A stretch of 55,526 nucleotides of DNA, from positions 1 through 55,526 of the IMG/VR virus record IMGVR_UViG_3300006046_000007. One strand, given 5' to 3'. Positions 1-55,526 of this stretch are shown here, in pieces (within the stretch, counting starts at the first letter, position 1; the number at the start of each line of letters is the position of its first letter). The position numbers and the translations under genes were made by a program. The notes beneath the pieces are model-generated. The model had not been told where the DNA came from, searched no databases, and saw only the letters and a list, made by a program, of their open reading frames with translations. The DNA is from a virus (Duplodnaviria > Caudoviricetes).

Positions 1-103
1 AGGTGTTGTACCCTTGTTGCACATCCCAAGCATACCAGGCAGGGAAGTCGGTGCGTGGATCGTAAGGATTGTCTTCTGTTGTTATCATGACAGCCATTAC
101 CAT
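1..103 (-). CDS. Conserved phage protein, 5' part only (MVMAVMITTEDNPYDPRTDFPAWYAWD...)
   Basis: ATG at 103 preceded by GGAGG RBS; frame stays open to the window edge; lies directly after the RNAP-like gene. Confidence 0.7.
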   Translation of the reverse strand, partial: MVMAVMITTEDNPYDPRTDFPAWYAWDVQQGYNT

Positions 104-134
104 TGCACCTCCTGTCTGTGTTCTGGTACGTTGT

Positions 135-2888
135 CTAGGCGTTCGCAAGGTTGTCAGCAATGGTAGACCTAGGTATACCAAGGGCAGCAGCAATCTCGGA
201 TAGGCCACGACCTGAACCAGCCATGGACTTAGCCAATGCCAACTGTCCTGGTGTGAGTGATGATCTGTACCTTGGTGTTGCCAACTCCTTGACCCTGTCC
301 ATGTTGCTGTTGTTCAGTATCTCCCTCAACATTGTTGAAGACACAGCGCCTGCTTGAATAGCATCCCATTCGCGTTGCAAGAACGGTACGTGCTCAGACC
401 CAATCCTTTGCTTAGCTGCCCCTGTCTGCAGGCGTGCATCAGCAAGAGACTGATACTGTATCTTCTTAACGTCATCCTTATCAATGTTGGGATTAGCATC
501 TATTCTAGCTCTAGCTGTTGCGTTGCCAACGATCTGAGCACGGCGCTCTAGAGGGGCGTTCATCTGTGCCTCTTTAAGCTTAGCCTTTAGGGACGCTACC
601 TCTGGAGCATACTGTGCCTTAGCGCTCTTAGACTGTAGAGGATCCTTAATAGACACCGCTGTCTTACGTGCTGTGTTAGCCATAGCCTTCAACGCATTAG
701 CGTGTTGAGCATAGACTACTTCCATAGGTTCGCCAGATGAAAGCTTGTTCGCATCCTTAGTGATTGCTGAATCACCTTTAGCAAACTTACTCACTACTGG
801 TTCAGTAGTCGTAGTCTTTACACCGGTGCGGGCATTAGTTCTAGTAACAGTACGTGTTCTACCTGTAGGTACGTAAACTAATTCACCAGTCTTAGGGTCA
901 ATAGATCCACCCTCAGACGCACGACGTAACCGAAGCTGAGGAACCCTTTCTGTAGCTGACGATAGAGAGATGATAGTAGAAGCACCCTTTGTAGGACCGC
1001 CTTGCCACTTGGCCTTTAGTTGGGCAATGCCGTTGTCCTTCTCTGACTGCTTGTAATCAAGGGTATGCTTCTCTGCATCGATGACTACCATAGAATGCCG
1101 AATCGCACGTGAGATCTCTGCTCTATCAGCACCCTTAATAGTCATGTCCGTGATTAGGTTTGAAACCTTACCCATCTCTTTCTGAGTGTTAGCCTTCGTC
1201 ATCTTCGTCATACCCGAAACTTCAGGATACGCAGATTTAGGGTCGAAGTCACTAAGCTCTGTAAGAATAGGTTTAGACTTAACCTTGCCGCTGTTGTTAG
1301 GGATAACAAGAACAGCATCGCCATCGAAGTCGGCGCCAGACAACTGTTTTGCCACTGTATGGTGAATACCAATAGCATCCCTAGCATTACCCATAATACT
1401 CTTTGCTGTGCGGTTACTATTGTTTACCGTCAGCTGAGGTATCTCAAATGGGCCACCATGCGGATACCGAACGAGGGCTACCCTTTCTCCATTATTGAAG
1501 TTAGGCGCATAAACCTCGGTTGGCCGCATACTGTTCATAGGAAGAATAGCATGACTAGATTGGCGGGGTAGAGCAGCAGCTTTCAGATGTACCGATGCAG
1601 AATCTGCCGAAAGAGCGAAATCTTGCAACAATTGTTTCTTCACAACTGGATTAGTCAAAGCCAAGATGCCGTCAAGTTCTTTTTGTTTAGCATCACGCGT
1701 TTTCGCTAGTTGAGTAGCGGCCAACGTAATTGATTGCTTCGACAACATCTGTGAAGAAAGAGATCGAGCCCATCCGTCCCAAGCACCTTCCTCATTCACC
1801 ATGTTAAGTGAAGAGGTTCGTTCAACGCCCTTGCTATCCTTATATGTTACTGGATAAGTTGTTGCCCCGAATCGATTACCCGCATTTTCTGCGCCTTCTT
1901 TCAAAGGTTTCAAAATGGAGTTTTCTTTAGGGCCAAGCACAGGCGTACCTTTAGGTTTATTGGTGTTGAACCGAATGTCGGTGCCGGCTGGAAGATCATT
2001 AGCATAAATAGCCATGCCCTTGAGGTAATGAGTTCCGTCGACAGCAACTCGTACCTGAGCATAACGATTAGCACCTAGATCTAGTGATGGAACGCCACGA
2101 CGAAGCTCAATGACACCATCCATCTGACCGCCACCATCTTCAGCAAAACGAACTTGTAGCTTTTTAGAACTAACTGATACAGGTTCTGCTTTCGGAGTCG
2201 TAAATGTCAAACCACCATCATCTGACCGATCCTTGATGTTGTAAACAAGACCCGCATCAACTGCAGCTTTAGCTTGACGCCAAGTGCTTCCGGGAAGAGC
2301 TAGAATTTTCAACTCGGTCAACTTGTCAGTACCTAGTTGTGGAACTTTGACCAACCAAGTCTCATAACCCTCATCCTTCAATGCGGCAATCGCAGTACGA
2401 AGTTTAGTGTCAGCAACCCCAAGATAAAGCTCAGTTCCTTTACCAACATCCAACCAAGTCTTCGCATGAAGGTGATCTTTTAGAAGGTTAGAAATTGCTT
2501 GAAGAGTTTTGTCCTTGATGCCTTCAGATGTCTTCAACCACCCGCGAACTGTCGATTCTTTGTTTTCATCACCAAGCATTCGCTTAGCAATCGCACGAAC
2601 TGACATACCTTTGTCATTCTTAAGCTTTTGAGCCAAAGCTTGGTTCTCAGCGAAGATGACATTAGTTGAAACAGAGATAGCAGCACGAAGGTCTGTTGTC
2701 TTGATGCCCAACGTTTGCGCAATTTCGGTATCGCTCATTGGCGGATCTCCGTTGCGCATGGCGTCTAGATGAGCCTTGAAATCCTTAGACCTTTGGTAAG
2801 GAGTGCCACCGCTTCCCCAAGGATAACGGCCAGAACGTCGGATGATTCCAATGTGCTCTAGAACTTCTCCGTTTTCTTCAGGCTCCAC
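135..2888 (-). CDS. Putative single-chain two-barrel (DPBB) RNA polymerase with N- and C-terminal HTH motifs
   Basis: 917 aa; LSGADFDGD catalytic motif preceded by LVRYPHGGPFEI (R-x-P motif of RdRP/YonO-like enzymes); HTH-like segments SDTEIAQTLGI, SVRAIAKRM, LSEIAAALGIPRSTI. Confidence 0.8.
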   Translation of the reverse strand: MEPEENGEVLEHIGIIRRSGRYPWGSGGTPYQRSKDFKAHLDAMRNGDPPMSDTEIAQTLGIKTTDLRAAISVSTNVIFAENQALAQKLKNDKGMSVRAIAKRMLGDENKESTVRGWLKTSEGIKDKTLQAISNLLKDHLHAKTWLDVGKGTELYLGVADTKLRTAIAALKDEGYETWLVKVPQLGTDKLTELKILALPGSTWRQAKAAVDAGLVYNIKDRSDDGGLTFTTPKAEPVSVSSKKLQVRFAEDGGGQMDGVIELRRGVPSLDLGANRYAQVRVAVDGTHYLKGMAIYANDLPAGTDIRFNTNKPKGTPVLGPKENSILKPLKEGAENAGNRFGATTYPVTYKDSKGVERTSSLNMVNEEGAWDGWARSLSSQMLSKQSITLAATQLAKTRDAKQKELDGILALTNPVVKKQLLQDFALSADSASVHLKAAALPRQSSHAILPMNSMRPTEVYAPNFNNGERVALVRYPHGGPFEIPQLTVNNSNRTAKSIMGNARDAIGIHHTVAKQLSGADFDGDAVLVIPNNSGKVKSKPILTELSDFDPKSAYPEVSGMTKMTKANTQKEMGKVSNLITDMTIKGADRAEISRAIRHSMVVIDAEKHTLDYKQSEKDNGIAQLKAKWQGGPTKGASTIISLSSATERVPQLRLRRASEGGSIDPKTGELVYVPTGRTRTVTRTNARTGVKTTTTEPVVSKFAKGDSAITKDANKLSSGEPMEVVYAQHANALKAMANTARKTAVSIKDPLQSKSAKAQYAPEVASLKAKLKEAQMNAPLERRAQIVGNATARARIDANPNIDKDDVKKIQYQSLADARLQTGAAKQRIGSEHVPFLQREWDAIQAGAVSSTMLREILNNSNMDRVKELATPRYRSSLTPGQLALAKSMAGSGRGLSEIAAALGIPRSTIADNLANA

Positions 2889-2890
2889 AG

Positions 2891-3475
2891 TTACACCTCC
2901 TTCATAGACTCAACTAGCTTGTCGGCAACGATGTAACGATCCATGATGTAAGCGATATCCTCCGGATCTGTCTCGAATCTCTGAATGTCATCGTTCTGAT
3001 AGATACGTAGATCATACTCGAGCTCCATAGGACGAACGTTGTATTCAAGACAGAAGAGTGCAGCATAACACTCAAGCTGACTTTTAGATGCTCTGTTTTC
3101 TCCATTCTTAAGATCGAAAATGCGCAACAACAATCGGTAAGGCGAATCTGAATCTGGATTATCACCAAACCAAATCGCATCGGTAGTCCCAAAAGCATTA
3201 TCAGAAAACGCCAAAGGCTGTTCGATAGACATCCTGTAACCGATGCAGTCATTCACATACATGTTGATAGTCTTGCTGTTGTCTGGTTGCTTCAACCCAA
3301 GTCGAATAGTCTCGGCAGCCCAAGCATGAAGACGAGTACCAAGAACAGCTGTCATGTGTTTGTCATAGGCAGCAAGAATCTTCTCATCGTCATAGTTGAT
3401 CCAGTGATACTTAGATGGACTCAGAAAAGCATGACGCCCTTCAATCTCCACATGACGTCGGAACTTAAAACTCAT
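2891..3475 (-). CDS. PD-(D/E)XK (Cas4/RecB-like) nuclease
   Basis: GTRLH, E-Q, FGTTDAI, IFDLKNG, QLECYA motifs. Confidence 0.7.
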   Translation of the reverse strand: MSFKFRRHVEIEGRHAFLSPSKYHWINYDDEKILAAYDKHMTAVLGTRLHAWAAETIRLGLKQPDNSKTINMYVNDCIGYRMSIEQPLAFSDNAFGTTDAIWFGDNPDSDSPYRLLLRIFDLKNGENRASKSQLECYAALFCLEYNVRPMELEYDLRIYQNDDIQRFETDPEDIAYIMDRYIVADKLVESMKEV

Positions 3476-3774
3476 AGGCCAAACGCTCTTTCCATGTCGT
3501 CTAAAACTTCTCGATAGTTGAGCGGATGTATGAACGCAGCAAATGACATCTCATCAAACAGATCCACATAGTACTCTTGGTTGGGCTGACGCACCGACCG
3601 TAGACCACGCTTACTTTCCAGGATAGCCCAGAACCTTCCCCACAAAATAAGAAGGTCTGGTATGCCTTGGATTTGGTTGGAATCTAGCTTGATGATGAAA
3701 CAATCTGGAAAGCGACGACGCAACTCATCTTTCAAGTCGAGCGTGAACTCGCTTTCAAGCTTAGGCATAGTCAC
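3472..3774 (-). CDS. VRR-NUC domain nuclease
   Basis: LESEF...GIPDLLIL...LESKR...PNQ pattern. Confidence 0.85.
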   Translation of the reverse strand: MTMPKLESEFTLDLKDELRRRFPDCFIIKLDSNQIQGIPDLLILWGRFWAILESKRGLRSVRQPNQEYYVDLFDEMSFAAFIHPLNYREVLDDMERAFGL

Positions 3775-3809
3775 CTCCAGACAGAAAAAGAGGAAGAGTT
3801 GACATACCC

Positions 3810-3838
3810 TCCTATATAATGCATTGTTTCAGCTGCGA
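3810..3838 (-). promoter_or_regulatory. Phage promoter-like motif copy
   Basis: Minus strand TCGCA-GCTG-AAACAA-TGCATTAT-ATAGGA matches the 29-bp consensus. Confidence 0.65.
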
Positions 3839-3849
3839 TACACAGTATA

Positions 3850-4407
3850 TCAGACCGTTTGACGCTCGATCTCCGCGTCAGGCACATAACGGTACCTAGC
3901 GGCTTCGTCATAAAGGCTTGATGCTTGTTTCTCAATCCGCCAAACGATGGATGACTCGAGTACTCCTTCTTGAACTGCACAGTCAAAGGCGTCTTTGTAT
4001 ATCTCGCCCGTTCTGTTGTTCTTAACCGGTGGTGTGCTGAACTTCGGCGTACCTGTCCGATGCATCTCGTTCCACTCGAGCACACGATCACGACGTTCCC
4101 ACATCAAATTAGTATAGTGACAGTTACGAAGGTCGCCATCCTTATGCCAAATGGCTGTACAATCTGAATACAGCGGCGGTGGTAGGAATGCGAGCGCTAC
4201 TAATTTGTTGATCTGACGCAGGTACCTAGTGGGTGAGGTAGCACTGGAAAGAAGGATCACCGGGAAACCTCGCTCGTTGACTGTCACTTTTCGGGCGTTG
4301 GTACGGCCTAAGTGTTTGACACGACCGTAAGAGCTGATAAGGTAGTGAGGAAATTCATCAATCGGAACCCATTCTTCATTCTCGAACATTATTCTCCCTT
4401 CTTGCAA
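3850..4407 (-). CDS. NUMOD4 / HNH-like homing-endonuclease-related protein
   Basis: EEWVPIDEFPHYLISSYGRV (NUMOD4); HKDGDLRNCHYTNLMW (HNH-like). Confidence 0.8.
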   Translation of the reverse strand: MQEGRIMFENEEWVPIDEFPHYLISSYGRVKHLGRTNARKVTVNERGFPVILLSSATSPTRYLRQINKLVALAFLPPPLYSDCTAIWHKDGDLRNCHYTNLMWERRDRVLEWNEMHRTGTPKFSTPPVKNNRTGEIYKDAFDCAVQEGVLESSIVWRIEKQASSLYDEAARYRYVPDAEIERQTV

Positions 4408-4627
4408 TCTCGTCTTGTAGATACCAGGCAGCTTTCTTAAGATCTTGTAACGGGACCTCTGTGTCTTTGATGCCGTCTCGCCACAAGTACTTGATAACGT
4501 TCCCTAAGTTGAATCCCATATGACGCACCACTTGAATACACTCAACCCCACTCGGGTGCACGTTGTAGTGTTCAGGATGGTCAATGCCGGCTGGGTCTGC
4601 CTCATTACCCGTAGTTGTCCTACTCAT
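4376..4627 (-). CDS. DUF3310 family protein
   Basis: DHPEHY...ECIQV...FNLGNVIKYLWR...DLKKAAWYL. Confidence 0.85.
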   Translation of the reverse strand: MSRTTTGNEADPAGIDHPEHYNVHPSGVECIQVVRHMGFNLGNVIKYLWRDGIKDTEVPLQDLKKAAWYLQDEIARRENNVRE

Positions 4628-4850
4628 TTGTTGACTCTTATACTCTCGCTACGCGTAACCCCAAGATGTAACTGCTCTAACGTTCCTTCGAGTAGATGTT
4701 CAGAAATCATAGTTGCACATGATGGATCATTGAGGTATAACGTTATATCGCCCGTTGAACTAATCTCGCCCTTGACCGCTACCTGATGTCCATCTGGCAA
4801 CATAATCGAGGTGGTAAATGAGATTGCGTCGATTCCTGATGGTTGAACCA

Positions 4851-5087
4851 TGTAAGTCCGTTTCTTCCTGTAAGTCCGTTTGCCCAGAAACCCGGAAAAA
4901 AAGAATTATGAAACTTTCTGAGAACGTACACCGTATAACATACATTACTTGTATGATATATTAAGTTCGTCTGTCTATAAGTCTTGAGAGGAATTAAGTG
5001 GGTTTGTGGCCAAAACAGGGTAGATACATCCGCTTTCGTCAGCCTTTGTCCGCTCGAAACCGCTGTCCGTTTTGTCCTCGGACCTCG
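4851..5087. other. Candidate replication origin
   Basis: Gene-free; TGTAAGTCCGTTT direct repeat (4851-4863, 4869-4881), related TCCG(C/T)T units at ~5028-5071, AT-rich core ~4896-4998; next to the helicase gene. Confidence 0.5.
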
Positions 5088-6302
5088 TCACGCGGCGGTC
5101 TCAAACCGGACATTTCTACCCTCATGAAAGTTCTTCTTAGCGACCAATGCCTTCCAAATCAGAGCATCGATCCGGCTCTCGCTCATGAGAATGTAATAAT
5201 ACAAATCCTCATAGGGTGTATCCAATCGGTCAATTCGCCCCTGACTCTGCTCGAAGAGCTTATGGGAGTATGTGAGTGAATAGTACACAACTGTATCAGT
5301 TTCAATGCAATTCCATGCTTCTGACCCAGCTTGGTACTGTACTAGGTACAACCAACGACTAGTCTCGGGGATCTCCTCATGACGGTGACCGTTCCACTCG
5401 GCGATGCATATGTCCATCTTTGTCATGAGTGTGCGAAGATCCTCGAGCTCGTAGTCGTGCGTGTAGAAGATGATCATCCGGTCGTGCCTACGCCCTAATG
5501 CGACGATCTCCTCCAGCCGTGAGGGATCACTGTTGACCAGTCTCCTAGCGACTCTGTGCATCTCTGCTACGTCGATAAGCGGCTTTCCCTCATAGATGTT
5601 CCATCGTCGTTTCCAGACCAGGTCAAAGGCGTCTTTGTCAAATACCACCGGCCTCGCAACCAGGTGTCGAACAGTGTGTCGTTCGTAGGGCATGTCAACA
5701 AGAATGGAATCACGTTCTCGCTCCAGATGACGAACCCCGAAGAACCCACGGATTTTCCGGTACTTACCATTGAAAGACCACACGACGTGCTGCTCGATGA
5801 AGTCTGTCCGGTTGCGGTAGAACCCGTGGGCAATGAAAAGAGGGACATAGTCCATCCATGTATCTGCCGGTGTTGCAGACAATAAGATCCACTGGTTATG
5901 CTTGACGATCTTCAGGAAGGTCTTTACCCATGTCCCTGTTCCCACCAGCCGCTGCTCGTCGAAGATGAAGAAACAGTCCTCACGATCAACGTACTTCTTC
6001 ATGTTGTTCCAGCTGTCGATGATGAACTCTTTGTGGCTGTAGCTAAGCTCAGGATCGATGGACAGCCCTAGTGATAACGCATCACGCTCCCAGTCCAGGC
6101 TATTCCGTTTCTTGGCGGTTGTGATGACAATGAGATGTTTTGGGTGCTTCATGGGTGCTGATCGGTCTAGCTGGCCACCACAGACGATCTGAACGTAGTA
6201 AGCTAGTGCTACAAGGGTTTTCCCCGTTCCGACCCCTCCGGCCAGCACAGAGCCGTTACGGAGCTCCTGGAGGGCTATCTCTTGGTGTGGACGCAGTTCC
6301 AC
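5088..6302 (-). CDS. SF2 (SNF2/DEAD-like) DNA helicase
   Basis: LRPHQ, GVGTGKT (Walker A), FDEQ, LSATP, QSQGRIDR. Confidence 0.9.
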   Translation of the reverse strand: MELRPHQEIALQELRNGSVLAGGVGTGKTLVALAYYVQIVCGGQLDRSAPMKHPKHLIVITTAKKRNSLDWERDALSLGLSIDPELSYSHKEFIIDSWNNMKKYVDREDCFFIFDEQRLVGTGTWVKTFLKIVKHNQWILLSATPADTWMDYVPLFIAHGFYRNRTDFIEQHVVWSFNGKYRKIRGFFGVRHLERERDSILVDMPYERHTVRHLVARPVVFDKDAFDLVWKRRWNIYEGKPLIDVAEMHRVARRLVNSDPSRLEEIVALGRRHDRMIIFYTHDYELEDLRTLMTKMDICIAEWNGHRHEEIPETSRWLYLVQYQAGSEAWNCIETDTVVYYSLTYSHKLFEQSQGRIDRLDTPYEDLYYYILMSESRIDALIWKALVAKKNFHEGRNVRFETAA

Positions 6303-9300
6303 TCTGTGCCTCCTTATCTAACAATCTTGCTTCGTTTGTGTCTGAGTCGATGTACCAGTCGCGTAATGACAAAGGAACGTCACCCCAAAACCAGCCTTTA
6401 ACTAGAATGCCGTTGTCAGTCATCTCAAAATCTTCAACTTGACCAATGATGCCGGGTTTAATGCCAAGGTTGAAGCGATGCCACTCCTCAGACCCAGGAG
6501 GATAAGGGTTAAGGCTGCTTTTCAGTTCCACTCTGTGCCTCCTTTAGTTGACGTTCATAAAGACATCCTTCTAACTCAGGCTCTGACTCTGACATCCAAC
6601 ACCAATGAAGTGGACATGAGTATGTGCCAGCTATTAAGTCTTCAACCCCTGCCTGGCACTGGTCCAGAGTCGGTGCTTGACGTCTCCGCCACTTCTTCGC
6701 TATCATGATGCCAACCACCCTTAATTGGTAGAACGTAGGACAATGCCTTGAGTATCCCAGAGTCAATGACCTTAGGCTCTTCTCTAGTCACCTTGATCAG
6801 GAAGACAGTCAGGTCCATCAGTTTTAAACCCTCTTGGAATGGTGTATCAATAACTAGATCCATCCAGCATTCACCGGTAGCTTCGTCCCTACGCCAGTTA
6901 GTCGCATGTCCCAACAGACCACGATCGAAGTCGAAGTTCCAGACTACCGGCACCACCTCATCGGGGACATGGACTGCTCCTTGTTCGATGATGATGCCCG
7001 TTGGGTAGATACGTCCCTCAACCAGTACCAGTTGGTGCTTCAGCTCCAGCTCCATCTCTAACCTCCTTTTCCAACACCTTAGGCATAGGTTCGGCCCAGT
7101 GTATCTTCCCATCGACATAACATGTGTAACGGTATGAGGTTCCATTGACGTGGATCCAGTCAGCTATTAGTTTGCCATTGAGCTTCTCCCAGCCGGGGAT
7201 GATCGATTCCCTACACCATTTACACAGGTCCATTGTTGATCGCCTTTAACTCCTCTTCAGCCTTACTTAGACGTTTCTCATTCGCCGCCAAGGCACTGCG
7301 CCTTATCTGAATTTCATCTCTTAGTTCTTGCACCTCGATCGCTTTGTCATCACGTAGGTTTTGAGACAACTGCTCAGCGGTGTTGAGGACGGGGCAATGA
7401 CGGACTAGAACAACACACTTACCGCCCTCGATGTGCCCGACACACCAACCAGCACCATTGTCAGAATGGAGCACACCAAACTCATCTCGAGTACTAGTCT
7501 TCTCTTGATTCTCGATGATGCAAGCGGTACAGTTACGCTGATAGTTTCCATGTGGGCATTCGTCCTCTGGCCCGTACATACCTGCGTAGCTCATCAGTCA
7601 ATCTCCGATTTGGACGTACACGGGTGAGTATCCACCATGTGGCACTTTTAGTGCCTCCTCCAGAGCGTGTACATGCTCGAGTCTTACGAGTGTATGGTCG
7701 TTTTCACCACCGTTGATTTGCCACCCGACTTGACGGAAGACCATTCCATTCTCAGTAACCAAATCTCCGTTTTCGTTATACATCTTGTACCTCCTTGATC
7801 TTAGCTGCGAACTCTGGCGTATCCATGAATGCACGAGCCTTTTGTAGATCGGCGATGAAGGCATCAAAATCCTTCTTCACTGTTTCGACATCGTTTGTGA
7901 AGCCGTAAGCAATCTCCCAGGCATCACACTGATGAGGCAACTCCACATCAAGAGCCCACAGTTTGTTACCATCACTATCGGTGGCGGACATAGGACCGCC
8001 GTTGATGACGATCTTGACGTCTTCTCCCTGAGCCTCCCAGACGATGTCCTCTGGGTCAATCGCCCACCAGTTTCTGATCACAAACTCCATTTCTGTCCTC
8101 CTCAATGATGCAGCAATCACGTAAATACTGCTCAGCTCGTTGCAGTTTGTATCCATTACGCAGGAATGATGCTCGAATTTCGGCAGCATCCTTAGATGTC
8201 AGTCTCCGCTTGGGCAGCTCTCTTTGTTCCATCGTTCTCCTCCTGTAACCACTTCCTCCAAGCGGTACCGTAAGGTCGTTTTACATCTGAGTCTTTAACG
8301 GGTGTCCCGAACTCACCTATACCGAAGGTGCTATAAGGACCCGCCTTACCAGTCAACCCCATCAGATTAGCTGCCTCTTGAATGTAGTCAAGAAATGCTT
8401 GTTTATTTTGGTCTGGCTTCTTATGCCGACCCTCCACTCTCATGTGAGATAGTCGAGCCAGAAGAAACTCATTCCCAGGGCATGGTGGTAGCTCCGACAA
8501 CCAGTCATCTGAACGCAGTTCTAGGTTACAGTGAATACATCGGACCCAATGACGATCTTTATCATTGAACCAGGTATGCGTTCGTGTATTAACCAAGTCC
8601 TCGGGTGTTGTCTCTCTGCCTCTCATCATCCACCTCCTTCTCGGAATAGAACTTCGACAGGTCTGTCTCCCCGTATACCGCAACGTCAGTGGCGAACTGG
8701 ACCACTATGTCCTTTGGGAGAGGTTCAAGAATCGGCTCTCCGCCCGGATAGTCTTTCCAACCTAGGAATACATAAAGCCGGTTGGGCTCTATACTGACGG
8801 GTTTCTTCCGCGAATGCTCAAGTATCCATACGACTGCCTTACGGCCGACCAGAGTACCGCCAGCCACCGCTATCACTGTCAATAACCAGCTCCACAATTG
8901 ATAGCTCATCGTCCACACGCCCCTGGGAAGGCATCACATCGCACCGCGTCACAGTCCTTGCACATGCCGCGAGTGTGAGTCAGGTCATCGTCGAACCCGT
9001 AGATGACGGGCGCTCCGCAATGACAGCTCTCACAGAGTTTGACATGCACCTTGTTGGCGAAGGCGGCGAAGTGGTCGACTGGGTCTACGCCTTGCTCATG
9101 AGCAGTACGCAGGATCTCAGGCAGCAACGCATCCCTACGACGGATGAGATAGTTGGCACAGTTCTCGTCACCATTACTCAAGCACATAGCAACCGTGAGC
9201 CGGTACTCCATATCCAGAGCAAGGAGTTCCTGCAGTGGTGCATCACTTACCGTCTCTTGGCTCGTGTCGTTCATCTTCTGTTGCCTCCTTCCAGTTGATT

Positions 9301-11058
9301 GATCCAGTGCTGTAGTCGACACTGACGTTGGTTGGCGGATCAGGAGCAGGTACTACCTCAGACTCCTTACCATGCACATACGCCTGCACCGTGCTCGCCT
9401 TCGGTGTGGCTACTGGGCTACCTGGGCAATGTGCTTCATAGATGCCTCCATTCAGATGCATCCAGTCATCTTCGCCACTTCGGGTGTGGAAGTTGAAGAT
9501 AACGTTACTGCAGTTTTCACAGAGAGCTAGTTCTTCGATGTAAATCTCCTCAACTACCATTTCTCAACCTCCCTAGAAGTACTTGGTATTGTTGGATACG
9601 CAATTCGAGACGTCGCTTCACCGCCTCGATGTCACCAGGTCTGCAACTACTACCAGGACAAGTGTTACCAGAGGGCCCATGACCAGCGAGATGCCCGTTC
9701 GGGTTACCTACCACAGCAACCTCCCGTTTACAGACCAGGCAAGTTGCCTTTTGGTTGGTGTATCTCATGCCCATCACGGTATCCAAGCCGTCCAAAACTC
9801 GTGCCAACGTCCGTCAAGCCAGCGGAAGTGAACTTCCCAGATTGCAGACGTGTAAGTCGAGTAGTTGATCACCCTGCGATGGGGTCGCAATCTAACCGTG
9901 TGCCGTTCGACCGGGCCAATGACTAGTCTCAACTGGTGACGCGTACTCCCGACCACTACATGCCTTGCCTCTGCGTGGCTGACATAACGATCTCTGGTGT
10001 TTGGCGATGCTGTTGCGGCATAGCTGTTGTCTTGGACCGCCAACAGAGAGACCGGCAGCAAGATACTGATAACGAACAAGACTGTCTTCTTGTACATGAC
10101 TGCTCCTTATGCTTTGTCAGGCTGGTTGTGGACCACCATTGTTGCGTAGTCGAACAAGCCTAAGATACGATGATGTGCCATCTCCGGACTGGAGCGCACA
10201 TAATATGACGTTGATGACGTGCCGTCATCATGGAGGACATGGGCAGCTATGACCAGTCCCCATTCCATCACCATCTCGTTACGACCACCAGTAGCAACAT
10301 ACGCGCGAATGTCCTCGTCTAGTTTGACGATCTCAGGCGGCGTTTGCATGTTAACTACCGCCCTTGGACATGAAGACAAGAACGAGCAGAGCGATAACGA
10401 TCACCAGAACAGACCAGCCTGCGGCCTGCCAGATGTCTTTGTTGCGGTTCATTTCTTAACCTCCTCTATAGTTCCCTCCTTCGGCTCAGCCTCGAACCTG
10501 CATTGCTTGACGCCGGTATTTGCGTGATACCAGTCCTCTCCGCCTAGAATGCCCTTTCTTAGAAGCTTGATGCTCTCACCGCACTTCTTGCACTCGGCTA
10601 TTTTTGACGCGACATAGTAATCAATCACGATTACTCCCCGCCCTCAGCCCGACTCACATTCGGCGTCACCAGCGTTCGTTCAAGAATGGCCTTCATGATG
10701 AGCAGTTGCTCCTGCATCGCCGGGATGAGAATGCGTAGAGACTCCTCCACTGCCCCACGTGTCTGGTTAGCAGTGTCCAAGGTCTCATTCAGCTTGCGCT
10801 TGCTGTCTTGGATCATGATTTCAATTTCCATTTTAGTCATAGAACTCTTGTCCTTTCTCTTGGTGTCCGAAGCCAATAACCACTCTTTTCGTCATGCTTA
10901 TAGCTCCCAGTGAGTACTCGAATTGGCTCAGTGATGTCGGTTTCGCAACTAACGCAGGTGATGTTGTTGATACCGATGTCAAGTATGCTAGGTGTCACTT
11001 TGACAACATTATGTCGACAGTTCTTCGGAACATCTTCGGAAGAGAGTTGGGTGCTCAT
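6256..11058 (-). CDS. Run of roughly 18 small hypothetical genes, many Cys/His-rich (possible Zn-binding)
   Basis: Abutting or overlapping minus-strand ORFs of 60-140 aa with GGAG RBSs (e.g. 6256-6531, 6642-7055, 7018-7233, 7220-7594, 9243-9560, 9550-9807, 9774-10097, 10837-11058). Confidence 0.65.
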
Positions 11059-11297
11059 ATCCCCTTCTTACTAAGGCCGTTATGGTACAGACTGTCATCC
11101 ATGATGATCTCGTAAGGCGCCTTCTGAGTCCTGTAGATGTTAGCTACTGCACTTTGCTTGCGTGCATAGCCTTCACTAGACGCACCAATAATCCGACCAT
11201 TACTCCAAGAATGCCTAGTCCATCGAACTCTTGATGATGACGGCGCGTCAGGAGACAGCCACACCCGAATCTTGTCAGGCTTCTGTTCCTTGCTCAT
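11055..11297 (-). CDS. DUF1508 (YegP-like) protein
   Basis: RW...NGRIIGASSEGYARKQSAVANI signature. Confidence 0.65.
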   Translation of the reverse strand: MSKEQKPDKIRVWLSPDAPSSSRVRWTRHSWSNGRIIGASSEGYARKQSAVANIYRTQKAPYEIIMDDSLYHNGLSKKGI

Positions 11298-11704
11298 CTG
11301 TTTGCTCCTTTTCAATTTTTGTCCATCCTGGGTACATCCCGAATGGCTTGAGATACATCCACCGTGCCCCGCACGTCTGGCAAGTCAAGATGTCGTACCG
11401 TTCACCCCAACCTTTAGGCGGCGAGCATGTGTGCGGTGGAGCAAGCTTTACGACCCGACGAATTCGACCTTGGTAGGTGCGTCCTGCCTCCGGGTTTTTA
11501 ATCGGCCACGGCTCTTCAAGGCCGTTTAGGTGAACGAAGGTAAGTTCTTCCACAACTCCAGACACACGTTCCTCCTTACTACCGTCTGAATCGGGCCGCC
11601 CCCATATATTCTCTGGTTTAACGCCCGCTCGAATCGCTTCGTCATACTCTTCTTCTGATCCGACGATCGCAGTTAGGAACATAAAGGACGGCCATTCCTC
11701 TTCT

Positions 11705-12670
11705 TCAGGCATGACAAACTCCATCGAACGAATCGTGGCTAACTCCAGTAGAGTCAATGAACTCAGTGTGCCAGCTGTCGGTGTTCAGCGTCATCTTCAT
11801 GTAACCGAACATCTTCAGCCAGTACGCCGGCTTGATACCAGTGGACTTCATTGCGACCTGAGCTTCTCCACCAGTACCAACGACGTACTCAGTAATGCCA
11901 TCAGAGGTTGTATGCTTGGCAGAGTCCATTGGGCCGAATCGCTGGTAGTTGTGGATGTGACCGTTGATCACGACGTCAGCATGCACTGCTCCCAAAGCAT
12001 CCCACCACGCTTTGTAGGTGCTGACATAGTCCTTGGCTAGCCCCTGGTAGAGAGGCTGGTGCCAGTACGCAGCAATACATGGTTGAGTGGTACCAGCTAG
12101 ATCAGCCTTAAGCCAGGTAGTCTGCGGGCTTGTGGCTGCGCATCCGCCGGCGTTCTTCATAGAGCAGTCAGCATTGAGCGCAACAAAGTGCCAAGTGCCT
12201 AGGTCGAACGAGTAATGCCCAACAGTCTCCGGGTGAGCTGCAGCTCCGAAGTGAGCGAAGTAGTTAGCTCCAGTCGAATTGTCAGTCGGACACTGCATAC
12301 CCCATGCGTCGAGGCCCGTCTTGATCTCATGATTGCCAATCGATGGCTTCATAAGTGGGTCAAGACGTCCCCACGTCGGGTTGTATGATACGGCATAGTC
12401 TGCAAGATCGCCGCAATCGTACTGGTAGTCACCAAGACCAAGTACTGCACTGATAGAGGTGTCTGCCAGCATACGGTCACTGACTGCTTGCTGCTGGCAC
12501 TCGATCGCTGCCGAGTACTTGGTGACAGTGTTGGACGGATCGCAAGCCATATCGCCTACGGCTGCAATCGTTATAGTAGGGTCGTCAGCAACTGCTGAGT
12601 TGGGTTGGATACTGATAGCAGAAAGCCCAAGTGCAACAGAGGCTCCAACTGCTACGATAAATCTCTTCAT
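11705..12670 (-). CDS. Secreted metallophosphoesterase (purple-acid-phosphatase-like)
   Basis: Signal peptide MKRFIVAVGASVALGLSA; motifs GD, GDxxY, GNHE, HQP, GHxH. Confidence 0.85.
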   Translation of the reverse strand: MKRFIVAVGASVALGLSAISIQPNSAVADDPTITIAAVGDMACDPSNTVTKYSAAIECQQQAVSDRMLADTSISAVLGLGDYQYDCGDLADYAVSYNPTWGRLDPLMKPSIGNHEIKTGLDAWGMQCPTDNSTGANYFAHFGAAAHPETVGHYSFDLGTWHFVALNADCSMKNAGGCAATSPQTTWLKADLAGTTQPCIAAYWHQPLYQGLAKDYVSTYKAWWDALGAVHADVVINGHIHNYQRFGPMDSAKHTTSDGITEYVVGTGGEAQVAMKSTGIKPAYWLKMFGYMKMTLNTDSWHTEFIDSTGVSHDSFDGVCHA

Positions 12671-12672
12671 TA

Positions 12673-15488
12673 CTACTCCTTAATGGGTCGGTTAAATCCT
12701 TCAGTAGGGGCGGCGCCATCTGCTTGCAGTTGGTGATCACGTTCAATTGCTTCTGGCAGTACTTCATCAGCAAGCCATTGAATTGCTTCTGCAACAGCAT
12801 GCGCATGGCCATGTGACATTGCGCTGAAAGTCTTGCTTCGGTTAGGAAATGACCCCCAAGTTTCAACTTTTAACTGTCCCATAGTGTTACTCCTTTAGTT
12901 TAGGTTGATGGACCCACCAGCCATGACTCGCGTCATACTGATAGTTCTTTCCTACTCGTGAGATGTAGTCGTTGAGGTTTGTGCCACAACTGAGGCATTC
13001 GATATTCGGTTCGATCAACGGCGACGTGAACCTGGCAAAGACTACGTTATGATGGCACGTTTCAGGGTCAGTTCTTATGTCGTCTGTAAGAACCTCTATT
13101 CCTCTGATACCCATTAGACCTCCGTCCAAATGTTGTGTTCGACGTATCCATGCCATTGGTATGTCACGTCAAGCCACTGACGAGTGATGAGAATGGAGTT
13201 ACTTGACCCATCACCAGCTCGAATGCTCACAGTCCCATCACCATGCTCACGAACGGTATGAGCTCTGAGGTTACCGAAAGCTCTTTTGTCTGCCATCTGG
13301 CCAGGCATCTCGATCGGCACAATACAAAACCAAGCCATCTTGGTGAGGTTGGATGGATGTGCCATCACTACGAGATCTGTACCATCTTCGTTGAGCACCT
13401 TCCAAATATCTCCTGGTCGTAGGTCCTCATAGAGCAGAGGGAACTTACCTTCAACCGTGTCAGCTAGTCGACGTCCTAGGAATGACATCACCGTCTCCTT
13501 TCGTCGATCGGTCTCCGGTAAGCAGCCAGTAGTTCTTCTGCTTGGGAGTCTAGAAGAGCTAACCCTTCAGCAATGGCGTCGGGCTTGATGTTACGATCGC
13601 CTGGACCAACTGTATTAGGACACTCATAGTCACGACTATCACGATGAGCATGCAATCGACCAGTTTCGGTCACGGTTGCTATGCAGTTACAAACACCGCA
13701 ACGAACTTGTTCGAGCTTGGTGTCGGGATCGAAAGACTCGAATGGGTGATAACGATCAATTTTTACAGCTTCAACAGGACCTCGTCGAATTACTCTTCTA
13801 TGAGGCTTGGTCATTACCCCTCGCTCAGCTCTCGCATCTCCTCACGGTCATACATAACCGCTTCTGTGTTGAAGCCAAGAAACTTGACGTTGTACCAGGC
13901 ACCAACACGAACGCTTAGCTCTGAGTTGTAATGACGCCACTCTGGTCTAGCGGTCGGGTTGTCGGGATCGCTGTAGCGAACGTGGTATGGACGATCTTCA
14001 GGACGGTCCTGAGGTGGGTGATGCTTCTTCTTGTTACCACCCTTCGGCTTTGGTTTGGGGTATAGTTGTCTACTCATTTCACATTCCTTCTTGGGCTAGT
14101 TTGAGAAGCTTGTTGGCTCCTTCATGGACGGTTCGGATTGCGTTGGGTATCTGTGTCTCATAGGTCTTGACTGAGTAACTGACCGTGACGCCGCTCTCCA
14201 CCACTACGAGCTTCACGATGGTTGCTGTCAGACTACGTGTGATGGTGAGTTTCTCAGTACGGTCCATTCAGTTTTCCCCCAGCTCATTGTGTTCTTCGGG
14301 GACAAGTTGTCGTTTACGGAAGTGAGAAAAAAGTTCATCTGCTGCAAAAGCAAGAGCGTTCTCGGGAATCGGGCTTGCCTTAATAAGATGCGTGTCATCG
14401 ATCACTACTCGGGCCCAAGGTTTGTTGGGTTGATCAGGAAGACCTACGGTGATGACGTGTCCACCAAATGCTCGAAAAACGACAATCTCTAAGTCACCAG
14501 GTTTGAACGGAGACATGCCTTCTTGGATGGCCTGCTTGATCACATCGAAGTCGGTGTAGTCTTTCTCAATCGTCACTAGGCTTACCCTTCTTGTGTTGCT
14601 TCATCCGACAATCAAGGTGACGAGTCTTCCCATCATCCAACCAATGACTCGGCATGGATGAAAACGGACTGGGGTCATTGGCCTTATGCATCCCCTGCCC
14701 TGGCAGAATAGGCTCACCACATTCAGCACAAGTCGGGTTAGTCAGGTTTACAGACTCCTGCTCATGCATACGCCCGTCTGGTTCCGGCATCTCGCTGAAG
14801 TGCTCAAACGCATTGCGCTCAGTAGGTGCCTCAGTGTCACCACCCTCGACATCCGGGATAACGACGAACATTTCCTCGCCAAGTTCCTCAGCTCTATCTG
14901 CCGCGGCCAAAAGATCGACTATCTTGTTTCCAGTAATGATGTCGAGTCCGTAAGCAACGATGTTGTCGTGAGTCACCTTGACTCTCATCTATTCATCCTC
15001 CTTTTGGCTAAATGACCCTACTCTTTTGACCTTTCCTACTTGAAGTTCAATGAGCTCCCGGACACCGTTAACTTCATACACAAGCTCGTAACCCCCATCA
15101 CGCATAGTTATATACAGAAGCTCACCATCTACAGTCTTAAACTTCACACCTATATATGTATGGGTGATTTCAACGTCCATGACATCTGTGTCCAACTTTA
15201 CTTTGTAAGGCCCGTCAGGTGTCGATAACTTGATGATGGCCATAATTATTCTCCTTGATATGGGTTAGAGCCAATATTGATGGCACCGATGTCTTCTCTG
15301 GCTTCGAGAATGTCAATCTCCATTTGCCTCGAATGCGGAGTGGAGTACTGCACCGCAATACAGAGGTCCCCTTCTCTTTCCCCAACTCGGCCGAGATTAG
15401 GACTCTTCTTAGGCCCCTTCCGGCCACCCGGCCCATAGTAAGCCTCAAGCCAGTAAGGATGAGATGTGCTCGGAACATTTCTACTCAT
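12673..15488 (-). CDS. Run of about 10 small hypothetical genes
   Basis: Tightly packed ORFs 12673-12882, 12887-13156, 13114-13491, 13488-13814, 13814-14077, 14079-14267, 14268-14576, 14566-14988, 14989-15243, 15246-15488. Confidence 0.65.
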
Positions 15489-15654
15489 CAGAATCTATTC
15501 CTCCTTATTACTTCGACTATGAGAATAACAATGAGCATAACGACGGCACCGACTACATAACCGATAATAAAAGAGTCCCAGTTCATAAATTCTCCTAGTG
15601 ATATACTATGGGTAAAAACTAAACCCCTGGTTAGGGGCTTAGTCTTTGAGACGA

Positions 15655-15897
15655 CTAGTTGAGGTAGTCTTCGGTGAACTTCATGCCAGGCACGCTCTTG
15701 AGGTGGCTGTCGGAGTCGACCTCCGGCTCGCCGAACATGTCATCGAGCGCGACCTTCTGCATGGCGGTGGCGTAGGCGGTGTTCCACTGGAACGCCAACC
15801 TGTCCAGCCACGACTTGAAGGCCAGGGTGATGAGGATGATGGCGAGAACGATGGGCGAAGTGACAGCTGCGTACTGGAGGTACGTGTGCAGGTTCAT
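15655..15897 (-). CDS. Cassette gene, small membrane protein (MNLHTYLQ...)
   Basis: Motif 15918-15946, AAAGGAG RBS, one TM helix, terminator at ~15614-15646. Confidence 0.75.
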   Translation of the reverse strand: MNLHTYLQYAAVTSPIVLAIILITLAFKSWLDRLAFQWNTAYATAMQKVALDDMFGEPEVDSDSHLKSVPGMKFTEDYLN

Positions 15898-15946
15898 TGT
15901 TTCTCCTTTGGTAGGGGTCTCATATAACGCTTTGTTTTCGCCGCGA

Positions 15947-16033
15947 AAAAGAGAGGCATTGGTTATCCAATGACTTCTGCCTATGTTATCCAGGTTAACC
16001 GTATAAAACGGCACTGGAGGTAGTCACTCTCTC
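15947..16033 (-). ncRNA. Putative ~85-nt structured small RNA cassette
   Basis: Between motif 16030-16058 and a T-run abutting the next motif; no RBS-led ORF; stems GAGAG/CTCTC, GTGACT/AGTCAT, TCCAG/CTGGA, CCGT/ACGG, CATTGG/CCAATG. Confidence 0.5.
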
Positions 16034-16100
16034 ATTTAAACCCTTGTTTTAAGCGCGAAAAAAGAGAACGCCTTGTTTCCAAAGCGCTCCCTCTTTGAGA

Positions 16101-16277
16101 CTACTTATCTCGGAGTGTTCGGGCGGTGTGCTGGTTCTTGCCTCCGAAGCCGAATTCTCGAGCTTCCATCACTCGTTTATTGTAGTCTTCATTTAGAATA
16201 CGATGAACGAATGAGATGACGAAGATGAAGAATCCGAGTCCGAAGACCATGAAACCTAAGTCAAGTAACGTTTCCAT
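16101..16277 (-). CDS. Cassette gene, small membrane protein (METLLDLG...)
   Basis: Motif 16299-16327, AAGGAG RBS, TM helix. Confidence 0.75.
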   Translation of the reverse strand: METLLDLGFMVFGLGFFIFVISFVHRILNEDYNKRVMEAREFGFGGKNQHTARTLRDK

Positions 16278-16366
16278 GTGTCTCCTTCGGTAGTAGGGTC
16301 TCATATAAACCCTTGTTTAACCCGCGAAGGAGAAAACTAGAAGCCTTGTGGGCTTCTAGTCTTGAC

Positions 16367-16519
16367 TCATGTCAACATCCAGATGAGCAGGGCTGCAAAG
16401 CCGCATGCAATAACGATTGCGCACAGGAACGTGACAACGATGGCCAGACCGATCTTGTAGATCGTGTCGATGAACAGGTTGAACAGGCTCCCGAGGAATG
16501 CTAGAATATTGGCGAGCAT
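16367..16519 (-). CDS. Cassette gene, small hydrophobic protein (MLANILAF...)
   Basis: Motif 16543-16571, AAGGAG RBS, hydrophobic throughout. Confidence 0.75.
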   Translation of the reverse strand: MLANILAFLGSLFNLFIDTIYKIGLAIVVTFLCAIVIACGFAALLIWMLT

Positions 16520-16645
16520 GTTGTCTCCTTGGGTAGTGATGGTGTCATATAATGGCTTGTTTCTGACGCGAGATGGAGTGAAGGGGACCGACGGACTATG
16601 GCTGTAACTATCATCGGCCCCCTCCACGCTTTAGGGTTTAACCTA

Positions 16646-17602
16646 TCAGACGACGCCGAACCAGGCCTTTGCCTCGGCTTGGCTGAGAATCGCCTTTCCT
16701 GAGTCATATGCACAAGCAAGAAGAATGTTGTTCGCAGGATCTAGAACGAACTTCCGGTGCTCCGCGTACCACTGTGCCTGTGTCTTGATCACGATACCGG
16801 CTACTGCGTCGTCTCCAACGCCAGTCTCACCGATACAAACCGGCTTACCCTTCGACTTAGCCCAAGTCAGCAACGGGCCCCAGTTCACAAGCGGCGTGCT
16901 CATTGGCTCGCCAGTCAGCTGGTGTCCCTTGTTGTAGTGGTCGAACCCGATCTTCTTGTGATTCGGGCGCCAACGCTGCTCCCAGACCGATGGGTCTTTG
17001 TCACCAGTGAAACCAGTGAGGCAGACAATTGGCTCGAGCATCGAGAAGCTTGCAATGAGCCGTTCGAGCTGGTCGTAGCCAGCATGATACACATCGAGAG
17101 GAATCGGAGTCTTGATATCTGACTCGTGCTCATAAGTCACCAAAGCAGTCTGAGACTTGGCTCCAAGAATTTGGGCAAGAGCATTCAACTCACCCAGAAG
17201 AGAAGCATCGCTAATGCTGCCTTTGTAGCTGACCCAAATGACTCCACCATTCTTTGTTCGGGCACTAGCTTCTTTGGCACCAGAGCTAGACAGGTCGTAA
17301 GCACGCCTGGCATCGGCTGACACGTTCAGCCCACCATCATTAGATCCGACGGTGGCTCCGATACGAATCACGACTGGAGGGGGAGTTGGGGGTGGCGGTT
17401 TCAGCGCGTCGAGTTGTGCTTGGAGCGCAGCAACCTCTGCTGCTAACGCTTCAACCTGCTCCTTGAGTTGTGCATTCTCAGTGACTAGAGCCTCCGCCTT
17501 CGCGGTAGCTGCTTCGACCTGAGCGCCAAGAGCGGCGATTTGGTCATCTCGCTCGTTGGAGAAAGATCTAAGTTGTGTAATGACATCATCAACGGTGGTC
17601 AT
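16646..17602 (-). CDS. Coiled-coil + Pro linker + GH26-like glycoside hydrolase
   Basis: N-terminal heptads, KPPPPTPPP linker, then HE (acid/base), GFDHYN and KPVCIGETG (nucleophile) clan GH-A motifs. Confidence 0.6.
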   Translation of the reverse strand: MTTVDDVITQLRSFSNERDDQIAALGAQVEAATAKAEALVTENAQLKEQVEALAAEVAALQAQLDALKPPPPTPPPVVIRIGATVGSNDGGLNVSADARRAYDLSSSGAKEASARTKNGGVIWVSYKGSISDASLLGELNALAQILGAKSQTALVTYEHESDIKTPIPLDVYHAGYDQLERLIASFSMLEPIVCLTGFTGDKDPSVWEQRWRPNHKKIGFDHYNKGHQLTGEPMSTPLVNWGPLLTWAKSKGKPVCIGETGVGDDAVAGIVIKTQAQWYAEHRKFVLDPANNILLACAYDSGKAILSQAEAKAWFGVV

Positions 17603-17681
17603 GTTACCCTTTCGCTTGCGGGGGTAGAACTGGAGCCGCCTGTCCTGATGAGAAAGACGGCCCCAGCCCTAGTCAAAAGGC

Positions 17682-18503
17682 TCAGGAGTTAGGGTTGATT
17701 ACCCCATTATCGATAGCCCACACGTAGTCCTTGTAGTGGACGTTTATCACCTGGCTCTTCACCGTCCAACCCGGGAAGTCACCAGTGTACCTAAGCTTCT
17801 TGCGGCTCGGATTGATTGGTTTGGCAACTGAGTTTCCAGTCGAACCACGCACACAAGGCACATGGAACGGATCGGGATTGATCGTCGTGTTGTCATCCCA
17901 CATGTTTCCATTGACTAGGAAGTGGTCAAAGCCGCCAATGCCGACTTGACCGCATCGGAACCGTTGAAGATGGCCAGTTGCATCATTCTGATCAGATGTG
18001 AACCGGAAGTCGAGCCAACGAGGATCATACCAAGTGTGCCGAGTAGTAGAGCTGATCTGACGCCAGCAGTACTTATAGACGATTTCTGTTCGCGTCCTGA
18101 CCTTCACATAGTCAACAGTGATGACTGGACCAAGGATCCGCAATCCGTCAGGGACGAGCCCGTAATCGATTGCGACCTCACCCTCCCACTTGCAGTTGGT
18201 GGCAAGCTTAGTGATGTCCCACGGGTCGGTGTCGTCAGAGGTAATGGCCGCAACTGTGTCATCACCAGGGTAAAGACCTGCCTGAGCTGCGGTCGGCGCG
18301 TCTTCGAGGATAGTTGAAGTCCAAGGCCCGCCTGGTACCTGTGTCTGATCTGACTGGTAAGGATCACCAGCAGGCGTCAGTGGCAAGAAGCAGAAATCAT
18401 CGATGTCTGGGGGACAATCTGTATCTGCATTGGCCGATGGTGCCGACAGCATAGGCAAAGCAACTGCAATAGCCGCTGCGGCAATTATGGTTCTGATATT
18501 CAT
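17682..18503 (-). CDS. Secreted hypothetical protein
   Basis: Signal peptide MNIRTIIAAAAIAVALPMLSAPSANA; several Cys. Confidence 0.65.
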   Translation of the reverse strand: MNIRTIIAAAAIAVALPMLSAPSANADTDCPPDIDDFCFLPLTPAGDPYQSDQTQVPGGPWTSTILEDAPTAAQAGLYPGDDTVAAITSDDTDPWDITKLATNCKWEGEVAIDYGLVPDGLRILGPVITVDYVKVRTRTEIVYKYCWRQISSTTRHTWYDPRWLDFRFTSDQNDATGHLQRFRCGQVGIGGFDHFLVNGNMWDDNTTINPDPFHVPCVRGSTGNSVAKPINPSRKKLRYTGDFPGWTVKSQVINVHYKDYVWAIDNGVINPNS

Positions 18504-18896
18504 TTTACTCCTAGATAGATAAGATAGAGACCTGCAAGCACCAGTGCCCACATGCCAATGTAGATGATGGCAATGACGACAACGTTCTTAACGGTTGTCA
18601 ACCTAACCATTATGCCACCCCATTCAGAATTTGATATGCCTTGAAAACCAGTCGAGAAGCCATTTCAACCATCGAGACTCTACTCCCATAACCCCTCATC
18701 CGAGAAGAGCTATCATGTACTGAAGCCAGGTGCTGTGGTCTTCAGTAACGTGGTTTTGACTCGGATAATGACTGTGCCTTTCGGGCCGGCATAGTGTGCA
18801 ATTGGGACTAATGGGTCCTGGTTTAAGGTCTCTAGACCTATCGGCCCTATCGCAGATATCAGACATGTGTTTGATCCTCCTTTAGAGATGGGTAGA

Positions 18897-18929
18897 GGGC
18901 AGTTTTTTAAAGCAGGCATGCCCAGGCCT
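18897..18929 (-). ncRNA. Small H-type pseudoknot, copy A
   Basis: AGGC-CUGGGCAU-GCCU-GCUUUAAAAAAC-UGCCC; S1 AGGC/GCCU, S2 GGGCA/UGCCC. Confidence 0.65.
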
Positions 18930-19155
18930 CCACGGTGTCCCCGCTGTTTAATGTTACGGTAGGCTAGGAAGAATTCCTTGCAGGGAGCGCTTCCCGCTTC
19001 GGTCGGCTGCAACCGCCTTATCAAAGCTGACCTACCGGCGTTTTTTAACTACCTAACAATCCGCTGTACGTCGCTTCCTCCACCACGCGAACCTATGGCT
19101 CAGATGGTTTCACCAGTCGCTACGGAATGCCGTTCGGTCTACACCTGACCGCTCA
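18897..19155 (-). ncRNA. Structured RNA unit A (pistol-1 3' product)
   Basis: From the predicted cleavage site to pseudoknot A; stems CGGUAGG/CCUACCG and UUGCAG/CUGCAA. Confidence 0.5.
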
Positions 19156-19285
19156 CCCATTGGACGCCGGAAATGAGATCCCGTTCCGGTCTTTTACATC
19201 TGAGCTTCAGGAGAAGGAGATAACCCGCAGCTAGAGTCCAATGACGCACTAGGCCTAAGAGCTATTTATACTCGCCTAGTCGAGT
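19151..19285 (-). ncRNA. Pistol self-cleaving ribozyme 1
   Basis: ACUCG-ACUAGG-CGAGU-AUAAAUAG-CUC-UUAGG-CCUAGU-GCG-UCAUUGGAC[insert]GUCCAAUGG-GU-GAGC: P1, 6-bp pseudoknot, UAAAUAG, P2, GCG, P3 and GU site all present. Confidence 0.9.
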
Positions 19286-19686
19286 TACTCGTCTCTGCCG
19301 AAGGCCGAGTCGCGAGCCTTACGGAGGAGACGGATGGTTCGGTTGATGGCGCTCCGGTTGAACCAGGTCCAAAGACCATCAACGCCGGCCGTTGAGCCGG
19401 TGACTGCGTCCAAGCAGGCACGACCAAGTTTGTTCATGTACTCTGCTGCTGCGTCATCATCAACAGAGTCCTCAGGAACAAAGCCGAAGTCTTCTCGAAG
19501 TAGCTTGAAAAGGATTCTCCCGATCTCAGTCTGAGTAGTAGTCCCACCATAGACCTGATCGATGAAATGCAGTGTGGGTTGGTCGATACGAGATTCAAGA
19601 CCAACTCCAACAGAAGCCAGACCAGGATTCCACTGGACCAAGAGGTCGTAGGAGGCCTGATCTTCTGGGGTGATTCTTTCTTTCAT
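19285..19686 (-). CDS. Hypothetical protein
   Basis: 133 aa, AAAGG RBS; its stop codon abuts pistol 1. Confidence 0.75.
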   Translation of the reverse strand: MKERITPEDQASYDLLVQWNPGLASVGVGLESRIDQPTLHFIDQVYGGTTTQTEIGRILFKLLREDFGFVPEDSVDDDAAAEYMNKLGRACLDAVTGSTAGVDGLWTWFNRSAINRTIRLLRKARDSAFGRDE

Positions 19687-19850
19687 GGTGTTACCTTTCT
19701 TTTCGTTGGCTCCCGCTTATCGGGAGTAGATTGTCCTTGTTGTAGCCAGGCCCAGGACCTTCCCACAGGTTTAACATTTATCACCTGCGACCATGCGAGT
19801 ATTAGCGTCTCAAATGCTTCGACATTCTCGGGTTCATGATCGGCGATGTA

Positions 19851-20114
19851 TTATGAGAGATTTTGTCCCACGATCTGGTCGAACTGCCAGTTCGTAAGAA
19901 ACTTCTGGATCTCGGGGTCCAGCATGAGCTCTGGTCGATCGCGCTCCACGACATCAGTCATAAGACGACCGAACTCGATGAGTTGCAAGTTGCTCTCAAC
20001 CAATATCCGATTAGCCTTACGAAGCTTTGAAGTGATCTGCCACCAACCAATTTGGTTAGCGAGAAAGGCGATCTTAATTAGGGCGATTCGTGTTGCCGGG
20101 TCCATCTTCTTCAT
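19851..20114 (-). CDS. Hypothetical protein
   Basis: 87 aa ORF with AAGGAG RBS. Confidence 0.65.
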   Translation of the reverse strand: MKKMDPATRIALIKIAFLANQIGWWQITSKLRKANRILVESNLQLIEFGRLMTDVVERDRPELMLDPEIQKFLTNWQFDQIVGQNLS

Positions 20115-20152
20115 CGATAACTCCTTAGATAGGGGATGATGGGATGTGTTTG

Positions 20153-20305
20153 CTAACGATTGAGGACCACCAGAAAGAAGTATAGGGCTAGGAAGAACAG
20201 CCCGAAAGCAAGGAAGTCAATCTTCTTCTTTGCGAATTCGAAAATGAACCCTAGCGCAAACGCGAACACGGAAAGGAGCAAAATGATGAAGTAGAACGTA
20301 TGCAT
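20153..20305 (-). CDS. Small two-TM membrane protein (MHTFYFIILL...)
   Basis: 50 aa, AGGAGG RBS, two hydrophobic helices. Confidence 0.7.
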   Translation of the reverse strand: MHTFYFIILLLSVFAFALGFIFEFAKKKIDFLAFGLFFLALYFFLVVLNR

Positions 20306-20487
20306 GATGCCTCCTATGTTTGAATGGAGAGGAGGACAAGACCCACGAAAATCCCATCCCCCTCTCCTACTGTAGGTAGCGTTTTCAATTGACTTTAATC
20401 ACTTCGACTCATCGCACTTCGATCCGGCCAAAGGTGTTGCCCAAACCTCACGATTTCACCAATGAACTACGCTACAGTGACTTGAGG

Positions 20488-20514
20488 GGGCCTTTTTGCC
20501 GCATGCCCAGGCGG
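20488..20514 (-). ncRNA. Small H-type pseudoknot, copy B
   Basis: CCGC-CUGGGCAU-GCGG-CAAAAAG-GCCC. Confidence 0.65.
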
Positions 20515-20683
20515 GATCTTTAATCGGTAAGGTGCCCGGGTCTCCGCCCAGTGGTCTGCAACCTTTCTGCTTCGTCACCCTTGCAGAGGGTGCTTATTGA
20601 CGCAAGAACACGCCTTTTATGTACCTTACCTACGGCTAAGGGAGTGACTGGTTAGCAACGCCAATTCACTTGCCGATTTCCCA
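20488..20683 (-). ncRNA. Structured RNA unit B (pistol-2 3' product)
   Basis: Stems GGUAAGGU/ACCUUACC and UCUGCAA/UUGCAGA; ends in pseudoknot B. Confidence 0.5.
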
Positions 20684-20814
20684 CGACGCGGCTGGTAGTT
20701 GTCCATGTCGGTGAAAACACCTGTCGACTACCAATTACTTCCAAGCTCAAGGCCTGTAACTTGGAACCGCGCCCGCTCTGAGCCTAAGGTCTATTTAACC
20801 TCGCTCAGACGAGG
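20680..20814 (-). ncRNA. Pistol self-cleaving ribozyme 2
   Basis: CCUCG-UCUGAG-CGAGG-UUAAAUAG-ACC-UUAGG-CUCAGA-GCG-GGCGCGGUU[insert]AGCCGCGUC-GU-GGG; core intact, P2 weak (two C-G pairs plus A.G). Confidence 0.8.
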
Positions 20815-20853
20815 GAGTAGTTTAGTGTGGATCGAGGTCATGCTCAGGACCCC
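20815..20853 (-). ncRNA. Small H-type pseudoknot, copy C
   Basis: GGGGUC-CUGAGCAU-GACCUC...UAAAC-UACUC; abuts pistol 2. Confidence 0.55.
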
Positions 20854-20959
20854 GCAATGAGGCATTCAGTTGAACATCTATAGTGGGCGTTACCCACCAT
20901 CCGTCATCGAACTCACCTCCATCTAAATATGCACGCTCTTTCGAGCCTGACTATAGTAG

Positions 20960-21039
20960 CTCGCACGACGGGATTCGAACCCGCATACGCCGCCCTGGAT
21001 GTCCAGGCCCGAACGCTTTACCAATTAAGTTACATGCGA
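20960..21039 (-). tRNA. tRNA-like element with extended, non-canonical anticodon arm
   Basis: Acceptor UCGCAUG/CGUGCGA, D arm ACUU-AAUUGGUA-AAGC, T arm GCGGG-UUCGAAU-CCCGU; anticodon/variable region 29 nt instead of ~22, with CCUGG-ACAU-CCAGG hairpin; 3' end G-CUA, not CCA. Confidence 0.7.
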
Positions 21040-21086
21040 TGCCTCCCTAACCGTCACACTCGGGGGAACGCAGACGGCTAGAAACT

Positions 21087-21188
21087 CTAGTACCTTCGCT
21101 TCTTTGACGGATTCGTGTTGAAGACCCACGAATAGATCAAGCAGAAGAGAAGAATGGCGAAGACCACACCAATAACAAGTCGGACCAT
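21087..21188 (-). CDS. Small membrane peptide (MVRLVIGVVF...)
   Basis: 33 aa, AAGGAG RBS, one TM helix. Confidence 0.55.
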   Translation of the reverse strand: MVRLVIGVVFAILLFCLIYSWVFNTNPSKKRRY

Positions 21189-21595
21189 AATAACTCCTTT
21201 TATGTGATAGTTAGATCTTGACTACGTTGCGAAACAAAGAACTCTCATCGTGTGAGGTGAAGACGTACATCTCGAAAAAGACCATTGGTACGAAGAACTG
21301 GCAGTCCAAAGGCGAGCCCTCGTCACGTAGGAACCAGCCTTCTTCGTGCTCCTCAAGCCACTGTAAGGCCATCTCTAAGTCAAAATCTCGTCCTGCCTCG
21401 CTCCGAATCACACCTCGAAGATTCTCTGGTGTAATCTTGATTGCGTAAGCTTGCACAGGACGGCCTCTCACTTAGATGTGATCCACTGAATAAGCTCGAC
21501 AAACCCCCACCCGAACAAGAAAACGATTGCTAGAATGATGAAAACAATCACCCAAACAACGCCCCAGGCGAACTGATTGGTCTTTTTCTCATCCA

Positions 21596-22072
21596 TCAGA
21601 TCTCCTCGTAGTCAGCATACTTGGCCGCGAAACGGGATTCCTTGACCTTGGCATAGAGTTCTTTGACGTATGCCGTGATCCCAGAGTTCTGTCCATTCAC
21701 CCAACGAGATGGAGTGATGATAACATCGAGTTGCTCAAGAGTGTCTCGACGAATATCAGCTAGGTCACGTTCTGTTGCACGAAGCTTTCGCTCTCCCTTA
21801 AGAAGGTAGATCTTAGGCGGTTCGAACTTGTAAGAGATCTTGATCTTTAGCAGGTGCTCGTCAGGATCGCCTTCCTCATACCCAGGCATATCTCGTACTG
21901 CCCAGCCATCAGCGCGCATCTTGTCTGCAATCTCCTCAGATAGCATGGCAGTGAAGTTATGAGCACCTTCTGCGTTGAACGTGTCTTCCCGTCCATCGAA
22001 ATGCGAGAATGCCCACTTGACCTTGACGTCTTCAAGCTCGACATCGTTGACCCAATTACGATCTTCAGGCAT
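21596..22072 (-). CDS. Putative single-stranded DNA-binding protein
   Basis: F-x-G-RE..FN.EG..NF and ITAYVKELY patterns, acidic C-tail, located in the replication region. Confidence 0.6.
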   Translation of the reverse strand: MPEDRNWVNDVELEDVKVKWAFSHFDGREDTFNAEGAHNFTAMLSEEIADKMRADGWAVRDMPGYEEGDPDEHLLKIKISYKFEPPKIYLLKGERKLRATERDLADIRRDTLEQLDVIITPSRWVNGQNSGITAYVKELYAKVKESRFAAKYADYEEI

Positions 22073-24728
22073 TACGACTCGCCCCCTTGTTCGGGTTGAA
22101 GTCACAGTTCGGGTTGGTGGGGTTGTGGTAAGGACTGCACCCATCACTCAAGACCTCAGGTACTGGTTCCTGAGTCACGGGCGTCTCTACGACATCCTCC
22201 GACTCGACTTCATCTTCCTTCGGCTCAGGAACGTCCAACCCGTCGACGATCTGTTCCACTTCCCCTGCAGGCTGATGAAGGAGAATCTTGTTAAGAGCCG
22301 ACCGGTGTCGCTTGGCGTGGAATCGATGCTGCTTAGCAACAGAAAGGCACCATTGGTTAACTGTCTCGTTCTTGAGCTTCGGGGCCAGATTTTCGGCGAA
22401 TTCAGCGATATCTTCGTTGTATGTGATGGCATCTTCGTGATAGGCCTGGTCTTTTTGCATCAGGTCGTCTCTCTTCTTTCTCTGGTATTCTGAACAGGGA
22501 TAGCAGTGATCATCACTGCAATAGGTTCAGCCTGTTCAAGGAACTCAGCCAACATCTGCCCGTTAAGTCCAACGGCACTGATTTCAATCAGCACTTTGTC
22601 GGGCTCTCGGGAGATTACTGCATGTCCCATAATGTGCTTGTAGTTGGATCCGATAACTACCGGAACGGCACGTTCAGTACGTCGAGCCTTGTCAGCCACT
22701 AACCGCCGCCTCTTCTAGTTCGCGACGCTGACGTGCCTGAGCCGCCAGAAGGTCCTGACAGTGTAGACAGTTTTTGTCGATCTTCTTCCACGAATGCTTC
22801 TGGTCATGGTTGTTGCGCTGATTTTCTCGAGCGCGATGCTCTAGGCGACCCCGCTCTAGCTCCTGAGCCTTCTGCCCGGAACGCTTCACGTCTTCCAAGA
22901 ACTTAGCTCTCTTTGCGAGAGCTTGTTCGTGCTTCTGCTTACGAGTAGCCATGATGTCTCCTAAATATAGATGGTTACCGATGGTTGGTGATCTTGGTTC
23001 GTCCTCGTTTAGCTTCTTCTGTTGCTTTGTTGATGGCTTTGACGCCCTCTTTGAATGCCCGGTCCATATCAGCGCTTGCACGCCTAATGGCATCGGTCAT
23101 TTCTCGAAACGAAGCTTGAATTGCTGCTGAATCTTCCGGCGAGATCTCAAGGTAGACCTTTGCCGGCTCAGCTGTCCTTCGGTGCCAAAATGCCATGTCT
23201 ACCTCCCTCTCGGTCGTGGCAGTCGAACGCCTGCATACCCCTTGATGGCTGCTTTGAGTAGGATCTCTTCGCACTCCTTGACCGAGTAGCCTAGAAGCTT
23301 AGCGGTCTCTTTTATGTTTCCGGCGTTCAAGAGAACGTAGGGCTCTCGACCTTTGTCCTTTCTTCTTACTCGGTTTGACATCTGATAGGTCCTTTTCTTC
23401 GACATGCCCTAGGGAGAGGCAAGATATAGATTGATCGACAATCTGATGATACTGCTTATCTGTGATCACAGCAGACATGTCCATGTAGTTGCCATCCGTA
23501 TCTACGACAGCCTCTCCAATGACCTTACGGACACCATCTTCGTAGACGACTAGAGGGACCCGTTGAGTACTCATCTCACTCCTCGATGATGTCCAGAATG
23601 TTCAAGATCATGCTTTGCACGGTTGAACACGGCTGCTCCACAGTCGAGACATTCGTACAATCCGGCGATGAGCGGGCCTCTGTAACGTTCTTTCCACCCG
23701 TTCACTTGTGATCGAGATTCTTGAGTACCTCATCCAAAGGAGTAGCCATGATGTGCCCCGGCTGATTCCTCGTTGCTTTAGCGATCTCCTGCATCGTCAC
23801 CCAGTAACGAACACGAAGCGGGAGTCGACTAGCCATTTCCATCGCTGCCCACTCTCGAGTTCGCCGAAGCCGCTCCATAGTGGACATAGATGGAAGAGTC
23901 CAAATCGTTTTCAAACGCATGGCTCTTTCCTTTCTATGCGAGTTATTCTTTCCTAGTTAATCATTCGATAGCTTCTTTAACCTTGGCGAGCTGTTGATCT
24001 CTGTTAACATGAAAAGGGTCATGTATCGATCCTCGAAGCCGTCTTTTGTCTCTATCCGAGAGTGAGTTAAAGAACGCTTGGCCTAAGCGCTGTTTTCCTC
24101 TTATGAAGTATTTAAACTTCTCGAGGTCTCCTCCATGAGTGACTAAATATTCTTTAACTAGAGTTGAGGTGGATTCAGGCATTACTTTTTCACCGAAGTC
24201 CAACCGCATCGAGCACAGTGAAGTTCCATCCGACTGTTGTAGGTCGCTGCATCAAGTTGGTGACCCATTGCCCAACAGACGTACTTGTTGCTGACAGACT
24301 TTGCAATATCAGTAATGGACTTCCAGAAGATCATTAGACATCGTCTTCCTCGAACGGGTTGGGGAGGTCGGGATGATCTCCATTGACGTGCTTCTTGGCT
24401 CGGTCCTCAGCTGCTTTCGTGTTTCCTCCGGTGTAGGGACGATCATCACAGTAAGGGCAATAGACGGTTGTTACTGAGGTGGTTTCACTATCCATCATTC
24501 ACCTTTCTTGGTCGAAGATCGTGAGCGCGAATATCGATGATCTGGATGCGACTGCTGGTATTACCCCAAGTTCCTTCGGGAGAATGTCCTCTTGCGACAC
24601 CTCGATCTGAGTTCTGACCATGCTCGAAAGCAGCACTAGCGATCTGCACTGCGTCGCTGATAGAGTTGGCTGTGACCTCGACCTCACGAGTCTGAGTCAC
24701 AACGAAATGTTTCATCTCAGGCATAACG
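22065..24728 (-). CDS. Run of small hypothetical genes
   Basis: ORFs 22065-22460, 22460-22699, 22692-22952, 23299-23574, 23702-23920, 23961-24182 and neighbours. Confidence 0.6.
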
Positions 24729-26327
24729 CACGTTCCCATCTTTGTCTTCGTGTTGGTTAGAACGGTGCTCATACGGCTTCGTGCAGATGCTATGTCCACG
24801 CACTACAGTCTGTCCACAGATCAAGTGGAAGAATGCTCCACTGACGTTCACTATACGACCATTAAGAGAGACCCCAGGACCAAGAATGTTTTCCCCATTA
24901 TAACTATAAGGGTAGTGGTCGTAAGTCCGTCCAAAGGCAGTTATAGTTCGACCATCAAACTCAATACCTGGACCAAGAACCGTTACTCCATCTTTTCGGT
25001 ATGGATAGTCCTGGATCTCGTGGAGAGATGCTGCGAAGAAAATATCCTCCCCGATAACCTGTGCAAAATCAGCAGCGATCTCCTCGCTTGGGACCTCGGA
25101 AATAAGTCCCCCAAAGGGACTGTATCTCCAAAACTGTTCGTTTCCTGTCTCAGGCATCAAAATACCATCTTCCTTTTGTGGCCGGCATAATCCTCATGGA
25201 ACGTCGGCGGATGACCCAATCGCCTCACGCAAAAAGTCGATGGTCCTCCTAAGTTGCCAGAGACGAAAGCATCACATGCTCGGTAGTAGTTTTGCCCATG
25301 AGCATTGATGACGTTGCCGTCGGTGAAGACACCAGGGCCAAGAGCAGTGTAAGGACCGTCTGCATGAGGGTAGTTCACGATGACTGGATCTGACAGCTCA
25401 GCGAAGAAAACATTAAGGCTTCGAAGAAGTTCCGCAGCTTCTACACCCGATTCTTCGTCGTTCATCTGATAGATAAGCCCGGTGGGTCCAATGGCCCAAA
25501 CTGAAGACTTAGACATGAGGTGCCCTCTCGCGGAATAGGATGCCTTCGTTCTGGAGCATGGAAATGATATCTTCGGCTGTGTAGCTGATGCTTTGAACAC
25601 CGTCCAAAACGTCATACACCTTCTGCAAGGTGTTCTCATCGTGATACTCTTCGCCGGTGTCAAACTCAGCAAAGAAATAAATGAGACCGGGGAACATCTT
25701 TGCTAGTTCAGAAGCTGTATTTTCGTCCTTTACTTCTTTGAGCCCATAACTGCTCAAAGAGAAGATAGTGTGTGACTGGTCCATAATGTCTCCTTTTGGA
25801 TAATGGATTATTTAAAACAGAGTTCGTCGAAGTGCAGTTGGTTTTCCTGATTGGTGTCGAGAGCAACCGATCCGCAGATCTCACAGTAATGAAAAATCTG
25901 TGCACAACTGATACAGATGGTGTTGCCATCACGAGTTTCACGAAGAGAACTAGCTTCTTCGCTAGGGATCTTTTTGCGACAGAAGCTGCATTCGATCATA
26001 ATGTCTCCTTAGAGAGAGAAACCAATGGCCCAAATTGAAGAGTCAGACAACATCATACACCTCTGCGAAGAAGAAAATACCGAAGTCATGGTCTTCGGCG
26101 AATTTTTGGGCAAACTCTTCTCCGATGATGGCATAGACATCACCATAGCTGTCATTGTAGAACATGACCTGACGCTCTGGCTCAACGACGTCGGCGACGA
26201 AGTAAATGAGAGTAGGGAACTTCTCGGCTAGCTCTGCTGCTGAGCTTTCGTTCTTCACTTCTCTGAGCCCAGAGCTGCTAAAAGCAAAGATGGTGCGTTG
26301 CAGATTGATAGTATGTAGCTCGTCCAT
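24717..26327 (-). CDS. Tandem paralogous small-protein family (four genes) plus a Zn-finger gene (25808-25999)
   Basis: 24717-25160, 25157-25516, 25509-25784 and 26043-26327 share an N-terminal GL.EV..E..A.E.A....I(Y/F)F.A motif. Confidence 0.7.
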
Positions 26328-26392
26328 AATGTCTCCTCTTAGAGAAAGAAAAGAAGAGTTGTCCGGGGAGGACTGGATCACTTATGGATCCC

Positions 26393-26421
26393 TCTCATTT
26401 AGTGCGTTGTTTTTACCGCGA
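26393..26421 (-). promoter_or_regulatory. Phage promoter-like motif copy
   Basis: TCGCG-GTAA-AAACAA-CGCACTAA-ATGAGA. Confidence 0.75.
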
Positions 26422-26570
26422 ATATAGGCGAGCCTTTCCTCTGCTCGCATGTCGCACCCTGACAGACACTTGTGCGATTCCCCTGCTTGAGATGGGACCC
26501 CGCGTCTTCCTGAGCCATGTACTCAGGCTGCGTTACCCACTTGACCGTCGCTTTGGACGGACCATCAAGT

Positions 26571-29500
26571 CTAAATATAGCCAACTGCTCTAAGTGCGTC
26601 TTGGGCCTTGTTGACCAACTCATCGAAATATGACATATCGATAGCTTCTTGCAACCCTAACTCGAGAACTTTGTCAGCCTCGAGCCAGTCCCAACCTTTG
26701 GTTCCTGTGACAGCATACTCCTTGTCTTCGTTCACACGAAGGAGTTGTCCTTCACCCTTGCCAGTGCCTGGCTTGATCGGGATGAACCGACCGATACGTC
26801 CTACGAACCGCTTACCGTCCTCATTGGCGATATAGATCTCCCCCTTGACGACGTTACGAGTCTCACACAGGTCATCGAATGTGACCTCATCGTGACTGAG
26901 TAGATTCTTGAATACATATGGGTGTTGGAACTGAGCACCTGTAGCCGACCATTCGTCGCCTATCTTGGCAATATAGACGGCGTCGTTGAATAGCACGAAC
27001 TCGTCATAGGTTGCCTCATGCTCGAAGTCATAGCCATAATGCTTACCAAACTCGAACACGAATTCAATGATCTCCGGGGTAGCATCTGGGATCTTAATGC
27101 TATCTGTCTTGATGTGAGCAACAATGAAATCTTGCTCTTGGACAGCATGCTTCAGATCGATCATGAACAAGGCTCCGCGCTTAGCGACGATGTTGTCCTT
27201 GTTACGGGGGTCCCGGAAAGCGTTTTCAAACTTGGCAGAGGTAAGCCCATAGACGATGTTGATTGCAATCTTCAACGCATCTGACAAGTCTTTTGCTTGG
27301 TCCTCGTCTTCTAAGAATGGTGCAAGCTTGCCATCAAGCATACGGCGAGCCTCATCCAAAGCCCCCCGCTTAATCGAGATACGCGCTGCTACTAGCTCGT
27401 TGAACTTCTGAGTATACGGTCCGAAGACGTCCAACAACATGATCGAAGTCGGGTGCATTGAAGTGATGTCCAGCAGTGCCGTGTTCTTGTAGACACCAGG
27501 CTCAGCATAGACATAACCGCCTTCGCCAACCTCCTCATCCCTGTATGTTGACTTACCGAAGTCATACCGGTATCCATGGAACATTTCGGACAAGTCGGTG
27601 TAGAGAAATTCCCGCTGGGGCTTTTTCTCATTACCAAATATGATTCTTGCAGCGTGCTGTTGCGTAGAGTGATTGACACTTAGGCCACTCAGAGCAGCTA
27701 GGATCTTACGGGCGACCCAGTCGCCTTGGCGGGCTTCGAACGTGGCTTCTTCAGCGATAACGTCGTTGCCACAGTACTCAGCTACCTCAATCCAGCGTTC
27801 TTCAGGTACCGGCTGGTCCCAAGGTAACCCAAGCTCCATATGATGGATGCCGAGGTCGATCTCCCACTTCTTAAGCGACTGCTTGACCATGGAGAAGTCA
27901 TAAATATCGGTGTAACTGAGATCGTATGCTCCTCCAAACATAGCTGAACGGTCGCCTGCGATAATGCGCTGTGACAGGTCATACAACTGCTCTACGCTAT
28001 AACCCATGGCTGCAGCATAGAGAATATGGTTATCGTATCTACGGCAATTGAAGCCTACCAGCCGCAATGTCAGTAACTCGTCAACTTCTTGGGCAGACGG
28101 GTTGATCATCGTGACTACGTTGGCGTCTCCTGCGAACTTCCAGCAGATAACGAAGAGGTTAGGGAACACCTCAACGTCATAGAACGCAACCCGTTCGTCG
28201 TTGCTCTTTGTATTCAGCTCCAAAGTGTCAGCACTCTGGAACGGCATCTCTTGTACCAGTCGTATACAGTAACGAGCATGGTTAGTACTGCTCATTGCGA
28301 ACGAATACACATCAGGATATAGGTCGCTGACGTCATAAGGAATCTCAGAATCAAATGCGTCTTCCAAGATCTTCTTAATGAACTCGACTGATGGCTTCGT
28401 GCCGGGATGGATCTCTTTCTTGAGGTTCCTGACAATTAACTCTCGAACCGATTTCTCGTTCGTCATTGCTTTGTTGTCTTGCACAGTCACCTCCTTAAAA
28501 GGTAATCCAGAACTGATAGTCGCCATCTCAACAGAGTTACATCTAGCCACTTTCCGACGAAGGCTGCTGTTTCCAAGCAGCGTCTTGACTTCGATACCTT
28601 CCTCGTAAGAGGCTCTGAGTTCGTGTGGGTTGCCTTTCCAGATATAGTGAAGATGGACGCCATTGGCACCTTGGGATGCTTCGGCATAGGTGGGAGGCCA
28701 TTCGGCTGCCGCTTCCAGGTTTCGTTCCAAAGATTTGTTTCCATGCTCGTCCTTAAGGTCAAAGTCGATGACGATATGATTCTCAGGCACCTGCACATAA
28801 TGCAATCTGCTGGTGTCCAAGTCTTTGAGAGTAGTCGTGACTTCTTCCCACTTCTTCTCGGGAACGCCTGAAGTCGTAGCGTATTGAGCAGGACAGTCTG
28901 CCAGAATATCGTCTATCAAGGACTTCTTCTGGTCTAATACGAGAGACAAAGGAATCGACTCGTCGACTTTGATAAAACGATGGGTCTTGAACCCTGAGTA
29001 GTAGCTGCGGACTCGTACCCCATTGACCTCTGCACGATCCTCGAACTTGTCGAAGTACTGAGTGAGTTCAGAACGAAACTGGTGTCTTTGCATCTTGTAA
29101 CGGATCAAAGCATCTTCACAGAATTCTTTGTAAAGTTGCCACGCCTTATCAAGAGCGATACCATCCTGTGTGTACAGGATGTCGTAGATGTGTTCGATGA
29201 AGTTGAACATAACATCAGTCTCGTACATCATCGTGGTCGGACGGTAACTCGAGTAATGGTTCTTACCCAGAGAGTAGTAAACCCCAAGACAATGTTGAGC
29301 AATCGCCCCTAGCTCAAAGTCGATCTGGTTAAGGAGCACGTGATAATGCTTGTTCGGGATAAGGCTACCTGACGGATGAATATCGATCAAGCGACGAATA
29401 AGTCCCGACTTTGAACCAGTAATTCGTACTGGCTCGTTCGTTCCAAGGAACAAGAAAGCATAAGCCCTTGCATAGAACTCGGACTTGTACTTCTCGTTAA

Positions 29501-30242
29501 TAGAGAGCAACTCATGAGAGACAATCGAGTTCAATTTGCTGTTGTCTTCGATATGGCTCAAGTCGCCATCGTGTTGAATAGCAACGAGAGGATTGTGCTT
29601 GAAACCAGAAAGAGCAAACGCTGCGCCTGATGTCGTTATGGATTTGGCATCGAATGGGATGAAATATCCCTCAAACAACTTCTCGATAATGCTCATCACG
29701 GTCGATTTTCCTGAGCCAGCGGTGCCATAGAAGACTGCAAACTTCTGATTCTTCTTAGAGTCACCAGAAAGAATCGAGCCAATACACCACTCTATCTTCT
29801 CTCGTTCTTCTGGCAGATACAAAACGTCAATGAGTTCATCCCATGCTGGACAAGGTGCGTCCGTGAGAGAATATGGGAGTCGCTTTGATGCATACTTTTT
29901 TCTGTCGGGGACTTCGTCTGCGAACGCAAGCGTTAAATCAAGGTCGTTAGGCGAATCGTCCAAGGTGGAAATATAGGTCTTATACTGCGACCAGCTACGT
30001 GACTCGTATGAGTTCATCAACAGCGGAATGCCATCAAGCTTGTCTGCCTCGGCGTAGAGAGCTTCGTCCACCATTCGAGCGACGTCCATCTCGTCTCGAG
30101 ACCATAGACCTCTAGCCTCATCCCAGACCGCATAGAATGCGCGACCCTTGACGAGGAGATCTTTGGAGGACTGAACGAGGAAGTCAGGGTAGACAATAAG
30201 CCCTTCTTTCGTTCGTTTAGTTCTCAACTTATAGAAGTCCAC
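26571..30242 (-). CDS. Fused SF3/D5-like helicase - AEP primase - 3'-5' exonuclease - family B DNA polymerase
   Basis: GTAGSGKS (P-loop); IDFD...SQGANGVHLHY (AEP); YDVEVF, GFNCRRYD (exonuclease); DITSMHP, KIAINIVYG, IKTDS (PolB motifs A/B/C). Confidence 0.9.
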   Translation of the reverse strand: MDFYKLRTKRTKEGLIVYPDFLVQSSKDLLVKGRAFYAVWDEARGLWSRDEMDVARMVDEALYAEADKLDGIPLLMNSYESRSWSQYKTYISTLDDSPNDLDLTLAFADEVPDRKKYASKRLPYSLTDAPCPAWDELIDVLYLPEEREKIEWCIGSILSGDSKKNQKFAVFYGTAGSGKSTVMSIIEKLFEGYFIPFDAKSITTSGAAFALSGFKHNPLVAIQHDGDLSHIEDNSKLNSIVSHELLSINEKYKSEFYARAYAFLFLGTNEPVRITGSKSGLIRRLIDIHPSGSLIPNKHYHVLLNQIDFELGAIAQHCLGVYYSLGKNHYSSYRPTTMMYETDVMFNFIEHIYDILYTQDGIALDKAWQLYKEFCEDALIRYKMQRHQFRSELTQYFDKFEDRAEVNGVRVRSYYSGFKTHRFIKVDESIPLSLVLDQKKSLIDDILADCPAQYATTSGVPEKKWEEVTTTLKDLDTSRLHYVQVPENHIVIDFDLKDEHGNKSLERNLEAAAEWPPTYAEASQGANGVHLHYIWKGNPHELRASYEEGIEVKTLLGNSSLRRKVARCNSVEMATISSGLPFKEVTVQDNKAMTNEKSVRELIVRNLKKEIHPGTKPSVEFIKKILEDAFDSEIPYDVSDLYPDVYSFAMSSTNHARYCIRLVQEMPFQSADTLELNTKSNDERVAFYDVEVFPNLFVICWKFAGDANVVTMINPSAQEVDELLTLRLVGFNCRRYDNHILYAAAMGYSVEQLYDLSQRIIAGDRSAMFGGAYDLSYTDIYDFSMVKQSLKKWEIDLGIHHMELGLPWDQPVPEERWIEVAEYCGNDVIAEEATFEARQGDWVARKILAALSGLSVNHSTQQHAARIIFGNEKKPQREFLYTDLSEMFHGYRYDFGKSTYRDEEVGEGGYVYAEPGVYKNTALLDITSMHPTSIMLLDVFGPYTQKFNELVAARISIKRGALDEARRMLDGKLAPFLEDEDQAKDLSDALKIAINIVYGLTSAKFENAFRDPRNKDNIVAKRGALFMIDLKHAVQEQDFIVAHIKTDSIKIPDATPEIIEFVFEFGKHYGYDFEHEATYDEFVLFNDAVYIAKIGDEWSATGAQFQHPYVFKNLLSHDEVTFDDLCETRNVVKGEIYIANEDGKRFVGRIGRFIPIKPGTGKGEGQLLRVNEDKEYAVTGTKGWDWLEADKVLELGLQEAIDMSYFDELVNKAQDALRAVGYI

Positions 30243-30796
30243 ACTACTCCCTCCAGTTTCTCACGAAAATATGCAGCATGCTGTTCCCAGATCTCAACCC
30301 TCCTTTGGTCGGGATGGTCGTGTTGACTAAGAGGAAACAAGCCGCCATGGCCATTAGAGTCAAACAGGTTATGATCAACCCGTGTTGTTGCTGCATCAAC
30401 TAAATCTTGATCGACTTCGTCGTATCGCCCATCTTTCGGAGACAACAAGACTTTAGTCAAACCAAGGTTGTCGACAAGCTCCAACAAACGCTCTTGAACA
30501 CCACCTTCGTAAAGATAGTCCAAGGCCTCAGAGAGAGCGATAAGCATCTCGAACCAACTGCATTCCTCATCCATTATAGAGTTGGTCTTGCGTGGATCAA
30601 TATTGGCATCTAAAAACTCGTTCACGAACCGCTGCCGAAGACGAATGCCCTCGGCAGCCCGGCTCGAGTCATGACCGACAGAACGAGTAAACGTGTTGCG
30701 ATGAAGCATCCAACCAAGCCGTTCCAATGACTCAGTTGGAGACTCCATTAGGCTCAATAGCCACTTGAAGTAGAGGTCATCAACATCTGTGATCAC
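30224..30796 (-). CDS. Conserved hypothetical protein
   Basis: 190 aa, overlaps the polymerase start; GHGGLFPL...VEIW motif. Confidence 0.75.
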   Translation of the reverse strand: MITDVDDLYFKWLLSLMESPTESLERLGWMLHRNTFTRSVGHDSSRAAEGIRLRQRFVNEFLDANIDPRKTNSIMDEECSWFEMLIALSEALDYLYEGGVQERLLELVDNLGLTKVLLSPKDGRYDEVDQDLVDAATTRVDHNLFDSNGHGGLFPLSQHDHPDQRRVEIWEQHAAYFREKLEGVVWTSIS

Positions 30797-31563
30797 TCAT
30801 CCTCCTGACGAAGCTTAATGAGCCCCGCCGCTTTGCTCACACGGAATGCTTCTTTATTCATTCCGTACTTGACATGAAGAGGAAGTTCTGTGTCTTCCTC
30901 CTTAACTACTTCAAAGTCCGTCATCAATCGACGGTTGCGAACAAAGACGACATCGGGGTCTCCCGATTCGCCCCCAAACTGTTGTAGACTGCGCCAGCCC
31001 ACAATTTGAGGAATATCGTTCTCCGGGTCTTCATCATCATCGAGAAGTACTCTGTCGCGTGGATAATACGTCAGAGTGATCTTCTCAAAATGTTGGCCTT
31101 CCTCACCATAAGCAAATTCTTCACGAGAAATGACAAACGGCGGCGATTTGTCATACTCTTTGGCCCTGATGGCCTTATCGACAAACTCTTCTTGAACATC
31201 AGGATCTGCTGTGTATGCGTTGATAATGTTCTGAAGATTCGTCCGAGTCTCTTCAGGCGTTTCGCCTTCAGGCACATCATCGTTGGGCACCTCAATTGTT
31301 GCAATTGGTTCTTCCGACTCAGATGAGTGAAGATCCAATAGAGCAGGCTGATTCGGGTTTTCTTCCCAAGAGGATGTCTCGTTCTTGAGACCCGTAACGT
31401 TGTCTATAAAAGACTCAAGATTGCTAGTCCTCTCCTCCAGAAAGAAGATGTTGCGTTCTGTGTCTCGCAGCAGCCGATCGGCACGGTCTGCCGTGATGGC
31501 CCAACCGACCAATGCACCGAGGCCGAATGACCCAACGGCAGTTACAATGAGCTTGCTCTGCAT
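30793..31563 (-). CDS. Conserved hypothetical protein with N-terminal membrane anchor
   Basis: 256 aa; LTYY..D.VL.D and VFVRN motifs. Confidence 0.75.
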   Translation of the reverse strand: MQSKLIVTAVGSFGLGALVGWAITADRADRLLRDTERNIFFLEERTSNLESFIDNVTGLKNETSSWEENPNQPALLDLHSSESEEPIATIEVPNDDVPEGETPEETRTNLQNIINAYTADPDVQEEFVDKAIRAKEYDKSPPFVISREEFAYGEEGQHFEKITLTYYPRDRVLLDDDEDPENDIPQIVGWRSLQQFGGESGDPDVVFVRNRRLMTDFEVVKEEDTELPLHVKYGMNKEAFRVSKAAGLIKLRQEDE

Positions 31564-31592
31564 GACAGTTTTCTCCTAAATATAGGGTGGGA

Positions 31593-32465
31593 TCAGATGA
31601 GATCCCAGATGACCCCATCGATGTTGAAGTTGAGACGCGCAGTACGTTCTTTGCCGTTGCGGAATGCAATAGCTTGCGGGTCTTGACTAGACATGAAACC
31701 AAAGTCGACAAACCCGTCGCCATCACCGTCTAGCAACCATCCTGCCACGATTGTCTCCCTCGTTCGAGGAATGCCGAGAGCATCGTAAACCTCGAACAGA
31801 AACACATGCCCCTTGATTTCGAGTACTCGGTTCATATGGTTCTGAACGCTCTTTAGGAACAAGAAATTCGTGGTTGCGTCTCGAGTCCAGTTGGGGTTGG
31901 CCTCATCGAAGAAAGGTCGTAGGTAAGAGTCGGGCTGATCCGTGAACTTTGGCATCAGCTTGTATTCACCCTTGTGGTCGGGGTCTTCCTCCCATTGACC
32001 AACCGCACCGTCGTAAATATTCCGCTCCATCTCAGGACCGACAGTCTCTGAGACCCGTGCACGATATGCTTGGTACTGCTCCATTAGACCGGTGTAGGCA
32101 GCCATCGTAGCAAGATGACGACCTCGTAGAACCCGGTGCCCATACAGAACGCTAGCTGCCGAAAGCGTACCTACGGCCAATGTAGGACCGTAAAGCTTGA
32201 GCAACTCGATTGATGTGGCTCCGTAAAGGCTCACGACCTGCTTCTGCTCGTCCCGTGCGGTCACGGCGTTAGCAGCAATGTCGATACGCACTTTGGCATG
32301 CTCATCGAGAATGGGGTCAAGCTTGCGCGTGGCCTTTGCAGCCAAGACTGCCGTAGCTCCAAGGCCCACGACACCCGTAACGACCAAGATGGTCGGGCTG
32401 TGCTTGTTCAGCTTGAGTAGCTGACGACTACCAAACCTTGTAAGGCTGGTCGGGACGTATTTCAT
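31593..32465 (-). CDS. DUF6353-like protein, paralogue 1
   Basis: KHSPTILVVTGVVG...LAAKAT; GHVFL.EVYDALG; FNIDG. Confidence 0.65.
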   Translation of the reverse strand: MKYVPTSLTRFGSRQLLKLNKHSPTILVVTGVVGLGATAVLAAKATRKLDPILDEHAKVRIDIAANAVTARDEQKQVVSLYGATSIELLKLYGPTLAVGTLSAASVLYGHRVLRGRHLATMAAYTGLMEQYQAYRARVSETVGPEMERNIYDGAVGQWEEDPDHKGEYKLMPKFTDQPDSYLRPFFDEANPNWTRDATTNFLFLKSVQNHMNRVLEIKGHVFLFEVYDALGIPRTRETIVAGWLLDGDGDGFVDFGFMSSQDPQAIAFRNGKERTARLNFNIDGVIWDLI

Positions 32466-32475
32466 CTGGAATCCT

Positions 32476-32748
32476 TTACTTAAGATGATTGGGTATACGA
32501 CTGGTGTGTCGCACTCGAGAGCTCTTACCTTCTGGCGACTTTCGGCTTATAGAGCTGGGATCGATTTCGCCATTAAAACCGGCGCGAATAATGCGACTTC
32601 CGCAAACCGCCGCTCCGCTCTCACCTTTGTTACCGTCATAATATACGACGAAACAAGGAGTACCTCTGTGCACTTGGTGTTTAGCACAGGCAGTACGGGC
32701 GATGATATCAGCGATGTGCTCGCCGGAGTTTGGCCTTTGGCGTGCCAT
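32476..32748 (-). CDS. Hypothetical protein
   Basis: 90 aa with GGAG RBS. Confidence 0.6.
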   Translation of the reverse strand: MARQRPNSGEHIADIIARTACAKHQVHRGTPCFVVYYDGNKGESGAAVCGSRIIRAGFNGEIDPSSISRKSPEGKSSRVRHTSRIPNHLK

Positions 32749-32759
32749 GAATATAGCTC

Positions 32760-33449
32760 CTAGCGGATAGGTTCGGGCGACGGAAGATCTAGCAAGAAGC
32801 CACCAGGCACCTGGCGGACATCAGCAGTGTTAAGATCTGTCCAACCCCAACGTTGGTCGGCATAGCTACCAGTCGTCCCTACGAAGTCGTAGAGATCAGA
32901 AACTGTCGCTGATCCGTATGTAGCGATACGATCGACAAGAGCCTCGACTACCTCGATAGCCTCTGTTCGGTTGTCTAGCACGATCTCGTTGAAGTCATGC
33001 CGAGCGCGTGCCTCTCGACTGAGCAAACGACGTGGCTCACGGTCGCTAGAGATTCGACTGTAGTTAACTTGATCACGAAGGCTAGCACCAAGTGGAGATC
33101 GACGACTAAGTCGGCCATATGAAGTACCGAATAGTTTACGCTCAAGACTTAGACTAACTGTTTCAACGATAGTTCTCTTGATTGCTGGAATAACTACCTC
33201 AAGAAGAACATACTCGCCGACATTTCCTGCATCTTCAGCAATGAAGTTATTGCCTAGTTTCTTGTACCAAGGCGTTTTACGAGAAATTACCTTGCCTTCG
33301 ACGATCTTTGTGACTGGCTCTCGCTCAGCAGTCTTCTCTGCGTCTGCTTCACGATCCTTATGGCTGTTACCGGCAATTGACTTCATGCCGAGATCAGCAC
33401 GCCTCGCATTTGGGCTACGTGACGCATTGCCAACTGGTTCCTCGCTCAT
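32760..33449 (-). CDS. Conserved hypothetical protein
   Basis: 229 aa; YGSATVSDLYD...WGW..L...LP.PEPI. Confidence 0.75.
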   Translation of the reverse strand: MSEEPVGNASRSPNARRADLGMKSIAGNSHKDREADAEKTAEREPVTKIVEGKVISRKTPWYKKLGNNFIAEDAGNVGEYVLLEVVIPAIKRTIVETVSLSLERKLFGTSYGRLSRRSPLGASLRDQVNYSRISSDREPRRLLSREARARHDFNEIVLDNRTEAIEVVEALVDRIATYGSATVSDLYDFVGTTGSYADQRWGWTDLNTADVRQVPGGFLLDLPSPEPIR

Positions 33450-33509
33450 GCGAGTTCCTTTCAGAGAGAAAAAGAAAGCCCTGGTGCACAGGGCCCTCTC
33501 TTTGGTTGA

Positions 33510-33644
33510 CTAGCTGACCGGAGGAGTCTTGGACAGTGACTTCTGAACGGTCTCCACTACCTCGAGGGCCTTTTCACGAGCGACCAAGCCGCCGATGATA
33601 AAGGCACCCACGCCGAGGGCGGGTACGATGTACTTCTGAAACAT
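33510..33644 (-). CDS. Cassette gene, 44-aa membrane peptide (MFQKYIVP...)
   Basis: Variant motif 33669-33697, AGGAG RBS, terminator at ~33467-33503. Confidence 0.65.
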   Translation of the reverse strand: MFQKYIVPALGVGAFIIGGLVAREKALEVVETVQKSLSKTPPVS

Positions 33645-33701
33645 GACTTGCTCCTAGATAGATAGTGCTTCCGTTATGTGATGTGTTTTTACTGCGCGTG
33701 A

Positions 33702-34214
33702 CTAGGCCTGAGGTGTGTTGCTGTTTTGTTGCGCTTCAAGAAGTTGAGTTCGCAGCCGAGCGATCTCAGCCTGCTGGTCGTCTGCTCTAGCTGCCGTTGC
33801 CGCAGCAAGCGTTGCTGTGTCCGCATTCTGCACCATCTCAAAGAGCTCAGGCGGAAGCAGACCTTCAAGAAGCTTGGCTGTCTGTGGCGGATCCTTCACG
33901 AACATGACCATGCATGCGTTGAAGAGAGCCGACTCCTCAAACTCATACTTACCGCCCTTGCGGAAGTGCAAGCCGTCTTCGGACATCTCACCCCAAGCCT
34001 CGAGGAGAATGTTCTCGAAAGAGGTGTAGAAGTCACGAACTTCTTCAACACCCAGTTCTCGAATATCTTCCTTTTGGTTTGACTCCATCCAGTCAAAGAC
34101 TGACTTGAGCTCAGGAAGCATCCTGAAGACCTCACGGGCATCAAGGTTGAACGCGACCTGCTGGTTACGAGGCTTCCCCTTGTAGTCCTTAAAGGGAACA
34201 GTCATAGTGTACAA
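33702..34214 (-). CDS. Conserved hypothetical protein
   Basis: 170 aa with AAGGAG RBS. Confidence 0.7.
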   Translation of the reverse strand: MYTMTVPFKDYKGKPRNQQVAFNLDAREVFRMLPELKSVFDWMESNQKEDIRELGVEEVRDFYTSFENILLEAWGEMSEDGLHFRKGGKYEFEESALFNACMVMFVKDPPQTAKLLEGLLPPELFEMVQNADTATLAAATAARADDQQAEIARLRTQLLEAQQNSNTPQA

Positions 34215-34229
34215 AATATAGCTCCTTGG

Positions 34230-34720
34230 TCACTGATTCAGGTTGATTTCGCCCAAGTGGGCAGGCTTTGGCTCGGACTCGTCCTGCTGAGTGATGTCGT
34301 TGACGTTGCCAACATCGGGTACTAGTCGGTTGGTCGTCTTGTCATTCATGACATTTGACATGAGAATAATGCCAAAGAGGGTGCCGGCCAAAGTCCCTGC
34401 GAGAGACCCGATGGTCGCGGCGGTTGCATATGCCGCGGCTTGTCTGATCATGATGATCCCTTCTTTTCATAGTGGTCAATGACCATTTCAATGTTATTAC
34501 ATGCCTGAGAGAGCTCTACCTTGTACTGAAACGCGCTCTTCCACGCCTCATCAAGAGTTTCTCTATATGCGTTTAGCAACTTCTCATCCGACTTGTGAAC
34601 GATCGAGGAAATCTCAAGTTTTCGTTTCTGATTCCCATTCGTCATAATGTACTTCCAACACGTTACTCCGTTGGCAACAAGAAGAAGAGTCAGAAGAACG
34701 ATTAGGATGTCTTTCAACAT
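34230..34720 (-). CDS. Two small membrane-anchored proteins (34230-34451, 34448-34720)
   Basis: N-terminal hydrophobic helices, overlapping stop/start. Confidence 0.6.
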
Positions 34721-34796
34721 CGGTATCTCCTAAAAGTGATAAAAGACAAAACCCTATACCTTGCTGGGGTATAGGGGCGGGATCAGAGTCCAGGAC

Positions 34797-35033
34797 CTAG
34801 GCGGTCTCGGACGAGGCGTCGAACGGGACGTCTGAGGCGGGTGCCTCGGTCGTGTCGGCGGCCTGCCTGCGGTTCTTCACGACGGAAATCGCTCCGAAGG
34901 TGGCAGCGGTGAGGGCGATGACGCCGACGACCTTTGCGGTTCGGGGGTGATTGACGGTGAAGGACTTCAGGCGGGAAGTCTTCTCGACCTGGGGCTCAGT
35001 GGCCTCGGGCGTTTCGATCTTGGGCTCGGCCAT
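34797..35033 (-). CDS. Cassette gene, membrane protein (MAEPKIET...)
   Basis: Motif 35064-35092, AAGGAG RBS, terminator at ~34741-34777. Confidence 0.75.
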   Translation of the reverse strand: MAEPKIETPEATEPQVEKTSRLKSFTVNHPRTAKVVGVIALTAATFGAISVVKNRRQAADTTEAPASDVPFDASSETA

Positions 35034-35173
35034 GATTGGCTCCTTTGGTAGATGGATGGTCGATCTCATTATGTGCATTGTTTTTAGCGCGAATATAGAC
35101 GTCCCCATAAGGCCCCTAGCCGAATTGCCAGGGGCCGGTGAGCAGTAGAGCTATCTGAGTAGCCAGAATGGGC

Positions 35174-35947
35174 CTACGGACAGCCCATGTTCTCTTTTGG
35201 GGCCTCGTGAAACCAGATGCTATGGGCGAGACGACCGTCCTTGGCAGTCACCGAACCGAATCGTCCTTCAACCTTGCTGCCTCCAGACCATCCGAACGAG
35301 TTGCCCATGGGAATTGGAGGCAACCCGACATACTCATAGAAGTCATTGAGGCTGGCGTCACCGTTGTCAATGATCAGTCGGTTGATGTTATTGATCGCGC
35401 TCTCGAGATTAGCAAACGATCCCGTAAAATATCGACCAGACCAATCATCGTAACAAAGCTCATCGCCATTGCTGGTGATCATAACTTCTGTGTTCTCATC
35501 GAACGGGTTACGGTCGATCTGCTTCTGAGCCACATCGTTCTGAAGTTGTTGGGTCTTCTTGGGCCCCAACGCTTTCTCGGCCTCAGTAGTCAGATCATCC
35601 AGTCGGTTACTGGTGACGGCGTATAGAGCAGCTACAGCACTGGCACGCTTGGTCAAAACTGCATGTCCGCCAATGGCTGCTGCGATTGAGCCAGAGGCTG
35701 ACAGTGCCGGCAACGTATAACACGGCCAGGTCAGTCGAACGATCTCTTGAGTTGTCAGAGGCGCTGACGTCTCATATGAGTCACGTTCTGCCTGAGCCTC
35801 ATCGACGATGCCACGAGCGTTCCAACCAGCCTTGGCAGCAAGCACCCCGGTTGTCACGACACCAGCGATAGTTGTACCGAGCAACAGCACTGGGCTGTTC
35901 GCGGTGATGACGGACTTGGCCGTCTTAACGTAAGATGCTAGATTCAT
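35174..35947 (-). CDS. DUF6353-like protein, paralogue 2
   Basis: NSPVLLLGTTIAGVVTTGVLAAKA; CYDDWSGRYF; SLNDFY..GL. Confidence 0.65.
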   Translation of the reverse strand: MNLASYVKTAKSVITANSPVLLLGTTIAGVVTTGVLAAKAGWNARGIVDEAQAERDSYETSAPLTTQEIVRLTWPCYTLPALSASGSIAAAIGGHAVLTKRASAVAALYAVTSNRLDDLTTEAEKALGPKKTQQLQNDVAQKQIDRNPFDENTEVMITSNGDELCYDDWSGRYFTGSFANLESAINNINRLIIDNGDASLNDFYEYVGLPPIPMGNSFGWSGGSKVEGRFGSVTAKDGRLAHSIWFHEAPKENMGCP

Positions 35948-36089
35948 TCAGTGGCTCCTTGAGAGCGAGTTGGAATATAGATCACTTGTCTGAAGTGACC
36001 CAACGTTGAACATTGTGAGTCACAACAGCGATGATGATAGCTGCCGTGATCTTTTTCAGCAACGAGTTTCGCTGCATGATCTCTCCTTA

Positions 36090-36245
36090 TCAGAATTGCG
36101 GTTTGACGTCCAACACGACACCTTCGTTGTTCTCCATCGCTTTGCGAAGGATGGCGACGCAGTGGTTTTCAACATCGGTGCGAGTGGCGCACGAAATCGT
36201 GTCTCGATCCCCGTCTTGGTATACTGCAACAATGAGGTAGTCCAT
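36090..36245 (-). CDS. Small hypothetical protein (MDYLIVAV...)
   Basis: AAAGGA RBS, 51 aa. Confidence 0.6.
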   Translation of the reverse strand: MDYLIVAVYQDGDRDTISCATRTDVENHCVAILRKAMENNEGVVLDVKPQF

Positions 36246-36576
36246 GATAGTTCCTTTCGGATAGTCAGAGAAAAAGAAAGAAGCGTTGCTGGCGGGCAAC
36301 GACTAGACTACTAGCTTCTTCTGTCATATAGGGCATTGTTTTTACCGCGAATTCAGCGGGTCAAATGTACTGCTCTTCTCCCGAAACTCTTTAATGCTCT
36401 CGAATATAGATGCCTCTTTGGGTGTCCAGAACTCGTCTGAGCAACCGGCTTTCTTGTATCGTTTCTGTTGAGCAGTTTCGAGATCCCATGCAATTAACTC
36501 ATGAAAGTCCATCTCTTCGTCCACGATAAATCCTTTCGGAGAAAAACCTAAACCCATTGCGGGCTTAGGTGAACTA

Positions 36577-36759
36577 CTACTGCTTCTTGGCGAGCTTGAC
36601 GCGGCGATTCACTTCCTTGTTCCAGGTGCGATGACCTGCTGCTTTGCCGGCGGCGTCGATGAACTTTCCGGCTGCGGTGAGCAGAGCAACTCCAGCGGCG
36701 ATGGCAACGAGCGGGTTTTCTTCGGCTTGGGTTTTCAAGGTAAGTAGGAATTTCTCCAT
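36577..36759 (-). CDS. Cassette gene, membrane peptide
   Basis: Motif 36782-36810, RBS, TM segment. Confidence 0.75.
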   Translation of the reverse strand: MEKFLLTLKTQAEENPLVAIAAGVALLTAAGKFIDAAGKAAGHRTWNKEVNRRVKLAKKQ

Positions 36760-36834
36760 GACAAGTCCTTTCGGTGGTAGTTGTCATATAAGGCCTTGTT
36801 TTGGATGCGAAAAAGAAAGAGCCCTGGTGGGGAC

Positions 36835-36972
36835 TCAGTCTTTGTGCTCCTTGCACTCGGTGATCTTTTGAATGATTCCGTTTCGATAACACACCGAGCA
36901 TTCGTCTGGCGCTCCGCCGTAGGTACGGTCGAGCCAGGCTTCTGCCCAAATGTCATCATCGATTTGGTTCAT
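36835..36972 (-). CDS. Cassette gene, 45-aa CxxC...C..H peptide (MNQIDDDIW...)
   Basis: Motif 36992-37020, AGGAG RBS; below the ORF-track length cutoff. Confidence 0.7.
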   Translation of the reverse strand: MNQIDDDIWAEAWLDRTYGGAPDECSVCYRNGIIQKITECKEHKD

Positions 36973-37037
36973 GATGTCTCCTAGTGTAGGGGTTCATATA
37001 AAGCCTTGTTTAATCCGCGAAAAAGGAAGAGCCCTTG

Positions 37038-37322
37038 TTAGGGCTCAACCTTGATTCGAGTTACGGGTACGAAGCGGGTTTCGATACCAGGCGGTACTGT
37101 TGCGAAGTCGTCTAGAAATTCACGTTCGGTGTAGATCAGGTAAGGCATGCGGATCGACCTGTAGAAGGAATCTTTGACATAGTAGACGGGGTTAGCTGGG
37201 TCCGAAATATCGGTGCCCATTACTTTGTCATACCAGTTATCAGAAACTTCCTTCTTGTCAATACCGAGTGTCTCAGCGATCAGATCGATGTTCTTACTAG
37301 TCAACTCAATGGCCGTTGGCAT
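37038..37322 (-). CDS. Cassette gene, hypothetical
   Basis: Motif 37342-37370, AAAGGA RBS. Confidence 0.75.
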   Translation of the reverse strand: MPTAIELTSKNIDLIAETLGIDKKEVSDNWYDKVMGTDISDPANPVYYVKDSFYRSIRMPYLIYTEREFLDDFATVPPGIETRFVPVTRIKVEP

Positions 37323-37410
37323 AATAGATCCTTTCGTAGGTTCTCATTAAACACCTTGTTTTGAGCGCGACAAAGACCTAAACCTTTGTGGGGTTTAGGT
37401 AGAGTTATAT

Positions 37411-37569
37411 TCAGTTTTGGGTGATGGGCACAATGCTCCATTCTTCGGGAATAGGATCGCCAATACGAAATTCAGGAAAGTCTTTGGGAACTTCCGTCCA
37501 AACGTATTGCCGAGTATCTTCTCTAAAAACGGCAACGCCCCCACCTTGGGTAACGAATAGTTGATCCAT
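37411..37569 (-). CDS. Cassette gene, hypothetical (MDQLFVT...)
   Basis: Motif 37594-37622, AAAGGAG RBS. Confidence 0.75.
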   Translation of the reverse strand: MDQLFVTQGGGVAVFREDTRQYVWTEVPKDFPEFRIGDPIPEEWSIVPITQN

Positions 37570-37681
37570 ATTAGTACTCCTTTGGGGGATAGGTCTCATA
37601 TAACACCTTGTTTTGAGCGCGATTCCCACCGGGGAAAAACCTAAACCCTTTGTAGGGGTCTAGGGTCGAGATGATGATGGA

Positions 37682-37924
37682 TCAGCGCGAATGAAGTTCT
37701 TCCAGGAACACGGCGTCCATCTTCAGGTCGCTGTAGCTTTCGATGTCTGGGTACTGACCACGAAGTGACTTCAACATCATTCGTCCGTACGCGCTCCGAA
37801 GGTCCTTTCGGTCGTATTCGGGGAAGCGGTTGACGATGTCGTTGATGTACCTGTGGGTAGTGAAGGCTGCGATACCAGCGAGGCTGGAGATGGTGCCGAG
37901 TGCTAGGACGGCTTTCTTGTGCAT
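37682..37924 (-). CDS. Cassette gene, membrane-anchored (MHKKAVL...)
   Basis: Motif 37945-37973, AAAGGA RBS. Confidence 0.75.
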   Translation of the reverse strand: MHKKAVLALGTISSLAGIAAFTTHRYINDIVNRFPEYDRKDLRSAYGRMMLKSLRGQYPDIESYSDLKMDAVFLEELHSR

Positions 37925-38009
37925 GATAGGTCCTTTCATAGAGGTCTCATTTCATGCATTGTTTTCACCGCGACAAAACCTAAACCCGTGTGGGGTCTAG
38001 GTATGTGAG

Positions 38010-38120
38010 TCATCGGTCCTTGAAGATCTTGCGAACGAGCCAAGCGACGAAGAGGCCGCAAAGCAGGCCGTCGAGGTAGGCGAGCTTCTTGTTCTTGTGG
38101 ATTGATTCGAAACTAGGCAT
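38010..38120 (-). CDS. Cassette gene, 36-aa membrane peptide (MPSFESIH...)
   Basis: Motif 38143-38171, AAGGAG RBS. Confidence 0.7.
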   Translation of the reverse strand: MPSFESIHKNKKLAYLDGLLCGLFVAWLVRKIFKDR

Positions 38121-38222
38121 GATGTCTCCTTAGTAGGATGTTTCTCATATAGGGCCTTGTTTCTAGTGCGACAAAACAGAAAGCCTTGTGGGCCTTCTGC
38201 TTGGGGGTATTCGATTGTGGGA

Positions 38223-38342
38223 CTATGAGTGCTGTCGGATCTCACGGAAGAGCACCCAAAGCAACCAAATGCCACTCGTGAGGAGTGTCATGAGGAGGTC
38301 GCCTAGGGCTTTCCAATAGTTGTAAGGTACTCGGCGGGCCAT
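38223..38342 (-). CDS. Cassette gene, 39-aa membrane peptide (MARRVPYNYW...REIRQHS)
   Basis: Motif 38367-38395, AGGAG RBS. Confidence 0.75.
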   Translation of the reverse strand: MARRVPYNYWKALGDLLMTLLTSGIWLLWVLFREIRQHS

Positions 38343-38568
38343 AATAGGTCTCCTAAATCGGGAATATCTCATTATGTACATTGTTTTCTACGCGAATTCC
38401 ACCGGGGAATTTTTGCATTTAAAACGTTGAATTTCCTCCGGAGGAAGACCTCCCCAACCAAAAGCATGTCCATTTAGTCGTTTTACTACCATTTTGATTG
38501 TTTTGAGAGGATAGACAAAAAAGAGAACCCCCGTTCCGATTGTGGTTCGGGGGCCCCTTCTTTTGGAA

Positions 38569-38922
38569 CTAGCTGTTGCGCTGGTTGGCCTGGGACAGGG
38601 CTTCTCTTGTAACAACATGGTCACGGTGTACCGTTGTCCAAGTGACAAGCGCGACTCCGGCTAGAGCGCCACCAGACTTGATGAGGACCCGAGTTGTCTC
38701 GTTGTCCCACACCCCAGCCAATACGGCCTTCAGCTTGCCCGCAACCGTGGTGGGTTCGGGGGTTGCTTCAGGATCCGGTGTTGGCGAAGGGGGGCGGCAC
38801 TCAGATAGAACTCTGAGGTTCTTCATCGCAGTGGTGGCTTCGTTAGACGCGAGGTCGAGACTTTTCACAACTTTCAACGAGTCACTGTAGACGTCGTCGT
38901 ATACGTCAACGAGGTCTGACAT
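38569..38922 (-). CDS. Cassette gene, C-terminal membrane protein
   Basis: Motif 38952-38980, AAAGG RBS, terminator at ~38517-38564. Confidence 0.75.
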   Translation of the reverse strand: MSDLVDVYDDVYSDSLKVVKSLDLASNEATTAMKNLRVLSECRPPSPTPDPEATPEPTTVAGKLKAVLAGVWDNETTRVLIKSGGALAGVALVTWTTVHRDHVVTREALSQANQRNS

Positions 38923-38982
38923 TAGGCAATAGCCTTTCGCTAGAGGATAGTTCTCGTTATAAGCCTTGTTTCCGGCGCGAAG

Positions 38983-39348
38983 TCAGGCAGGTCGTTGATC
39001 CGACGGCTTGAGACGGACAGTGCGCTTACCGACCAGCTCATTCGGGTCGCCCTTAAGCACTAGCTGCAGGTCGGGGTTGCCCGTGAGTTCATCTGAACCA
39101 GTAGCGACAAGCTCTCCGTCATACTTAGCGTCGCTATTGTTCCAGCTCTTGCTGCTGATGCCCAATAGGACGCCACCAAACGTCGTTAGAGCCGCTAGCG
39201 TAGCTACGACAGCCTCCGGGTTGGGGAGGTTCCAAGCAGCCGCCAAAGCGGCATACAACGTCGCCAAAGCTGGGAGAAGAATTTGCACAACCGGCTTAAG
39301 CTTGTTGTAGAGATCGTTACTAAGCAGGTGGTCTTGTTCATTGGGCAT
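38983..39348 (-). CDS. Holin (Dp-1-type)
   Basis: LSNDLYNKLK.VVQILLPALATLY.ALA..W.LP...VV.T....TFGGVLLGISS. Confidence 0.85.
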   Translation of the reverse strand: MPNEQDHLLSNDLYNKLKPVVQILLPALATLYAALAAAWNLPNPEAVVATLAALTTFGGVLLGISSKSWNNSDAKYDGELVATGSDELTGNPDLQLVLKGDPNELVGKRTVRLKPSDQRPA

Positions 39349-39351
39349 GTG

Positions 39352-40131
39352 TTACTCCTTACGAAGAAAGTTGATTCGCCATAACCAAACGGTCATTAAA
39401 ATAGATGCCATACCGATTAAGGAAAAGATCACGATTTGAGTCCAAAATGCAACTAGGATTGGGGGATTCCAAAAGTGAAATACAGCAGTCATATCTAAAG
39501 CAAAGGCTAAAGCGAATCCGTGTAACATTAGTATTCTTCCGATTGCTGTAGTCCACCACGGACAAAACAGGTACAGCAAAGGGAAGGCAGTCGCACATGC
39601 GGCAGTGACATAGAGCACCCAAAGAAGAATGTCCGTCAGCGTCTCAATGTCATGAGTCATTAGGCCCTCTTTCTGGGTCTTGGTACCATCATCTGTGTAA
39701 TCTGATCTGCGAAGTGATTACGGATTCGTAATTCGCGCGTTTGCTTAGCGACCGCAGATACTTCTTCCGCCCGAGATTTTACTTCACGAAGATTTTGTTC
39801 AGCATCCTTTATTGCATTTAGAGCTGCGGGATGCTCTCTACGTTTCTGTCTCATCTGGGTCTCCCTGCTTCCAAACGACCCCGTCTCGCCCAAAGGCTGC
39901 GATAACGATGGAATTTGTAAGCTTTGTGACCTCAAGTAGCTCGATAGTTTGCTTATTCGATAAAGCACGAGCTTCCCTCTCGGTTTCGTATGCTTGTCTC
40001 CATCGCTCGGCTTCTTGTGCCTTGTCGAGCCATGTGGATCTAGGAACGATTCGTCCAAGAAGAAGTAGAATAATTGCGATCCCAAGCAATGTAGGAGCAG
40101 TCAATCCAATTAAGGGGAAACCATCTATCAT
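39352..40131 (-). CDS. Lysis-region small proteins (39352-39660 three TM; 39660-39854; 39838-40131 TM + coiled coil)
   Basis: Between tail genes and holin; hydrophobic segments. Confidence 0.65.
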
Positions 40132-41210
40132 TAGGTCACCACCTCAAAAGTTGGATATGCTTTGCTTCCTGTATTGTCATCTGACCGGATAAATTCTGCA
40201 ACACGGACGAATTCAGATAATCCATACTCACCATCGAGTCGGATTATGTCACCGAGAAAATAGTCACGGTTATACCCGTCAGCCACTTGTTCAGCAATTT
40301 GTCCATCAAACAAAGCTGTGGCATTGTATTTGTAAAGTTCGATAAGGCCCCGAGTGCGACGTGACTCTTCACTATCGGTACCTGTTTCGCTCGAGACGTC
40401 CAAATATAGGACTCTTCGATCGAGGCCCGAAGGCTCCGGAGAAGTGTTCTTAGCAACAGTTTGGCTAGCAGATGTGCTGAACACATAAGCCCAGTTCGCA
40501 GACCCGGTGTAACTCAGCAAATATGTAGCATCTTCGAATTGGTCAAACTTTGCATCAAAGACCACTAAGTCAGTAAGATCCGCACCATTGTAGATCTCAA
40601 CACCAATCTTGTTCGAACCAAGAGCAGGACGAACTGCTTTAAGACCGTGGTGATTGGCTGTCAGCAACTCCATAACAACGGTGTACAAGTTGCCAGGCTT
40701 GATCTCGTAGCTAATCGTGGTGCCAGTCGAGTAATCTGCCGGCAGCGTTAAGTCCACCATGGGAAAGGCGTCATTAGGCGAGTTCATAGGCAATGTAGCA
40801 AGTAGCGGTGGCCTGTTCACATCCCCTATGGTTTGACGAATTGCCTGGTACGCAGCGTCCGACTCTTTGTCTCGCATCTCAACCCAAGGAACCCTGGGGG
40901 CACCAGCGAGATTTAGCTTGACCACTGCGCGTCGCTCGAGTACAGACTCGAAAGATCGGCCAGTAATTGTCAACACAGGCGCATTGTCCTTCGCCTTCTC
41001 GATCTTATGCACCTCAACCATCATAGGTACAGTAGACTCACGAAGAGTGACAAAGGACTCCAGAGGAAGTAGGTTGATCATCCTCTCTACGTCAGTAGAT
41101 ACCAGTTGAAAGTCACCAGAGGAAGAATATCGCTCGGTCCACAACAAGCTACCGTATCGCTCAATCAGTTCTGATGGCTGGTACTCCGCATCTAAAGTAA
41201 GTAACTCCAT
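40131..41210 (-). CDS. Gp37-like siphovirus minor tail (baseplate hub) protein
   Basis: SLLWTERYSSSGDFQL...ITGRSFESVLERR...DYFLGDII; follows Dit. Confidence 0.8.
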   Translation of the reverse strand: MELLTLDAEYQPSELIERYGSLLWTERYSSSGDFQLVSTDVERMINLLPLESFVTLRESTVPMMVEVHKIEKAKDNAPVLTITGRSFESVLERRAVVKLNLAGAPRVPWVEMRDKESDAAYQAIRQTIGDVNRPPLLATLPMNSPNDAFPMVDLTLPADYSTGTTISYEIKPGNLYTVVMELLTANHHGLKAVRPALGSNKIGVEIYNGADLTDLVVFDAKFDQFEDATYLLSYTGSANWAYVFSTSASQTVAKNTSPEPSGLDRRVLYLDVSSETGTDSEESRRTRGLIELYKYNATALFDGQIAEQVADGYNRDYFLGDIIRLDGEYGLSEFVRVAEFIRSDDNTGSKAYPTFEVVT

Positions 41211-42205
41211 TAGATCCCCCAGTACGCAGATGTGTACCTCAAGTATTTGATGTTGGCAACAATGCTGCTGAAATCACCATTCTCATACACTCGCATGGTG
41301 TTATTGGCTGAATGCAACTCTAGCCATTGAGAAGTTGACTTCAAATGGGACACGATAGGCGAAGAGATGTATGTCCAAAAGTCATTGTTGTTCCCAGGGG
41401 CCATGGTGTCATTCGTTCCCCCACCGATGTCGTCTGAGTTTGCTTCCCAGACGCCAGCACCATAGAAGATCTGGTCTCCGAAACCGTACCCGGTCGGAGG
41501 AGTCCATTCTCCGGGTGCAGCAGGCATCTGAGTGGCTTTAGTCCAGCTGATAGACCTTTGACCACGAATGGTGTTAATGACAATGATGTCTCCGACGTTG
41601 TATCCAGCCGGGTTCTCCAGTTGCATCACCTTGCCATTGTTGTACAGAGTGATGGCTTGGGTTGCCGTCGTGACGTAGATACGGACAATGAACCCGGTCT
41701 CAGCAGTACCTTGGTATGTGAACGGAACCTGAACCCAGCCCGTTGGATGCGTAAGCACAGTATCGATGTTGTCACGCAGGTAGGGATCTGGGCAGATCAT
41801 GGAAATCTGACACATCGCCTCCGCATCAAACGGCTCAGTCTCAAACTTCTCACAGTACCCGACGAGATAGATCTGTCGATTGGTATCGTCATGGAGAAGC
41901 ATCTTTAGAAAGTCACCATCAGTTTGCGGATCGATGAAAGCTTTGTAAAGTCGATCGCGTAGAACAGCGACGGTTTCACCAAGGGCCGGGTTAGGATTCA
42001 GGTTGACCGTAAGCACGACGTTCCTGTTTCCTACCCGGCGACCCTGGTAAATACCGCCGTCTTGGGAGTAGTCTCCGATGAAGAGACTGCGATCTGGAGG
42101 ATTTAGCCCGGTAATCTTCTGGATTAGAAGACTGTTCTTCGGCGTGACACCTAGAATGGGCATTTCGAATGCATTGTCGCTCATCACGTCGATTTGCGTA
42201 AGCAC
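41210..42205 (-). CDS. Distal tail protein (Dit) with a carbohydrate-binding-like insertion
   Basis: Follows tape measure; ITGLNPP, RNVVLT, ISMICPDPY; insertion GEWTPPTGYGFGDQIFYGAGVWEAN. Confidence 0.75.
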   Translation of the reverse strand: MLTQIDVMSDNAFEMPILGVTPKNSLLIQKITGLNPPDRSLFIGDYSQDGGIYQGRRVGNRNVVLTVNLNPNPALGETVAVLRDRLYKAFIDPQTDGDFLKMLLHDDTNRQIYLVGYCEKFETEPFDAEAMCQISMICPDPYLRDNIDTVLTHPTGWVQVPFTYQGTAETGFIVRIYVTTATQAITLYNNGKVMQLENPAGYNVGDIIVINTIRGQRSISWTKATQMPAAPGEWTPPTGYGFGDQIFYGAGVWEANSDDIGGGTNDTMAPGNNNDFWTYISSPIVSHLKSTSQWLELHSANNTMRVYENGDFSSIVANIKYLRYTSAYWGI

Positions 42206-42219
42206 GGGCGTCTCCTCTC

Positions 42220-45200
42220 TTAGGTCGGTGCTCCCATTTTGATCTCAGATGCAGACAACAGGTTCTTAGTCTGTCGATAGACCGTCGATTCACTGAGTGT
42301 GTCCGGCGAGGTGTTGTTCTGGACAAACTGGTAGACTGGTGTTGCAGCTTGGGCAGCCTCTTCGGCCTGTCGCAAGGAATCAGTATACCTATCAATAGCT
42401 TTAGCAGCATCCTCCATAGCACTACGTGACAGATTGAAACCAGTAGTACCTGGTCCAGCGCCTGGATTACTTGCTTGATCGGCAGCCTGTTGTGCTTGCT
42501 CTTCATCGCTCTTAGCCTCGGCCGCTGCGTCCTTAGCCTCTTGAGCAAGTCGTTCTGCTCTGTCAAGAAGACGTTGTGCCTTAGCAGCATCCGTCTTTGC
42601 CAACTTCTTGGCTTGCTTGATCAAAGCGTCAGATTGCTTTTGAGCTTTGTCGGCACGCTTTTGTGCGGCGTCAGCACGTCGTTGAAGAATGTCAGCCTTT
42701 TCGGCATCCGTCGCACTGTCGAATCGCTGTTGTTGCCGCTGGTCTCGAGCTTCAGCCTTTCGAGCATCTTCGATCGCCTTGATGCGGTCTTGGACGCTTT
42801 TGGCGTAGAACTCACTGGCCTTCTTCTGATCAGCCTTAGATTGATCGGCCAGCTTCTTAGCAGCCTTTGCGTCTTCCCTCGCCTGCTTAAGCATGTCTTT
42901 GCGAGCTTTACCTTGCAGTTTCTTGGCCGCAATGGCCTCTGCGTTGGCTAGAGCTAGCGCATTGACCGCTCGGTCAGAGAGTTGTTTCGCTCGCTGCGTA
43001 AGAATGTCGCCCTTTCCTTGGGCATCAGCAGAACGGAATGCCTGAACGTTAGACACGTGTTGCGCAGCAGCATCAGCCACCTTTTGTGCCTTCTGAGCAG
43101 CCTTAGCCTGTTGGTCAGCACGTTTCCGTGCCGCAGCAGCAGCTTTCTGCAGAGCCTTGTTCTTCGGGTTCTGCCTAGCCTCTCGCTCGGCAGCCGTCGC
43201 CAGTTGATCTGCAACTCGAGCTTTAGCAGCGGCTTTAGCGGCCGCAATCTGCTTCTTCTCTGCAGTTTTCTGTGCTCCAGCTACTGCCTTATCGCCAGCC
43301 GCAATCACTGCATTGGCTAGAACAATAGCAGCACCAACAGCATTCGCGATGTTCCTGGTGATCCCGATAACAAGACCCTTGACAATCATCTCGCCCCACC
43401 AAATTGCTACCTTCGATGGTGATCCGATGTGAAGGACTCCACCCACGGCGTCGACGACGCTGCCTGCCAAGTCCTTAGCGCCTTGAATGACTTCACTAGC
43501 CTTAGATGCAAGACCGAACGTCATGCCATCGATAATCGCACCTGCCAACTTAATGCCAGCTTGTTGAAGTGCAGGAGCTTGCTTGTCGATCGCATCGGCC
43601 AAACCGTTGATGAAGTCGATGATGGTTTGAGCAGCAGCCTTTTCGATCCTCAAAGCAGCGTTCCCGATACCTTCGATAAGATGCACGATAATGTCGGTTC
43701 CAGCTTTAATGATCTTCGGGACGTTATTGTCGATGCCCTTAAGAATTCCAAGAACGATCTGCAATGCGGCGTTGACAAACTCAGGAACACTCTTTACTAG
43801 AATGCCCACTGCCGTGTCAATATAAGCCTGAAACACCCTCCCAACCTTCGGGATAGCCTTGGTAACGACATCAAGTAGAGCACTAATTAGCTTCTCGGCA
43901 AGATCTCTCAAATGTGGAATGGCATCTTGCACCACTCCGAGTGCGCTCTTGATTATCTCGCCAAAGGCTACTCTTAGTCTAGGTGCCATCTTAGCAATCG
44001 TCTCGATAAAGACGACCACAGCAGTAGCTAGTTGAATGGCGAATTGAGGCAGGATAGCCAAGAAAGCCGTAAAGCCTGCGATAAGCACAGCAATACCTGC
44101 AGTGCCGACAACTGCTAGAATACCAAAAGCCGTAGCAGCCGCAAGCATGCCAGCTCCAGCTAAAGCCAGACCAGCACCTAGCAGAGCAACCGAAGCACCC
44201 AACGCAATAAGACCAGGAGCTAGAGGAATAGCCGCAGCAGCAGCCGCGAGCAAGATAACAAAGCCAAGCGCAAGAGCCCCAAGGCCCTTCGCAATCGTAC
44301 CTAGACTTTGTCCACCGATAGCACCAATAGCCGTAGCCATGATTAGCATTGCTGTTGACATCAGGACAATAGCTCCTGCGGCCGCAGCTACGCCAGGCCC
44401 CATCGCCGTAAGTACGACAAGTGCAGCCACGAACAGAACCAGACCAACAGCCATTGTACCCAAGCCCTTAGCAAGCGTGCTTATGTCCATGTTACCAAGC
44501 GTTGCTACAGCAGCAGCCATAATCACCATCGCCGAAGCTACAATGAATATGGCGGCACCTGCTGCAGCCGCTCCAGGCCCAACGGCAGTCAACACAACCA
44601 GGGCAGCTGTAAACAGAACCAGTCCAATTGCTATCGCACCCAAACCCTTGGCTAGCGTGCTTATGTTCATGTTACCAAGCGCCGCAACCGCAAGAGCCAT
44701 CACTGACATAGCCGAAGCCATGACAAATATAGCAGCCGAGGCAGCAGGCAAACCGACTCCTAGGCCAGACATGCCCTTAAGTGCAACGACCATGATTCCA
44801 AGAGCAATAGCCATCGCTCCTAGACCCTTAGCCAACGTGTCTAGACCCAAATTACCAAGCACTGCAATAGCACCTGACAATATAGCCATAGCTGTGCTGA
44901 TCAGAAGGATCGATGCGCCCATAGCAAACAGACCCTCAGGCTTGATCTTAGATAGCAGCATTAAAGAACCAACGAGTAGACCCATCATCGAAGCCAAAGC
45001 TCCGAGACCAAGAGCAAGCTTCTGTGGCTTGATGAAGCTCAGAGCAATCAAAGAAGCCGTCAGAATACCAACGGCGATAGCAATGTCGAGAATGATCTTA
45101 GCCTTGACCTGTTGCTGCATGGCCTTGAGTGTGTTAGTGACTTCTGCAAATGGAGAAGTGATTGCGCCTAGAGACTCTGACAATTGCTTCGTAAAGCCCG

Positions 45201-47016
45201 TAAGTGTCTTTGAAAGACTGCGTAAACTAAGCAGCAAACCGCCAGTAAGGATAGCATTGAACAAAGACGTCCAGTCAAAGGCATCCATACCACCAAAGAG
45301 GTCTTTGAGACCGCCCACAACAGCAGCTGCAACTAGACCCAAAGCGCCTATTAGGAACTTAATTGTGCCCAAAATGCCTTTAGCGATACCTTCTACAATT
45401 GCTTCACCGACAGGAATTAGTTCTGCGGCGGGAGAGTGAATACCGAGAGCACCCTTGATCCACTCTACAATGTTGTTTGCAAATGTAGTTACTGCTGCTT
45501 CAATAGCACTCGGGTCGAGACCTTTAAGGAGGCCATCGATAAGACTTGAGCCAATCGAGGCACCTTGTTGGACCATGTTACCGACTACGGTTGCTAGTTT
45601 ACCAAGCAGAACAAAGAGAGGAGCTAGTCCTTGTACAACGGCGCCAATGACCTTACCGATGTCACCGAAGACACTAAACAACCCAACTAGAACTGGCGTA
45701 AGGACTGCAGAAATTACGGCGGAAACCTTTACCATCCAGCCTGTGATTTCAGCAAACGCCCTAGTCACCTTCGCCAGACCAGATCCTGCTTTTGCTGTAC
45801 CTGGTGCTATTGATGCGAAAGCGGCAATGAATGGATGTATTAGATTGCCAATGGTCTTGAAGATGTTAGCGAAACCAGTCCATAGATCCTGGAATCCGCC
45901 AAGCTGTCGCCAGCCTTGGAGCATCTTGTCAACGTTTTTGAATATAGCGCTAACAACGCCAGTGATACTCTGGCTAACAGCAGTCCACATCTTAGTAGCT
46001 TGAGTGAAGTTACCGAATAGGTCTTGGAAGACCTTAGCCCAACCAGAACCAATTGACTCTTTAACAACGTCAATAAGCTGAGTGAAAGTCTTGACCTTGG
46101 TCGCTGAGTCGATGGCTGCTTGAGACAGGGTATGCAAATGCTTGGCTGCATCGTCAGCAAAACCCATCTTCTTCAACTGCTCAACAGTATAGGCGATAGT
46201 TTGTCCGCCCTTACCGGTTTGACCGGCCATAACCTTCATTGTCTTAGTGAAGGTTTGAGCAGTCAACCAACCTGCTTGCAGAGAGTCACGGAAGCTACCA
46301 GCAGACTTAATGGCATCATCCATAGCCTTGCCGTTATCGCCCAATGTCCGGTTCGTGGCCATCAATGCTTCACGGATGTTCGAACCACCCATGCCGGCAT
46401 TCGCCAGCGAGTTCCAGTCCATCAGGCGAATCGTACCTGTGGAGAGCGCTTGGCTCATCTGGTACATCGCTGTGTTAAGTTGTTGAACGTTCGATCCAGA
46501 CAAAGCAGCAGTGTTAGCCAAACCCTTAATTGCAGACACAGAATCTGGCAGATTAACACCAGCAGCGGTGAATTTACCAATCGAGTCTGCCATCTGACCA
46601 AAGTTATAGATCGTCAAGTCAGAGTAGTGGTTCAACTGACTTAGATACTTGTTGACCGTTTTGACATCTTTGCCCGTGTTGGCCATGATGACCTGAATCG
46701 AGTTAAGGTTCTTCTCGTATTCATGAAAACCATCGATGATAGGCCCAACAGTCAAGTTCTTCAACAGATCAAGACCGGCAGTGACTGCTTTATTGACGAT
46801 AGTAGCAAGAGCAGTGACACCGGCAACTTGCAAAGCAGAGAATTTTGCCTTAACTCCGTCAACAGAGTTTCCCATGCTAGTAAGGCCGGTGCCCGAACCC
46901 ATCTTGCCGATTGTTTCTTCAAGCGTCGTGAGGGACTTCGTGGAATCAGCAGCTCCCGTTTGGAATTGCTTGTTGTTGAACTGCATATTGACGATGCGAT
47001 CATCAACACTGCTCAT
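42220..47016 (-). CDS. Tape measure protein
   Basis: ~1598 aa Ala/Gly-rich; tape-measure domain YSDLTIYNFGQM...; hydrophobic repeats; GIHSP motifs. Confidence 0.95.
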   Translation of the reverse strand: MSSVDDRIVNMQFNNKQFQTGAADSTKSLTTLEETIGKMGSGTGLTSMGNSVDGVKAKFSALQVAGVTALATIVNKAVTAGLDLLKNLTVGPIIDGFHEYEKNLNSIQVIMANTGKDVKTVNKYLSQLNHYSDLTIYNFGQMADSIGKFTAAGVNLPDSVSAIKGLANTAALSGSNVQQLNTAMYQMSQALSTGTIRLMDWNSLANAGMGGSNIREALMATNRTLGDNGKAMDDAIKSAGSFRDSLQAGWLTAQTFTKTMKVMAGQTGKGGQTIAYTVEQLKKMGFADDAAKHLHTLSQAAIDSATKVKTFTQLIDVVKESIGSGWAKVFQDLFGNFTQATKMWTAVSQSITGVVSAIFKNVDKMLQGWRQLGGFQDLWTGFANIFKTIGNLIHPFIAAFASIAPGTAKAGSGLAKVTRAFAEITGWMVKVSAVISAVLTPVLVGLFSVFGDIGKVIGAVVQGLAPLFVLLGKLATVVGNMVQQGASIGSSLIDGLLKGLDPSAIEAAVTTFANNIVEWIKGALGIHSPAAELIPVGEAIVEGIAKGILGTIKFLIGALGLVAAAVVGGLKDLFGGMDAFDWTSLFNAILTGGLLLSLRSLSKTLTGFTKQLSESLGAITSPFAEVTNTLKAMQQQVKAKIILDIAIAVGILTASLIALSFIKPQKLALGLGALASMMGLLVGSLMLLSKIKPEGLFAMGASILLISTAMAILSGAIAVLGNLGLDTLAKGLGAMAIALGIMVVALKGMSGLGVGLPAASAAIFVMASAMSVMALAVAALGNMNISTLAKGLGAIAIGLVLFTAALVVLTAVGPGAAAAGAAIFIVASAMVIMAAAVATLGNMDISTLAKGLGTMAVGLVLFVAALVVLTAMGPGVAAAAGAIVLMSTAMLIMATAIGAIGGQSLGTIAKGLGALALGFVILLAAAAAAIPLAPGLIALGASVALLGAGLALAGAGMLAAATAFGILAVVGTAGIAVLIAGFTAFLAILPQFAIQLATAVVVFIETIAKMAPRLRVAFGEIIKSALGVVQDAIPHLRDLAEKLISALLDVVTKAIPKVGRVFQAYIDTAVGILVKSVPEFVNAALQIVLGILKGIDNNVPKIIKAGTDIIVHLIEGIGNAALRIEKAAAQTIIDFINGLADAIDKQAPALQQAGIKLAGAIIDGMTFGLASKASEVIQGAKDLAGSVVDAVGGVLHIGSPSKVAIWWGEMIVKGLVIGITRNIANAVGAAIVLANAVIAAGDKAVAGAQKTAEKKQIAAAKAAAKARVADQLATAAEREARQNPKNKALQKAAAAARKRADQQAKAAQKAQKVADAAAQHVSNVQAFRSADAQGKGDILTQRAKQLSDRAVNALALANAEAIAAKKLQGKARKDMLKQAREDAKAAKKLADQSKADQKKASEFYAKSVQDRIKAIEDARKAEARDQRQQQRFDSATDAEKADILQRRADAAQKRADKAQKQSDALIKQAKKLAKTDAAKAQRLLDRAERLAQEAKDAAAEAKSDEEQAQQAADQASNPGAGPGTTGFNLSRSAMEDAAKAIDRYTDSLRQAEEAAQAATPVYQFVQNNTSPDTLSESTVYRQTKNLLSASEIKMGAPT

Positions 47017-47396
47017 GCGAGAGTCACCTTCTTCCATACGTCGTCTGCGATTTGGTCAAATATAGGCTGAATCGCGGGATTGATGTAGTCGTAACCGGCG
47101 ACATAGCCGCCCGTTCCAGTGCCGTGTCCATACTGAAGAATTACAGCGACGTTAACTGTACCGTTTCGATGAGTATTGATCCACGAAATCTTAGTACTGG
47201 TCCCTTGAGTCTCGATCTCATAGCTCCAAGAAGCAGCCGTGAGACCAGAATCAACCGGGGTTGCACCCGCAAGAGCATTTACGCCTTGTTGAGCAAGGGT
47301 TTCCAGGCCAACAAACATGTCTGAGGCCTGCATCTTCTGAAGGAACGCCTGCGTTTTAGCAGTCGATCCGCTTGATGAGAACAAGCCACTAGCCAT
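47013..47396 (-). CDS. HK97 gp10-like neck / tail-completion protein
   Basis: ATPVDSGLTAASW...QYGHGT..GGYV.G.DYINPA. Confidence 0.75.
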   Translation of the reverse strand: MASGLFSSSGSTAKTQAFLQKMQASDMFVGLETLAQQGVNALAGATPVDSGLTAASWSYEIETQGTSTKISWINTHRNGTVNVAVILQYGHGTGTGGYVAGYDYINPAIQPIFDQIADDVWKKVTLA

Positions 47397-47399
47397 GAG

Positions 47400-47594
47400 T
47401 CACTCCTCGTCAGGCGGAGAATGAAACTCCTCACCATCCCAAAGCCAGCCAATACCTACTTCAGAACCTTCAGTGAGAAGGACAATATTTGAACCTTCCA
47501 AAACAAATCCGTCGTCGCGAATGAGGATAACGTTCTCGACCGAGCCAGCAGTCACGACTGCCGCACGAAAGACGGGGCCTTCTTCGTCGGCCAT
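47400..47594 (-). CDS. Small tail-associated protein
   Basis: V.NVIL...VGIGW.WDGEEF..P; follows the glycine-rich tail protein. Confidence 0.6.
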   Translation of the reverse strand: MADEEGPVFRAAVVTAGSVENVILIRDDGFVLEGSNIVLLTEGSEVGIGWLWDGEEFHSPPDEE

Positions 47595-47603
47595 GATTAC
47601 CTC

Positions 47604-48668
47604 CTAGTCATAGTAGACAGTGACACGAATATGTCCGCGAGCACCATTGCCGCCAGTAGTTGAGCCAGCCGTGGTCCTCGTAGAACCGCCACTACCACCG
47701 CCGCCTGGGATCGTTCCAACTACGCCATCTGTAGAGTTGGCTGTATTAGAGCTTGCGCCCTTACCGCCATGGATAGAAGCGCCGCCGATTTTCTGAGTGG
47801 CATTGAAGCCAGGAGCACCGCCACCGCTACCGAAAACAGATCCATTAGGCGAAGCTGTACCGCCTCCACCTCCACCGCCCCAGTATCCCGAAGCGCCATC
47901 TAAACCGCCGCTAACTGCTCCGCGTCCACCACCAAACTGGCTCGTTGGAGTAGCTACTCCGGCGCCAGATGCGCCCATCCCACCGCCATCCCCAAGGGCA
48001 GTTGGGCTTGCGTTACTACCGTTTCCAGCAACACCATCGTAACCAACGCCACCGCCACCGCCGCCAAACCAACCAGCACCGGAAGCGGGGTTGCATGCTC
48101 CACCGCCTCCACCAGCACCAAGAACTTGGCCATTAGCAAAGCCGCTAATAGAGGTCGCGCCTCCTGCAGTAGGAACGCCAGCCAAACCAGCAGCGCCCGA
48201 ACCTCCAGCGCCGATAGCACAAGCAAGCGTGGTTGGAAGGTCAGCAACTTCAAGCACGACTGACTGATAACCACCACCGCCACCGCCGCCTCCTTCGGAG
48301 CCATTTCTGCCTCCAGAAGCACCGCCGCCAGCTCCCCACATCTCGATCTTGGCTCGCACCATTCCGGCGTAAGACGCCTTTAGGAAGTTCCCAGAGGCCG
48401 TAATGTCCACAATTGTGGCGTTCTTTTGGACATATCCTAGGTCGTCAACTGCACCTGAGTCTTGAGTAAGCCTCAAATGACCCGAAGAATCGATCGCTCC
48501 AGAAACATATGGATCTGCGGCAGGAACAACTTGGCCGGCATCGATGTTTGTTCCACCAGCCGTTGTAAGGATCAAATGACCGTTGGAGAGATTGACAGCT
48601 CCAGAAACAACGGAGGCATCTTCGATTTCTTGAGCCTTCTCGGCTGTGATACCATTTACGGTTGCCAT
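47604..48668 (-). CDS. Glycine-rich minor tail protein
   Basis: WGAGGG...GGGGGGG...IGAGG...GGNGARG.I.V. Confidence 0.75.
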   Translation of the reverse strand: MATVNGITAEKAQEIEDASVVSGAVNLSNGHLILTTAGGTNIDAGQVVPAADPYVSGAIDSSGHLRLTQDSGAVDDLGYVQKNATIVDITASGNFLKASYAGMVRAKIEMWGAGGGASGGRNGSEGGGGGGGGYQSVVLEVADLPTTLACAIGAGGSGAAGLAGVPTAGGATSISGFANGQVLGAGGGGGACNPASGAGWFGGGGGGVGYDGVAGNGSNASPTALGDGGGMGASGAGVATPTSQFGGGRGAVSGGLDGASGYWGGGGGGGTASPNGSVFGSGGGAPGFNATQKIGGASIHGGKGASSNTANSTDGVVGTIPGGGGSGGSTRTTAGSTTGGNGARGHIRVTVYYD

Positions 48669-48680
48669 CGTTGCTCCTTT

Positions 48681-49559
48681 CTATGGCGTTGAGCTGATAG
48701 TGTAAGTGCCATCGCCATGATCGACTGCAGTGACATTATCAATCTGGAAGATCTCATCGCCGATCAAGTAAATGTTATGATACGAACCTTCAGCAGACCA
48801 TGTTCCATCGCCATTATCGGTAATGACAATCGCATCGCCGAAGCTAAGCAAGTCAAATATAGTCTGTGCATTGGGTAAAGTAGCTACTGCCTCGGAAGTG
48901 CCATAGAGAAGAGCTTCAATCTCTCCCAGACGCTCGGCATCCATGTGCCGTGTATCGATGGTGATATGGGCTGTTGGTCGATAACCAGCAACTTGAACAG
49001 GCACCGCTTGAATGTCCCAAGAGAACTCGACCGGGTTGATTTCACTGCCAATAGTGCCGTAAGACTTAGCTGAGGGCACCACAGTAGCGTTATAGATCAA
49101 ATGAATTTTGTATCCAGCATTTTCCCCCCGGAGCGGATCTGCGATCTTAGTTCGATAACTCAATCCGAATGAGTCGCCAATTTGAGAATCCAAGTACATT
49201 CCATCTGCAACCTCGACTTCTCCCACGATTGCTGAGAAAGCGTCAGGATACATAAATGCTTTGAGAGTCGCCTTGAATTCCTTGGGTTTTGGCAAATATA
49301 GGAATGGGCGGCCGTCAATGTAGTATTCAGCCGCGCCATCTCCTCCGGCTTCATCGACCGATGTCAACCCGTTCCAAGGAACAGATGAGCCATCGTTCAT
49401 ATAAAGCACGCCTCGGTCGAGTCCTGTTTCGATTTGTCGATCGACAACACGACCCCACTCCATTCTTCCTGCATCGGGAGGGGGTTCGCCGCCACTATTA
49501 GGAGCGAGTCCTGGGAACGTATTAGGTCCTGGATACAACGTCGGAGACGGATAAGTCAT
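48681..49559 (-). CDS. Second major-tail-protein paralogue
   Basis: ETGLDRGVLY...WNGLTSV.E...GYKIHLIYNA.V.PS, homologous to 53419-54300. Confidence 0.8.
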   Translation of the reverse strand: MTYPSPTLYPGPNTFPGLAPNSGGEPPPDAGRMEWGRVVDRQIETGLDRGVLYMNDGSSVPWNGLTSVDEAGGDGAAEYYIDGRPFLYLPKPKEFKATLKAFMYPDAFSAIVGEVEVADGMYLDSQIGDSFGLSYRTKIADPLRGENAGYKIHLIYNATVVPSAKSYGTIGSEINPVEFSWDIQAVPVQVAGYRPTAHITIDTRHMDAERLGEIEALLYGTSEAVATLPNAQTIFDLLSFGDAIVITDNGDGTWSAEGSYHNIYLIGDEIFQIDNVTAVDHGDGTYTISSTP

Positions 49560-49581
49560 TAAGGCCCCTTTCTTCGCTAGG

Positions 49582-51405
49582 CTAGATGTCTGCTAGTCTG
49601 AAGCCAATAGACCACATATACCAAGCATCTTGAGAGTCGATCGGAGTGAGACCATGATCGGCTTGGAACTTGTTCGGAATATGGACATTGGACTGCTGGT
49701 TCCAGTACAGCTGCTCGCGCATCGAAACGTCTTCATCGTCGCACTTCTTGGCAATATAGGGTAGGAAGCCTTCGAAATTGTATTGGTGATCTGCCGGTCC
49801 AGTGACTTTTGCACCGCCGACAAGATAACGAGGCTTCTGAGTAAGATCGGTTGCATCCGCACCCGAGCGAACCCAAGGAGAGACATCGCCGTCCAGAGAG
49901 TGATGAATCGGAATGCCGACTTCCCAAGTGGCATACATATTGAGTTGGTCTGAGATATCTGTTCCGCCTGGGCCACCAGTCGTGCGCCACGTGTGCAACG
50001 CATTGAATATGGGATCAATGTAGTAACCGTACTTATTTCTAGCGTTACCACTCCAAACAGACCCAGTCGGATAGCCTGCCGGATCGTACTCAATCAACGG
50101 GTTAGTCGCGCTGATGGTGCGTCCTGCAGGATACGCCGAACAGCACATGCCATGCAGATATCTGGCGATCGGTAGGAAACGAGTGCCAGAACCACCTGTA
50201 CGAATTTGGTTACCCGTCATGTCTACCCATAGGGATGCTTTGGGGAACCTTCTTACGCCGGCAGGAGATTGGGTGATGACATCGAAGCAAGCAGCCATGT
50301 TATCAATGAATCCCTGTGGCAGATTGCCAGACGTATATCCGGTGTTGTTGTCAATCTCGTTTCCAATGGCGAAGTGGTATTCACAGCTTCGTCTCGCTGA
50401 AGACCCAGCTCCCTCGTAGAAGGTGATCAATTCGGTTTCCAAGTCCCCCGGCAAGGAAGTAGCTGTCGGGTTGTGTCCACCGTCAGTTTGTGCAATGACA
50501 CGAGGAGCATAGGTGTTGAACCTGTTGATTGTGTCAGGGAAATCGTAGACTCGAACCGCATCGATCTGAGTTCGATACGCTGGAACTCCGTCTGGAACCG
50601 ACTGTCCCATTACTGGATCGTCGACGGTGACACGGGCTGTACGAATTGTCTTGAAGTCTGCCCAGTTAGTGCCGCCAGACCAGCCGCCAGCGTTGAACCG
50701 ACGGATGTTAATGTTCAGATAGTCAGTACCTGGAGTCAAGGGAGACCAGACGAACGACACTGCATTCGGGTCAATGTCGATGTTGAGATTGACATTGCCT
50801 TGCCAAATGCCGTACTTGGTTCCGCCGTCAGTCGCCGCCCCAACAGAAGCCGTCCATGACAGTTTAACTGAGGTGGAAGTAATGTTGGTAACGACAAGAG
50901 TTCTTGGAGGGTTCGGCGGGTTGGTAACAACGCCGAGCCATTGAACCTCGAATGTGGATGAGTAATCGCCAAGTCCATCGGCATTCTCACCTCGCACCCT
51001 GAATTGGATTCTCTCCTCTGGAGCTGTGTGTGTCGGCACCGTCAAAGAGAGGATCCCGAACACGTCATGAGCATATGGCGAACCAGTGACTGCAGTCCAT
51101 GCACCGTAAGTCGCACCATCATCAATGGAGATACGACTCTCGACGTCCCATTGCAGAATCGCCGGGCCAACAGCACCCTCTGCTGGTGTCCATGACACGT
51201 TGGCAGTGGATCGAGAGGTCAAGGTAGCTGAGACAGTAGGTGCTTTGGGTGTCTGTGGGGTATAAGGGATACCTGTGTTCGCGAACGACACCGGTAGATA
51301 GATTGGGGGACTAATAAGAGGTTCGCCTTCCCAACCAAGAAAGAGACTCCAATCAATTGGACCTCTGAGACTGCCGTCTGGCTGTTTCTGATAGAAATTG
51401 ACCAT
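49582..51405 (-). CDS. Virion protein with two fibronectin-III domains and a possible glycoside hydrolase domain
   Basis: Fn3 patterns (P.AP.V...VSWTP; QFRVRGEN..G; PP..L.V..ITSTSVKLSW); C-terminal IGNEID and WEVG. Confidence 0.55.
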   Translation of the reverse strand: MVNFYQKQPDGSLRGPIDWSLFLGWEGEPLISPPIYLPVSFANTGIPYTPQTPKAPTVSATLTSRSTANVSWTPAEGAVGPAILQWDVESRISIDDGATYGAWTAVTGSPYAHDVFGILSLTVPTHTAPEERIQFRVRGENADGLGDYSSTFEVQWLGVVTNPPNPPRTLVVTNITSTSVKLSWTASVGAATDGGTKYGIWQGNVNLNIDIDPNAVSFVWSPLTPGTDYLNINIRRFNAGGWSGGTNWADFKTIRTARVTVDDPVMGQSVPDGVPAYRTQIDAVRVYDFPDTINRFNTYAPRVIAQTDGGHNPTATSLPGDLETELITFYEGAGSSARRSCEYHFAIGNEIDNNTGYTSGNLPQGFIDNMAACFDVITQSPAGVRRFPKASLWVDMTGNQIRTGGSGTRFLPIARYLHGMCCSAYPAGRTISATNPLIEYDPAGYPTGSVWSGNARNKYGYYIDPIFNALHTWRTTGGPGGTDISDQLNMYATWEVGIPIHHSLDGDVSPWVRSGADATDLTQKPRYLVGGAKVTGPADHQYNFEGFLPYIAKKCDDEDVSMREQLYWNQQSNVHIPNKFQADHGLTPIDSQDAWYMWSIGFRLADI

Positions 51406-52868
51406 TAGAGCCCCTTGAGTGCATCAATCTTAGTCGCCCACTGTCCCGTTTGTGTAGCAGTGCCACTGAGCGAGACTAACGTCGACAATGATCCGCCGCC
51501 GATCGCGCTCAAGATCTGATAGCCGACCCAGAGTCGGCGACCGTTCGTGGCGTTGTCAGATAGATGATCTGCAATCTGTCCTCCCGACCATGGACCAGTG
51601 CCTGCAATGTCTCGGGTGTTCGGCGCGCTGCCGGCCGAGATGCAAGCTGCGCCGATGAGAATCTCACTCGGCTGAGCAGTATTTCCAGGGAGCGCTACAG
51701 TAGCAGCAGTCAGCGTGGCTGACGAGGCTCCACCATTGACGTTCTGCTGGTCTCTTGGTGAAGAGGAGATCAAGTTGGGCAAACTGTAGATGGCGGCGAT
51801 GAGGTGAACTCGGTTGATCGCATTGTTCGACACATCGCGAGCGGTAAAGGTGATCGTTGAACCGGCTGACGCAGGGCCAGACAGCTTGACGAAACCATTG
51901 AGAACGCCGGCGGTGGTGTTCGGGATGGAAAGTGTTCCAAAGTCGAAAGTACCTGTGCCCGGACCAGTCCCACCGAAGGCTGCAGAGAAGTGATCGAACG
52001 GAGTCTCGTTTGACCAGCCGAGCGAGAATCCAATGTACTCGCCCGCGACCATGGCCGAGGGAATCTGAAGCACGACGTTGTTGGCGGCTCGGACAGAGTC
52101 GACATCCAGAATAGTCGGAATCAGAGATGCTGCAGCCGGCAACTTTCCGACCAAACCATAGGACGGAAACGTTCCAGGTGGTACGGATCCCTCTTCGATG
52201 ACGACAGTAGGGACGAAAAACTGCTGCCAATTCTCTGGAGCCAAGCGTAGGCTGGCATCTACTCCAGCAAAGTTAAGAGTCATGTCCGTCGGTTCCATCG
52301 CCGCAGTGGTTCCACTGAACATTCCAACATCGCCATCTGTGAACGGAACGTCAGATACATCCGCAAACTGATTCCAGGACCCGGACTTATCTGCCTTGCC
52401 GGTTAACGCGGTTGTGACAGAAGCAGACAATGCCGCAATAGATGCGTTTATTGTTGTTGCAGATGCGGTTATGGCAGCAGTCACATAGTCAGCTACTCGT
52501 TTAACAGCAGGAACACGAGCAAGGTCTGTTCCTGTTGTCATCTCGGTAGGACTAGCAAGCTCGACAATACCAGCGGCAGTCTCCGTTGCAGCCGAAGCCG
52601 ATGGAATAGAAGCTACAGCCGCAGCAATTTGAGTATTGACAAAGTCCACAACTCGTTTCACAGCAGGAACTCGAATCAAGTCCGTGCCGGTAGTCATCTC
52701 AGCTGGAGATGCAAGTTCTACGTTTCCCGCTTGAGTTTCTGATGCAGCACGCACGCCAGCAGCAACGCCAGCTTCGATTCTCTCCAAGTCAGTTGAAAGA
52801 ATAGGAGTCGTTTCAGATGGCTCATCCTGCCAATCCTTCGGTGGAAAATCATAAATACTCACAGGCAA
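51405..52868 (-). CDS. Tail fibre-like / minor tail protein
   Basis: Tandem repeat A(S/T)ET.AG.VELASP.EMTTGTDL.RVPAVKRV.D(F/Y)V; beta-rich C-terminus. Confidence 0.65.
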   Translation of the reverse strand: MPVSIYDFPPKDWQDEPSETTPILSTDLERIEAGVAAGVRAASETQAGNVELASPAEMTTGTDLIRVPAVKRVVDFVNTQIAAAVASIPSASAATETAAGIVELASPTEMTTGTDLARVPAVKRVADYVTAAITASATTINASIAALSASVTTALTGKADKSGSWNQFADVSDVPFTDGDVGMFSGTTAAMEPTDMTLNFAGVDASLRLAPENWQQFFVPTVVIEEGSVPPGTFPSYGLVGKLPAAASLIPTILDVDSVRAANNVVLQIPSAMVAGEYIGFSLGWSNETPFDHFSAAFGGTGPGTGTFDFGTLSIPNTTAGVLNGFVKLSGPASAGSTITFTARDVSNNAINRVHLIAAIYSLPNLISSSPRDQQNVNGGASSATLTAATVALPGNTAQPSEILIGAACISAGSAPNTRDIAGTGPWSGGQIADHLSDNATNGRRLWVGYQILSAIGGGSLSTLVSLSGTATQTGQWATKIDALKGL

Positions 52869-52876
52869 CTCCCTTC

Positions 52877-53389
52877 TTATCCAGTTGAACCAGACGCAGC
52901 ACGGCGCTGAGCGTTAAGACGACGGTATTCTTCACTTTGTTGAGCCTTAGTCATCGGCTTAGGTTTAGTTTGCTTAATGCCAGCGATCTTCACTAGCGTC
53001 ATGAGGCGGTCCAGATGCCAACTTTCAACCTCGAAAGGGATGTTGAATTGAACCAACCAATAGTAAATCAACTCTGAAGTGATTACTTCGTTGCTAGGCT
53101 TAACATTTGGGTCATCTCTGAACCAAGTCGCAGACTGTTTATCATTGATATAATCAGTAATAGCTTTGATATTGTCTGGCGAAAGTCTGTTGAGGAAATC
53201 GTCAGGGACATTTTCAGTCAAGAGCATACATTTAATGTACGCTGCACCTTCTTTGGGGCTCTTCTCTTCCTTGCCAAAGAACGGTTTCTTGTACTGGGAC
53301 TCCCATTTTGATAGAGAAACCAGAGAATGCTCAAAAGAGAGCTCGACGGCATCAAAGTCGTCGGAAGCTGATAGGATGACAGTAAGCAT
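52877..53389 (-). CDS. Tail assembly chaperone
   Basis: Follows the major tail gene; EHSLVSLSKWES..KKPF, TSELIYYW, WHLDRLMTL. Confidence 0.7.
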   Translation of the reverse strand: MLTVILSASDDFDAVELSFEHSLVSLSKWESQYKKPFFGKEEKSPKEGAAYIKCMLLTENVPDDFLNRLSPDNIKAITDYINDKQSATWFRDDPNVKPSNEVITSELIYYWLVQFNIPFEVESWHLDRLMTLVKIAGIKQTKPKPMTKAQQSEEYRRLNAQRRAASGSTG

Positions 53390-53418
53390 TCCCCAGTTTC
53401 CCTTCAATTTAGGTCGAC

Positions 53419-54300
53419 TTAGTAGTCGTAAACCCAGTCGGTGTCGCCGGTCAGGACATAGCCGGTTGCAGCATGGGCCCTGATCTCTGAAGACTGACCA
53501 GTAGTCATGGCGGCCTGAGCACCGTTCGAGGCATCCACGCCGTTGATCGTCCAAGTCACACCGGTGACAGTAGGCAGGGTAACCACATGAGTGCCTGCGT
53601 TGTAAGTCGGCTGGCGAGTAGAGACACCCATGTCGACAGTAGTGAGACCAGCACCAAACAGTGCAATGACATCTTCCGGCGAAGGTAGCATCGGATTGCC
53701 TGATTGGCCGTACAAGAGGTCTTCGAGGGTGGCAAGATCGCCAGAGTCGACCTTCGTCGAATCAATGATAAGCTGAGCCGTTGGCTTCATACTACCACCA
53801 GCAGTAATCGGAACAGTAGCGACTTCCCACGAGAAGGTAATAGCTTCGGGAGAGTCATTGATCGTGGCATAAGCCTTCTCCGAAGGAGCAGCCGTCGCAC
53901 CATAGATCAGATGCAGCTTGTAGCCGAAATCTGATCCAGCAACGTCATTGCCTAAACGAGTCCGATAACAGAAACCGAAGGTGGTACGACTCTGCTGACC
54001 GACGTGAACGCCGGGAGAAGGTGAAGCAACACCGTCGAACTGCAAGAACTCGTCGGGGAAGGTGTAGGCCTCGATCGTTGCGCCGAAGATTTCGGCCGAT
54101 CGAAGGTCAAGGTACTTGATGTTGTCGGCGTACAGCGCCGTAGCCTCGGCACCCGAAGGTGATTCCGTGACCGTAGTGAGGCCATTCCAGGCAACACCAT
54201 CGCTGTAGTCGCCGGCCTCATCTGGGATGAAGAGAACACCGTGATCCACGCCGGTTTCATACAGACGTGTTCCAGTGTCGTCCCAAGTGAGTCGGGTCAT
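53419..54300 (-). CDS. Major tail protein
   Basis: LTWD..G.RLYETGVDHGV...YADNIKY...; C-terminal Ig-like domain. Confidence 0.9.
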   Translation of the reverse strand: MTRLTWDDTGTRLYETGVDHGVLFIPDEAGDYSDGVAWNGLTTVTESPSGAEATALYADNIKYLDLRSAEIFGATIEAYTFPDEFLQFDGVASPSPGVHVGQQSRTTFGFCYRTRLGNDVAGSDFGYKLHLIYGATAAPSEKAYATINDSPEAITFSWEVATVPITAGGSMKPTAQLIIDSTKVDSGDLATLEDLLYGQSGNPMLPSPEDVIALFGAGLTTVDMGVSTRQPTYNAGTHVVTLPTVTGVTWTINGVDASNGAQAAMTTGQSSEIRAHAATGYVLTGDTDWVYDY

Positions 54301-54311
54301 TCTGGTTCCTC

Positions 54312-54635
54312 CTAGTAATAGATCGAGAAGACGTCATGGTTGAGACCGGACGTCACAAAGTGGCGACTAAATGCGCTCAATGGAAGTTGAATGAGTGCAT
54401 CGATTGGATCACCATCGGGGTTATGATCGATGTACGTGACTTGATACCGTTGCTTAAAATAGTAAACAATATTATCAGCATGATCGGCATCAACGTTATC
54501 CCGCTCGTAAACGATACAAGGATATTGGATCTCCTGGGCGGTAGGTGGCTGGAAGTAGACGTTACCGTCTTCTCCTAGTAAGTCCAAAAGCATGCTATGA
54601 AAAGCTAGCCTACGCTCTTGGCCCATTGTACACAC
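54312..54635 (-). CDS. Tail terminator
   Basis: NVYFQPP...YPCIVYE...HADN..Y; position in the head-tail cluster. Confidence 0.75.
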   Translation of the reverse strand: MCTMGQERRLAFHSMLLDLLGEDGNVYFQPPTAQEIQYPCIVYERDNVDADHADNIVYYFKQRYQVTYIDHNPDGDPIDALIQLPLSAFSRHFVTSGLNHDVFSIYY

Positions 54636-54933
54636 CCCCCAATGAAAGAATTAGGCGAGGTCTGTCTGCGTCTACCGAAGTGACTGTCCAGAGAGACCCC
54701 GCCCATTCCACGTACTTGATCTGAAGATAATTCCCTAGTGCGAACGCATCGGCAACGATAGAAATCCGGCTTTGCATTCGGACATCATCATTGACTTTCT
54801 CGGACGCAGATAATGCTCGCACATCATTGAGAATATCTCCATAGTAGGCCCGCTCGGTGATCTCGTCCGACCACACACCTGGTACGGTTTCTTCGGATAC
54901 ACCGTATCCGATCGTGCCGTAAAAGCGTGCCAT
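54610..54933 (-). CDS. Head-tail connector (stopper/closure) protein
   Basis: ARFYGTIGY...PGVW...YYGD...RPRLIL.LGG.YNG; position. Confidence 0.7.
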   Translation of the reverse strand: MARFYGTIGYGVSEETVPGVWSDEITERAYYGDILNDVRALSASEKVNDDVRMQSRISIVADAFALGNYLQIKYVEWAGSLWTVTSVDADRPRLILSLGGVYNGPRA

Positions 54934-54942
54934 GATGACCCG

Positions 54943-55526
54943 TTAGACAGCGACGCCGGTGAAGTCCCACTCGTCCTGCGCGTTGTTGGGGAAGTACTTA
55001 CCCGCAGCAGCGATCGCGATGACGTGCAGTTCCTGACCCTCAGTCAGCGTAACCGGGGAACCAGTTGTAAGGGTCGCACCTGCAGCGTTGTCGACCTTGT
55101 ATGTAACGTTCGCAACAGTCGGAACCGTAACAGTGCTGGTGCCTTCATCGAACACAGGAGCAGTCGGCTGAGCAAGCTGAACATCAGTGCTGACGTGCGC
55201 ACGGAAGACCAGAGCTGACTTCGGCACAGTCAGAGCACCTGAGACCCGAGTCTCGATCAGGTAGAGGAGCTTGTTGTAGTCAAGGTCGAAGTCGTCGAAC
55301 ATCGTGGCCTGGCCACCACGGTCTGCACCAAGGGTGTAGTCCGCAAGATTGACCATGACACCGACAAGGGTGTCATCGCGCTCCATGACCTCCACCGGAA
55401 CAACGTCCTTCACACGAAGAACAGCGGCGATGTCAGCGAGCGTGTTGTAGAGGCGCCGACCAAAGCTGTCCTTGACCGTGAGGAATGCACCAATGGTAGC
55501 TTCCGTGGTATAGAACGTCGGAGTGC
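54943..55526 (-). CDS. Major capsid protein, C-terminal part (5' truncated by the window)
   Basis: VNLADY.LGADRGG...FDDFDLDYN...YLIETR.SGAL..P; C-terminal Ig-like domain similar to that of the major tail protein. Confidence 0.85.
   Translation of the reverse strand, partial: TPTFYTTEATIGAFLTVKDSFGRRLYNTLADIAAVLRVKDVVPVEVMERDDTLVGVMVNLADYTLGADRGGQATMFDDFDLDYNKLLYLIETRVSGALTVPKSALVFRAHVSTDVQLAQPTAPVFDEGTSTVTVPTVANVTYKVDNAAGATLTTGSPVTLTEGQELHVIAIAAAGKYFPNNAQDEWDFTGVAV

Follow-up and report, generated by a model that had tools for sequence, protein, structure and literature searches.

The question raised by this locus is whether the long open reading frame at one end of the DNA stretch analysed here (55,526 nucleotides of an uncultured soil virus, henceforth the window) encodes an RNA polymerase and, if so, which promoters such an enzyme would read. 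Current database labels of its family are 'RNA-dependent RNA polymerase' (PHROG 4291, several GenBank records) and 'HTH DNA-binding protein' (most SEA-PHAGES records), HTH standing for helix-turn-helix. Compared with the PHROG 4291 profile, the reading frame yields E=0 and 1085.8 bits, with amino acids 5-915 corresponding to profile positions 7-906 of 909, and by this measure it is a full-length member of that family. In a tblastn search, a gene of this type was found in 250 of 50,697 phage records, with at least 80% of the query covered in 249 of the 250, and the family comprises at least 3220 cluster representatives (50%-identity clusters, E<=0.001). Its carriers are phages of Actinobacteria and Firmicutes (actinophages, Lactococcus and Faecalibacterium phages). 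The nearest metagenomic protein is 84% identical to that of the window, and the polymerase of the closest sequenced phage in the collection reaches at most 49.4% identity.

The polymerase reading itself is not new. The main text of a 2021 preprint (Koert et al., 10.1101/842583) already presents the family, on in silico evidence, as a putative RNA polymerase whose termini carry HTH domains; it reports a DxDGD loop and, with a probability of 95.68%, a match to PF05183 in HHpred. The words 'promoter', 'intergenic', 'conserved motif' and 'repeat' do not occur in that main text. Our literature search did not return bench work on any member of the PHROG 4291 family. The window protein thus adds a member to a computationally predicted family, and the additions made here are a motif common to relatives from two phyla, the linkage of this motif with the polymerase gene and the ends of RNA contigs beside it. 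All features are compiled in the table.

Features of the window discussed in the text (positions in the 55,526-nucleotide stretch; aa, amino acids of the polymerase)
Feature	Position	Strand	Remarks
Polymerase ORF	135..2888	minus	917 aa, GTG start; coordinates include stop codon
N-terminal tag	2793..2861	minus	aa 10-32, L-E-H-I-G-I-I-R-R-S-G-R-Y-P-W-G-S-G-G-T-P-Y-Q
N-terminal helical region with HTH unit	2460..2732	minus	aa 53-143; HTH_38 match aa 87-104
First beta-barrel region (predicted), beta/Rpb2-like	1791..2180	minus	aa 237-366; strands 244-366; QDE-1 alignments start 231-237
Second beta-barrel (predicted), beta-prime/Rpb1-like	1287..1571	minus	aa 440-534; carries R-Y-P and DFDGD
R474-Y475-P476	1461..1469	minus	aa 474-476; 44 residues upstream of first Asp
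S-G-A-D-F-D-G-D, predicted Mg-binding catalytic loop	1317..1340	minus	aa 517-524
C-terminal pair of three-helix HTH units	138..377	minus	aa 838-917; last one HTH_23-like
Motif copy, weak	3810..3838	minus	20 bits; ends ATAGGA; ahead of VRR-Nuc / Cas4-like / polymerase run
Motif copy	15918..15946	minus	weight-matrix scan
Motif copy	16030..16058	minus	132 nt to next copy without ORF
Motif copy	16299..16327	minus	weight-matrix scan
Motif copy	16543..16571	minus	weight-matrix scan
Motif copy	26393..26421	minus	just downstream of primase/polymerase gene
Motif copy	35064..35092	minus	RNA contig ends 25-34 nt downstream
Motif copy	36322..36350	minus	weight-matrix scan
Motif copy	36782..36810	minus	immediately follows terminator-like hairpin
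Motif copy	36992..37020	minus	immediately follows terminator-like hairpin
Motif copy	37342..37370	minus	one RNA contig end 16 nt downstream
Motif copy	37594..37622	minus	weight-matrix scan
Motif copy	37945..37973	minus	RNA contig ends 13-23 nt downstream
Motif copy	38143..38171	minus	weight-matrix scan
Motif copy	38367..38395	minus	adapter-flanked RNA fragment end 19 nt downstream
Motif copy	38952..38980	minus	first after holin genes; RNA contig end 8 nt downstream

The initial annotation had read the 'HTH protein' as probably a compact two-barrel RNA polymerase, a reading to be given up if no double-psi beta-barrel (DPBB) fold were predicted. The fold comparison bears this reading out. With the AlphaFold (AF2) model (pLDDT 80.4, pTM 0.66) as query, Foldseek against the PDB retrieved QDE-1 (E 1.7e-8), P23-45 gp64 (3.0e-5), RDR2 (3.2e-5), P74-26 gp62 (3.4e-5) and the gp96 polymerase (3.0e-4), the probability being 1.00 for QDE-1, gp64 and RDR2, while beta-prime chains matched more weakly (E about 4e-3 to 1e-2). 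Structure matches in BFVD include P23-45 gp64 and phage entries named 'RdRP'. VIA-align superimposed model residues 231-855 on QDE-1 with Z 14.9 (376 aligned, rmsd 4.2) and gave Z 14.8 for RDR2 and 12.0 for gp62; Rpb1-type chains reached Z 9.6-10.1 over model residues ~434-636 and isolated DPBB domains Z 9.6-9.8 over residues 438-534. The strand-rich amino acids 244-366 lie within the stretch aligned to QDE-1, RDR2, gp64 and gp62. When the PDB was searched by sequence, with the single protein or with a 44-member profile, the matches were HTH proteins or due to chance, and a polymerase was not among them. As far as a predicted model can tell, these matches support the assignment of the protein to the two-barrel (double-psi beta-barrel) superfamily as a single-chain member with predicted polymerase activity.

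Of 44 members of the polymerase family, 40 are matched by the Pfam family PF05183 at E<=0.01, the best of them at 2.6e-7. The window protein itself scores 14.2 bits over amino acids 511-577 (E 0.017), below the gathering cut-off of 23.8, and because of this score it is treated as a structural relative of PF05183 only; on the strength of the model it is such a relative and not a filed member. It is tempting to conclude, as many database records do, that the protein is an RNA-dependent RNA polymerase, since the closest solved folds and the sole Pfam polymerase family matched are those of the eukaryotic RdRPs QDE-1 and RDR2 and since PHROG 4291 and several GenBank records use this name. The name derives from similarity alone, however, QDE-1 itself is described as both DNA- and RNA-dependent (PMC9508822), the phage members described as characterised (YonO; P23-45 gp64 and gp96) transcribe DNA, and the present virus is a dsDNA phage with promoter-like motifs and no evident RNA template. 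We therefore regard an RNA-dependent enzyme as very improbable.

The annotated motifs SGADFDGD and upstream R-Y-P are present in the reading frame, and their conservation argues against a chance occurrence. The window protein was aligned with the representatives of 148 clusters (<=50% identity; n=149 in all). In this alignment S517, G518, A519, D520, D522, G523 and D524 as well as R474 and P476 are invariant in 149/149 sequences. Rpb1 R446 and P448 are listed in PMC2919709 among eight residues invariant in all two-barrel RNA polymerases, and order and spacing suggest that R474 and P476 are their counterparts. In the first-barrel region, all 149 sequences share G258, Q278, R280 and K290-G291, and at least 90% of them also D257; R280 and K290 may correspond to K979 and K987 of the Rpb2-type set (K979, K987, D837). 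Such conservation bears directly on the idea that the protein is a DNA-binding regulator only, with an inactive polymerase-like core. Most SEA-PHAGES records annotate it in this way, and the only near-threshold Pfam matches of the window protein are HTH domains. On the other hand, a decayed enzyme would not retain metal-binding and R-x-P residues invariant in 149/149 diverged members, nor about 500 conserved core residues, and the family counts 3220 cluster representatives. A mere regulator is the least credible of the readings considered here and very improbable.

HTH units built into the polymerase, as initially proposed, were recovered at both ends of the protein by Pfam near threshold, by family profiles and by structural matches. 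HTH_38 (amino acids 87-104) and HTH_23 (893-911) both score slightly below the Pfam cut-offs in the window protein; across the 44 family members HTH_23 is found in 41 and HTH_38 in 28. At the N-terminus, profile positions 95-146 match the psq/CENP-B-type HTH 2elh_A (E 0.07), and the C-terminal unit has a profile match to 2lvs_A (E 0.0045) and superimposes on the HTH of Tc3 transposase with Z 7.6 (rmsd 1.5, 45 aligned). A Foldseek search with the C-terminal domain returned nothing at E<=0.001. The possibility that the C-terminal HTH is a sigma-70 region 4 was considered and rejected: Sigma70_r4 reaches 12.2 bits in the window protein against a cut-off of 24.1, family matches at E<=0.01 amount to 12/44 for Sigma70_r4 and 19/44 for r4_2, and the SigF-anti-sigma entry 8jzt_A (Z 5.5) does not stand out from the HTHs of Tc3, GcrA, Myb and resolvase, which score higher (6.4-7.6). 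Judged from the model, the three helices of the C-terminal HTH form a unit of generic type and not one that is specifically sigma-like.

What these units might read is suggested by the 29-bp motif noted in the initial annotation, which proved to be real. Scanned with a weight matrix, the window shows 16 copies that score above 12 bits. Every one of them lies on the minus strand, which is that of the genes, and neither the plus strand nor 20 shuffles yield any; as 14 of the 16 had gone into the matrix, only 2 are independent finds. The consensus is TCGCG-N4-AAACAAGG-N2-TTATATGAGA, with a GAGA end. All copies are confined to the non-structural arm, the structural/lysis arm having 0, and a start codon preceded by a Shine-Dalgarno sequence follows 19-30 nt downstream in 12/16, 3 of these 12 start codons being assigned by eye where the automatic pick was an ATG within the motif. 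Homologues of the motif are carried by Gordonia phage Perkunas and Arthrobacter phage Heisenberger, by Streptomyces phage Scap1 in 6 copies and by Lactococcus phage P118 in 8, and the motif is thus common to related phages of two bacterial phyla. A literature search with motif 10-mers gave no phage paper among the matches listed.

The motif travels with the polymerase gene. The polymerase is encoded in 45 of the 71 motif-bearing IMG/VR records searched and in 21 of the 22 that are at least 90% complete, a count kept separate from fifteen further motif loci (L086-L100) and to be compared with the base rate of 250/50,697 phage records. The single exception, record G003, was considered as a complete motif-bearing genome without polymerase and rejected as such: it stops 1.46 kb past a helicase 70% identical to that of the window, and the contig ends before the usual position of the gene.

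Transcripts appear to start just after the motif. Seven merged contig intervals from a soil metatranscriptome fall within 34.5-39 kb of the window, none of them crossing a motif, and five of the seven end 8-25 nt downstream of a motif copy; these contigs are assemblies from two runs of one study, a contig end indicating neither the strand nor necessarily a true 5' end. When the intervals were placed at random, all motifs were avoided with P=0.0078, and the full pattern was seen in 0/200,000 trials. The comparison covered a 20-kb stretch that lies outside the polymerase gene and in which contig-free parts do not amount to evidence of silence. DNA carry-over may be a source of the contigs.

A two-barrel polymerase might be active while the motif is read by the sigma-A RNA polymerase of the host, perhaps helped by a phage factor on the TCGC and AAACAA blocks; the phage enzyme would then serve late transcription, read-through or anti-termination. 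The motifs of most relatives have TATAAT as 3' block, the hexamer being perfect in 24/63 distinct IMG/VR motif strings, in a subset of window copies the hexamer is preceded by TTGTCG at a distance of 16 nt (read by eye), and the polymerase gene comes last in the motif-bearing arm. Against reading by the host enzyme, the second position of the TATA-like hexamer is A in only 3/16 window copies and 37/63 IMG/VR strings, and the invariant TCGC and AAACAA blocks occupy the position of the spacer of a sigma-70 promoter. In the other register, the sixth position of the hexamer is G in 15/16 window copies. Furthermore, there is no sigma-70-type call at the motif copies: a sigma-70 consensus scan called 0/10 copies in 34.5-39.5 kb via the TATA-like element. 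Counts in sigma-70-type and terminator scans stayed at shuffle level, terminator-like hairpins in the early region excepted. The same motif architecture is moreover found in phages of Actinobacteria and Lactococcus, and it tracks the polymerase in 21/22 near-complete IMG/VR records. On sequence grounds the 29-bp motif is not a typical sigma-70-type promoter, and we consider its recognition by the host polymerase unlikely.

We favour instead, as a reasonably probable reading, an approximately 100-kDa single-chain, DNA-dependent two-barrel RNA polymerase which acts without sigma factor and whose own HTH units read the 29-bp element. It builds on the fold comparison, on the conserved residues, on the joint occurrence of motif and gene and on the ends of RNA contigs beside the motif. 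The catalytic core would span about amino acids 231-746, a beta-like barrel being followed by a beta-prime-like barrel whose R-x-P and DFDGD residues would bind the catalytic magnesium. It would be flanked by the flexible N-terminal tag, the N-terminal HTH region, a long helical linker and the two C-terminal three-helix HTH units. Such an enzyme would be catalytically active on a DNA template and would need no sigma factor, as its own HTH units would recognise the element; transcription would start at or just past the GAGA end, and the elements would serve the non-structural arm as promoters of its short transcription units, early and middle.

The position of the gene invites yet another explanation. 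In the window it is preceded by genes for a helicase, an HNH protein, a VRR-Nuc protein and a Cas4-like protein, an order also found in Perkunas, Heisenberger and Scap1; in the window and in relatives alike it lies at the right genome end, where it follows the VRR-Nuc and Cas4-like genes as the last gene but one, and its sequence context gives the appearance of translational coupling to the latter. Location in a replication/recombination module, directly after these genes and apparently coupled, would suit a polymerase whose products are not mRNA but primers or R-loops used in DNA replication or recombination, with the HTH units targeting an origin. This role is quite improbable, as the phage already has a 1223-aa primase/polymerase and as neither the 16 dispersed, gene-oriented motifs 19-30 nt before starts nor the RNA contigs beginning after motifs would be explained. 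A scan of 75 other ORFs of the window revealed no further transcription factor.

For a sigma-free polymerase that serves the 29-bp elements, the expression of its own gene is a further point. Within the motif-bearing arm it occupies the far end, with only the weak motif copy ahead. If the polymerase is not delivered with the DNA, something else must transcribe the polymerase gene first. The initial annotation had likened the N-terminal peptide LEHIGIIRRSGRYPWGSG (amino acids 10-27) to leaders of virion-internal proteins of related phages and saw in it a hint that the enzyme may be packaged; the peptide does resemble tags on small basic proteins, candidate virion-internal proteins, in the head-gene modules of relatives. 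Residues S19-G20-R21 are invariant in 149/149 sequences, and H12, G14, Y22 and G25-S26-G27 are conserved in at least 90% of the same alignment. Because model confidence is low here (pLDDT 38-59 for amino acids 1-30), the tag is probably flexible.

DUF7211 (PF23847) proteins adjoin the large terminase gene in 6/6 relatives examined, in Scap1 and in the close relative G003, and in another sub-lineage the same terminase-adjacent position holds small basic proteins with the polymerase-type tag. Near their N-terminus DUF7211 proteins carry L-x-H-[YHI]-G ... W-G, with which the polymerase tag agrees at L-x-H-x-G and W-G only, x-G-M-K standing where the polymerase tag has R-x-S-G-R-Y-P. The N-terminus of the window polymerase does not match the DUF7211 profile even at E<=10; when 4-5 relatives' N-termini were compared, two matches were obtained (E 0.035 and 0.085), both under the 27-bit cut-off. 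A profile of the polymerase-type tag detected two small ORFs in L101 (from G045) only and no other ORF in the loci of 80 IMG/VR relatives, in L001, in L003-L005 or in the window. Within the window, a six-frame regular-expression search found the tag in the polymerase only, and Pfam gave no DUF7211 in the 75 scanned of 99 minus-strand ORFs; the record is without the terminase-portal region, and the absence of DUF7211 or of further tags is therefore uninformative about the phage. No paper naming DUF7211 was found in the literature search. The short motif L-x-H recurs in protease-capsid fusion proteins.

The capsid-targeting sequence of T4 provides a functional analogy for a tag that loads proteins into the head. 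Tentatively, and with more doubt than confidence, we propose that the polymerase is a virion passenger which is loaded into the prohead by its tag, trimmed by the S78 head protease, ejected with the DNA and able to read 29-bp promoters without a host factor. Its tag would be a variant of the DUF7211 tag on the terminase-adjacent small basic proteins, trimming would take place after His12 at the L-x-H site, and after ejection the 29-bp promoters would direct the enzyme to the genes transcribed first. If true, virion passage would make 'bring your own polymerase', in the manner of N4, a common strategy of siphoviruses in soil and gut.

Should the favoured reading hold, the protein would be a relative of cellular RNA polymerases of approximately 100 kDa that works without sigma and targets itself to a defined promoter of 29 bp, among the smallest such polymerase-promoter systems. 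It would offer a tractable model of promoter recognition by a minimal two-barrel core and possibly an orthogonal expression tool for Gram-positive hosts, and both current database labels of the family would have to be corrected.

Among known systems, YonO of the Bacillus prophage SPbeta is described as a DNA-transcribing enzyme of approximately 100 kDa, made of one chain and related to the multisubunit polymerases (PMC5467207); the window enzyme is likened to it by description only, no YonO entry being named among the fold matches (Foldseek PDB, BFVD). P23-45 gp64 and P74-26 gp62 (PDB 8F72, 8F5M) are likewise small single-chain two-barrel enzymes (Z 11.1-12.0, about 360 aligned). According to the main text of 10.1101/2022.12.01.518664, in which the term 'helix-turn-helix' is absent, the non-virion RNA polymerase of the Thermus phage has a conserved promoter motif of its own, situated ahead of early genes; gp64 has about 600 aa, its promoter motif is GC-rich, and its gene is first transcribed by a second, tape-measure-fused virion polymerase (10.1101/2022.12.01.518664).

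The closest parallels are the sequenced PHROG 4291 phages (Scap1 gp55, Perkunas gp93, Heisenberger gp99, P118 gp79), whose proteins have the same domain order, HTHs at both ends and DxDGD; the window protein differs from them in coming from the record of an uncultured soil virus. [quoted passage not shown] The window enzyme possibly follows the same strategy, in which an injected phage polymerase reads early promoters, if its tag loads it into the head. Neurospora QDE-1 and plant RDR2, single-chain enzymes with DxDGD, are the best structural matches, over about 350-450 residues across both barrels. Identity to them is only 11-13%, and the window protein has HTH modules instead of the eukaryotic head or slab domains; in a further difference, its transcription is probably promoter-dependent, with DNA as the template.

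The 917-aa protein is matched end to end by the profile of PHROG 4291 (E=0), which carries the label 'RNA-dependent RNA polymerase'. It contains both the SGADFDGD sequence (aa 517-524) and the upstream R-Y-P (aa 474-476) from which the initial annotation had proposed a compact two-barrel RNA polymerase. In an alignment of the protein with 148 cluster representatives (149 sequences, excluding P0087, already in use in an earlier set, A1, and the 670-aa fragment P0128), R474, P476, S517-G518-A519-D520, D522-G523-D524, Q278, R280 and K290-G291 are invariant. According to Ruprich-Robert and Thuriaux (PMC2919709), eight residues are invariant across all two-barrel polymerases; five of those named there have their counterparts in the R-x-P and the three aspartates, and D257, R280 and K290 are candidates for the remaining three. 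The Pfam family of the eukaryotic enzymes QDE-1 and RDR2, PF05183, is found on aa 511-577 below threshold (14.2 bits vs a cut-off of 23.8), together with near-threshold HTH_38 (aa 87-104) and HTH_23 (aa 893-911); among the aligned relatives, PF05183 is detected at E<=0.01 in 40 of 44 and HTH_23 in 41 of 44. Sequence-only searches of the PDB returned no polymerase match, and kinship to known polymerases shows at the level of fold and motif alone.

An AlphaFold2 model was built from an alignment of 44 relatives (mean pLDDT 80.4, pTM 0.66). When it was compared with the PDB by Foldseek, QDE-1 ranked first (E 1.7e-8), followed by gp64 of Thermus phage P23-45 (3.0e-5), maize and Arabidopsis RDR2 and gp62 of Thermus phage P74-26 and, further down, by the polymerase part of P23-45 gp96 (3.0e-4) and bacterial beta-prime chains (4e-3 and weaker). 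A second aligner gave Z 14.9 for QDE-1 (376 residues, rmsd 4.2, model residues 231-855), 14.8 for RDR2 and 12.0 for gp62, as well as 9.6-10.1 for Rpb1-type subunits over model residues 434-636 and 9.6-9.8 for isolated double-psi beta-barrel domains over residues 438-534. Matches in a viral structure library were P23-45 gp64 and phage 'RdRP' entries. A double-psi beta-barrel fold, on which the initial annotation had made its reading depend, is therefore predicted, and with the invariant R-x-P and DxDGD the proposal of a two-barrel RNA polymerase appears to be right, its checks having come out as predicted.

By tblastn, the family is present in 250 of 50,697 phage records, including 95 from Arthrobacter, 55 from Gordonia, 54 from Streptomyces and 13 from Lactococcus, at less than 60% identity throughout (best 49.4%). 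Homologues, among them Heisenberger gp99 (Arthrobacter), Perkunas gp93 (Gordonia), Scap1 gp55 (Streptomyces) and P118 gp79 (Lactococcus), are labelled 'HTH DNA-binding protein', 'RNA-dependent RNA polymerase' or 'hypothetical protein' in these records. In large protein collections, one search gave at least 7999 relatives and another at least 3220 clusters formed at 50% identity. The preprint of Koert et al. (bioRxiv 10.1101/842583) reports an HHpred match of the family to PF05183 with 95.68% probability, describes HTH domains at both ends and a DxDGD loop, and proposes RNA polymerase activity. Our literature search did not find bench work on the family. The window's protein adds a new and fairly divergent member to this family, which had been recognised in silico before. 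The word 'RNA-dependent' in its database name is very probably a misnomer inherited from PF05183. The polymerase match of a sub-lineage of viral records (G028, G030, G034, G045, G052 and G055) contains one in-frame TAG, that of G021 a TGA and that of G037 a TAA; reassigned stop codons, an artefact of the start site or errors in sequencing could account for them.

The window, 55,526 bases long, is a linear virus record from IMG/VR with an estimated completeness of 93%, and all its long ORFs lie on the minus strand (see table). The polymerase gene starts 2 bases past the stop of a 194-aa gene, the counterpart of the Cas4 exonuclease gene of related phages, and is followed by a small gene that extends beyond the window end. 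Despite the completeness estimate, the window lacks the small-terminase/tag-protein, large terminase, portal and protease parts.

Features of the window and of related phages (L numbers, loci of relatives; L004, Scap1)
Feature	Position	Strand	Remarks
Polymerase ORF	135-2888	minus	GTG start, 917 aa
Record ends	1-134; 54946-55526		cut on both sides; begins within small gene after polymerase, ends within capsid gene
Two paralogous DUF6353 proteins	31596-32465; 35177-35947	minus	E about 1e-52 to 1e-53; early/middle arm
Weak motif copy	3810-3838	minus	ahead of VRR-Nuc, Cas4-like and polymerase genes
Two strong motif copies	15918-16058		112 nt apart; no ORF for 132 nt past upstream copy
Hairpins	36546-36570; 37640-37664; 34752-34776; 37029-37046; 36819-36836; 36284-36301	minus	similar loops (CCC..ACAAGGG), then T-runs
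Look-alike hairpins, Streptomyces phage Scap1	L004 23369-24057; 27167
Bases just past motif, several window copies and Scap1	L004 22653-26883		GAGACCCCTAC..., then AAAGGA and start codon
Differences in RNA	34893; 37217		both metatranscriptome runs G for T, T for C; DNA run as window
105-aa ORF, G003	L190 19061-19378		near right end; ends ...GGIKWGVRKKK, DUF7211-like string at C-terminus, not N-terminus
Protease-capsid fusion, G045	L101 1-1569, with L106		extremely acidic spacer (long D/E run, aa ~180-280)
Motif, Gordonia phage Perkunas			TCGCAGGAAAAACACGGCCTATAATGAGA
Motif, Arthrobacter phage Heisenberger			TCGCG TAAA ATACAAGGGC TATAATGA.A
Motif, Streptomyces phage Scap1			TCGCAAGTTTTACATGC.TTATAGTGAGACCCCTAC; six copies
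Motif, Lactococcus phage P118			TTTTACATACCCTATAATGA.AG; eight copies

Folded alone, the C-terminal 171 residues (pLDDT 84.7) make up a long helical hairpin with two three-helix units behind it. The final 45 residues can be superposed on HTH units from Tc3 transposase, GcrA, resolvase and Myb (Z 7.6-6.4); sigma region 4 comes below these (Z 5.5), and Foldseek with this model gave no match at E<=0.001. The built-in HTH units thus exist but are of a generic kind. Of the suggestion that they replace a sigma factor, the presence of the units stands, specific homology to sigma does not, and the replacement is a functional idea.

The N-terminal peptide (aa 10-27, LEHIGIIRRSGRYPWGSG), where the AlphaFold2 model is not confident, is conserved across the family, with S19-G20-R21 invariant and H12, G14, Y22 and G25-S26-G27 at >=90%. 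The window, which is without the terminase-portal region, cannot itself show other proteins with this tag. In the G045 sub-lineage, the large terminase gene is flanked by genes for two proteins that are small and very basic. Both carry L-x-H-Y-G-L-P-R-R-S-G-R-Y-K-W/Y-G-S-G; aligned with polymerase tags from five phages, this sequence shares eleven invariant positions with them. Similar small ORFs match the first ~100 positions of the polymerase profile in 7 of 71 records; no polymerase-type tag occurs in other ORFs of the 80 nearest IMG/VR loci. In nearer relatives (all six examined that have downstream DNA), in Scap1 (gp06) and in G003, the position beside the large terminase gene is taken by proteins that are likewise small and basic but bear the tag of Pfam DUF7211 (L-x-H-[YH]-G-[IV]-x-G-M-[KR]-W-G-V-R-R), and DUF7211 does not match the N-terminus of the window polymerase.

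Three protease-capsid fusion proteins contain 5, 5 and 4 L-x-H, against about one each expected, and one such site, at the junction of spacer and capsid, is conserved as L-x-H-G-[IVL]-[TD]-N-x-x-x-L-F-P. The excess and the tag pattern agree with L-x-H, three residues long, being a head-protease site, which in turn would fit a head location for tagged proteins. Packaging of the polymerase itself in the virion is possible but less likely than not; the tag and the L-x-H sites nevertheless turn it into a concrete, testable hypothesis. The tagged proteins encoded beside the acidic G045 fusion are very basic, and their electrostatic recruitment into the prohead is conceivable.

The 29-bp motif reads TCGCG-N4-AAACAAGG-N2-TTATATGAGA on the gene strand (matrix built from 14 of the 16 copies), T1-C2-G3-C4, A10-A15 and A24 being invariant. 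All 16 copies point in gene direction, 20 shuffles yielded none, and in 12 a Shine-Dalgarno-preceded start codon follows 19-30 nt past the motif. Ten copies lie at 35.0-39.0 kb, directly after the holin genes, four at 15.9-16.6 kb and one at 26.4 kb; the structural arm has none. Terminator-like hairpins lie immediately ahead of several copies, so that the early region consists of hairpin-motif-small-gene units. The closely spaced pair could be a tandem promoter or serve a small non-coding transcript, and the common bases past the motif suggest a conserved initial transcribed sequence or leader.

The strict motif pattern occurs in 95 stretches of IMG/VR. The polymerase is encoded by 45 of 71 motif-bearing records (loci L006-L085, counted without L034 and L086-L100) and by 21 of the 22 that are >=90% complete. 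The sole exception is G003, in which six or more motif copies occur and the helicase shares 70% identity with that of the window; its contig stops 1.46 kb past the helicase, before the usual place of the polymerase. The 5-kb early region was found in soil metagenome runs, and two soil metatranscriptome runs, both from one study, contain small parts of it. Mapped over 25-45 kb, these RNA data, assembled contigs without strand information from that single study, form seven merged intervals, all within 34.5-39 kb. None crosses a motif (P = 0.0078 under random placement), and five have their upstream ends 25, 16, 13, 19 and 8 nt downstream of the motif core, one of them an adapter-flanked fragment end; none of 200,000 random trials gave the whole pattern. 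This hints that transcripts start at the 3' end of the motif, whichever polymerase acts. Both RNA runs differ from the window at the same two bases, and the expressed population is therefore a slightly different strain.

The motif differs from a plain sigma-70-type promoter: a sigma-70 consensus scan picks none of the ten copies in 34.5-39.5 kb by their TATA-like element, and just 3 of the 16 window copies have A at the important second place of that hexamer. Yet many relatives have a perfect TATAAT in the motif, and recognition by the host is thus conceivable. With the motif linked to the polymerase and the RNA contig ends placed as they are, the promoter hypothesis can be tested directly, and the motifs of Perkunas, Heisenberger, Scap1 and P118 have the same architecture as that of the window.

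Follow-up and report, generated by a model that had tools for sequence, protein, structure and literature searches.

Two pistol ribozymes and one tRNA-like element, all recognized by Rfam, lie close together on the minus strand of a soil phage, and they raise the question of what self-cleaving RNAs would be releasing from a segment in which much of the sequence encodes no protein. The window considered here is the whole stretch of 55,526 nt, and the features of the segment are collected in Table 1. The initial annotation had described a unit of processing element, structured RNA and 3' pseudoknot that appears three times; two of these units (A and B) are indeed homologous, but the third, formed by the tRNA-like element, RNA C and PK-C, is unrelated to them. 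The Rfam scan that the same annotation had proposed places both pistols and the tRNA-like element above their gathering scores.

Layout and coding status of the locus

Coding signal is absent from every frame between 21087 and 20340 and between 19285 and 18867, and is positive for the three small genes (one frame each) and for the next ORF. All three small genes are without a Pfam family, and only the one at 19686-19285 has a PHROG match, to a group of unknown function. Neither a promoter nor a credible terminator was found inside the studied stretch; this fits one long transcript, and the earlier proposal of such a transcript is consistent with it. Parts of the region occur in RNA libraries, which is all that the metatranscriptome contigs show, as they have a depth of 1-4 and none covers 19737-21096. 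This gap does not indicate absence, and no joints that would point to circular forms were reported. The rest of the genome holds no long complementarity to the RNAs.

Table 1. Features of the segment in the order of minus-strand transcription.
Feature	Position	Strand	Description
Stable hairpin	21047..21082	-	directly 3' of the stop of a 33-aa ORF, upstream of the tRNA-like element
tRNA-like element	20957..21039	-	Rfam tRNA, 37.3 bits (gathering 29); ARAGORN tRNA-Ser(gga), 20959-21039
RNA C	20854..20956	-	non-coding hairpins; z -2.22
PK-C	20815..20853	-	CCUGGGCA-type variant; S1 GGUC/GACC; S2 GAGCA/UACUC
Pistol 2	20680..20814	-	Rfam 46.9 bits; 89-nt P3 domain; predicted cut G20684|U20683
RNA B 5' domain	20631..20683	-	stem around hairpin, conserved CCCUU; common to L256 and L255 (by eye)
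RNA B junction domain	20526..20630	-	Pa GGUAAGGU/ACCUUACC, Pb, AAUAAG, Pc, CGAAG, Pe, Pd
PK-B	20488..20514	-	...AAAAAGGCCCC subclass; TAA 8 nt upstream of CCU
Multibranch RNA	20320..20487	-	strongly folded, with long hairpin; precedes 50-aa ORF
Three small protein genes	20305-20153, 20114-19851, 19686-19285 (span 19285..20305)	-	between both pistol units
Pistol 1	19151..19285	-	Rfam 45.0 bits; 88-nt three-way P3 domain; predicted cut G19156|U19155
RNA A 5' part	19038..19155	-	conserved hairpin GGUC-AGGUGUA-GACC, then variable region
RNA A junction domain	18957..19037	-	Pa CGGUAGGU/GCCUACCG, GAUAAG, Pc, CGAAG, Pe
PK-A	18897..18929	-	canonical; stem 2 5/5; about 30 nt before SD + ATG of ORF 18866-18696

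Folding energies differ widely along the segment. The first hairpin (MFE -15.6 kcal/mol) has a z-score of -5.11 against 150 dinucleotide shuffles, the multibranch RNA one of -4.10, and pistol 2 one of -3.77; RNA A (-0.08) and RNA B (-0.01) fold no better than shuffles, and the values for the whole units A and B (0.01 and -1.18) are uninformative. The multibranch RNA is not kept in relatives, being absent from the metagenome contigs L255 and L256. The tRNA-like fold, first seen by reading, is borne out by the Rfam score and the ARAGORN call. Its acceptor, D and T arms are canonical, and its anticodon arm reads as a long stem with a 4-nt loop (ACAU) and not as a 7-nt loop on a 5-bp stem; the anticodon region has 23 nt where Rfam expects 15, and the stem of the ARAGORN Ser(gga) assignment contains two mismatches. 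The 3' end reads G-CUA, and CCA is not encoded. For RNA C, no homologue was detected in 2.37 Mb of fetched loci.

Pistol ribozymes and the RNA domain behind them

Both pistols exceed the gathering score of the model RF02679 (34.5 bits), whose limits (20814-20765 for pistol 2 and 19285-19219 for pistol 1) are too short at the 3' side. In each copy a 9-bp P3 closing helix surrounds an insert of 88-89 nt and is followed by G|U, which supports the 135-nt forms and both cut positions suggested in the initial annotation. The 6-bp pairing between the P1 loop and the P2-P3 junction, as read from alignments, is present in both ribozymes (ACUAGG/CCUAGU and UCUGAG/CUCAGA); P2 forms 4/4 pairs in pistol 1 and is weak (2/4) in pistol 2. 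Pistol 1 begins at the stop codon of the upstream gene, and P3 of its type shows compensatory changes in five metagenome contigs (L249, L251, L255, L256 and L277). In the accessible part of the class description (RF02679; Harris 2015, PMC4604425), pistols share with the present copies P1, the 6-bp pseudoknot, the AAA linker, P2, P3 and the G-U site, and other members cleave in a Mg-dependent manner to yield a 2',3'-cyclic phosphate and a 5'-OH. The copies studied here differ in that P3 carries a structured insert, in a conserved three-way form in pistol 1, and in their coupling to one particular RNA downstream, a task that this part of the pistol literature does not describe. More generally, according to the available portion of a review it is not known what most self-cleaving ribozymes of bacteria and phages do biologically (PMC6765202).

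RNA A and RNA B each contain one copy of a conserved domain of 77-118 nt. It consists of a closing stem, the strand RAUAAG, a hairpin, the strand CGAAG and a second hairpin, and both hairpin loops are complementary to each other (kissing loops); in RNA B these are CUGCA in Pc and UGCAG in Pe, and in RNA A the Pc loop is UUGCAG and the Pe loop holds CUGCAA. When RNA A, RNA B and DS1 were compared on their own (MAFFT, and blastn of six units), only the pistol and the knot showed similarity; the homology of the two RNAs emerged once metagenome contigs were added, the domain of RNA B having 74 nt of homology to L256 (E 8.5e-7) and that of RNA A being homologous to L249 (E 5e-11) and L277. MAFFT and RNAalifold on five members recovered Pc alone, so the helices were parsed by script, and the domain is defined by this parse and a descriptor, with no covariance model behind it. 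In its strict form the descriptor has seven matches in 2.4 Mb, RNA A and RNA B both among them, versus none in five shuffles; a loose form matched more shuffled than real sequences (16 vs 11) and was therefore discarded. Among the eight members parsed, the stems Pa, Pc and Pe differ and six different complementary loop pairs occur (L277 by eye), and these compensatory changes point to selection on the fold. The view that RNA A and RNA B are structured RNAs thus holds in the sense of one conserved family, always placed behind a pistol. A hammerhead core was considered for RAUAAG...CGAAG, and was rejected because most members do not preserve positions 4, 5 and 8.

Outside the domain, conservation in RNA A is uneven. 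Its variable region is deleted in L249; a helix (19108-19104/19086-19082) keeps its pairing through three changes in a related strain. The divergence of RNA A in one strain is about 4% (five changes and one insertion in 139 nt), which is no lower than the synonymous rate roughly estimated for the gene next to it.

The elements also recur together. All eight domain members lie some 190-260 nt behind a pistol (scored by Rfam, except that of L153, found by pattern only), and the domain is carried by only 7-8 of the 124 pistols examined. A regex search placed a knot behind 10 of 124 unique pistols, at +195 to +409; by our judgement seven of the ten are canonical, two are variants (L159 and L276) and one (L175) is likely a chance match, and no ORF with an SD was found in any of these ten units. 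In DS1, L182 and L237 a pistol, an RNA and a knot are present, and the junction domain was not found. A lack of conservation in related phages had been set beforehand as grounds for refutation, and it is not what was found: a protein-based search with two flanking proteins found no relatives, and four domain members (L255, L277, L249 and L256) lie in syntenic relatives that keep the units, with PF24083 upstream there as in the window.

The pseudoknot family

The three pseudoknots of the initial annotation are members of a real, uncatalogued H-type family (nnCCUGGGCAYGn'n'...AAAC-UGCCC) in which both stems covary, but the family is not specific to structured non-coding RNAs: elsewhere it follows stop codons or precedes tRNAs, and so it is a general boundary mark. 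Viral and genome contigs from many phyla carry it, at least 120 of each kind. Of 319 matches defined by the core only, 159 pair at 5/5 positions of stem 2, and in 156 of these 159 stem 1 is paired as well, against 43.8 expected with permuted partners; where stem 2 is non-canonical, it pairs fully in 42/76, against 11.8 expected. Within the window, CCUGRGCAUG occurs exactly three times, always on the minus strand (20848, 20511 and 18926), and all three copies conform to nnC-CU-[5 nt]-Y-Gn'n' with stem 1 paired. Stem 2 has 4/5 pairs in PK-C (one C.A mismatch) and 4/5, also with one mismatch, in PK-B. The ...AAAAGGCCCC subclass to which PK-B belongs is recurrent, with 32 unique viral matches (stem 1 paired in 26), and in L255 it likewise follows the homologous RNA. 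PK-C abuts pistol 2, an arrangement of knot then pistol that is repeated in L075; after cleavage by pistol 2 this knot would remain attached to the ribozyme.

Among 155 cases, 29 have CCU at 8 nt from the stop codon, 22 have it at 9 nt and 8 at 10 nt, and only five at less than 8 nt. The start of the next ORF behind the knot is widely spread (median 46 nt), and tRNAs begin 3-13 nt downstream of 15 of the 169 knots considered. Around the window knots, no ORF with a start codon ends 8-10 nt upstream, and the TAA before PK-B closes a start-less frame of 43 codons. In a divergent strain PK-A is unchanged, and PK-A with its flanks has one change in 75 nt versus 13 in the adjacent 171-nt ORF, the latter being spaced by multiples of three; these change counts, from one strain, indicate selection on PK-A and its flanks.

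Several known structures were considered for the knot, namely HDV/theta, twister, hammerhead, preQ1-I, ZTP and the TYMV-like RNase P substrate, and the first five also for the domain; hand mapping of the knot, whose helix order is that of a plain H-type, excluded them by helix order or by covariation of the last two C residues. No Rfam family was found for the knot or for the junction domain, and at E values up to 10 Rfam gave no match for them in the region or around two L083 knots. Close copies of PK-A, RNA A and RNA B were looked for by pattern scans, with no match. No description of knot or domain was encountered in literature searches or in the accessible parts of PMC10879173, PMC10690425, 10.64898/2026.09.22.753630, PMC6765202, PMC5737381 and PMC4604425, and either may be listed in the supplementary tables that accompany PMC10690425 (>10,000 candidate viral RNAs), PMC5737381 and Weinberg 2015.

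Proposed processing of one transcript and competing readings

The reading we favour, to which we assign a probability of about 0.5, is that pistols release small RNAs, ended by a knot or a terminator, from inside one long transcript. The stretch would be a processing-rich segment of a long early transcript of the minus strand, the two pistols would cut at their predicted G|U sites, and RNA B and RNA A, each some 200-260 nt long, would obtain their 5'-OH ends from these cuts. Each product would then comprise a 5' hairpin domain and the junction domain with its two pairing loops, and a compact pseudoknot of the H type, its third loop rich in A, would mark the 3' end. In the first unit, which is unrelated, the tRNA-like element would be the place of a cut by RNase P/Z. 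As a general phage boundary mark, placed either behind a stop codon at the limit of the terminating ribosome or a few bases before a tRNA, the knot would probably block 3'-to-5' exonucleases, or RNase E as it scans, once the RNA has been cut nearby, and the upstream segment would in this way be capped at its 3' side. The released RNAs may act in trans early in infection, as stable folded RNAs or as scaffolds of RNA-protein particles. The roles put forward in the initial annotation (decoys, antitoxin mimics or scaffolds) and its protected ends are conjectural.

Parts of such a scheme are familiar. In MALAT1 and MEN-beta, RNase P cuts at a tRNA-like element (mascRNA) and the upstream end is capped by a triple helix. 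The same order of a compact A-rich structure and a tRNA or tRNA-like element behind it is seen here, where knots stand 3-13 nt before tRNAs; in contrast, the present system belongs to bacteria or phages and has an H-type pseudoknot in place of the U-A-U triple helix, and protection by this knot is presumed. In mitochondrial tRNA punctuation and in RNase III processing of T7 early mRNA, a long transcript is cut at structured marks that separate genes, and 3' structures stabilize the pieces. Here, the marks include self-cleaving ribozymes and a conserved pseudoknot, and some of the 'cargo' slots are occupied by RNA, not by ORFs.

A tentative alternative, possible but on the doubtful side, is that the RNAs are structured 5' leaders: the pistol would give an mRNA its 5'-OH, and domain and knot would shield it from 5'-end-dependent decay and insulate the ribosome-binding site, as a natural form of the RiboJ-type insulator. 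An SD and ATG are indeed found 20-45 nt behind PK-A and behind the knots of L255 and L277, and L249 keeps the RNA and lacks the knot, the domain being followed directly by SD and ATG, from which it also follows that the knot is not obligatory. Division of polycistronic mRNAs by ribozymes into parts of unequal stability has been proposed in reviews (PMC6765202, accessible part). Against leaders, an intrinsic terminator stands directly after the closing stem of the domain in L203 and a promoter-like box behind the knot in L256, so that no gene is led there, and both fit discrete RNAs better. Moreover, the knot family is anchored to the upstream stop codon and not to the downstream start, and a further 170-nt fold separates RNA B from the next ORF.

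That the pseudoknot acts on the ribosome, sitting at the mRNA entrance with the stop codon in the A site and modulating termination, recycling or re-initiation, is unlikely. The idea draws on the sharp spacing of 8-9 nt to stop codons, which by our own arithmetic equals a spacer of 5-6 nt before stem 1, as in pseudoknots that promote frameshifting or readthrough. The -1 frameshift pseudoknots of luteovirids (BWYV type) are compact H-type structures with a short loop 1, an A-rich loop 3 and a spacer of 5-6 nt from the A-site codon, and the present knot shares all of these traits; it differs from them in its placement, behind stop codons or non-coding RNA and ahead of tRNAs, and in a sequence that is near-invariant across many phyla. 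Against a ribosomal role stand positions that do not require a ribosome: 15 of 169 knots precede tRNA genes, one copy abuts a pistol, and non-coding RNA is what precedes the three window copies and the knots of DS1 and of the pistol units.

A ligand-sensing (riboswitch-like) or catalytic role of the junction domain in controlling what lies downstream appears improbable. The invariant RAUAAG and CGAAG strands around covarying helices and the loop-loop tertiary contact would suit such an RNA, as would the L203 terminator right behind the closing stem, which is placed as in transcriptional riboswitches; on the other hand, no common class of downstream gene was seen and the flanking small ORFs are without family, the 3' neighbour varies (knot, terminator or SD), and having a pistol always upstream is not characteristic of riboswitches. 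Very improbable is a selfish or neutral mosaic module with no phage function, for which the recombination of pistol and RNA types (L256 pairs a pistol-1-type ribozyme with a B-type RNA) and a related strain without pistol 1 at the junction (loose end at 19286) may be cited, and against which the compensatory changes in helices and kissing loops of the eight members speak.

For the release of discrete RNAs, a further comparison is offered by theta (minimal HDV-like) ribozymes, which, according to the available part of PMC10879173, adjoin phage tRNAs within 5 nt. There, too, a small phage ribozyme is linked to how an adjacent stable RNA matures; the ribozyme class here is another one, and in our own mapping the HDV topology is not that of the CCUGGGCA knot. 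The coupling of a pistol to one specific folded RNA in eight members gives the ribozyme a concrete and testable role, that of setting the 5' end of a small RNA. If the knot is a barrier to exonucleases or RNase E, it would reveal a general rule by which phages partition and stabilize long transcripts, and would provide a compact and portable stabilizer for engineering.

The pRNA of phi29 is a phage RNA that assembles into multimers hand in hand. ROOL and GOLLD are likewise multimeric phage-linked RNAs (10.1101/2024.12.08.627333, in its accessible part). RNA A and RNA B resemble them as phage RNAs with a multi-helix junction and two mutually complementary loops, whose pairing is possible within or between molecules; they have no sequence or Rfam similarity to them and are smaller than ROOL or GOLLD. 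That they form a new class of phage small RNA in which the loops pair between molecules into dimers or rings of this kind, with the knot as a universal phage '3' cap' of transcript segments, seems a rather doubtful extension of the favoured reading. RNA A and RNA B do carry the same loop pair (UUGCAG/CUGCAA) with the positions swapped, which would make an A-B heterodimer possible.

The array and its transcript

The minus-strand array recognized in the initial annotation, in which a processing element, a structured RNA and a 3′ pseudoknot were said to recur three times, is confirmed with corrections. Units A and B are paralogous modules of a recurrent kind, each formed by a pistol ribozyme, a folded RNA and a pseudoknot (hereafter the knot), whereas unit C (tRNA-like element, RNA C and knot PK-C) shares only the architecture. 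The proposal that the array yields discrete processed RNAs is partly supported. The most likely mechanism, at a probability of about one half, is the release of small structured RNAs by ribozymes, with the 3′ side delimited by a general phage boundary knot.

Features of the array region and of related elements in the window
Feature	Position	Strand	Remarks
Promoter-like box	15915-16577; 26390-26427	-	GCG..AAAACAAG..UUAUAUGAGAC
tRNA-like element	21039-20960	-	Rfam tRNA, 37.3 bits
PK-C	20853-20815	-	Knot with a single C.A mismatch
Pistol 2	20814-20680	-	Rfam Pistol 20814-20765, 46.9 bits; P2 pairing 2/4
PK-B	20514-20488	-	Recurrent knot subclass ending AAAAGGCCCC
Stable hairpin	20320-20380	-	19 bp (GGAGAGGGGGAUGGGAUU...)
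Gene-free gap	19700-19850	-	160 nt, 5′ of ORF 19686; fold ordinary (z -1.28)
Pistol 1	19285-19151	-	Rfam Pistol 19285-19219, 45.0 bits; P2 pairing 4/4
First hairpin of pistol-1-type P3 insert	19240-19165	-	C/U-rich run
PK-A	18929-18897	-	Canonical knot
ORF of 56 aa	18696-18866	-	Behind PK-A
Coding score positive	20305-20153; 20114-19851; 19686-19285; 18866-18696
Coding score below 0 in all three frames	21087-20340; 19285-18867

The phage record (55,526 bases, with an estimated completeness of 93% in IMG/VR) carries all its large ORFs on the minus strand, and the DNA runs holding its sequence are labelled as soil metagenome. Among 50,697 phage records only two short nucleotide matches to the window were found, both at pistol cores: 47 nt at 95.7% in Cellulosimicrobium phage DS1 and 43 nt at 90.7% in Gordonia phages. 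By a codon-usage log-odds score for which 18 long window ORFs served as training set, the two RNA stretches of the array region are non-coding. Over 18400-21700 there is no sigma-70-like promoter, and, of seven sites resembling terminators, the non-coding RNA stretches have none on their minus strand. The repeated promoter-like box of the phage occurs at the two places tabulated and nowhere between them, which fits a single long transcript entering from about 26.4 kb; the array region is probably co-transcribed. The very stable hairpin at 20320-20380 lies directly 5′ of the Shine-Dalgarno (SD) sequence of a 50-aa membrane-like ORF, and is without a U-run; its possible roles are those of an RNase III site and of a 5′ stabiliser. 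The gene-free gap holds GGUCCUGGGCCUGGC, a partial look-alike of the 5′ half of the knot.

At Rfam gathering thresholds the window gives three matches, all on the minus strand, and these are the two pistols and the tRNA-like element already named in the initial annotation; a permissive scan of 18400-21400 adds nothing credible. The 3′ borders given by Rfam are wrong for both pistols. In a search for the best P3/G-U/P2 closure, both show a 9-bp P3 helix around 88-89 nt followed by G|U. The three-way P3 insert of pistol 1 is also present in five metagenome contigs (L249, L251, L255, L256 and L277), which have in common the junction sequence GGACUCU.GCU ... AGCUCAGAURUAAAAGACC ... and across which the closing helix undergoes compensatory changes. 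Because of this closure and these changes, the 135-nt ribozymes with their predicted cut sites, as originally drawn, are preferred to the Rfam annotation. An acceptable closure was found in 63 of 91 pistols of this sub-pattern, with P3 domains most commonly of 15-40 nt (36/63) and a tail to 260 nt. Pistol cleavage leaves a 2′,3′-cyclic phosphate and a 5′-OH (PMC4604425). The first hairpin of the P3 insert has a C/U-rich run in every relative (CUCCUUCC, UUUUUCCCCC, GCUCCCUCU, ACCCCC and GCUCCUCC), an anti-Shine-Dalgarno-like feature, and is otherwise rewritten between relatives. In the tRNA-like element the acceptor, D and T arms are good, and a long stem with a 4-nt loop forms the anticodon arm; the tRNA-Ser(gga) call of ARAGORN implies an anticodon stem with two mismatches, as read from the sequence.

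A folded-RNA family behind pistol ribozymes

By minimum free energy, RNA A (z -0.08) and RNA B (z -0.01) are unremarkable, and first comparisons revealed no homology. Scanning metagenomes with the pistol-1 core yielded 36 loci, and when the region was compared with all fetched loci by blastn, L249 matched both pistol 1 and part of RNA A. An all-against-all comparison of the stretches 3′ of pistols then aligned RNA A with L249 (90 nt, 72%, E 5e-11) and, in two blocks, with L277, and RNA B with L256 (74 nt, 69%, E 8.5e-7). Parsing gave a single architecture in RNA A, RNA B and six contigs (L249, L277, L256, L255, L153 and L203). A closing stem, Pa (6-8 bp), differs in every member and has inner pairs ..GGU/ACC..; between its 5′ and 3′ strands come, in order, Pb (a hairpin that is optional), a RAUAAG strand, Pc (a hairpin with a loop of 5-6 nt), a CGAAG strand, Pe (a hairpin with a loop complementary to that of Pc) and Pd (again an optional hairpin). 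The RAUAAG and CGAAG strands are invariant. The loop pairs are CUGCA(A)/UUGCAG in RNA B and L256, CGGCAA/UUGCCG in L255, CGGUAA/UUACCG in L153, UUACCG/CGGUAA in L203, UUGCAG/CUGCAA in RNA A and L249, and, read by eye, UUGCGG/CCGCAA in L277. Comparison of the sequences found double compensatory changes in Pa, three between RNA B and L256 and four between RNA A and L249.

A strict descriptor (the strands RAUAAG and CGAAR, Pc and Pe each with 3 bp or more, loops matching by 6 bp of Watson-Crick pairing within 22 nt, and a 7-bp Pa) had seven matches in 2.4 Mb (both strands) against none in five full shuffles; L277 misses it because of CAAAG and a large Pc loop. The B-type RNAs (RNA B, L256 and L255) also have in common a 5′ domain from the predicted cut site onward. 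Rfam has no family for the junction domain of the window, L249, L255, L256, L277 or L203. On comparative evidence, RNA A and RNA B belong to a single conserved family of predicted folded RNAs.

The domain lies about 190-260 nt behind a pistol in all eight members; Rfam confirms the pistols of the window, L249, L255, L256, L277 and L203, and that of L153 is by pattern only. As in the window, a PF24083 single-strand-annealing protein is encoded upstream of the unit in L255, L277, L249 and L256, and L256 has the promoter-like box of the window just downstream of its knot, which links it to the same phage lineage. These four represent related phages that keep the unit in a syntenic position. L203 and L153 are unrelated contexts. 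A Tad3-like gene (Thoeris inhibitor, PF25185, E 1e-33; L203:1806-2339, minus strand) lies about 1.5 kb upstream of the L203 unit, which may thus sit among anti-defence genes.

The domain is followed by a knot in RNA A, RNA B, L255 (PK-B subclass), L256, L153 and L277, by a 10-bp hairpin with a U-run in L203, and by an SD and ATG in L249. One main rival to the release of small RNAs is a structured mRNA leader. None of ten pistol-knot units contains an ORF of at least 30 aa with an SD. Those units come from 124 unique pistols, 105 of which have 600 nt or more of flank, scanned from -60 to +900; ten have a knot at +195 to +409 and only one further knot occurs elsewhere. Set against 53 knots per 1.33 Mb in these loci, knots are by a rough estimate several-fold enriched there. 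Seven of the ten were judged canonical, two (L159 and L276) a shared variant and one (L175) a chance match. In general, pistols are often followed by long stretches free of genes: the median distance between the core and the nearest following ORF of 50 aa or more is 209 nt (n=93), with more than 300 nt in 36 cases, distances that are overestimated where genes are small. Other conserved RNA blocks follow the pistols of L159/L276 (93 nt at 72%) and L175/L237 (84 nt at 69%), the former pair having a knot-like variant, ACCUUGGNAGUGGUGCAAG...AUAAACU, at the end. There may be several RNA families that pistols serve. In L153:7400-7560 (plus strand) three tandem knots lie behind one pistol-RNA unit, the third being a CCCGGGCAAG...AAAGGGCCC variant.

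The knot: extent and position

CCUGRGCAUG occurs three times in the window, always on the minus strand and at most 2 kb apart. A pattern derived from PK-A and the DS1 copy found at least 120 loci in viral contigs, and the 24-nt form at least 120 in one-genome-per-species contigs. Among the records with exact 24-nt matches (L311-L390), the labels span many phyla of bacteria, the CPR bacteria and a small number of archaeal MAGs; complete chromosomes of Nonomuraea and Dehalococcoidia are included. Near-identical, unannotated knots occur in Moorella MTATph1, Corynebacterium phi673 and phi674, Synechococcus S-EIVl, Nostoc NMeng1, Lactobacillus phiEF-1.1 and a 6-kb ‘Sigmofec virus’ record.

Covariation was assessed on 319 core matches collected with no demand for pairing, a sample biased toward phages with a canonical copy, since the loci were fetched through such a copy. 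Stem 2 pairs at 5/5 positions in 159, and both variable stem-1 positions pair in 156 of these (43.8 expected from permuted partners), in at least nine combinations. When stem 2 is other than GGGCA and stem 1 is paired, 42/76 pair fully against 11.8 expected (e.g. GAGCA/UGCUC, GAGUA/UACUC, GGACA/UGUCC, GGCCA/UGGCC and AAGCA/UGCUU). A relaxed scan gave 158 matches against six in shuffled sequence. G-U pairs arise only in the strand sense given here, which fits an RNA of the coding strand. The PK-B subclass has 32 unique viral matches, 26 with stem 1 paired; several of the remainder resemble unrelated terminators. As judged by covariation, the knot is a large, real, uncatalogued family. No Rfam model matches it, and knot and junction domain appear in neither Rfam 15 nor the literature searched, although supplementary tables may list them.

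For 155 knots an ORF of 40 aa or more lies upstream; the distance from stop codon to CCU is 8 nt for 29 of them, 9 nt for 22 and 10 nt for eight, and only five have less than 8 nt. The start of the next ORF varies in position between 10 and 400 nt behind the knot (median 46 nt). A tRNA gene starts 3-13 nt (mostly 3-6 nt) behind 15/169 knots, and a pistol lies directly behind the knot in L075 and at PK-C. With a stem 1 of 3-4 bp, a stop distance of 8-9 nt leaves a spacer of 5-6 nt, about the shortest at which a structure escapes opening by a ribosome with a stop codon in the A site. A role of the knot directed at the ribosome is the other main rival. None of the three knots of the window follows a real ORF. 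Here the knot is taken for a boundary element that belongs to the 3′ side of the segment preceding it: a nearby cut, by RNase P at a tRNA, by a ribozyme or by RNase E, would leave it at the new 3′ end or a few nucleotides from it, where it might then protect that segment. In the 13.8-kb contig IMGVR_UViG_3300027608_000043 (L050), at least nine knots with differing stem 2 lie within 13 kb, each about 25 nt 5′ of an ATG with no obvious SD.

RNA-library contigs and strain variants

In two metatranscriptome runs of one study, contigs at a depth of 1-4 cover PK-A with most of RNA A (18686-19142), the stretch 19286-19736 and some of the genes upstream; being contigs, they indicate presence only. A strain contig has five changes and one insertion in 139 nt of RNA A; those at 19108, 19107 and 19104 preserve pairing in a predicted helix, and the overall rate is not below the rough synonymous rate of the neighbouring gene. 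Just past the 19286 stop codon this strain diverges completely, which means that pistol 1 is not a fixed feature of that junction. The 56-aa ORF behind PK-A matches no Pfam or PHROG family. Another strain contig has 13 changes at multiple-of-three spacing within it and one change across the 75 nt holding SD, spacer and PK-A; the ORF is a real gene under purifying selection.

Follow-up and report, generated by a model that had tools for sequence, protein, structure and literature searches.

Several described RNA classes share features with the element reported here. Like the present element, the BWYV luteovirus frameshift stimulators and the preQ1-I aptamer are about 30 nt long and combine short helices, stacked in these RNAs and predicted to stack in the element, with a first loop of 1–2 nt that contains an invariant C, a junction nucleotide that is extruded and variable, and a last loop rich in adenine. 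ToxI-type antitoxin RNAs combine a small pseudoknot with an A-rich segment and form tandem repeats beside an endoribonuclease toxin gene. The pistol ribozyme, whose Rfam consensus reads UC[GUCuggGC]GA, then AUAAAUA, then GCccaGA, is described with P1 stacked on a 6-bp pseudoknot helix (PMC6154101, PMC4604425), and purine 32, G40 and G42 are assigned catalytic roles in one of these accounts (PMC6154101). PeSL cassettes of T4-type phages are portrayed in their source as simple stem-loops of the G/C type, repeated in intergenic regions right past stop codons, accompanied by sigma-70 promoters, found in one phage group and shown to terminate transcription; a role as cassette isolators was proposed there (PMC2839356).

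We analysed the whole contig of a soil siphovirus, IMGVR_UViG_3300006046_000007 (55,526 nt, hereafter the window), in which every gene lies on the minus strand. Three elements in the window, PK1–PK3, belong to an uncatalogued family of small RNA pseudoknots of the H type found at phage gene boundaries (Table 1; coordinates of PK1–PK3 refer to the minus strand). These were the three copies claimed by a sequence-only reading. A covariance model, R1, which was trained only on other phages and does not model the S2 helix, matched PK1 at 18889-18936 (17.0 bits, E 1.7e-4) and PK2 at 20480-20521 (18.3 bits, E 5.7e-5), the E-values being rough because the model calibration was shortened. The first two copies were thus borne out, and the third proved to be divergent: R1 matched the PK3 hairpin alone (8.8 bits, E 0.2), a low score that is due to its 14-nt linker.

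Table 1 Positions of the pseudoknot copies and neighbouring features in the window
Feature	Position	Strand	Description
PK1	18897..18929	-	Family member; S1 AGGC/GCCU, loop CUGGGCAU
PK1 parts	S1 18929-18926 with 18917-18914; loop 18925-18918; linker 18913-18902; S2' 18901-18897	-	
PK2	20488..20514	-	Member, AAAAGGCCC tail sub-variant; S1 CCGC/GCGG, loop CUGGGCAU
PK2 parts	S1 20514-20511 with 20502-20499; loop 20510-20503; S2' 20491-20488	-	
PK3	20815..20853	-	Divergent member; 6-bp S1 GGGGUC/GACCUC, loop CUGAGCAU; abuts pistol A
Pistol ribozyme A	20765..20814	-	Rfam RF02679, 46.9 bits vs gathering score 34.5; begins right after PK3
Pistol ribozyme B	19219..19285	-	Rfam RF02679, 45.0 bits; begins at stop codon of ORF 19686-19285
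Spacer RNA A	20515..20764	-	Non-coding, pistol A to PK2
Spacer RNA B	18930..19218	-	Non-coding, pistol B to PK1
56-aa ORF	18696..18866	-	From the ORF list; start codon 31 nt past PK1
tRNA-Ser (GGA)	20959..21039	-	ARAGORN; Rfam tRNA 37.3 bits; about 105 nt upstream of PK3

The three copies share a C-G-closed hairpin of 3–6 bp with an 8-nt loop CUGRGYAN, and R1 aligns all three hairpins; each is followed by a linker with an AAA(C)-type end (AAAAG in PK2) and a strand complementary to loop positions 14–18. In PK1 the 12-nt linker ends in AAAAAAC and the S2' strand UGCCC forms five of five pairs with the loop GGGCA. PK2 has the linker CAAAAAG, and its S2' strand GCCC makes four of the five pairs with GGGC; this AAAAG-GCCC arrangement is a recurrent sub-variant, and its tail is shared with carrier loci L140, L109, L033/L060 and L036. 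The PK3 linker ends in UAAAC at its 3' end, and the partner strand UACUC makes four of five loop pairs, including a compensated A-U. PK3 is assigned to the family because the G-to-A change in its loop comes with an offsetting C-to-U in the strand that pairs with the loop; this G15A/C33U combination is the commonest compensated variant of the family (13 of 37 variant copies), and the same tail type recurs in carrier loci L135 and L129. The copies lie 300–1600 nt apart. The 8-mer CUGRGCAU alone is not enriched (4 in the window vs 4.35 expected); the full pseudoknot architecture is. A degenerate fourth copy, proposed at 19733-19760 on the minus strand, was rejected: it is absent among the 24 window matches of R1 at E ≤ 10, its hairpin needs two G-U pairs, its loop is CUGGGCCU and it has no AAAC-UGCCC tail. 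Downstream of PK1 a Shine-Dalgarno sequence (AAAGGAGGA) precedes an ATG at 18866. None of the three copies is followed by a U-rich tail, and a terminator scan flagged none of them. Contigs from two RNA-library runs are short, cover the region in part at a depth of 2.5–4 and may include DNA; one of them, from a variant strain, carries PK1 unchanged, with 13 differences in the adjacent 56-aa ORF, all at third codon positions. A contig break at 18941 coincides with a strain junction, so the contigs are uninformative on RNA ends.

The family was collected with the pattern CCTGGGCATG-N(3-12)-AAACTGCCC, which gave at least 120 matches in viral contigs and at least 120 in prokaryote genome contigs; an initial pattern, GCCTGGGCATGC-N-AAAA, had returned 88 loci, most of them coding or chance matches, and served as a lead only. 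The viral matches listed include 118 unique copies. The common layout is an S1 hairpin of 3–6 bp, typically 4, whose loop is CUGGGCAU, followed by a linker with AAAC at its end and by the strand UGCCC, and S2 is formed by the loop GGGCA pairing with this UGCCC downstream of the linker. Flanking nucleotides that the pattern left unconstrained extend S1 by at least two pairs in 114 of the 118 copies and by at least three in 90. Among the listed matches with gap 5, 95 of the 96 copies form pair 9-22, with five pair types, and all 96 form pair 10-21, with four, a level of S1 covariation reached by 0 of 500 shuffles. For S2, 37 variant copies found by R1 were examined: pair 15-33 is GC in 24 and AU in 13, and pair 16-32 is GC in 31, AU in 3 and CG in 3, with no copy unpaired at either position and again 0 of 500 shuffles reaching this covariation. 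Invariant columns in these copies are C12, U13, A18 and A26–A28, of which C12, U13 and A26–A28 are both unpaired and unvarying, and all four nucleotides occur freely at the junction (column 19). Covariation backs both helices, so the proposed structure was upheld: a compact pseudoknot of the H type in which the loop is conserved, S1 covaries and S2' is preceded by an A-rich linker. Also upheld was the S2 pairing, for which covariation had been named as a check.

The suggested search for small pseudoknot families gave a negative answer: Rfam 15 holds no family matching the element, either in a gathering scan or in scans at E ≤ 10 of the region and five carrier loci, which returned pistol, tRNA and chance rows only. 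Nor did we find a description of the element in the literature searched. The Drum motif, which PMC5737381 presents as terminator-linked and protein-associated, was set aside as a different thing, and a sigma-54 or phage-polymerase promoter was dismissed by eye, the spacing being unfit and covarying stems not being a promoter trait. The fold is real, and the family, absent from Rfam 15, is uncatalogued.

Hundreds of gene boundaries, unrelated to one another, carry the element. Carriers include phages of Actinobacteria, Firmicutes and Cyanobacteria, a microvirus and, in the genome scan, contigs of many phyla; cultured carriers include Cellulosimicrobium phage DS1, Corynebacterium phages phi673/phi674, Nostoc phage NMeng1, Lactobacillus phage phiEF-1.1 and MTATph1. 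Some phages have multiple copies, R1 matching 10 sites within 14.5 kb in L159. R1 rows in Syn9, S-PM2, P-SSM2, P-SSM4 and T4 were weak and partial (at most 15.6 bits), and E. coli genomes gave no match. Placement relative to genes is precise. Among the matches listed, the stop codon of the upstream open frame ends 7–11 nt before CCUGG in 52 of 110 copies, with 19 at 8 nt, 18 at 9 nt and only 4 at less than 7 nt, and a same-strand tRNA begins 3–13 nt past the element in 12 of 119. All listed copies point in the direction of the genes around them, and no opposite-strand tRNA lies near the element. A pistol ribozyme begins 0–1 nt past the element in L144 and at PK3. Genes on both sides are diverse and have no common function. 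The 9 nt past the element lack G in 63 of 118 listed copies and are U-rich in 32 of 118, the corresponding counts in 2284 control windows being 226 and 144; separate downstream terminator hairpins are not enriched (3/117 vs 34/1325 controls). Promoter-like sites lie within 60 nt in 12 of 117 listed copies (vs 18/1325 controls), mostly in one cyanophage-like lineage. In bacterial copies associated with a microprotein, which has no NCBIfam match, the stop codon falls inside the pseudoknot.

In the window, non-coding spacers lie between pistol A and PK2 and between pistol B and PK1. Neither spacer has an Rfam match at E ≤ 10, and RNA A has no ORF of at least 40 aa with a start signal. The sequence-only reading had each pseudoknot ending an RNA unit; however, the stretches before PK2 and PK1 were rejected as structured RNAs, since they fold like shuffles (z −0.11 over the 250 nt of RNA A and 0.29 over the 289 nt of RNA B), and PK1 and PK2 would be internal to the fragments expected from pistol cleavage unless a further cut occurs. 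Pistol B matches a site in Cellulosimicrobium phage DS1 with 95.7% identity over 47 nt, and in that phage the order is likewise pistol, about 365 nt, pseudoknot; the DS1 spacer does not align with RNA B, and alignment among the two window units and the DS1 unit is limited to the pistol part. Gordonia phage GTE7 has a pistol ribozyme and a spacer of about 330 nt, with the pseudoknot absent. A BLAST search of the 2.2-kb region against named phages matched the pistol parts alone, and a search for relatives of the window phage via its ssDNA-binding protein found none.

Comparison with the pistol ribozyme reveals a shared core. Both are found in phages, and both have a P1-type hairpin of 4 bp, closed by U-A and C-G, whose 8-nt loop contains CUGGGC, followed by an A-rich linker and a downstream GCCCAG-type strand that forms a pseudoknot with the loop. 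In contrast to pistol, the element has no P2, P3, G-U cleavage junction or equivalents of purine 32, G40 and G42; its partner strand comes directly past the linker, leaving no room for P2, its loop core is placed 2 nt further 5', and it has no conserved downstream helix and no conserved flanks. Consistently, RF02679 at E ≤ 10 scored the two true pistols and none of the pseudoknots. The element also resembles the PeSLs as a repeated intergenic G/C module that sits directly past stop codons, followed in part of the family by an early-type promoter, but differs from them in being a pseudoknot with fixed loop letters, carried by many phage groups and mostly promoterless.

We consider it the best explanation, with a probability of roughly 0.4, that the element is a self-folding boundary module that keeps its fold next to terminating ribosomes and shields or insulates adjacent RNA segments. 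S1 and S2 would stack, and the C and A residues that do not vary would be docked in the grooves, an arrangement known from other compact pseudoknots with triplexes; stacking and docking together would yield a fast-folding, mechanically tough plug. This plug would be positioned a little beyond the stretch covered by a ribosome at the upstream stop codon and would for that reason stay folded. It would mark where the upstream cistron or RNA ends, insulate neighbours from each other's folding and translation, and hinder nucleases at RNA ends produced by an adjacent cut, namely pistol self-cleavage (20814-20765) here and RNase P at tRNAs elsewhere; with a U-rich tail, it may also hinder or end transcription. 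A block to exonucleases, or a tag for a binding partner, both proposed beforehand, are plausible roles. Several observations argue against such a module. A plug has no need of near-invariant loop and linker letters across many phyla, which points to a specific partner or chemistry. None of PK1–PK3 follows an ORF stop codon, and this, together with the expected internal position of PK1 and PK2 in the cleavage fragments, counts against it. The copy in L112 lies between two tRNAs, where blocking 3' exonucleases would interfere with trimming of the tRNA upstream. The lack of enrichment of separate terminator hairpins downstream is a further point against it. With the microprotein stop codon inside the pseudoknot, ribosomes must unfold the element, which also counts against a boundary module.

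The distance of the element from stop codons equals that of frameshift and readthrough stimulators, which speaks for a recoding signal 5–6 nt past the stop codon; however, the reading frame continues past the stop for a median of 13 codons and for 40 or more in only 5 of 54 copies, no different from the other two frames; spacings of both 8 and 9 nt are common, so that no frame is fixed; no common slippery sequence is visible, and copies are also found before tRNAs and after non-coding RNA. Recoding is therefore disfavoured and was rejected as hardly credible. The hairpin, A-rich tail and short second helix recall the overall shape of the preQ1-I, SAM-II and type III antitoxin classes, and a ligand-sensing riboswitch or an antitoxin mimic, the latter put forward by the sequence-only reading, would fit that shape. 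We regard both as highly improbable, given that Rfam has no match at E ≤ 10, that the freely varying column 19 leaves no conserved ligand-contact position and that the adjoining genes are diverse. Unlike ToxI, the copies are single and dispersed rather than tandem, PADLOC found no toxin-like protein in the 9 neighbouring ORFs, and the hundreds of boundaries involved are unrelated. Unlike the BWYV and preQ1-I pseudoknots, the element lies after stop codons, before tRNAs and beside ribozymes instead of at slippery sites or in the 5' leaders of queuosine genes, and no recoded frame accompanies it. It is also very unlikely that the element acts mainly as a DNA-level linker that promotes homologous recombination and cassette shuffling in the manner of PeSLs, with the RNA fold secondary. 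Its place at the boundaries of small ORFan genes, the multiple copies in some phages, the promoter-like sites in one lineage and the PeSL precedent, in which stem-loops of the form GGGG...CCCC are described as recombining (PMC2839356), are in keeping with this; compensatory changes that keep two helices of a pseudoknot meaningful only in the single strand, the strict co-orientation with genes and tRNAs, and an exactly conserved stretch of just about 20 bases are not.

The alternative to which we give most weight, while holding it to be unlikely, is that a conserved host machine (RNA polymerase, the ribosome, an RNase E/Y-type endonuclease or Rho) recognises the element. On this view the element would set how the downstream gene is expressed, either as a pseudoknot that terminates or attenuates transcription leakily or as a processing or standby signal. 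Near-invariance of the loop and linker over so wide a range of hosts suits such a reader, as do the G-free and U-rich tails, the microvirus element that stands past the last gene and is followed by U6, the Shine-Dalgarno sequences and start codons found 11–60 nt downstream in many copies, and the precedent of the PeSLs as stem-loop attenuators at gene boundaries (PMC2839356). However, 86 of the 118 listed copies have no U-rich tail, terminating copies 3–6 nt before tRNAs or abutting a pistol would block those genes, and the only partner that all the hosts could share would be the ribosome or RNA polymerase. An improbable option is that the element derives from pistol, either as a minimal self-cleaving RNA or as a decoy hairpin that competes with the P1 of an adjacent pistol for its pseudoknot strand. 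Besides the shared core, the element adjoins pistol ribozymes in the window, L144 and DS1, the PK3 loop CUGAGC is fully complementary to the pistol A pseudoknot strand GCUCAG, and its multi-copy, intergenic distribution beside tRNAs is like that of small ribozymes. That complementarity may merely reflect a preference of both families for CUGRGC, and the missing catalytic parts and junction, the silence of the pistol model and the finding of no ribozyme in 11 multi-copy loci spanning 121 kb weigh against this derivation. Equally improbable in our estimation is a self-sufficient, host-independent RNA device, either a descendant or an ancestor of the pistol core, that would act as a minimal self-cleaving or ribozyme-gating RNA, or a universal end-of-cistron signal that would touch the terminating ribosome or the exiting RNA polymerase; if true, a pistol-related device or universal signal would explain both the near-invariant loop and linker across most bacterial phyla and the exact stop-codon spacing.

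The precise spacing of the element from stop codons and tRNA 5' ends suggests that phages punctuate long transcripts with it. The same is suggested by its kinship with the core of the pistol ribozyme, and the element could therefore bear on what small ribozymes do in phages. The function is directly testable in the cultured carrier phages, and the element is a potential compact insulator or stabiliser part for synthetic operons.

The three elements that a sequence-only reading had placed in the window lie where it put them and, read on the minus strand, fold as it drew them: H-type RNA pseudoknots (PK1, PK2 and PK3) with a hairpin stem, S1, and a loop-to-tail helix, S2. The window is a whole IMG/VR record of 55,526 bases that CheckV puts at 93% completeness, the DNA runs holding the stretch are labelled soil metagenome, and the minus strand carries every long ORF. 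Because the Pfam-named genes include a tape-measure protein, a Sipho_Gp37-like tail protein, holins, a tail assembly chaperone and a phage ssDNA-binding protein, gene content identifies the virus as a siphovirus, probably of an actinobacterium. Two paralogous DUF6353 proteins are encoded by one strand with about 3 kb between them (31593-32465 and 35174-35947; Pfam E 3e-53 and 3e-52). A consensus scan of 18400-21400 found no sigma-70-like promoter, and the six terminator-like sites it reported all fall outside the pseudoknot copies; this would fit a single long processed transcript.

Features of the window and of other contigs
Feature	Record	Positions	Strand
tRNA-Ser(GGA)	window	21039-20959	minus
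PK3	window	20853-20815	minus
Pistol ribozyme A	window	20814-20765	minus
Non-coding stretch, 250 nt (ORF-free spacer after pistol A)	window	20764-20515	minus
PK2	window	20514-20488	minus
Non-coding, about 180 nt	window	20487-20306	minus
Three small ORFs	window	20305-20153, 20114-19851, 19686-19285	minus
Pistol ribozyme B	window	19285-19219	minus
Non-coding stretch, 289 nt (ORF-free spacer after pistol B)	window	19218-18930	minus
PK1	window	18929-18897	minus
SD, then 56-aa ORF	window	18866-18696 (ATG at 18866)	minus
ORF-free spacer after pistol	L209 (phage DS1)	2135-2490	
ORF-free spacer after pistol	L344 (phage GTE7)	about 760-1090	
Many same-strand copies	L159 (301-kb contig)	2867-7592	
Many same-strand copies	L196	4211-10981	
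Many same-strand copies	L140	641-8268	
Microprotein copies	L219, L222, L223, L232-L235, L246, L247, L257, L267, L269, L279, L314, L321, others		

The loop word alone is ordinary in the window (4 matches against 4.35 expected), unlike the whole architecture, which is unusual. A pattern with 19 fixed bases (loop and closing pair, a 3-12 nt gap, then AAACTGCCC) gave at least 120 matches in a viral collection, where the chance estimate is below 10 provided that the collection is under about 100 Gb. The scan of a genome collection (596 billion bases; about 43 matches estimated by chance) also gave at least 120. The contigs it hit were assigned to many different phyla of bacteria and to a few archaeal bins, and perhaps a third of the matches listed are chance ones inside GC-rich genes. 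The viral matches listed numbered 131, of which 122 were unique and 118 had enough flank for examination. At stem positions left unfixed by the pattern, the helix was longer by at least two consecutive pairs in 114 of these 118 listed copies and by at least three in 90. Among the 96 with a 5-nt gap, S1 pair 9-22 was formed in 95 (five pair types) and pair 10-21 in all 96 (four pair types); these values were reached by 0/500 shuffles, and slid controls were only 28-40% paired. The family consensus reads gUC[CUGGGCAU]GAc, then nnn-AAAC, then UGCCCA.

Because the scan pattern itself fixed S2, unbiased variants were needed for this helix. We therefore built a covariance model, R1, from the 96 gap-5 listed copies, all from other phages, with S1 only, and ran it on 120 loci, obtaining 90 and 97 matches in two runs, some of them additional, weaker copies from phages already represented. 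The test set comprised 36 ungapped 42-nt matches lacking the exact pattern, plus PK2; 13 rows of the first run and 17 of the second were left out as indel-bearing, partial or, in one case, a duplicate locus. In these 37 rows, pair 15-33 was G-C in 24 and A-U in 13, and pair 16-32 was G-C in 31, A-U in 3 and C-G in 3, with none unpaired at either; pair 17-31 was C-G in 20, U-G in 16 and U-A in 1. Pair 14-34 was unpaired in 3 rows, and pair 18-30 in 4, which represent the AAAAGGCCC tail variant. Overall, 93.8% of S2 cells were paired, compared with 73.7% in shuffles (0/500 reach the observed value) and 26-40% with slid partners; related copies from single phages inflate these counts, though the changes are spread over many different contigs. 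The S2 pairing proposed by the sequence-only reading is thus borne out by covariation, and these compensated changes in unbiased variants establish that the pseudoknot is real. Columns C12, U13, A18 and A26-A28 were invariant in this set, and all four bases occurred at junction column 19. In having a first loop of 1-2 nt that holds an invariant C, an unconstrained base at the junction and a last loop rich in adenines, the element shares the geometry of the frameshift pseudoknots of luteoviruses and of the preQ1-I aptamer.

R1, derived without any window sequence, matched PK2 (18.3 bits, E 5.7e-5) and PK1 (17.0 bits, E 1.7e-4). It recovered only the hairpin of PK3 (8.8 bits, E 0.2), whose 14-nt linker is too long for the model to bridge. 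PK3 ends in AAAC-UACUC, a tail type also found in L135 and L129, and its loop G-to-A change is partnered by C-to-U, the most frequent compensated variant in the family; because of this ending and the paired change, we count PK3 as a divergent member. Three of the four copies originally claimed therefore stand, and the degenerate fourth, at 19733-19760, where R1 found no match, is rejected. A variant-strain contig from an RNA library spans 18686-18941. Within the 56-aa ORF it differs at 13 sites, every one a third codon position, which gives good support for a real gene under purifying selection; it has no change in PK1 or the SD region and one change five bases past PK1, modest support for constraint on PK1.

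No Rfam 15 family matched any copy in the window or five carrier loci, even at E<=10, so the search against small pseudoknot families that had been proposed for these elements came back empty. No published description was found in a literature where subscription journals were thinly covered; the supplement of PMC5737381 (224 motifs) might include a relative. The window elements belong to a pseudoknot family that is widespread, uncatalogued and similar to the pistol core. In the Rfam alignment of the window's two true pistols (RF02679), the 5' half is a 4-bp hairpin with U-A and C-G closing, an 8-nt loop GUCuggGC, a linker AUAAAUA and a later GCccaGA that pairs with the loop; according to PMC6154101 and PMC4604425, P1 stacks on a 6-bp pseudoknot helix. 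Both RNAs thus have a hairpin with a loop, an A-rich linker and a strand pairing back to the loop, but the element lacks P2, P3, purine 32, G40, G42 and the G-U junction of the pistol as described there. It works like a pistol scaffold, yet is not a pistol.

The element is placed by rule. Upstream of 110 of the 119 listed unique viral copies, an open frame of 60 codons or more on the same strand ends within 400 nt. In 52 of these 110 the distance from the end of the stop codon to CCUGG is 7-11 nt (8 nt in 19, 9 nt in 18), in only 4 it is below 7 nt, and in the remainder it trails out to 323 nt. Since S1 begins about 3 nt ahead of CCUGG, the usual stop-to-S1 spacer is 5-6 nt; given ribosome geometry, with the stop codon in the A site, the first S1 pair would lie just past the mRNA entry site. 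A same-strand tRNA starts 3-13 nt after the element, mostly 3-6 nt, in 12/119 listed copies, an opposite-strand tRNA in 0/119, and the variant copies include additional element-tRNA pairs. Pistol ribozymes start directly after the element in L144 and at PK3, and DS1 has a pistol, about 365 nt and the element in the order of pistol B, spacer and PK1. An ORF-free stretch of 250-365 nt comes after the pistol at four actinophage loci; these spacers do not align with one another, and the window's two fold no better than shuffles. Three contigs carry many same-strand copies within a few kb; in L159, R1 matched 10 sites in 14.5 kb. A tRNA begins about 5 nt after two of these sites, and a group I intron is nearby.

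Independence from any gene family is as plainly observed as the fold, the invariants and the placement rules. PHROGs were assigned to 27/65 upstream genes of listed copies (Hsp20 8, phrog_1221 6, phrog_4973 5; single cases include ssDNA-binding protein, ribonucleotide reductase, DNA polymerase and a structural protein) and to 14/54 downstream genes, a set mixed to the same degree that includes primase-helicase, ParB-like, thymidylate synthase and major head proteins. Separate terminator hairpins within 90 nt downstream showed no excess (3/117 listed copies versus 34/1325 control gene ends), and promoter-like sites were commoner (12/117 versus 18/1325), mostly in one Hsp20-linked lineage. The first 9 nt past the element were G-free in 63/118 listed copies (controls 226/2284) and U-rich in 32/118 (controls 144/2284). 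Among the named carriers are phages of Moorella, Nostoc, Synechococcus, Corynebacterium, Lactobacillus and Cellulosimicrobium, and a microvirus (L331, Sigmofec virus UA08Rod_4626, Microviridae, 6-kb ssDNA) with one canonical copy (1194-1245) about 25 nt after its peptidase gene. Because U6 follows directly, past the last gene, this copy resembles a pseudoknot-type terminator.

Genome contigs of Omnitrophota, Planctomycetes, Desulfobacterota, Chloroflexi and Firmicutes encode a microprotein of 22-25 aa with the conserved pattern M..R[FY]M[LI].R.VAHC.EGC....SWA*, and the UCCUGGGCAUGA of the pseudoknot itself supplies its final codons and its UGA stop. A simple rule flagged it in 21/121 listed genome-scan copies, and further ones are visible by eye. 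The copies differ from each other at third codon positions, no NCBIfam model matched, and the following gene encodes an Rrf2 regulator in 6/18 cases and otherwise ferritin, hemerythrin, Rieske or GRDB-like proteins. In L215, L238 and L260 (Chloroflexi/Dehalococcoidia), about 60 nt of G-rich upstream sequence (…GGGGACUGGGG…CCCCACGGGGGACCU) is common to the copies, which suggests a larger conserved RNA with the pseudoknot as its 3' part.

Several readings were rejected. The roles first guessed for the element were partly plausible and partly wrong; the type III antitoxin mimic is rejected, as there are no repeats and PADLOC matched no toxin among nine neighbouring ORFs. A riboswitch is contradicted by the lack of a family match, the free junction base and the mixed downstream genes, and a promoter by the covarying stems. 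Recoding fails because the frame stops again at a median of 13 codons beyond the upstream ORF and extends at least 40 codons in only 5/54 listed copies, the same as in the other two frames.

Our preferred reading, held tentatively at a probability of about 0.4, is a boundary module that closes the upstream unit, protects ends and keeps neighbours from interfering. A stacked compact pseudoknot with groove-docked C and A residues would fold fast and resist unwinding, and would lie as near to the stop codon as it can without being melted by a ribosome that is terminating. Unmelted, it would close the upstream unit whatever follows, be it a start site, a tRNA, a pistol ribozyme or a U-rich tail; before a tRNA, RNase P cutting would leave it 3-6 nt from the new 3' end. 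Such closure could protect RNA ends and limit mutual interference between neighbours. A purely passive plug is disfavoured by some copies lying between tRNAs and by the stop codon inside the knot of the bacterial microprotein copies; none of the window's three copies comes after an ORF, pistol cutting would leave PK1 and PK2 inside the resulting fragments, and the spacers before them show no detectable structure in folds against shuffles. The near-invariant letters across hosts also count against it, and suggest a specific partner or chemistry. Because of these points we keep two rivals. That the element is a site read by a conserved host machine, as those letters could indicate, is unlikely. 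Less probable still is a pistol-related catalytic or ribozyme-gating module: on the minus strand, the PK3 loop CUGAGC (20847-20842) is perfectly complementary to the pistol A pseudoknot strand GCUCAG (20786-20781) and so could compete with pistol A's own P1 loop, as the neighbouring pair in L144 can with one G-U pair, but a preference for CUGRGC in both families may account for this by itself. The function of the element, for which we favour the boundary module, can be tested in cultured phages.

What the first reader, a model, noticed from the sequence alone, without database searches (positions are those of the whole stretch)
19151..19285. Pistol ribozyme 1 with a large P3 insertion exposing an anti-Shine-Dalgarno-like sequence
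Seen: all pistol core elements match the established consensus, and the ribozyme begins at the upstream gene's stop codon. Predicted cut is between 19156 (G) and 19155 (U). P3 (UCAUUGGAC/GUCCAAUGG) encloses ~70 nt forming two hairpins; one carries UUAUCUCCUUCUCCU, complementary to the AAGGAG(A) RBS used across this genome. Inference: the 5' product may pair with ribosome-binding sites.
Basis: partly seen in the sequence, partly recalled or inferred. Interest (0 to 1): 0.75.

Follow-up and report, generated by a model that had tools for sequence, protein, structure and literature searches.

The report
Phage pistol ribozyme with branched P3
A real self-cutting "pistol" RNA in a soil phage carries an unusually large two-hairpin insertion, but its ribosome-site-like loop is not kept in related phages, and the ribozyme more likely trims the front end of a conserved folded RNA that follows it.

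Summary
A pistol ribozyme lies on the minus strand at 19285-19151, starting on the last base of the upstream gene's TAA. It has a 9-bp P3 enclosing 70 nt, a G19156|U19155 junction and a perfect 4-bp P2. Rfam scores it 45 bits (cut-off 34.5) but ends it at 19219, with a 2-bp P3 and a mismatched P2. In two homologous phage pistols (L104, L237), 15 pairs changed on both sides (0 of 500 shuffles).

The insertion is P3, hairpin A, an invariant UGUAAAAGAC linker, then hairpin B. CUCCUU sits unpaired in hairpin A's predicted 12-nt loop.

The anti-Shine-Dalgarno reading is not supported:
- The same loop reads AGGGGAAG and UGGGGAAG in the two homologues.
- None of 12 other long-P3 pistols carries CUCCU.
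- CTCCTT occurs 13 times on the transcribed strand, against 13.6 expected.

The cut lies at the first base of a conserved structured RNA that matches no Rfam family. I found it in 9 phage contigs. All 8 that can be judged have a pistol in front, though most were found through their pistols. 5'-end trimming is therefore the likelier role.

This scan has noted pistols heading uncatalogued RNAs in other genomes before (e1-5826038, e1-5826049, e1-5885464). This is a new variant of a known kind. Cleavage itself is untested.

The parts
19151..19285 (-). Pistol ribozyme 1, full length (135 nt), including the P3 insertion
   Evidence: Rfam RF02679 scores 45.0 bits for 19285-19219. The extended 3' half comes from reading the sequence and from the scripts. 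Covariation with L104 and L237 supports it.
19270..19285 (-). P1 hairpin (ACUCG / CGAGU). Its loop ACUAGG (19280-19275) forms the 6-bp pseudoknot with CCUAGU (19253-19248).
   Evidence: P1 has 2 pairs and the pseudoknot 3 pairs changed on both sides among three homologues.
19245..19269 (-). Catalytic core: AUAAAUA linker (19269-19263), P2 5' strand GCUC (19262-19259), UUAGG, pseudoknot 3' strand, and GCG (19247-19245)
   Evidence: It matches the upper-case consensus of the Rfam alignment. The roles of the purine-32, G33, G40, C41 and G42 equivalents are taken from the review PMC6154101 (passages).
19236..19244 (-). P3 5' strand UCAUUGGAC, pairing with GUCCAAUGG at 19165-19157 (9 bp)
   Evidence: 4 of 9 pairs changed on both sides in L104 and L237, and 96% of cells are paired.
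19199..19235 (-). Hairpin A of the P3 insertion. Apical loop UUAUCUCCUUCU at 19223-19212, with CUCCUU at 19219-19214.
   Evidence: Constrained fold. The outer stem has 4 pairs changed on both sides. The loop is not conserved: AGGGGAAG in L104 and UGGGGAAG in L237.
19189..19198 (-). UGUAAAAGAC junction linker between hairpins A and B
   Evidence: It is invariant in the window, L104 and L237.
19167..19189 (-). Hairpin B of the P3 insertion (CCGGAA / UUCCGG)
   Evidence: Constrained fold. The closing pairs are kept in L104 and L237, with 2 changed on both sides.
19155..19156 (-). Predicted cleavage site, between G19156 and U19155
   Evidence: This is the 2-nt junction between P3 and P2. The site rule comes from Harris 2015, PMC4604425, section 5. 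Cleavage was not assayed.
19151..19154 (-). P2 3' strand GAGC. These are also bases 2-5 of the downstream conserved RNA.
   Evidence: UGAGCGG is invariant in the 9 members.
19285..19686 (-). Upstream gene (133 aa, function unknown). Its TAA at 19287-19285 overlaps the first ribozyme base.
   Evidence: Homologues at 51% identity and 47% (L018). PHROG 10659 matches its C-terminus.
18957..19155 (-). Conserved structured RNA that starts at the cut.
- Hairpin H1: 19150-19136.
- Motif AGUUAAAAAAC: 19050-19040.
- Long-range helix H3: 19037-19030 with 18964-18957.
- Inner helix A: 19012-19007 with 18983-18978.
   Evidence: Model R1 finds L157 (49.8 bits) and L114 (37.9 bits), which were not in its training set. 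12 of 15 pairs changed on both sides. No Rfam family matches at E up to 1.
18696..18883 (-). Next gene: RBS AAAGGAGGA (18883-18875) and a 56-aa ORF (ATG at 18866)
20679..20814 (-). Pistol ribozyme 2, with the same architecture: 9-bp P3, 71-nt two-hairpin insertion, GU junction, weak P2 (2 of 4 pairs)
   Evidence: Rfam 46.9 bits for 20814-20765. Extended 3' half. 56 of 5000 shuffles reach its score.

Best explanation
The stretch 19285-19151 (minus strand) is a pistol self-cleaving ribozyme. Its P3 stem has been expanded into a three-way junction: a 9-bp P3, hairpin A, the linker UGUAAAAGAC, and hairpin B.

It is transcribed with the upstream 133-aa gene and begins on the last base of that gene's stop codon. 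It should cut between G19156 and U19155.

- The 5' product is the upstream mRNA. It ends in the folded ribozyme and, by the known pistol chemistry, carries a 2',3'-cyclic phosphate.
- The 3' product has a 5'-OH. Its first base is also the first base of a conserved, structured RNA of about 200 nt that matches no Rfam family and leads into the next gene.

The most likely job is therefore to separate the two RNAs and give the downstream RNA a defined 5' end. The P3 insertion is a conserved peripheral domain of this pistol subgroup, perhaps a folding aid or a protein or RNA docking platform. Its stems and linker are constrained; the apical loop of hairpin A is free to vary. The anti-SD-like loop of this phage is then most likely incidental.

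Shown here: the sequence features, the Rfam match, the covariation, and the conservation of the downstream RNA.

Inferred: cleavage itself, co-transcription, the end chemistry, and the role of the insertion.
For: - Rfam Pistol scores 45.0 bits against a cut-off of 34.5.
- All core features are present (residue roles from PMC6154101).
- The long 3' half is rare by chance: 9/5000 and 4/20000.
- On the alignment with L104 and L237, 94.5% of cells pair, against 81.4% in shuffles and 28-40% when partners are slid. 15 pairs changed on both sides; 0 of 500 shuffles reach this.
- Pistol 2 of the same phage has the same plan, with a 71-nt insertion.
- In a sample of 85 distinct pistols, 15 have inserts of 26-71 nt. 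Long P3 forms therefore recur.
- The downstream RNA is found in 9 contigs: window, L018, L070, L091, L104, L114, L157, L237, L241. In all of them UGAGCGG is the start of hairpin H1.
- H1 covaries: GGUC/GACC, GGUG/CACC, GGAG/CUCC.
- Model R1 finds the non-training members L157 (E 1.4e-8) and L114 (E 7.6e-6).
- H3 and helix A: 86.7% of cells paired against 65.5% in shuffles, with 12 of 15 pairs changed on both sides; 0 of 500 shuffles.
- L157 was found with a pattern that contains no pistol sequence. It nevertheless has a divergent pistol, with a P3 insertion of about 66 nt, directly in front.
- 27 of 85 pistols start within 12 nt of the stop of an ORF of at least 60 codons, against 84 of 1700 random positions.
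- No promoter-like site was found in 18400-21700, and no terminator-like site lies between the gene's stop codon and the RBS at 18883.
Against: - No cleavage data exist.
- Only 2 homologues of this particular insertion were found, so the covariation rests on 3 sequences.
- Six of the 9 members of the downstream RNA came from pistol-based searches. For those, 'always behind a pistol' is partly circular.
- The H1 pattern used contains the P2 3' strand.
- The proposed pseudoknot inside the downstream RNA is not significant: shuffles reach the observed helix in 7-53% of trials per sequence.
- The function of the downstream RNA is unknown.
- Unit B, behind pistol 2, is not matched by model R1 at E up to 1.
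- A predicted alternative fold of the bare 135 nt is lower in energy (-43.3 against -36.9 kcal/mol). The pseudoknot is not counted in the second figure.
- The host is unknown.
Confidence: 0.6

Rival explanations
1. After cleavage the 5' product displays the CUCCUU loop like the 3' end of 16S rRNA. It pairs in trans with AAGGAG ribosome-binding sites of phage or host messages and changes their translation.
For: - CUCCUU lies in a predicted unpaired 12-nt loop.
- AAGGAG occurs 46 times on the transcribed strand, and in front of 27 of 77 ORFs.
- The duplex with an RBS is about -8.7 kcal/mol.
Against: - The loop is AGGGGAAG or UGGGGAAG in the 2 homologous insertions.
- 0 of 12 other long-P3 pistols carry the motif.
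- The hexamer is at chance frequency on this strand: 13 against 13.6 expected.
- A 6-bp match would have to compete with ribosomes at dozens of sites.
- If pistol 2 also cuts, the 5' product is a message of about 1.5 kb (20683-19156), not a small abundant RNA (inference).
- No contig from the RNA libraries covers 19143-19285. This is only a weak observation.
Confidence: 0.07
2. A switch acting in cis. In the uncut transcript the CU-rich loop pairs with the RBS of the next gene (AAAGGAGGA, 18883-18875) or with the purine-rich tract GGUGGAGGAAG (about 19087-19076) in the downstream RNA. Cleavage or refolding releases it, which couples ribozyme action to translation or to folding of the downstream RNA.
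For: Among the best local duplexes of the loop are the RBS at +268 from the cut (-8.7 kcal/mol) and the tract at +67 (-8.2 kcal/mol). This window's variable region between H1 and the A-rich motif is longer than in the other members, and it holds the purine tract.
Against: - The best partners of the L104 and L237 loops lie at unrelated positions (+144, +302), so there is no covariation for such a contact.
- The RBS lies about 330 nt from the loop, across several stable helices.
- Energies of this size are found for many 14-mers in any sequence.
Confidence: 0.1
3. The Rfam boundaries are right. The ribozyme is the 67-nt stretch 19285-19219 with a short P3, and the complementarity further downstream is chance.
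For: This is the alignment that cmscan reports, at 45 bits.
Against: - That alignment has a 2-bp P3 and 2 of 4 P2 pairs non-standard.
- On my composite scale it scores 6, below the usual best score of shuffled sequence, which is 8.
- The long version has P3 covariation in homologues.
- Rfam gives equally truncated local alignments, some without a GU junction, for other long-P3 pistols: L016, L009, L017, L015, L018.
Confidence: 0.02
4. The element is an inactive or very slow relic. It matters only as a stable 3' structure or as a spacer.
For: - Activity is untested.
- A large insertion and a competing fold could slow folding.
- Pistol 2 has a weak P2.
- A related strain carries the same upstream gene without this pistol.
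Against: All conserved core positions are intact. P1, the pseudoknot, P3 and the insertion stems keep pairing through compensatory changes across three phages, which argues for selection on the fold.
Confidence: 0.08

Closest known systems
Pistol self-cleaving ribozyme class (Rfam RF02679; Harris et al. 2015, PMC4604425, section 5 read; review PMC6154101, passages read; Weinberg et al. 2015 only as cited in these)
   Same: It has P1, the 6-bp pseudoknot between the P1 loop and the P2-P3 junction, the A-rich linker, the UUAGG...GCG core, P3, the 2-nt GU junction and P2. It is also linked to phage genes, as the class is known to be.
   Different: P3 is not a simple hairpin. It is a three-way junction with a 70-nt insertion, for a total of 135 nt against a 68-position Rfam model. 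The Rfam model misplaces the 3' end and the cut site of this and similar variants, and it misses L157 altogether at E up to 1. I found no description of such P3 insertions in the papers searched. Supplements were closed, and the original discovery paper was not read.
Long-P3 pistols in uncultured phage contigs found here (L104, L237; also L157, L016, L116, L091, L089, L018, L070, L064 and pistol 2 of this window)
   Same: L104 and L237 share the whole plan: P3, hairpin A with a one-base bulge, UGUAAAAGAC, hairpin B, then GU-GAGC and the same downstream RNA. The others share a long, often branched P3.
   Different: Hairpin A's loop is CU-rich only in this window. The insert sequences of the other long-P3 pistols are unrelated.
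Theta (HDV-like) ribozymes next to phage tRNAs (PMC10879173; only the search listing and the start of the abstract were seen)
   Same: A small self-cleaving ribozyme in a phage, placed so that its cut defines an end of a neighbouring structured RNA.
   Different: It is a different ribozyme class, and the partner there is a tRNA. Here the partner is an unclassified RNA at the 3' side of the cut. In L018 and L114 that RNA is itself followed by tRNAs.
Anti-SD sequestering elements and the 16S rRNA 3' end (general knowledge, recalled)
   Same: A CUCCUU stretch complementary to AAGGAG, predicted to be single-stranded.
   Different: It is not conserved, has no defined partner, and lies in a ribozyme's peripheral hairpin rather than next to an RBS.

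Membership tests
Pistol ribozyme (RF02679) | Score above the family's curated gathering threshold | tested here: met
   45.0 bits against 34.5. The alignment is local, with the 3' half misplaced.
Pistol ribozyme (RF02679) | P1 hairpin whose loop forms a 6-bp pseudoknot with the junction between the left strands of P2 and P3 | tested here: met
   ACUCG/CGAGU, and ACUAGG with CCUAGU. 2 and 3 pairs changed on both sides in the homologues.
Pistol ribozyme (RF02679) | Conserved core nucleotides: the A-rich linker, the purine-G before the pseudoknot strand, and the GCG after it | tested here: met
   AUAAAUA, UUAGG and GCG match the upper-case Rfam consensus. The role of these positions comes from PMC6154101.
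Pistol ribozyme (RF02679) | P3 helix followed by a junction of exactly 2 nt (usually GU), then the P2 3' strand | tested here: met
   A 9-bp P3, G19156-U19155, and GAGC pairing 4 of 4 with GCUC. The strict criterion is met in 4 of 20000 shuffles. The junction rule is from PMC4604425.
Pistol ribozyme (RF02679) | P3 is a simple hairpin of modest size (as in the Rfam model: 8 pairs and a 5-nt loop) | tested here: not met
   There is a 70-nt two-hairpin insertion. In my sample, 55 of 85 pistols have loops of 17 nt or less. I treat this as a variable peripheral feature, not as a defining one.
Pistol ribozyme (RF02679) | Mg-dependent self-cleavage at the GU junction | not testable with these tools
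   No assay was possible. RNA-library contigs end 13 and 22 nt downstream of the predicted cut. That is not evidence of an RNA end.
Trans- or cis-acting anti-Shine-Dalgarno element | Complementarity to the RBS consensus in a single-stranded region | tested here: met
   CUCCUU in a predicted loop, with unpaired probability about 1. This is a prediction only.
Trans- or cis-acting anti-Shine-Dalgarno element | Conservation of the anti-SD stretch in homologous elements | tested here: not met
   AGGGGAAG and UGGGGAAG in L104 and L237. 0 of 12 other long-P3 pistols have the motif.
Trans- or cis-acting anti-Shine-Dalgarno element | Motif enriched beyond chance, or a covarying partner | tested here: not met
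   13 CTCCTT against 13.6 expected. There is no common partner position in the three homologues.
Any Rfam family for the RNA downstream of the cut | A covariance-model match | tested here: not met
   No match at E up to 1 in window 18300-21700, nor in L091, L070, L114, nor in L157, L104, apart from pistol, tRNA and chance-level hits.

The most novel reading that the evidence does not exclude
The pistol with its branched P3 and the conserved RNA that begins at the cut form one two-part device of soil phages. The constant scaffold (P3, hairpin A stem, UGUAAAAGAC, hairpin B) presents a variable 'address' loop. In this phage the loop is CU-rich and reads purine-rich sites such as ribosome-binding sites, or the GGAGGAAG tract of its own 3' product. 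The ribozyme would then both release and regulate the downstream RNA or the translation of neighbouring genes.
Probability: 0.1. Interest if true: 0.8.

Novelty: new variant of a known kind. Interest (0 to 1): 0.45.

Why it matters
The biological role of pistol ribozymes is still open. This case gives a concrete, testable setting: the ribozyme starts on a stop codon and cuts exactly at the first base of a conserved folded RNA.

It also shows a branched-P3 subgroup, supported by covariation, for which the public Rfam model gives the wrong 3' end and cut site. One member (L157) is missed outright. Automatic annotation therefore under-reports and mis-maps such ribozymes.

The attractive anti-SD idea can be set aside, unless experiments say otherwise.

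Tried and rejected
Searches for close relatives that led nowhere:
- Protein-pattern scan of IMG/VR with the upstream protein: 8 stretches, 0 relatives.
- Exact 40-nt 5'-half pattern: 0 hits.
- 3'-end pattern CCAATGG..GTGAGCGGT: 28 hits, 0 with a pistol core.
- Insertion pattern: 13 stretches, of which only L104 and L237 are real and 11 are chance matches in coding sequence.

Phage GenBank search (blastn): only 43-47-nt matches to the pistol 5' halves in Cellulosimicrobium phage DS1 and four Gordonia phage records. These have ordinary short or medium P3 stems.

'Drum' RNA: I recalled it as linked to ribozymes. The paper (PMC5737381, passages) does not say so, and Rfam gave no hit, so I dropped it.

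Pseudoknot B in the downstream RNA: RNAalifold prefers it, but shuffles reach the observed helix often (146 to 1067 of 2000 per sequence). It stays tentative.

Column-wise counting of helix A on the MAFFT alignment A6 failed because of register shifts. I counted on the model-fitted alignment A8 instead, which leans towards the model.

Reads: all four runs are contigs.
- RNA-library contigs cover 18941-19133 (X9) and 19004-19142 (X10).
- None covers 19143-19285.
- Both RNA runs are from one study, and their ends differ by 9 nt.
- DNA contig X6 spans 19025-19224 and is identical to the window.

This shows neither an RNA end nor the absence of the 5' product, so I do not use it as evidence.

Unit B behind pistol 2 looks related to unit A by eye: GGUAAGGU/ACCUUACC, CUGCAA/UUGCAG, GACGAAGC. 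Model R1 does not find it at E up to 1.

The plain MFE fold of 19290-19140 has z = -0.41. This is uninformative for a pseudoknotted RNA.
Full report
**Setting.** The window is a whole IMG/VR virus record of 55.5 kb, estimated 93% complete. DNA runs that hold this stretch are labelled soil metagenome. Nearly all genes lie on the minus strand: 77 of 92 ORFs with an SD-like start. All features below are on that strand.

**The observation.**
- P1: 19285-19281 with 19274-19270.
- Pseudoknot: P1 loop ACUAGG with CCUAGU at 19253-19248.
- Linker AUAAAUA, then the core UUAGG...GCG.
- P2: GCUC with GAGC at 19154-19151.
- P3: UCAUUGGAC with GUCCAAUGG.
- Two-base junction: G19156, U19155.

The 133-aa ORF upstream ends with TAA at 19287-19285. 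The ribozyme therefore starts on the last base of the stop codon.

Rfam's Pistol model scores the locus at 45.0 bits, against a gathering score of 34.5. It also finds a second pistol at 20814-20765 with 46.9 bits.

**Which 3' half is right.** cmscan ends pistol 1 at 19219. That alignment has a 2-bp P3 and two non-standard P2 pairs.
It scores 15; the next candidate scores 8.
- That score is reached in 9 of 5000 dinucleotide shuffles.
- The strict criterion is reached in 4 of 20000 shuffles.
- Rfam truncates other long-P3 pistols the same way, in several cases without a GU junction: L016, L009, L017, L015, L018.

**Comparative support.** Pattern scans of IMG/VR, a metagenome scan with the upstream protein family and two GenBank phage records gave 85 distinct pistols, counting the window's two. 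The sample is biased by the patterns used.
- 55 have P3 loops of 17 nt or less.
- 3 have loops of 22-23 nt.
- 15 have loops or inserts of 26-71 nt.
- 12 could not be resolved by my simple scan. L104 was one of these; I later read it by eye as a 69-nt insertion.

Two contigs, L104 and L237, carry an insertion homologous to the window's: P3, hairpin A with a one-base bulge, an invariant UGUAAAAGAC, hairpin B, P3, then GU-GAGC.

I wrote the full structure on the three-sequence alignment. 94.5% of cells pair, against 81.4% in shuffles and 28-40% when partners are slid. 15 pairs have changes on both sides: 2 in P1, 3 in the pseudoknot, 4 in P3, 4 in hairpin A and 2 in hairpin B. None of 500 shuffles reaches any of the five measures. 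Three sequences are few, but the signal is clean.

Pistol 2 of this phage has the same plan: a 9-bp P3, a 71-nt insertion with two hairpins, GU, and a weak P2.

**The anti-SD loop.** With the pistol helices constrained, the insertion folds into hairpin A (19235-19199) and hairpin B (19189-19167). UUAUCUCCUUCU (19223-19212) forms the apical loop of A and is unpaired with probability about 1. So the sequence is there and is predicted to be exposed. AAGGAG-type sites are indeed common: 27 of 77 ORFs have AAGGAG, 53 of 77 have AGGAG or GGAGG, and AAGGAG occurs 46 times on the strand.

Four tests speak against a selected function.
1. In L104 and L237 the loop at the same place is AGGGGAAG and UGGGGAAG.
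2. Of 13 long-P3 pistols, only this one has CUCCU, CCUCC or UCCUC in its insertion.
3. CTCCTT occurs 13 times on the transcribed strand against 13.6 expected. The strand has 34 pyrimidine runs of 10 or more bases.
4. The best duplex partners of the three homologous loops lie at unrelated positions.

In this window the partners include the next gene's RBS (-8.7 kcal/mol) and a purine tract at +67 (-8.2 kcal/mol). Energies of this size are unremarkable.

**What lies behind the cut.** The stretch from the cut to the next good gene start (ATG 18866, RBS AAAGGAGGA) is about 290 nt without a convincing ORF. Its first 200 nt are conserved in other phage contigs, always starting at the cut:
- UGAGC;
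- hairpin H1, which covaries as GGUC/GACC, GGUG/CACC and GGAG/CUCC, followed by GAA;
- a variable region;
- the motif UA(A/G)GUAGUUAAAAAAC;
- a long-range helix H3 enclosing AUAAGG, an inner helix A (UUGCAG/CUGCAA and variants) and CGAAG.

The members are the window, L018, L070, L091 (with a near-identical copy in L133/L107), L104, L114, L157, L237 and L241.

A covariance model built from five of them finds L157 (49.8 bits, E 1.4e-8) and L114 (37.9 bits, E 7.6e-6) among 91 sources. L237 and L018 appear only weakly. On the model-fitted alignment of seven, 86.7% of cells pair against 65.5% in shuffles, and 12 of 15 pairs changed on both sides; 0 of 500 shuffles reach this. An inner pseudoknot is possible but not significant. 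No Rfam family matches at E up to 1.

Eight of the nine members have a pistol directly in front. L241 is cut off by its contig end. This is partly circular, because six came from pistol-based searches. L157, however, was found with a pattern that holds no pistol sequence. It still has a divergent pistol, missed by Rfam at E up to 1, with a P3 insertion of about 66 nt.

P3 inserts in this group are 70, 69, about 66, 65, 50, 40, 37 and 12 nt. In L018 and L114 the RNA is followed by tRNAs. It is therefore not simply the leader of one gene.

**Modularity.**
- L018 encodes a 47%-identical homologue of the upstream gene, with no pistol after it. It has a pistol plus the conserved RNA plus a tRNA before it.
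- A contig from one RNA-library run carries the upstream gene (4 differences in 179 nt) and then diverges from the window exactly at the stop codon. A related strain therefore lacks pistol 1 there.
- In the pistol sample, 27 of 85 start within 12 nt of the stop of an ORF of at least 60 codons, against 84 of 1700 random positions. 7 share the exact TAA overlap seen here.

**Mechanism proposed.** The gene, the ribozyme and the downstream RNA are transcribed together. No terminator-like or promoter-like site lies between them. The ribozyme folds once the terminating ribosome has left P1, and cuts at 19156|19155. The upstream message keeps the folded ribozyme as its 3' end. The downstream RNA starts with a 5'-OH at U19155. 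The branched P3 is a conserved peripheral domain of unknown role. All of these steps are inferred. Only the sequence features, the covariation and the conservation are shown.

**Literature.** Harris 2015 (PMC4604425, section 5 and passages) and the review PMC6154101 (passages) describe three stems, the pseudoknot, the GU junction of fixed length and the link to phages. They say nothing of large P3 insertions or of a biological role. Two full-text searches for pistol with phage, and with non-coding RNA terms, listed no paper on pistols that trim a phage RNA. Supplements were closed, and the 2015 discovery paper was not read, so long-P3 members may already be in published alignments.

**Earlier notes of this scan.** Follow-up reports on other genomes describe pistols heading uncatalogued RNAs of 155-200 nt (e1-5826038, e1-5826049, e1-5885464). 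A look-up by sequence found no look-alike of this RNA in other windows, so I cannot say whether they are the same family.

**Verdict.** The structural reading is supported and extended. The anti-SD function is not supported. This is a new variant of a known ribozyme class, in a recurring but still unexplained ribozyme-plus-RNA arrangement.

Noticed in passing
window 20679-20814 (-): Pistol 2 also has a 9-bp P3 (GGCGCGGUU with AGCCGCGUC) around a 71-nt two-hairpin insertion, a GU junction at 20684|20683 and only 2 of 4 P2 pairs. Rfam ends it at 20765 with a 1-bp P3 and no GU.
   Followed up: partly
window 18957-19155 (-); L018, L070, L091, L104, L114, L157, L237, L241: A conserved, covarying structured RNA with no Rfam match starts exactly at the pistol cut in 9 phage contigs. 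In L018 and L114 it is followed by tRNAs. Its function is unknown.
   Followed up: partly
window 20300-20683 (-): The RNA behind pistol 2 looks by eye like a diverged copy of the same core (GGUAAGGU/ACCUUACC, AAUAAGC, CUGCAA/UUGCAG, GACGAAGC). Model R1 does not match it at E up to 1.
   Followed up: partly
window 19285 (junction); run X10: A contig from an RNA library carries the upstream gene (4 differences in 179 nt) and then runs on unlike the window from exactly the stop codon. A related strain therefore lacks pistol 1 at this junction. A second contig diverges at 19004, inside the downstream RNA.
   Followed up: no
85 pistols in loci L001-L116 and the window: Pistols are enriched right behind stop codons. 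27 of 85 start within 12 nt of the stop of an ORF of at least 60 codons, against 84 of 1700 random positions. 7 overlap a TAA by one base, as this one does.
   Followed up: partly
L157:5450-5580 (-): A divergent pistol (P1 CGUCC/GGACG, a shorter A-rich linker, a P3 insertion of about 66 nt) that Rfam does not report even at E up to 1. It was found only through the conserved RNA behind it.
   Followed up: partly
window 20959-21039 (-): ARAGORN calls this tRNA-Ser(GGA). Rfam's tRNA model scores it only 37.3 bits, with 23 nt where the model has 15 in the anticodon-arm region. It lies 145 nt upstream of pistol 2.
   Followed up: no
window, many intergenic regions (e.g. 36267-36283, 33463-33478, 26341-26358): Long pyrimidine runs on the transcribed strand sit shortly before ribosome-binding sites. 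They show that CU-rich tracts are ordinary in this genome.
   Followed up: no
L104 and L237 hairpin A loops; window 19217-19211: The GGGGAAG loop of the two homologues is complementary to CUUCUCC in this window's loop (7 pairs, one of them G-U). This is probably a coincidence, since they are different phages.
   Followed up: no
L001 (Cellulosimicrobium phage DS1, MW590223.1) 605-674: A canonical pistol (66 bits) starts on the TAA of an annotated hypothetical gene and is followed by about 400 nt without annotation. The record does not annotate the ribozyme. Near the next RBS the sequence resembles the window's (CCUGGGCA...AAACUGCCC...CCCAU...AAAGGAGG).
   Followed up: no
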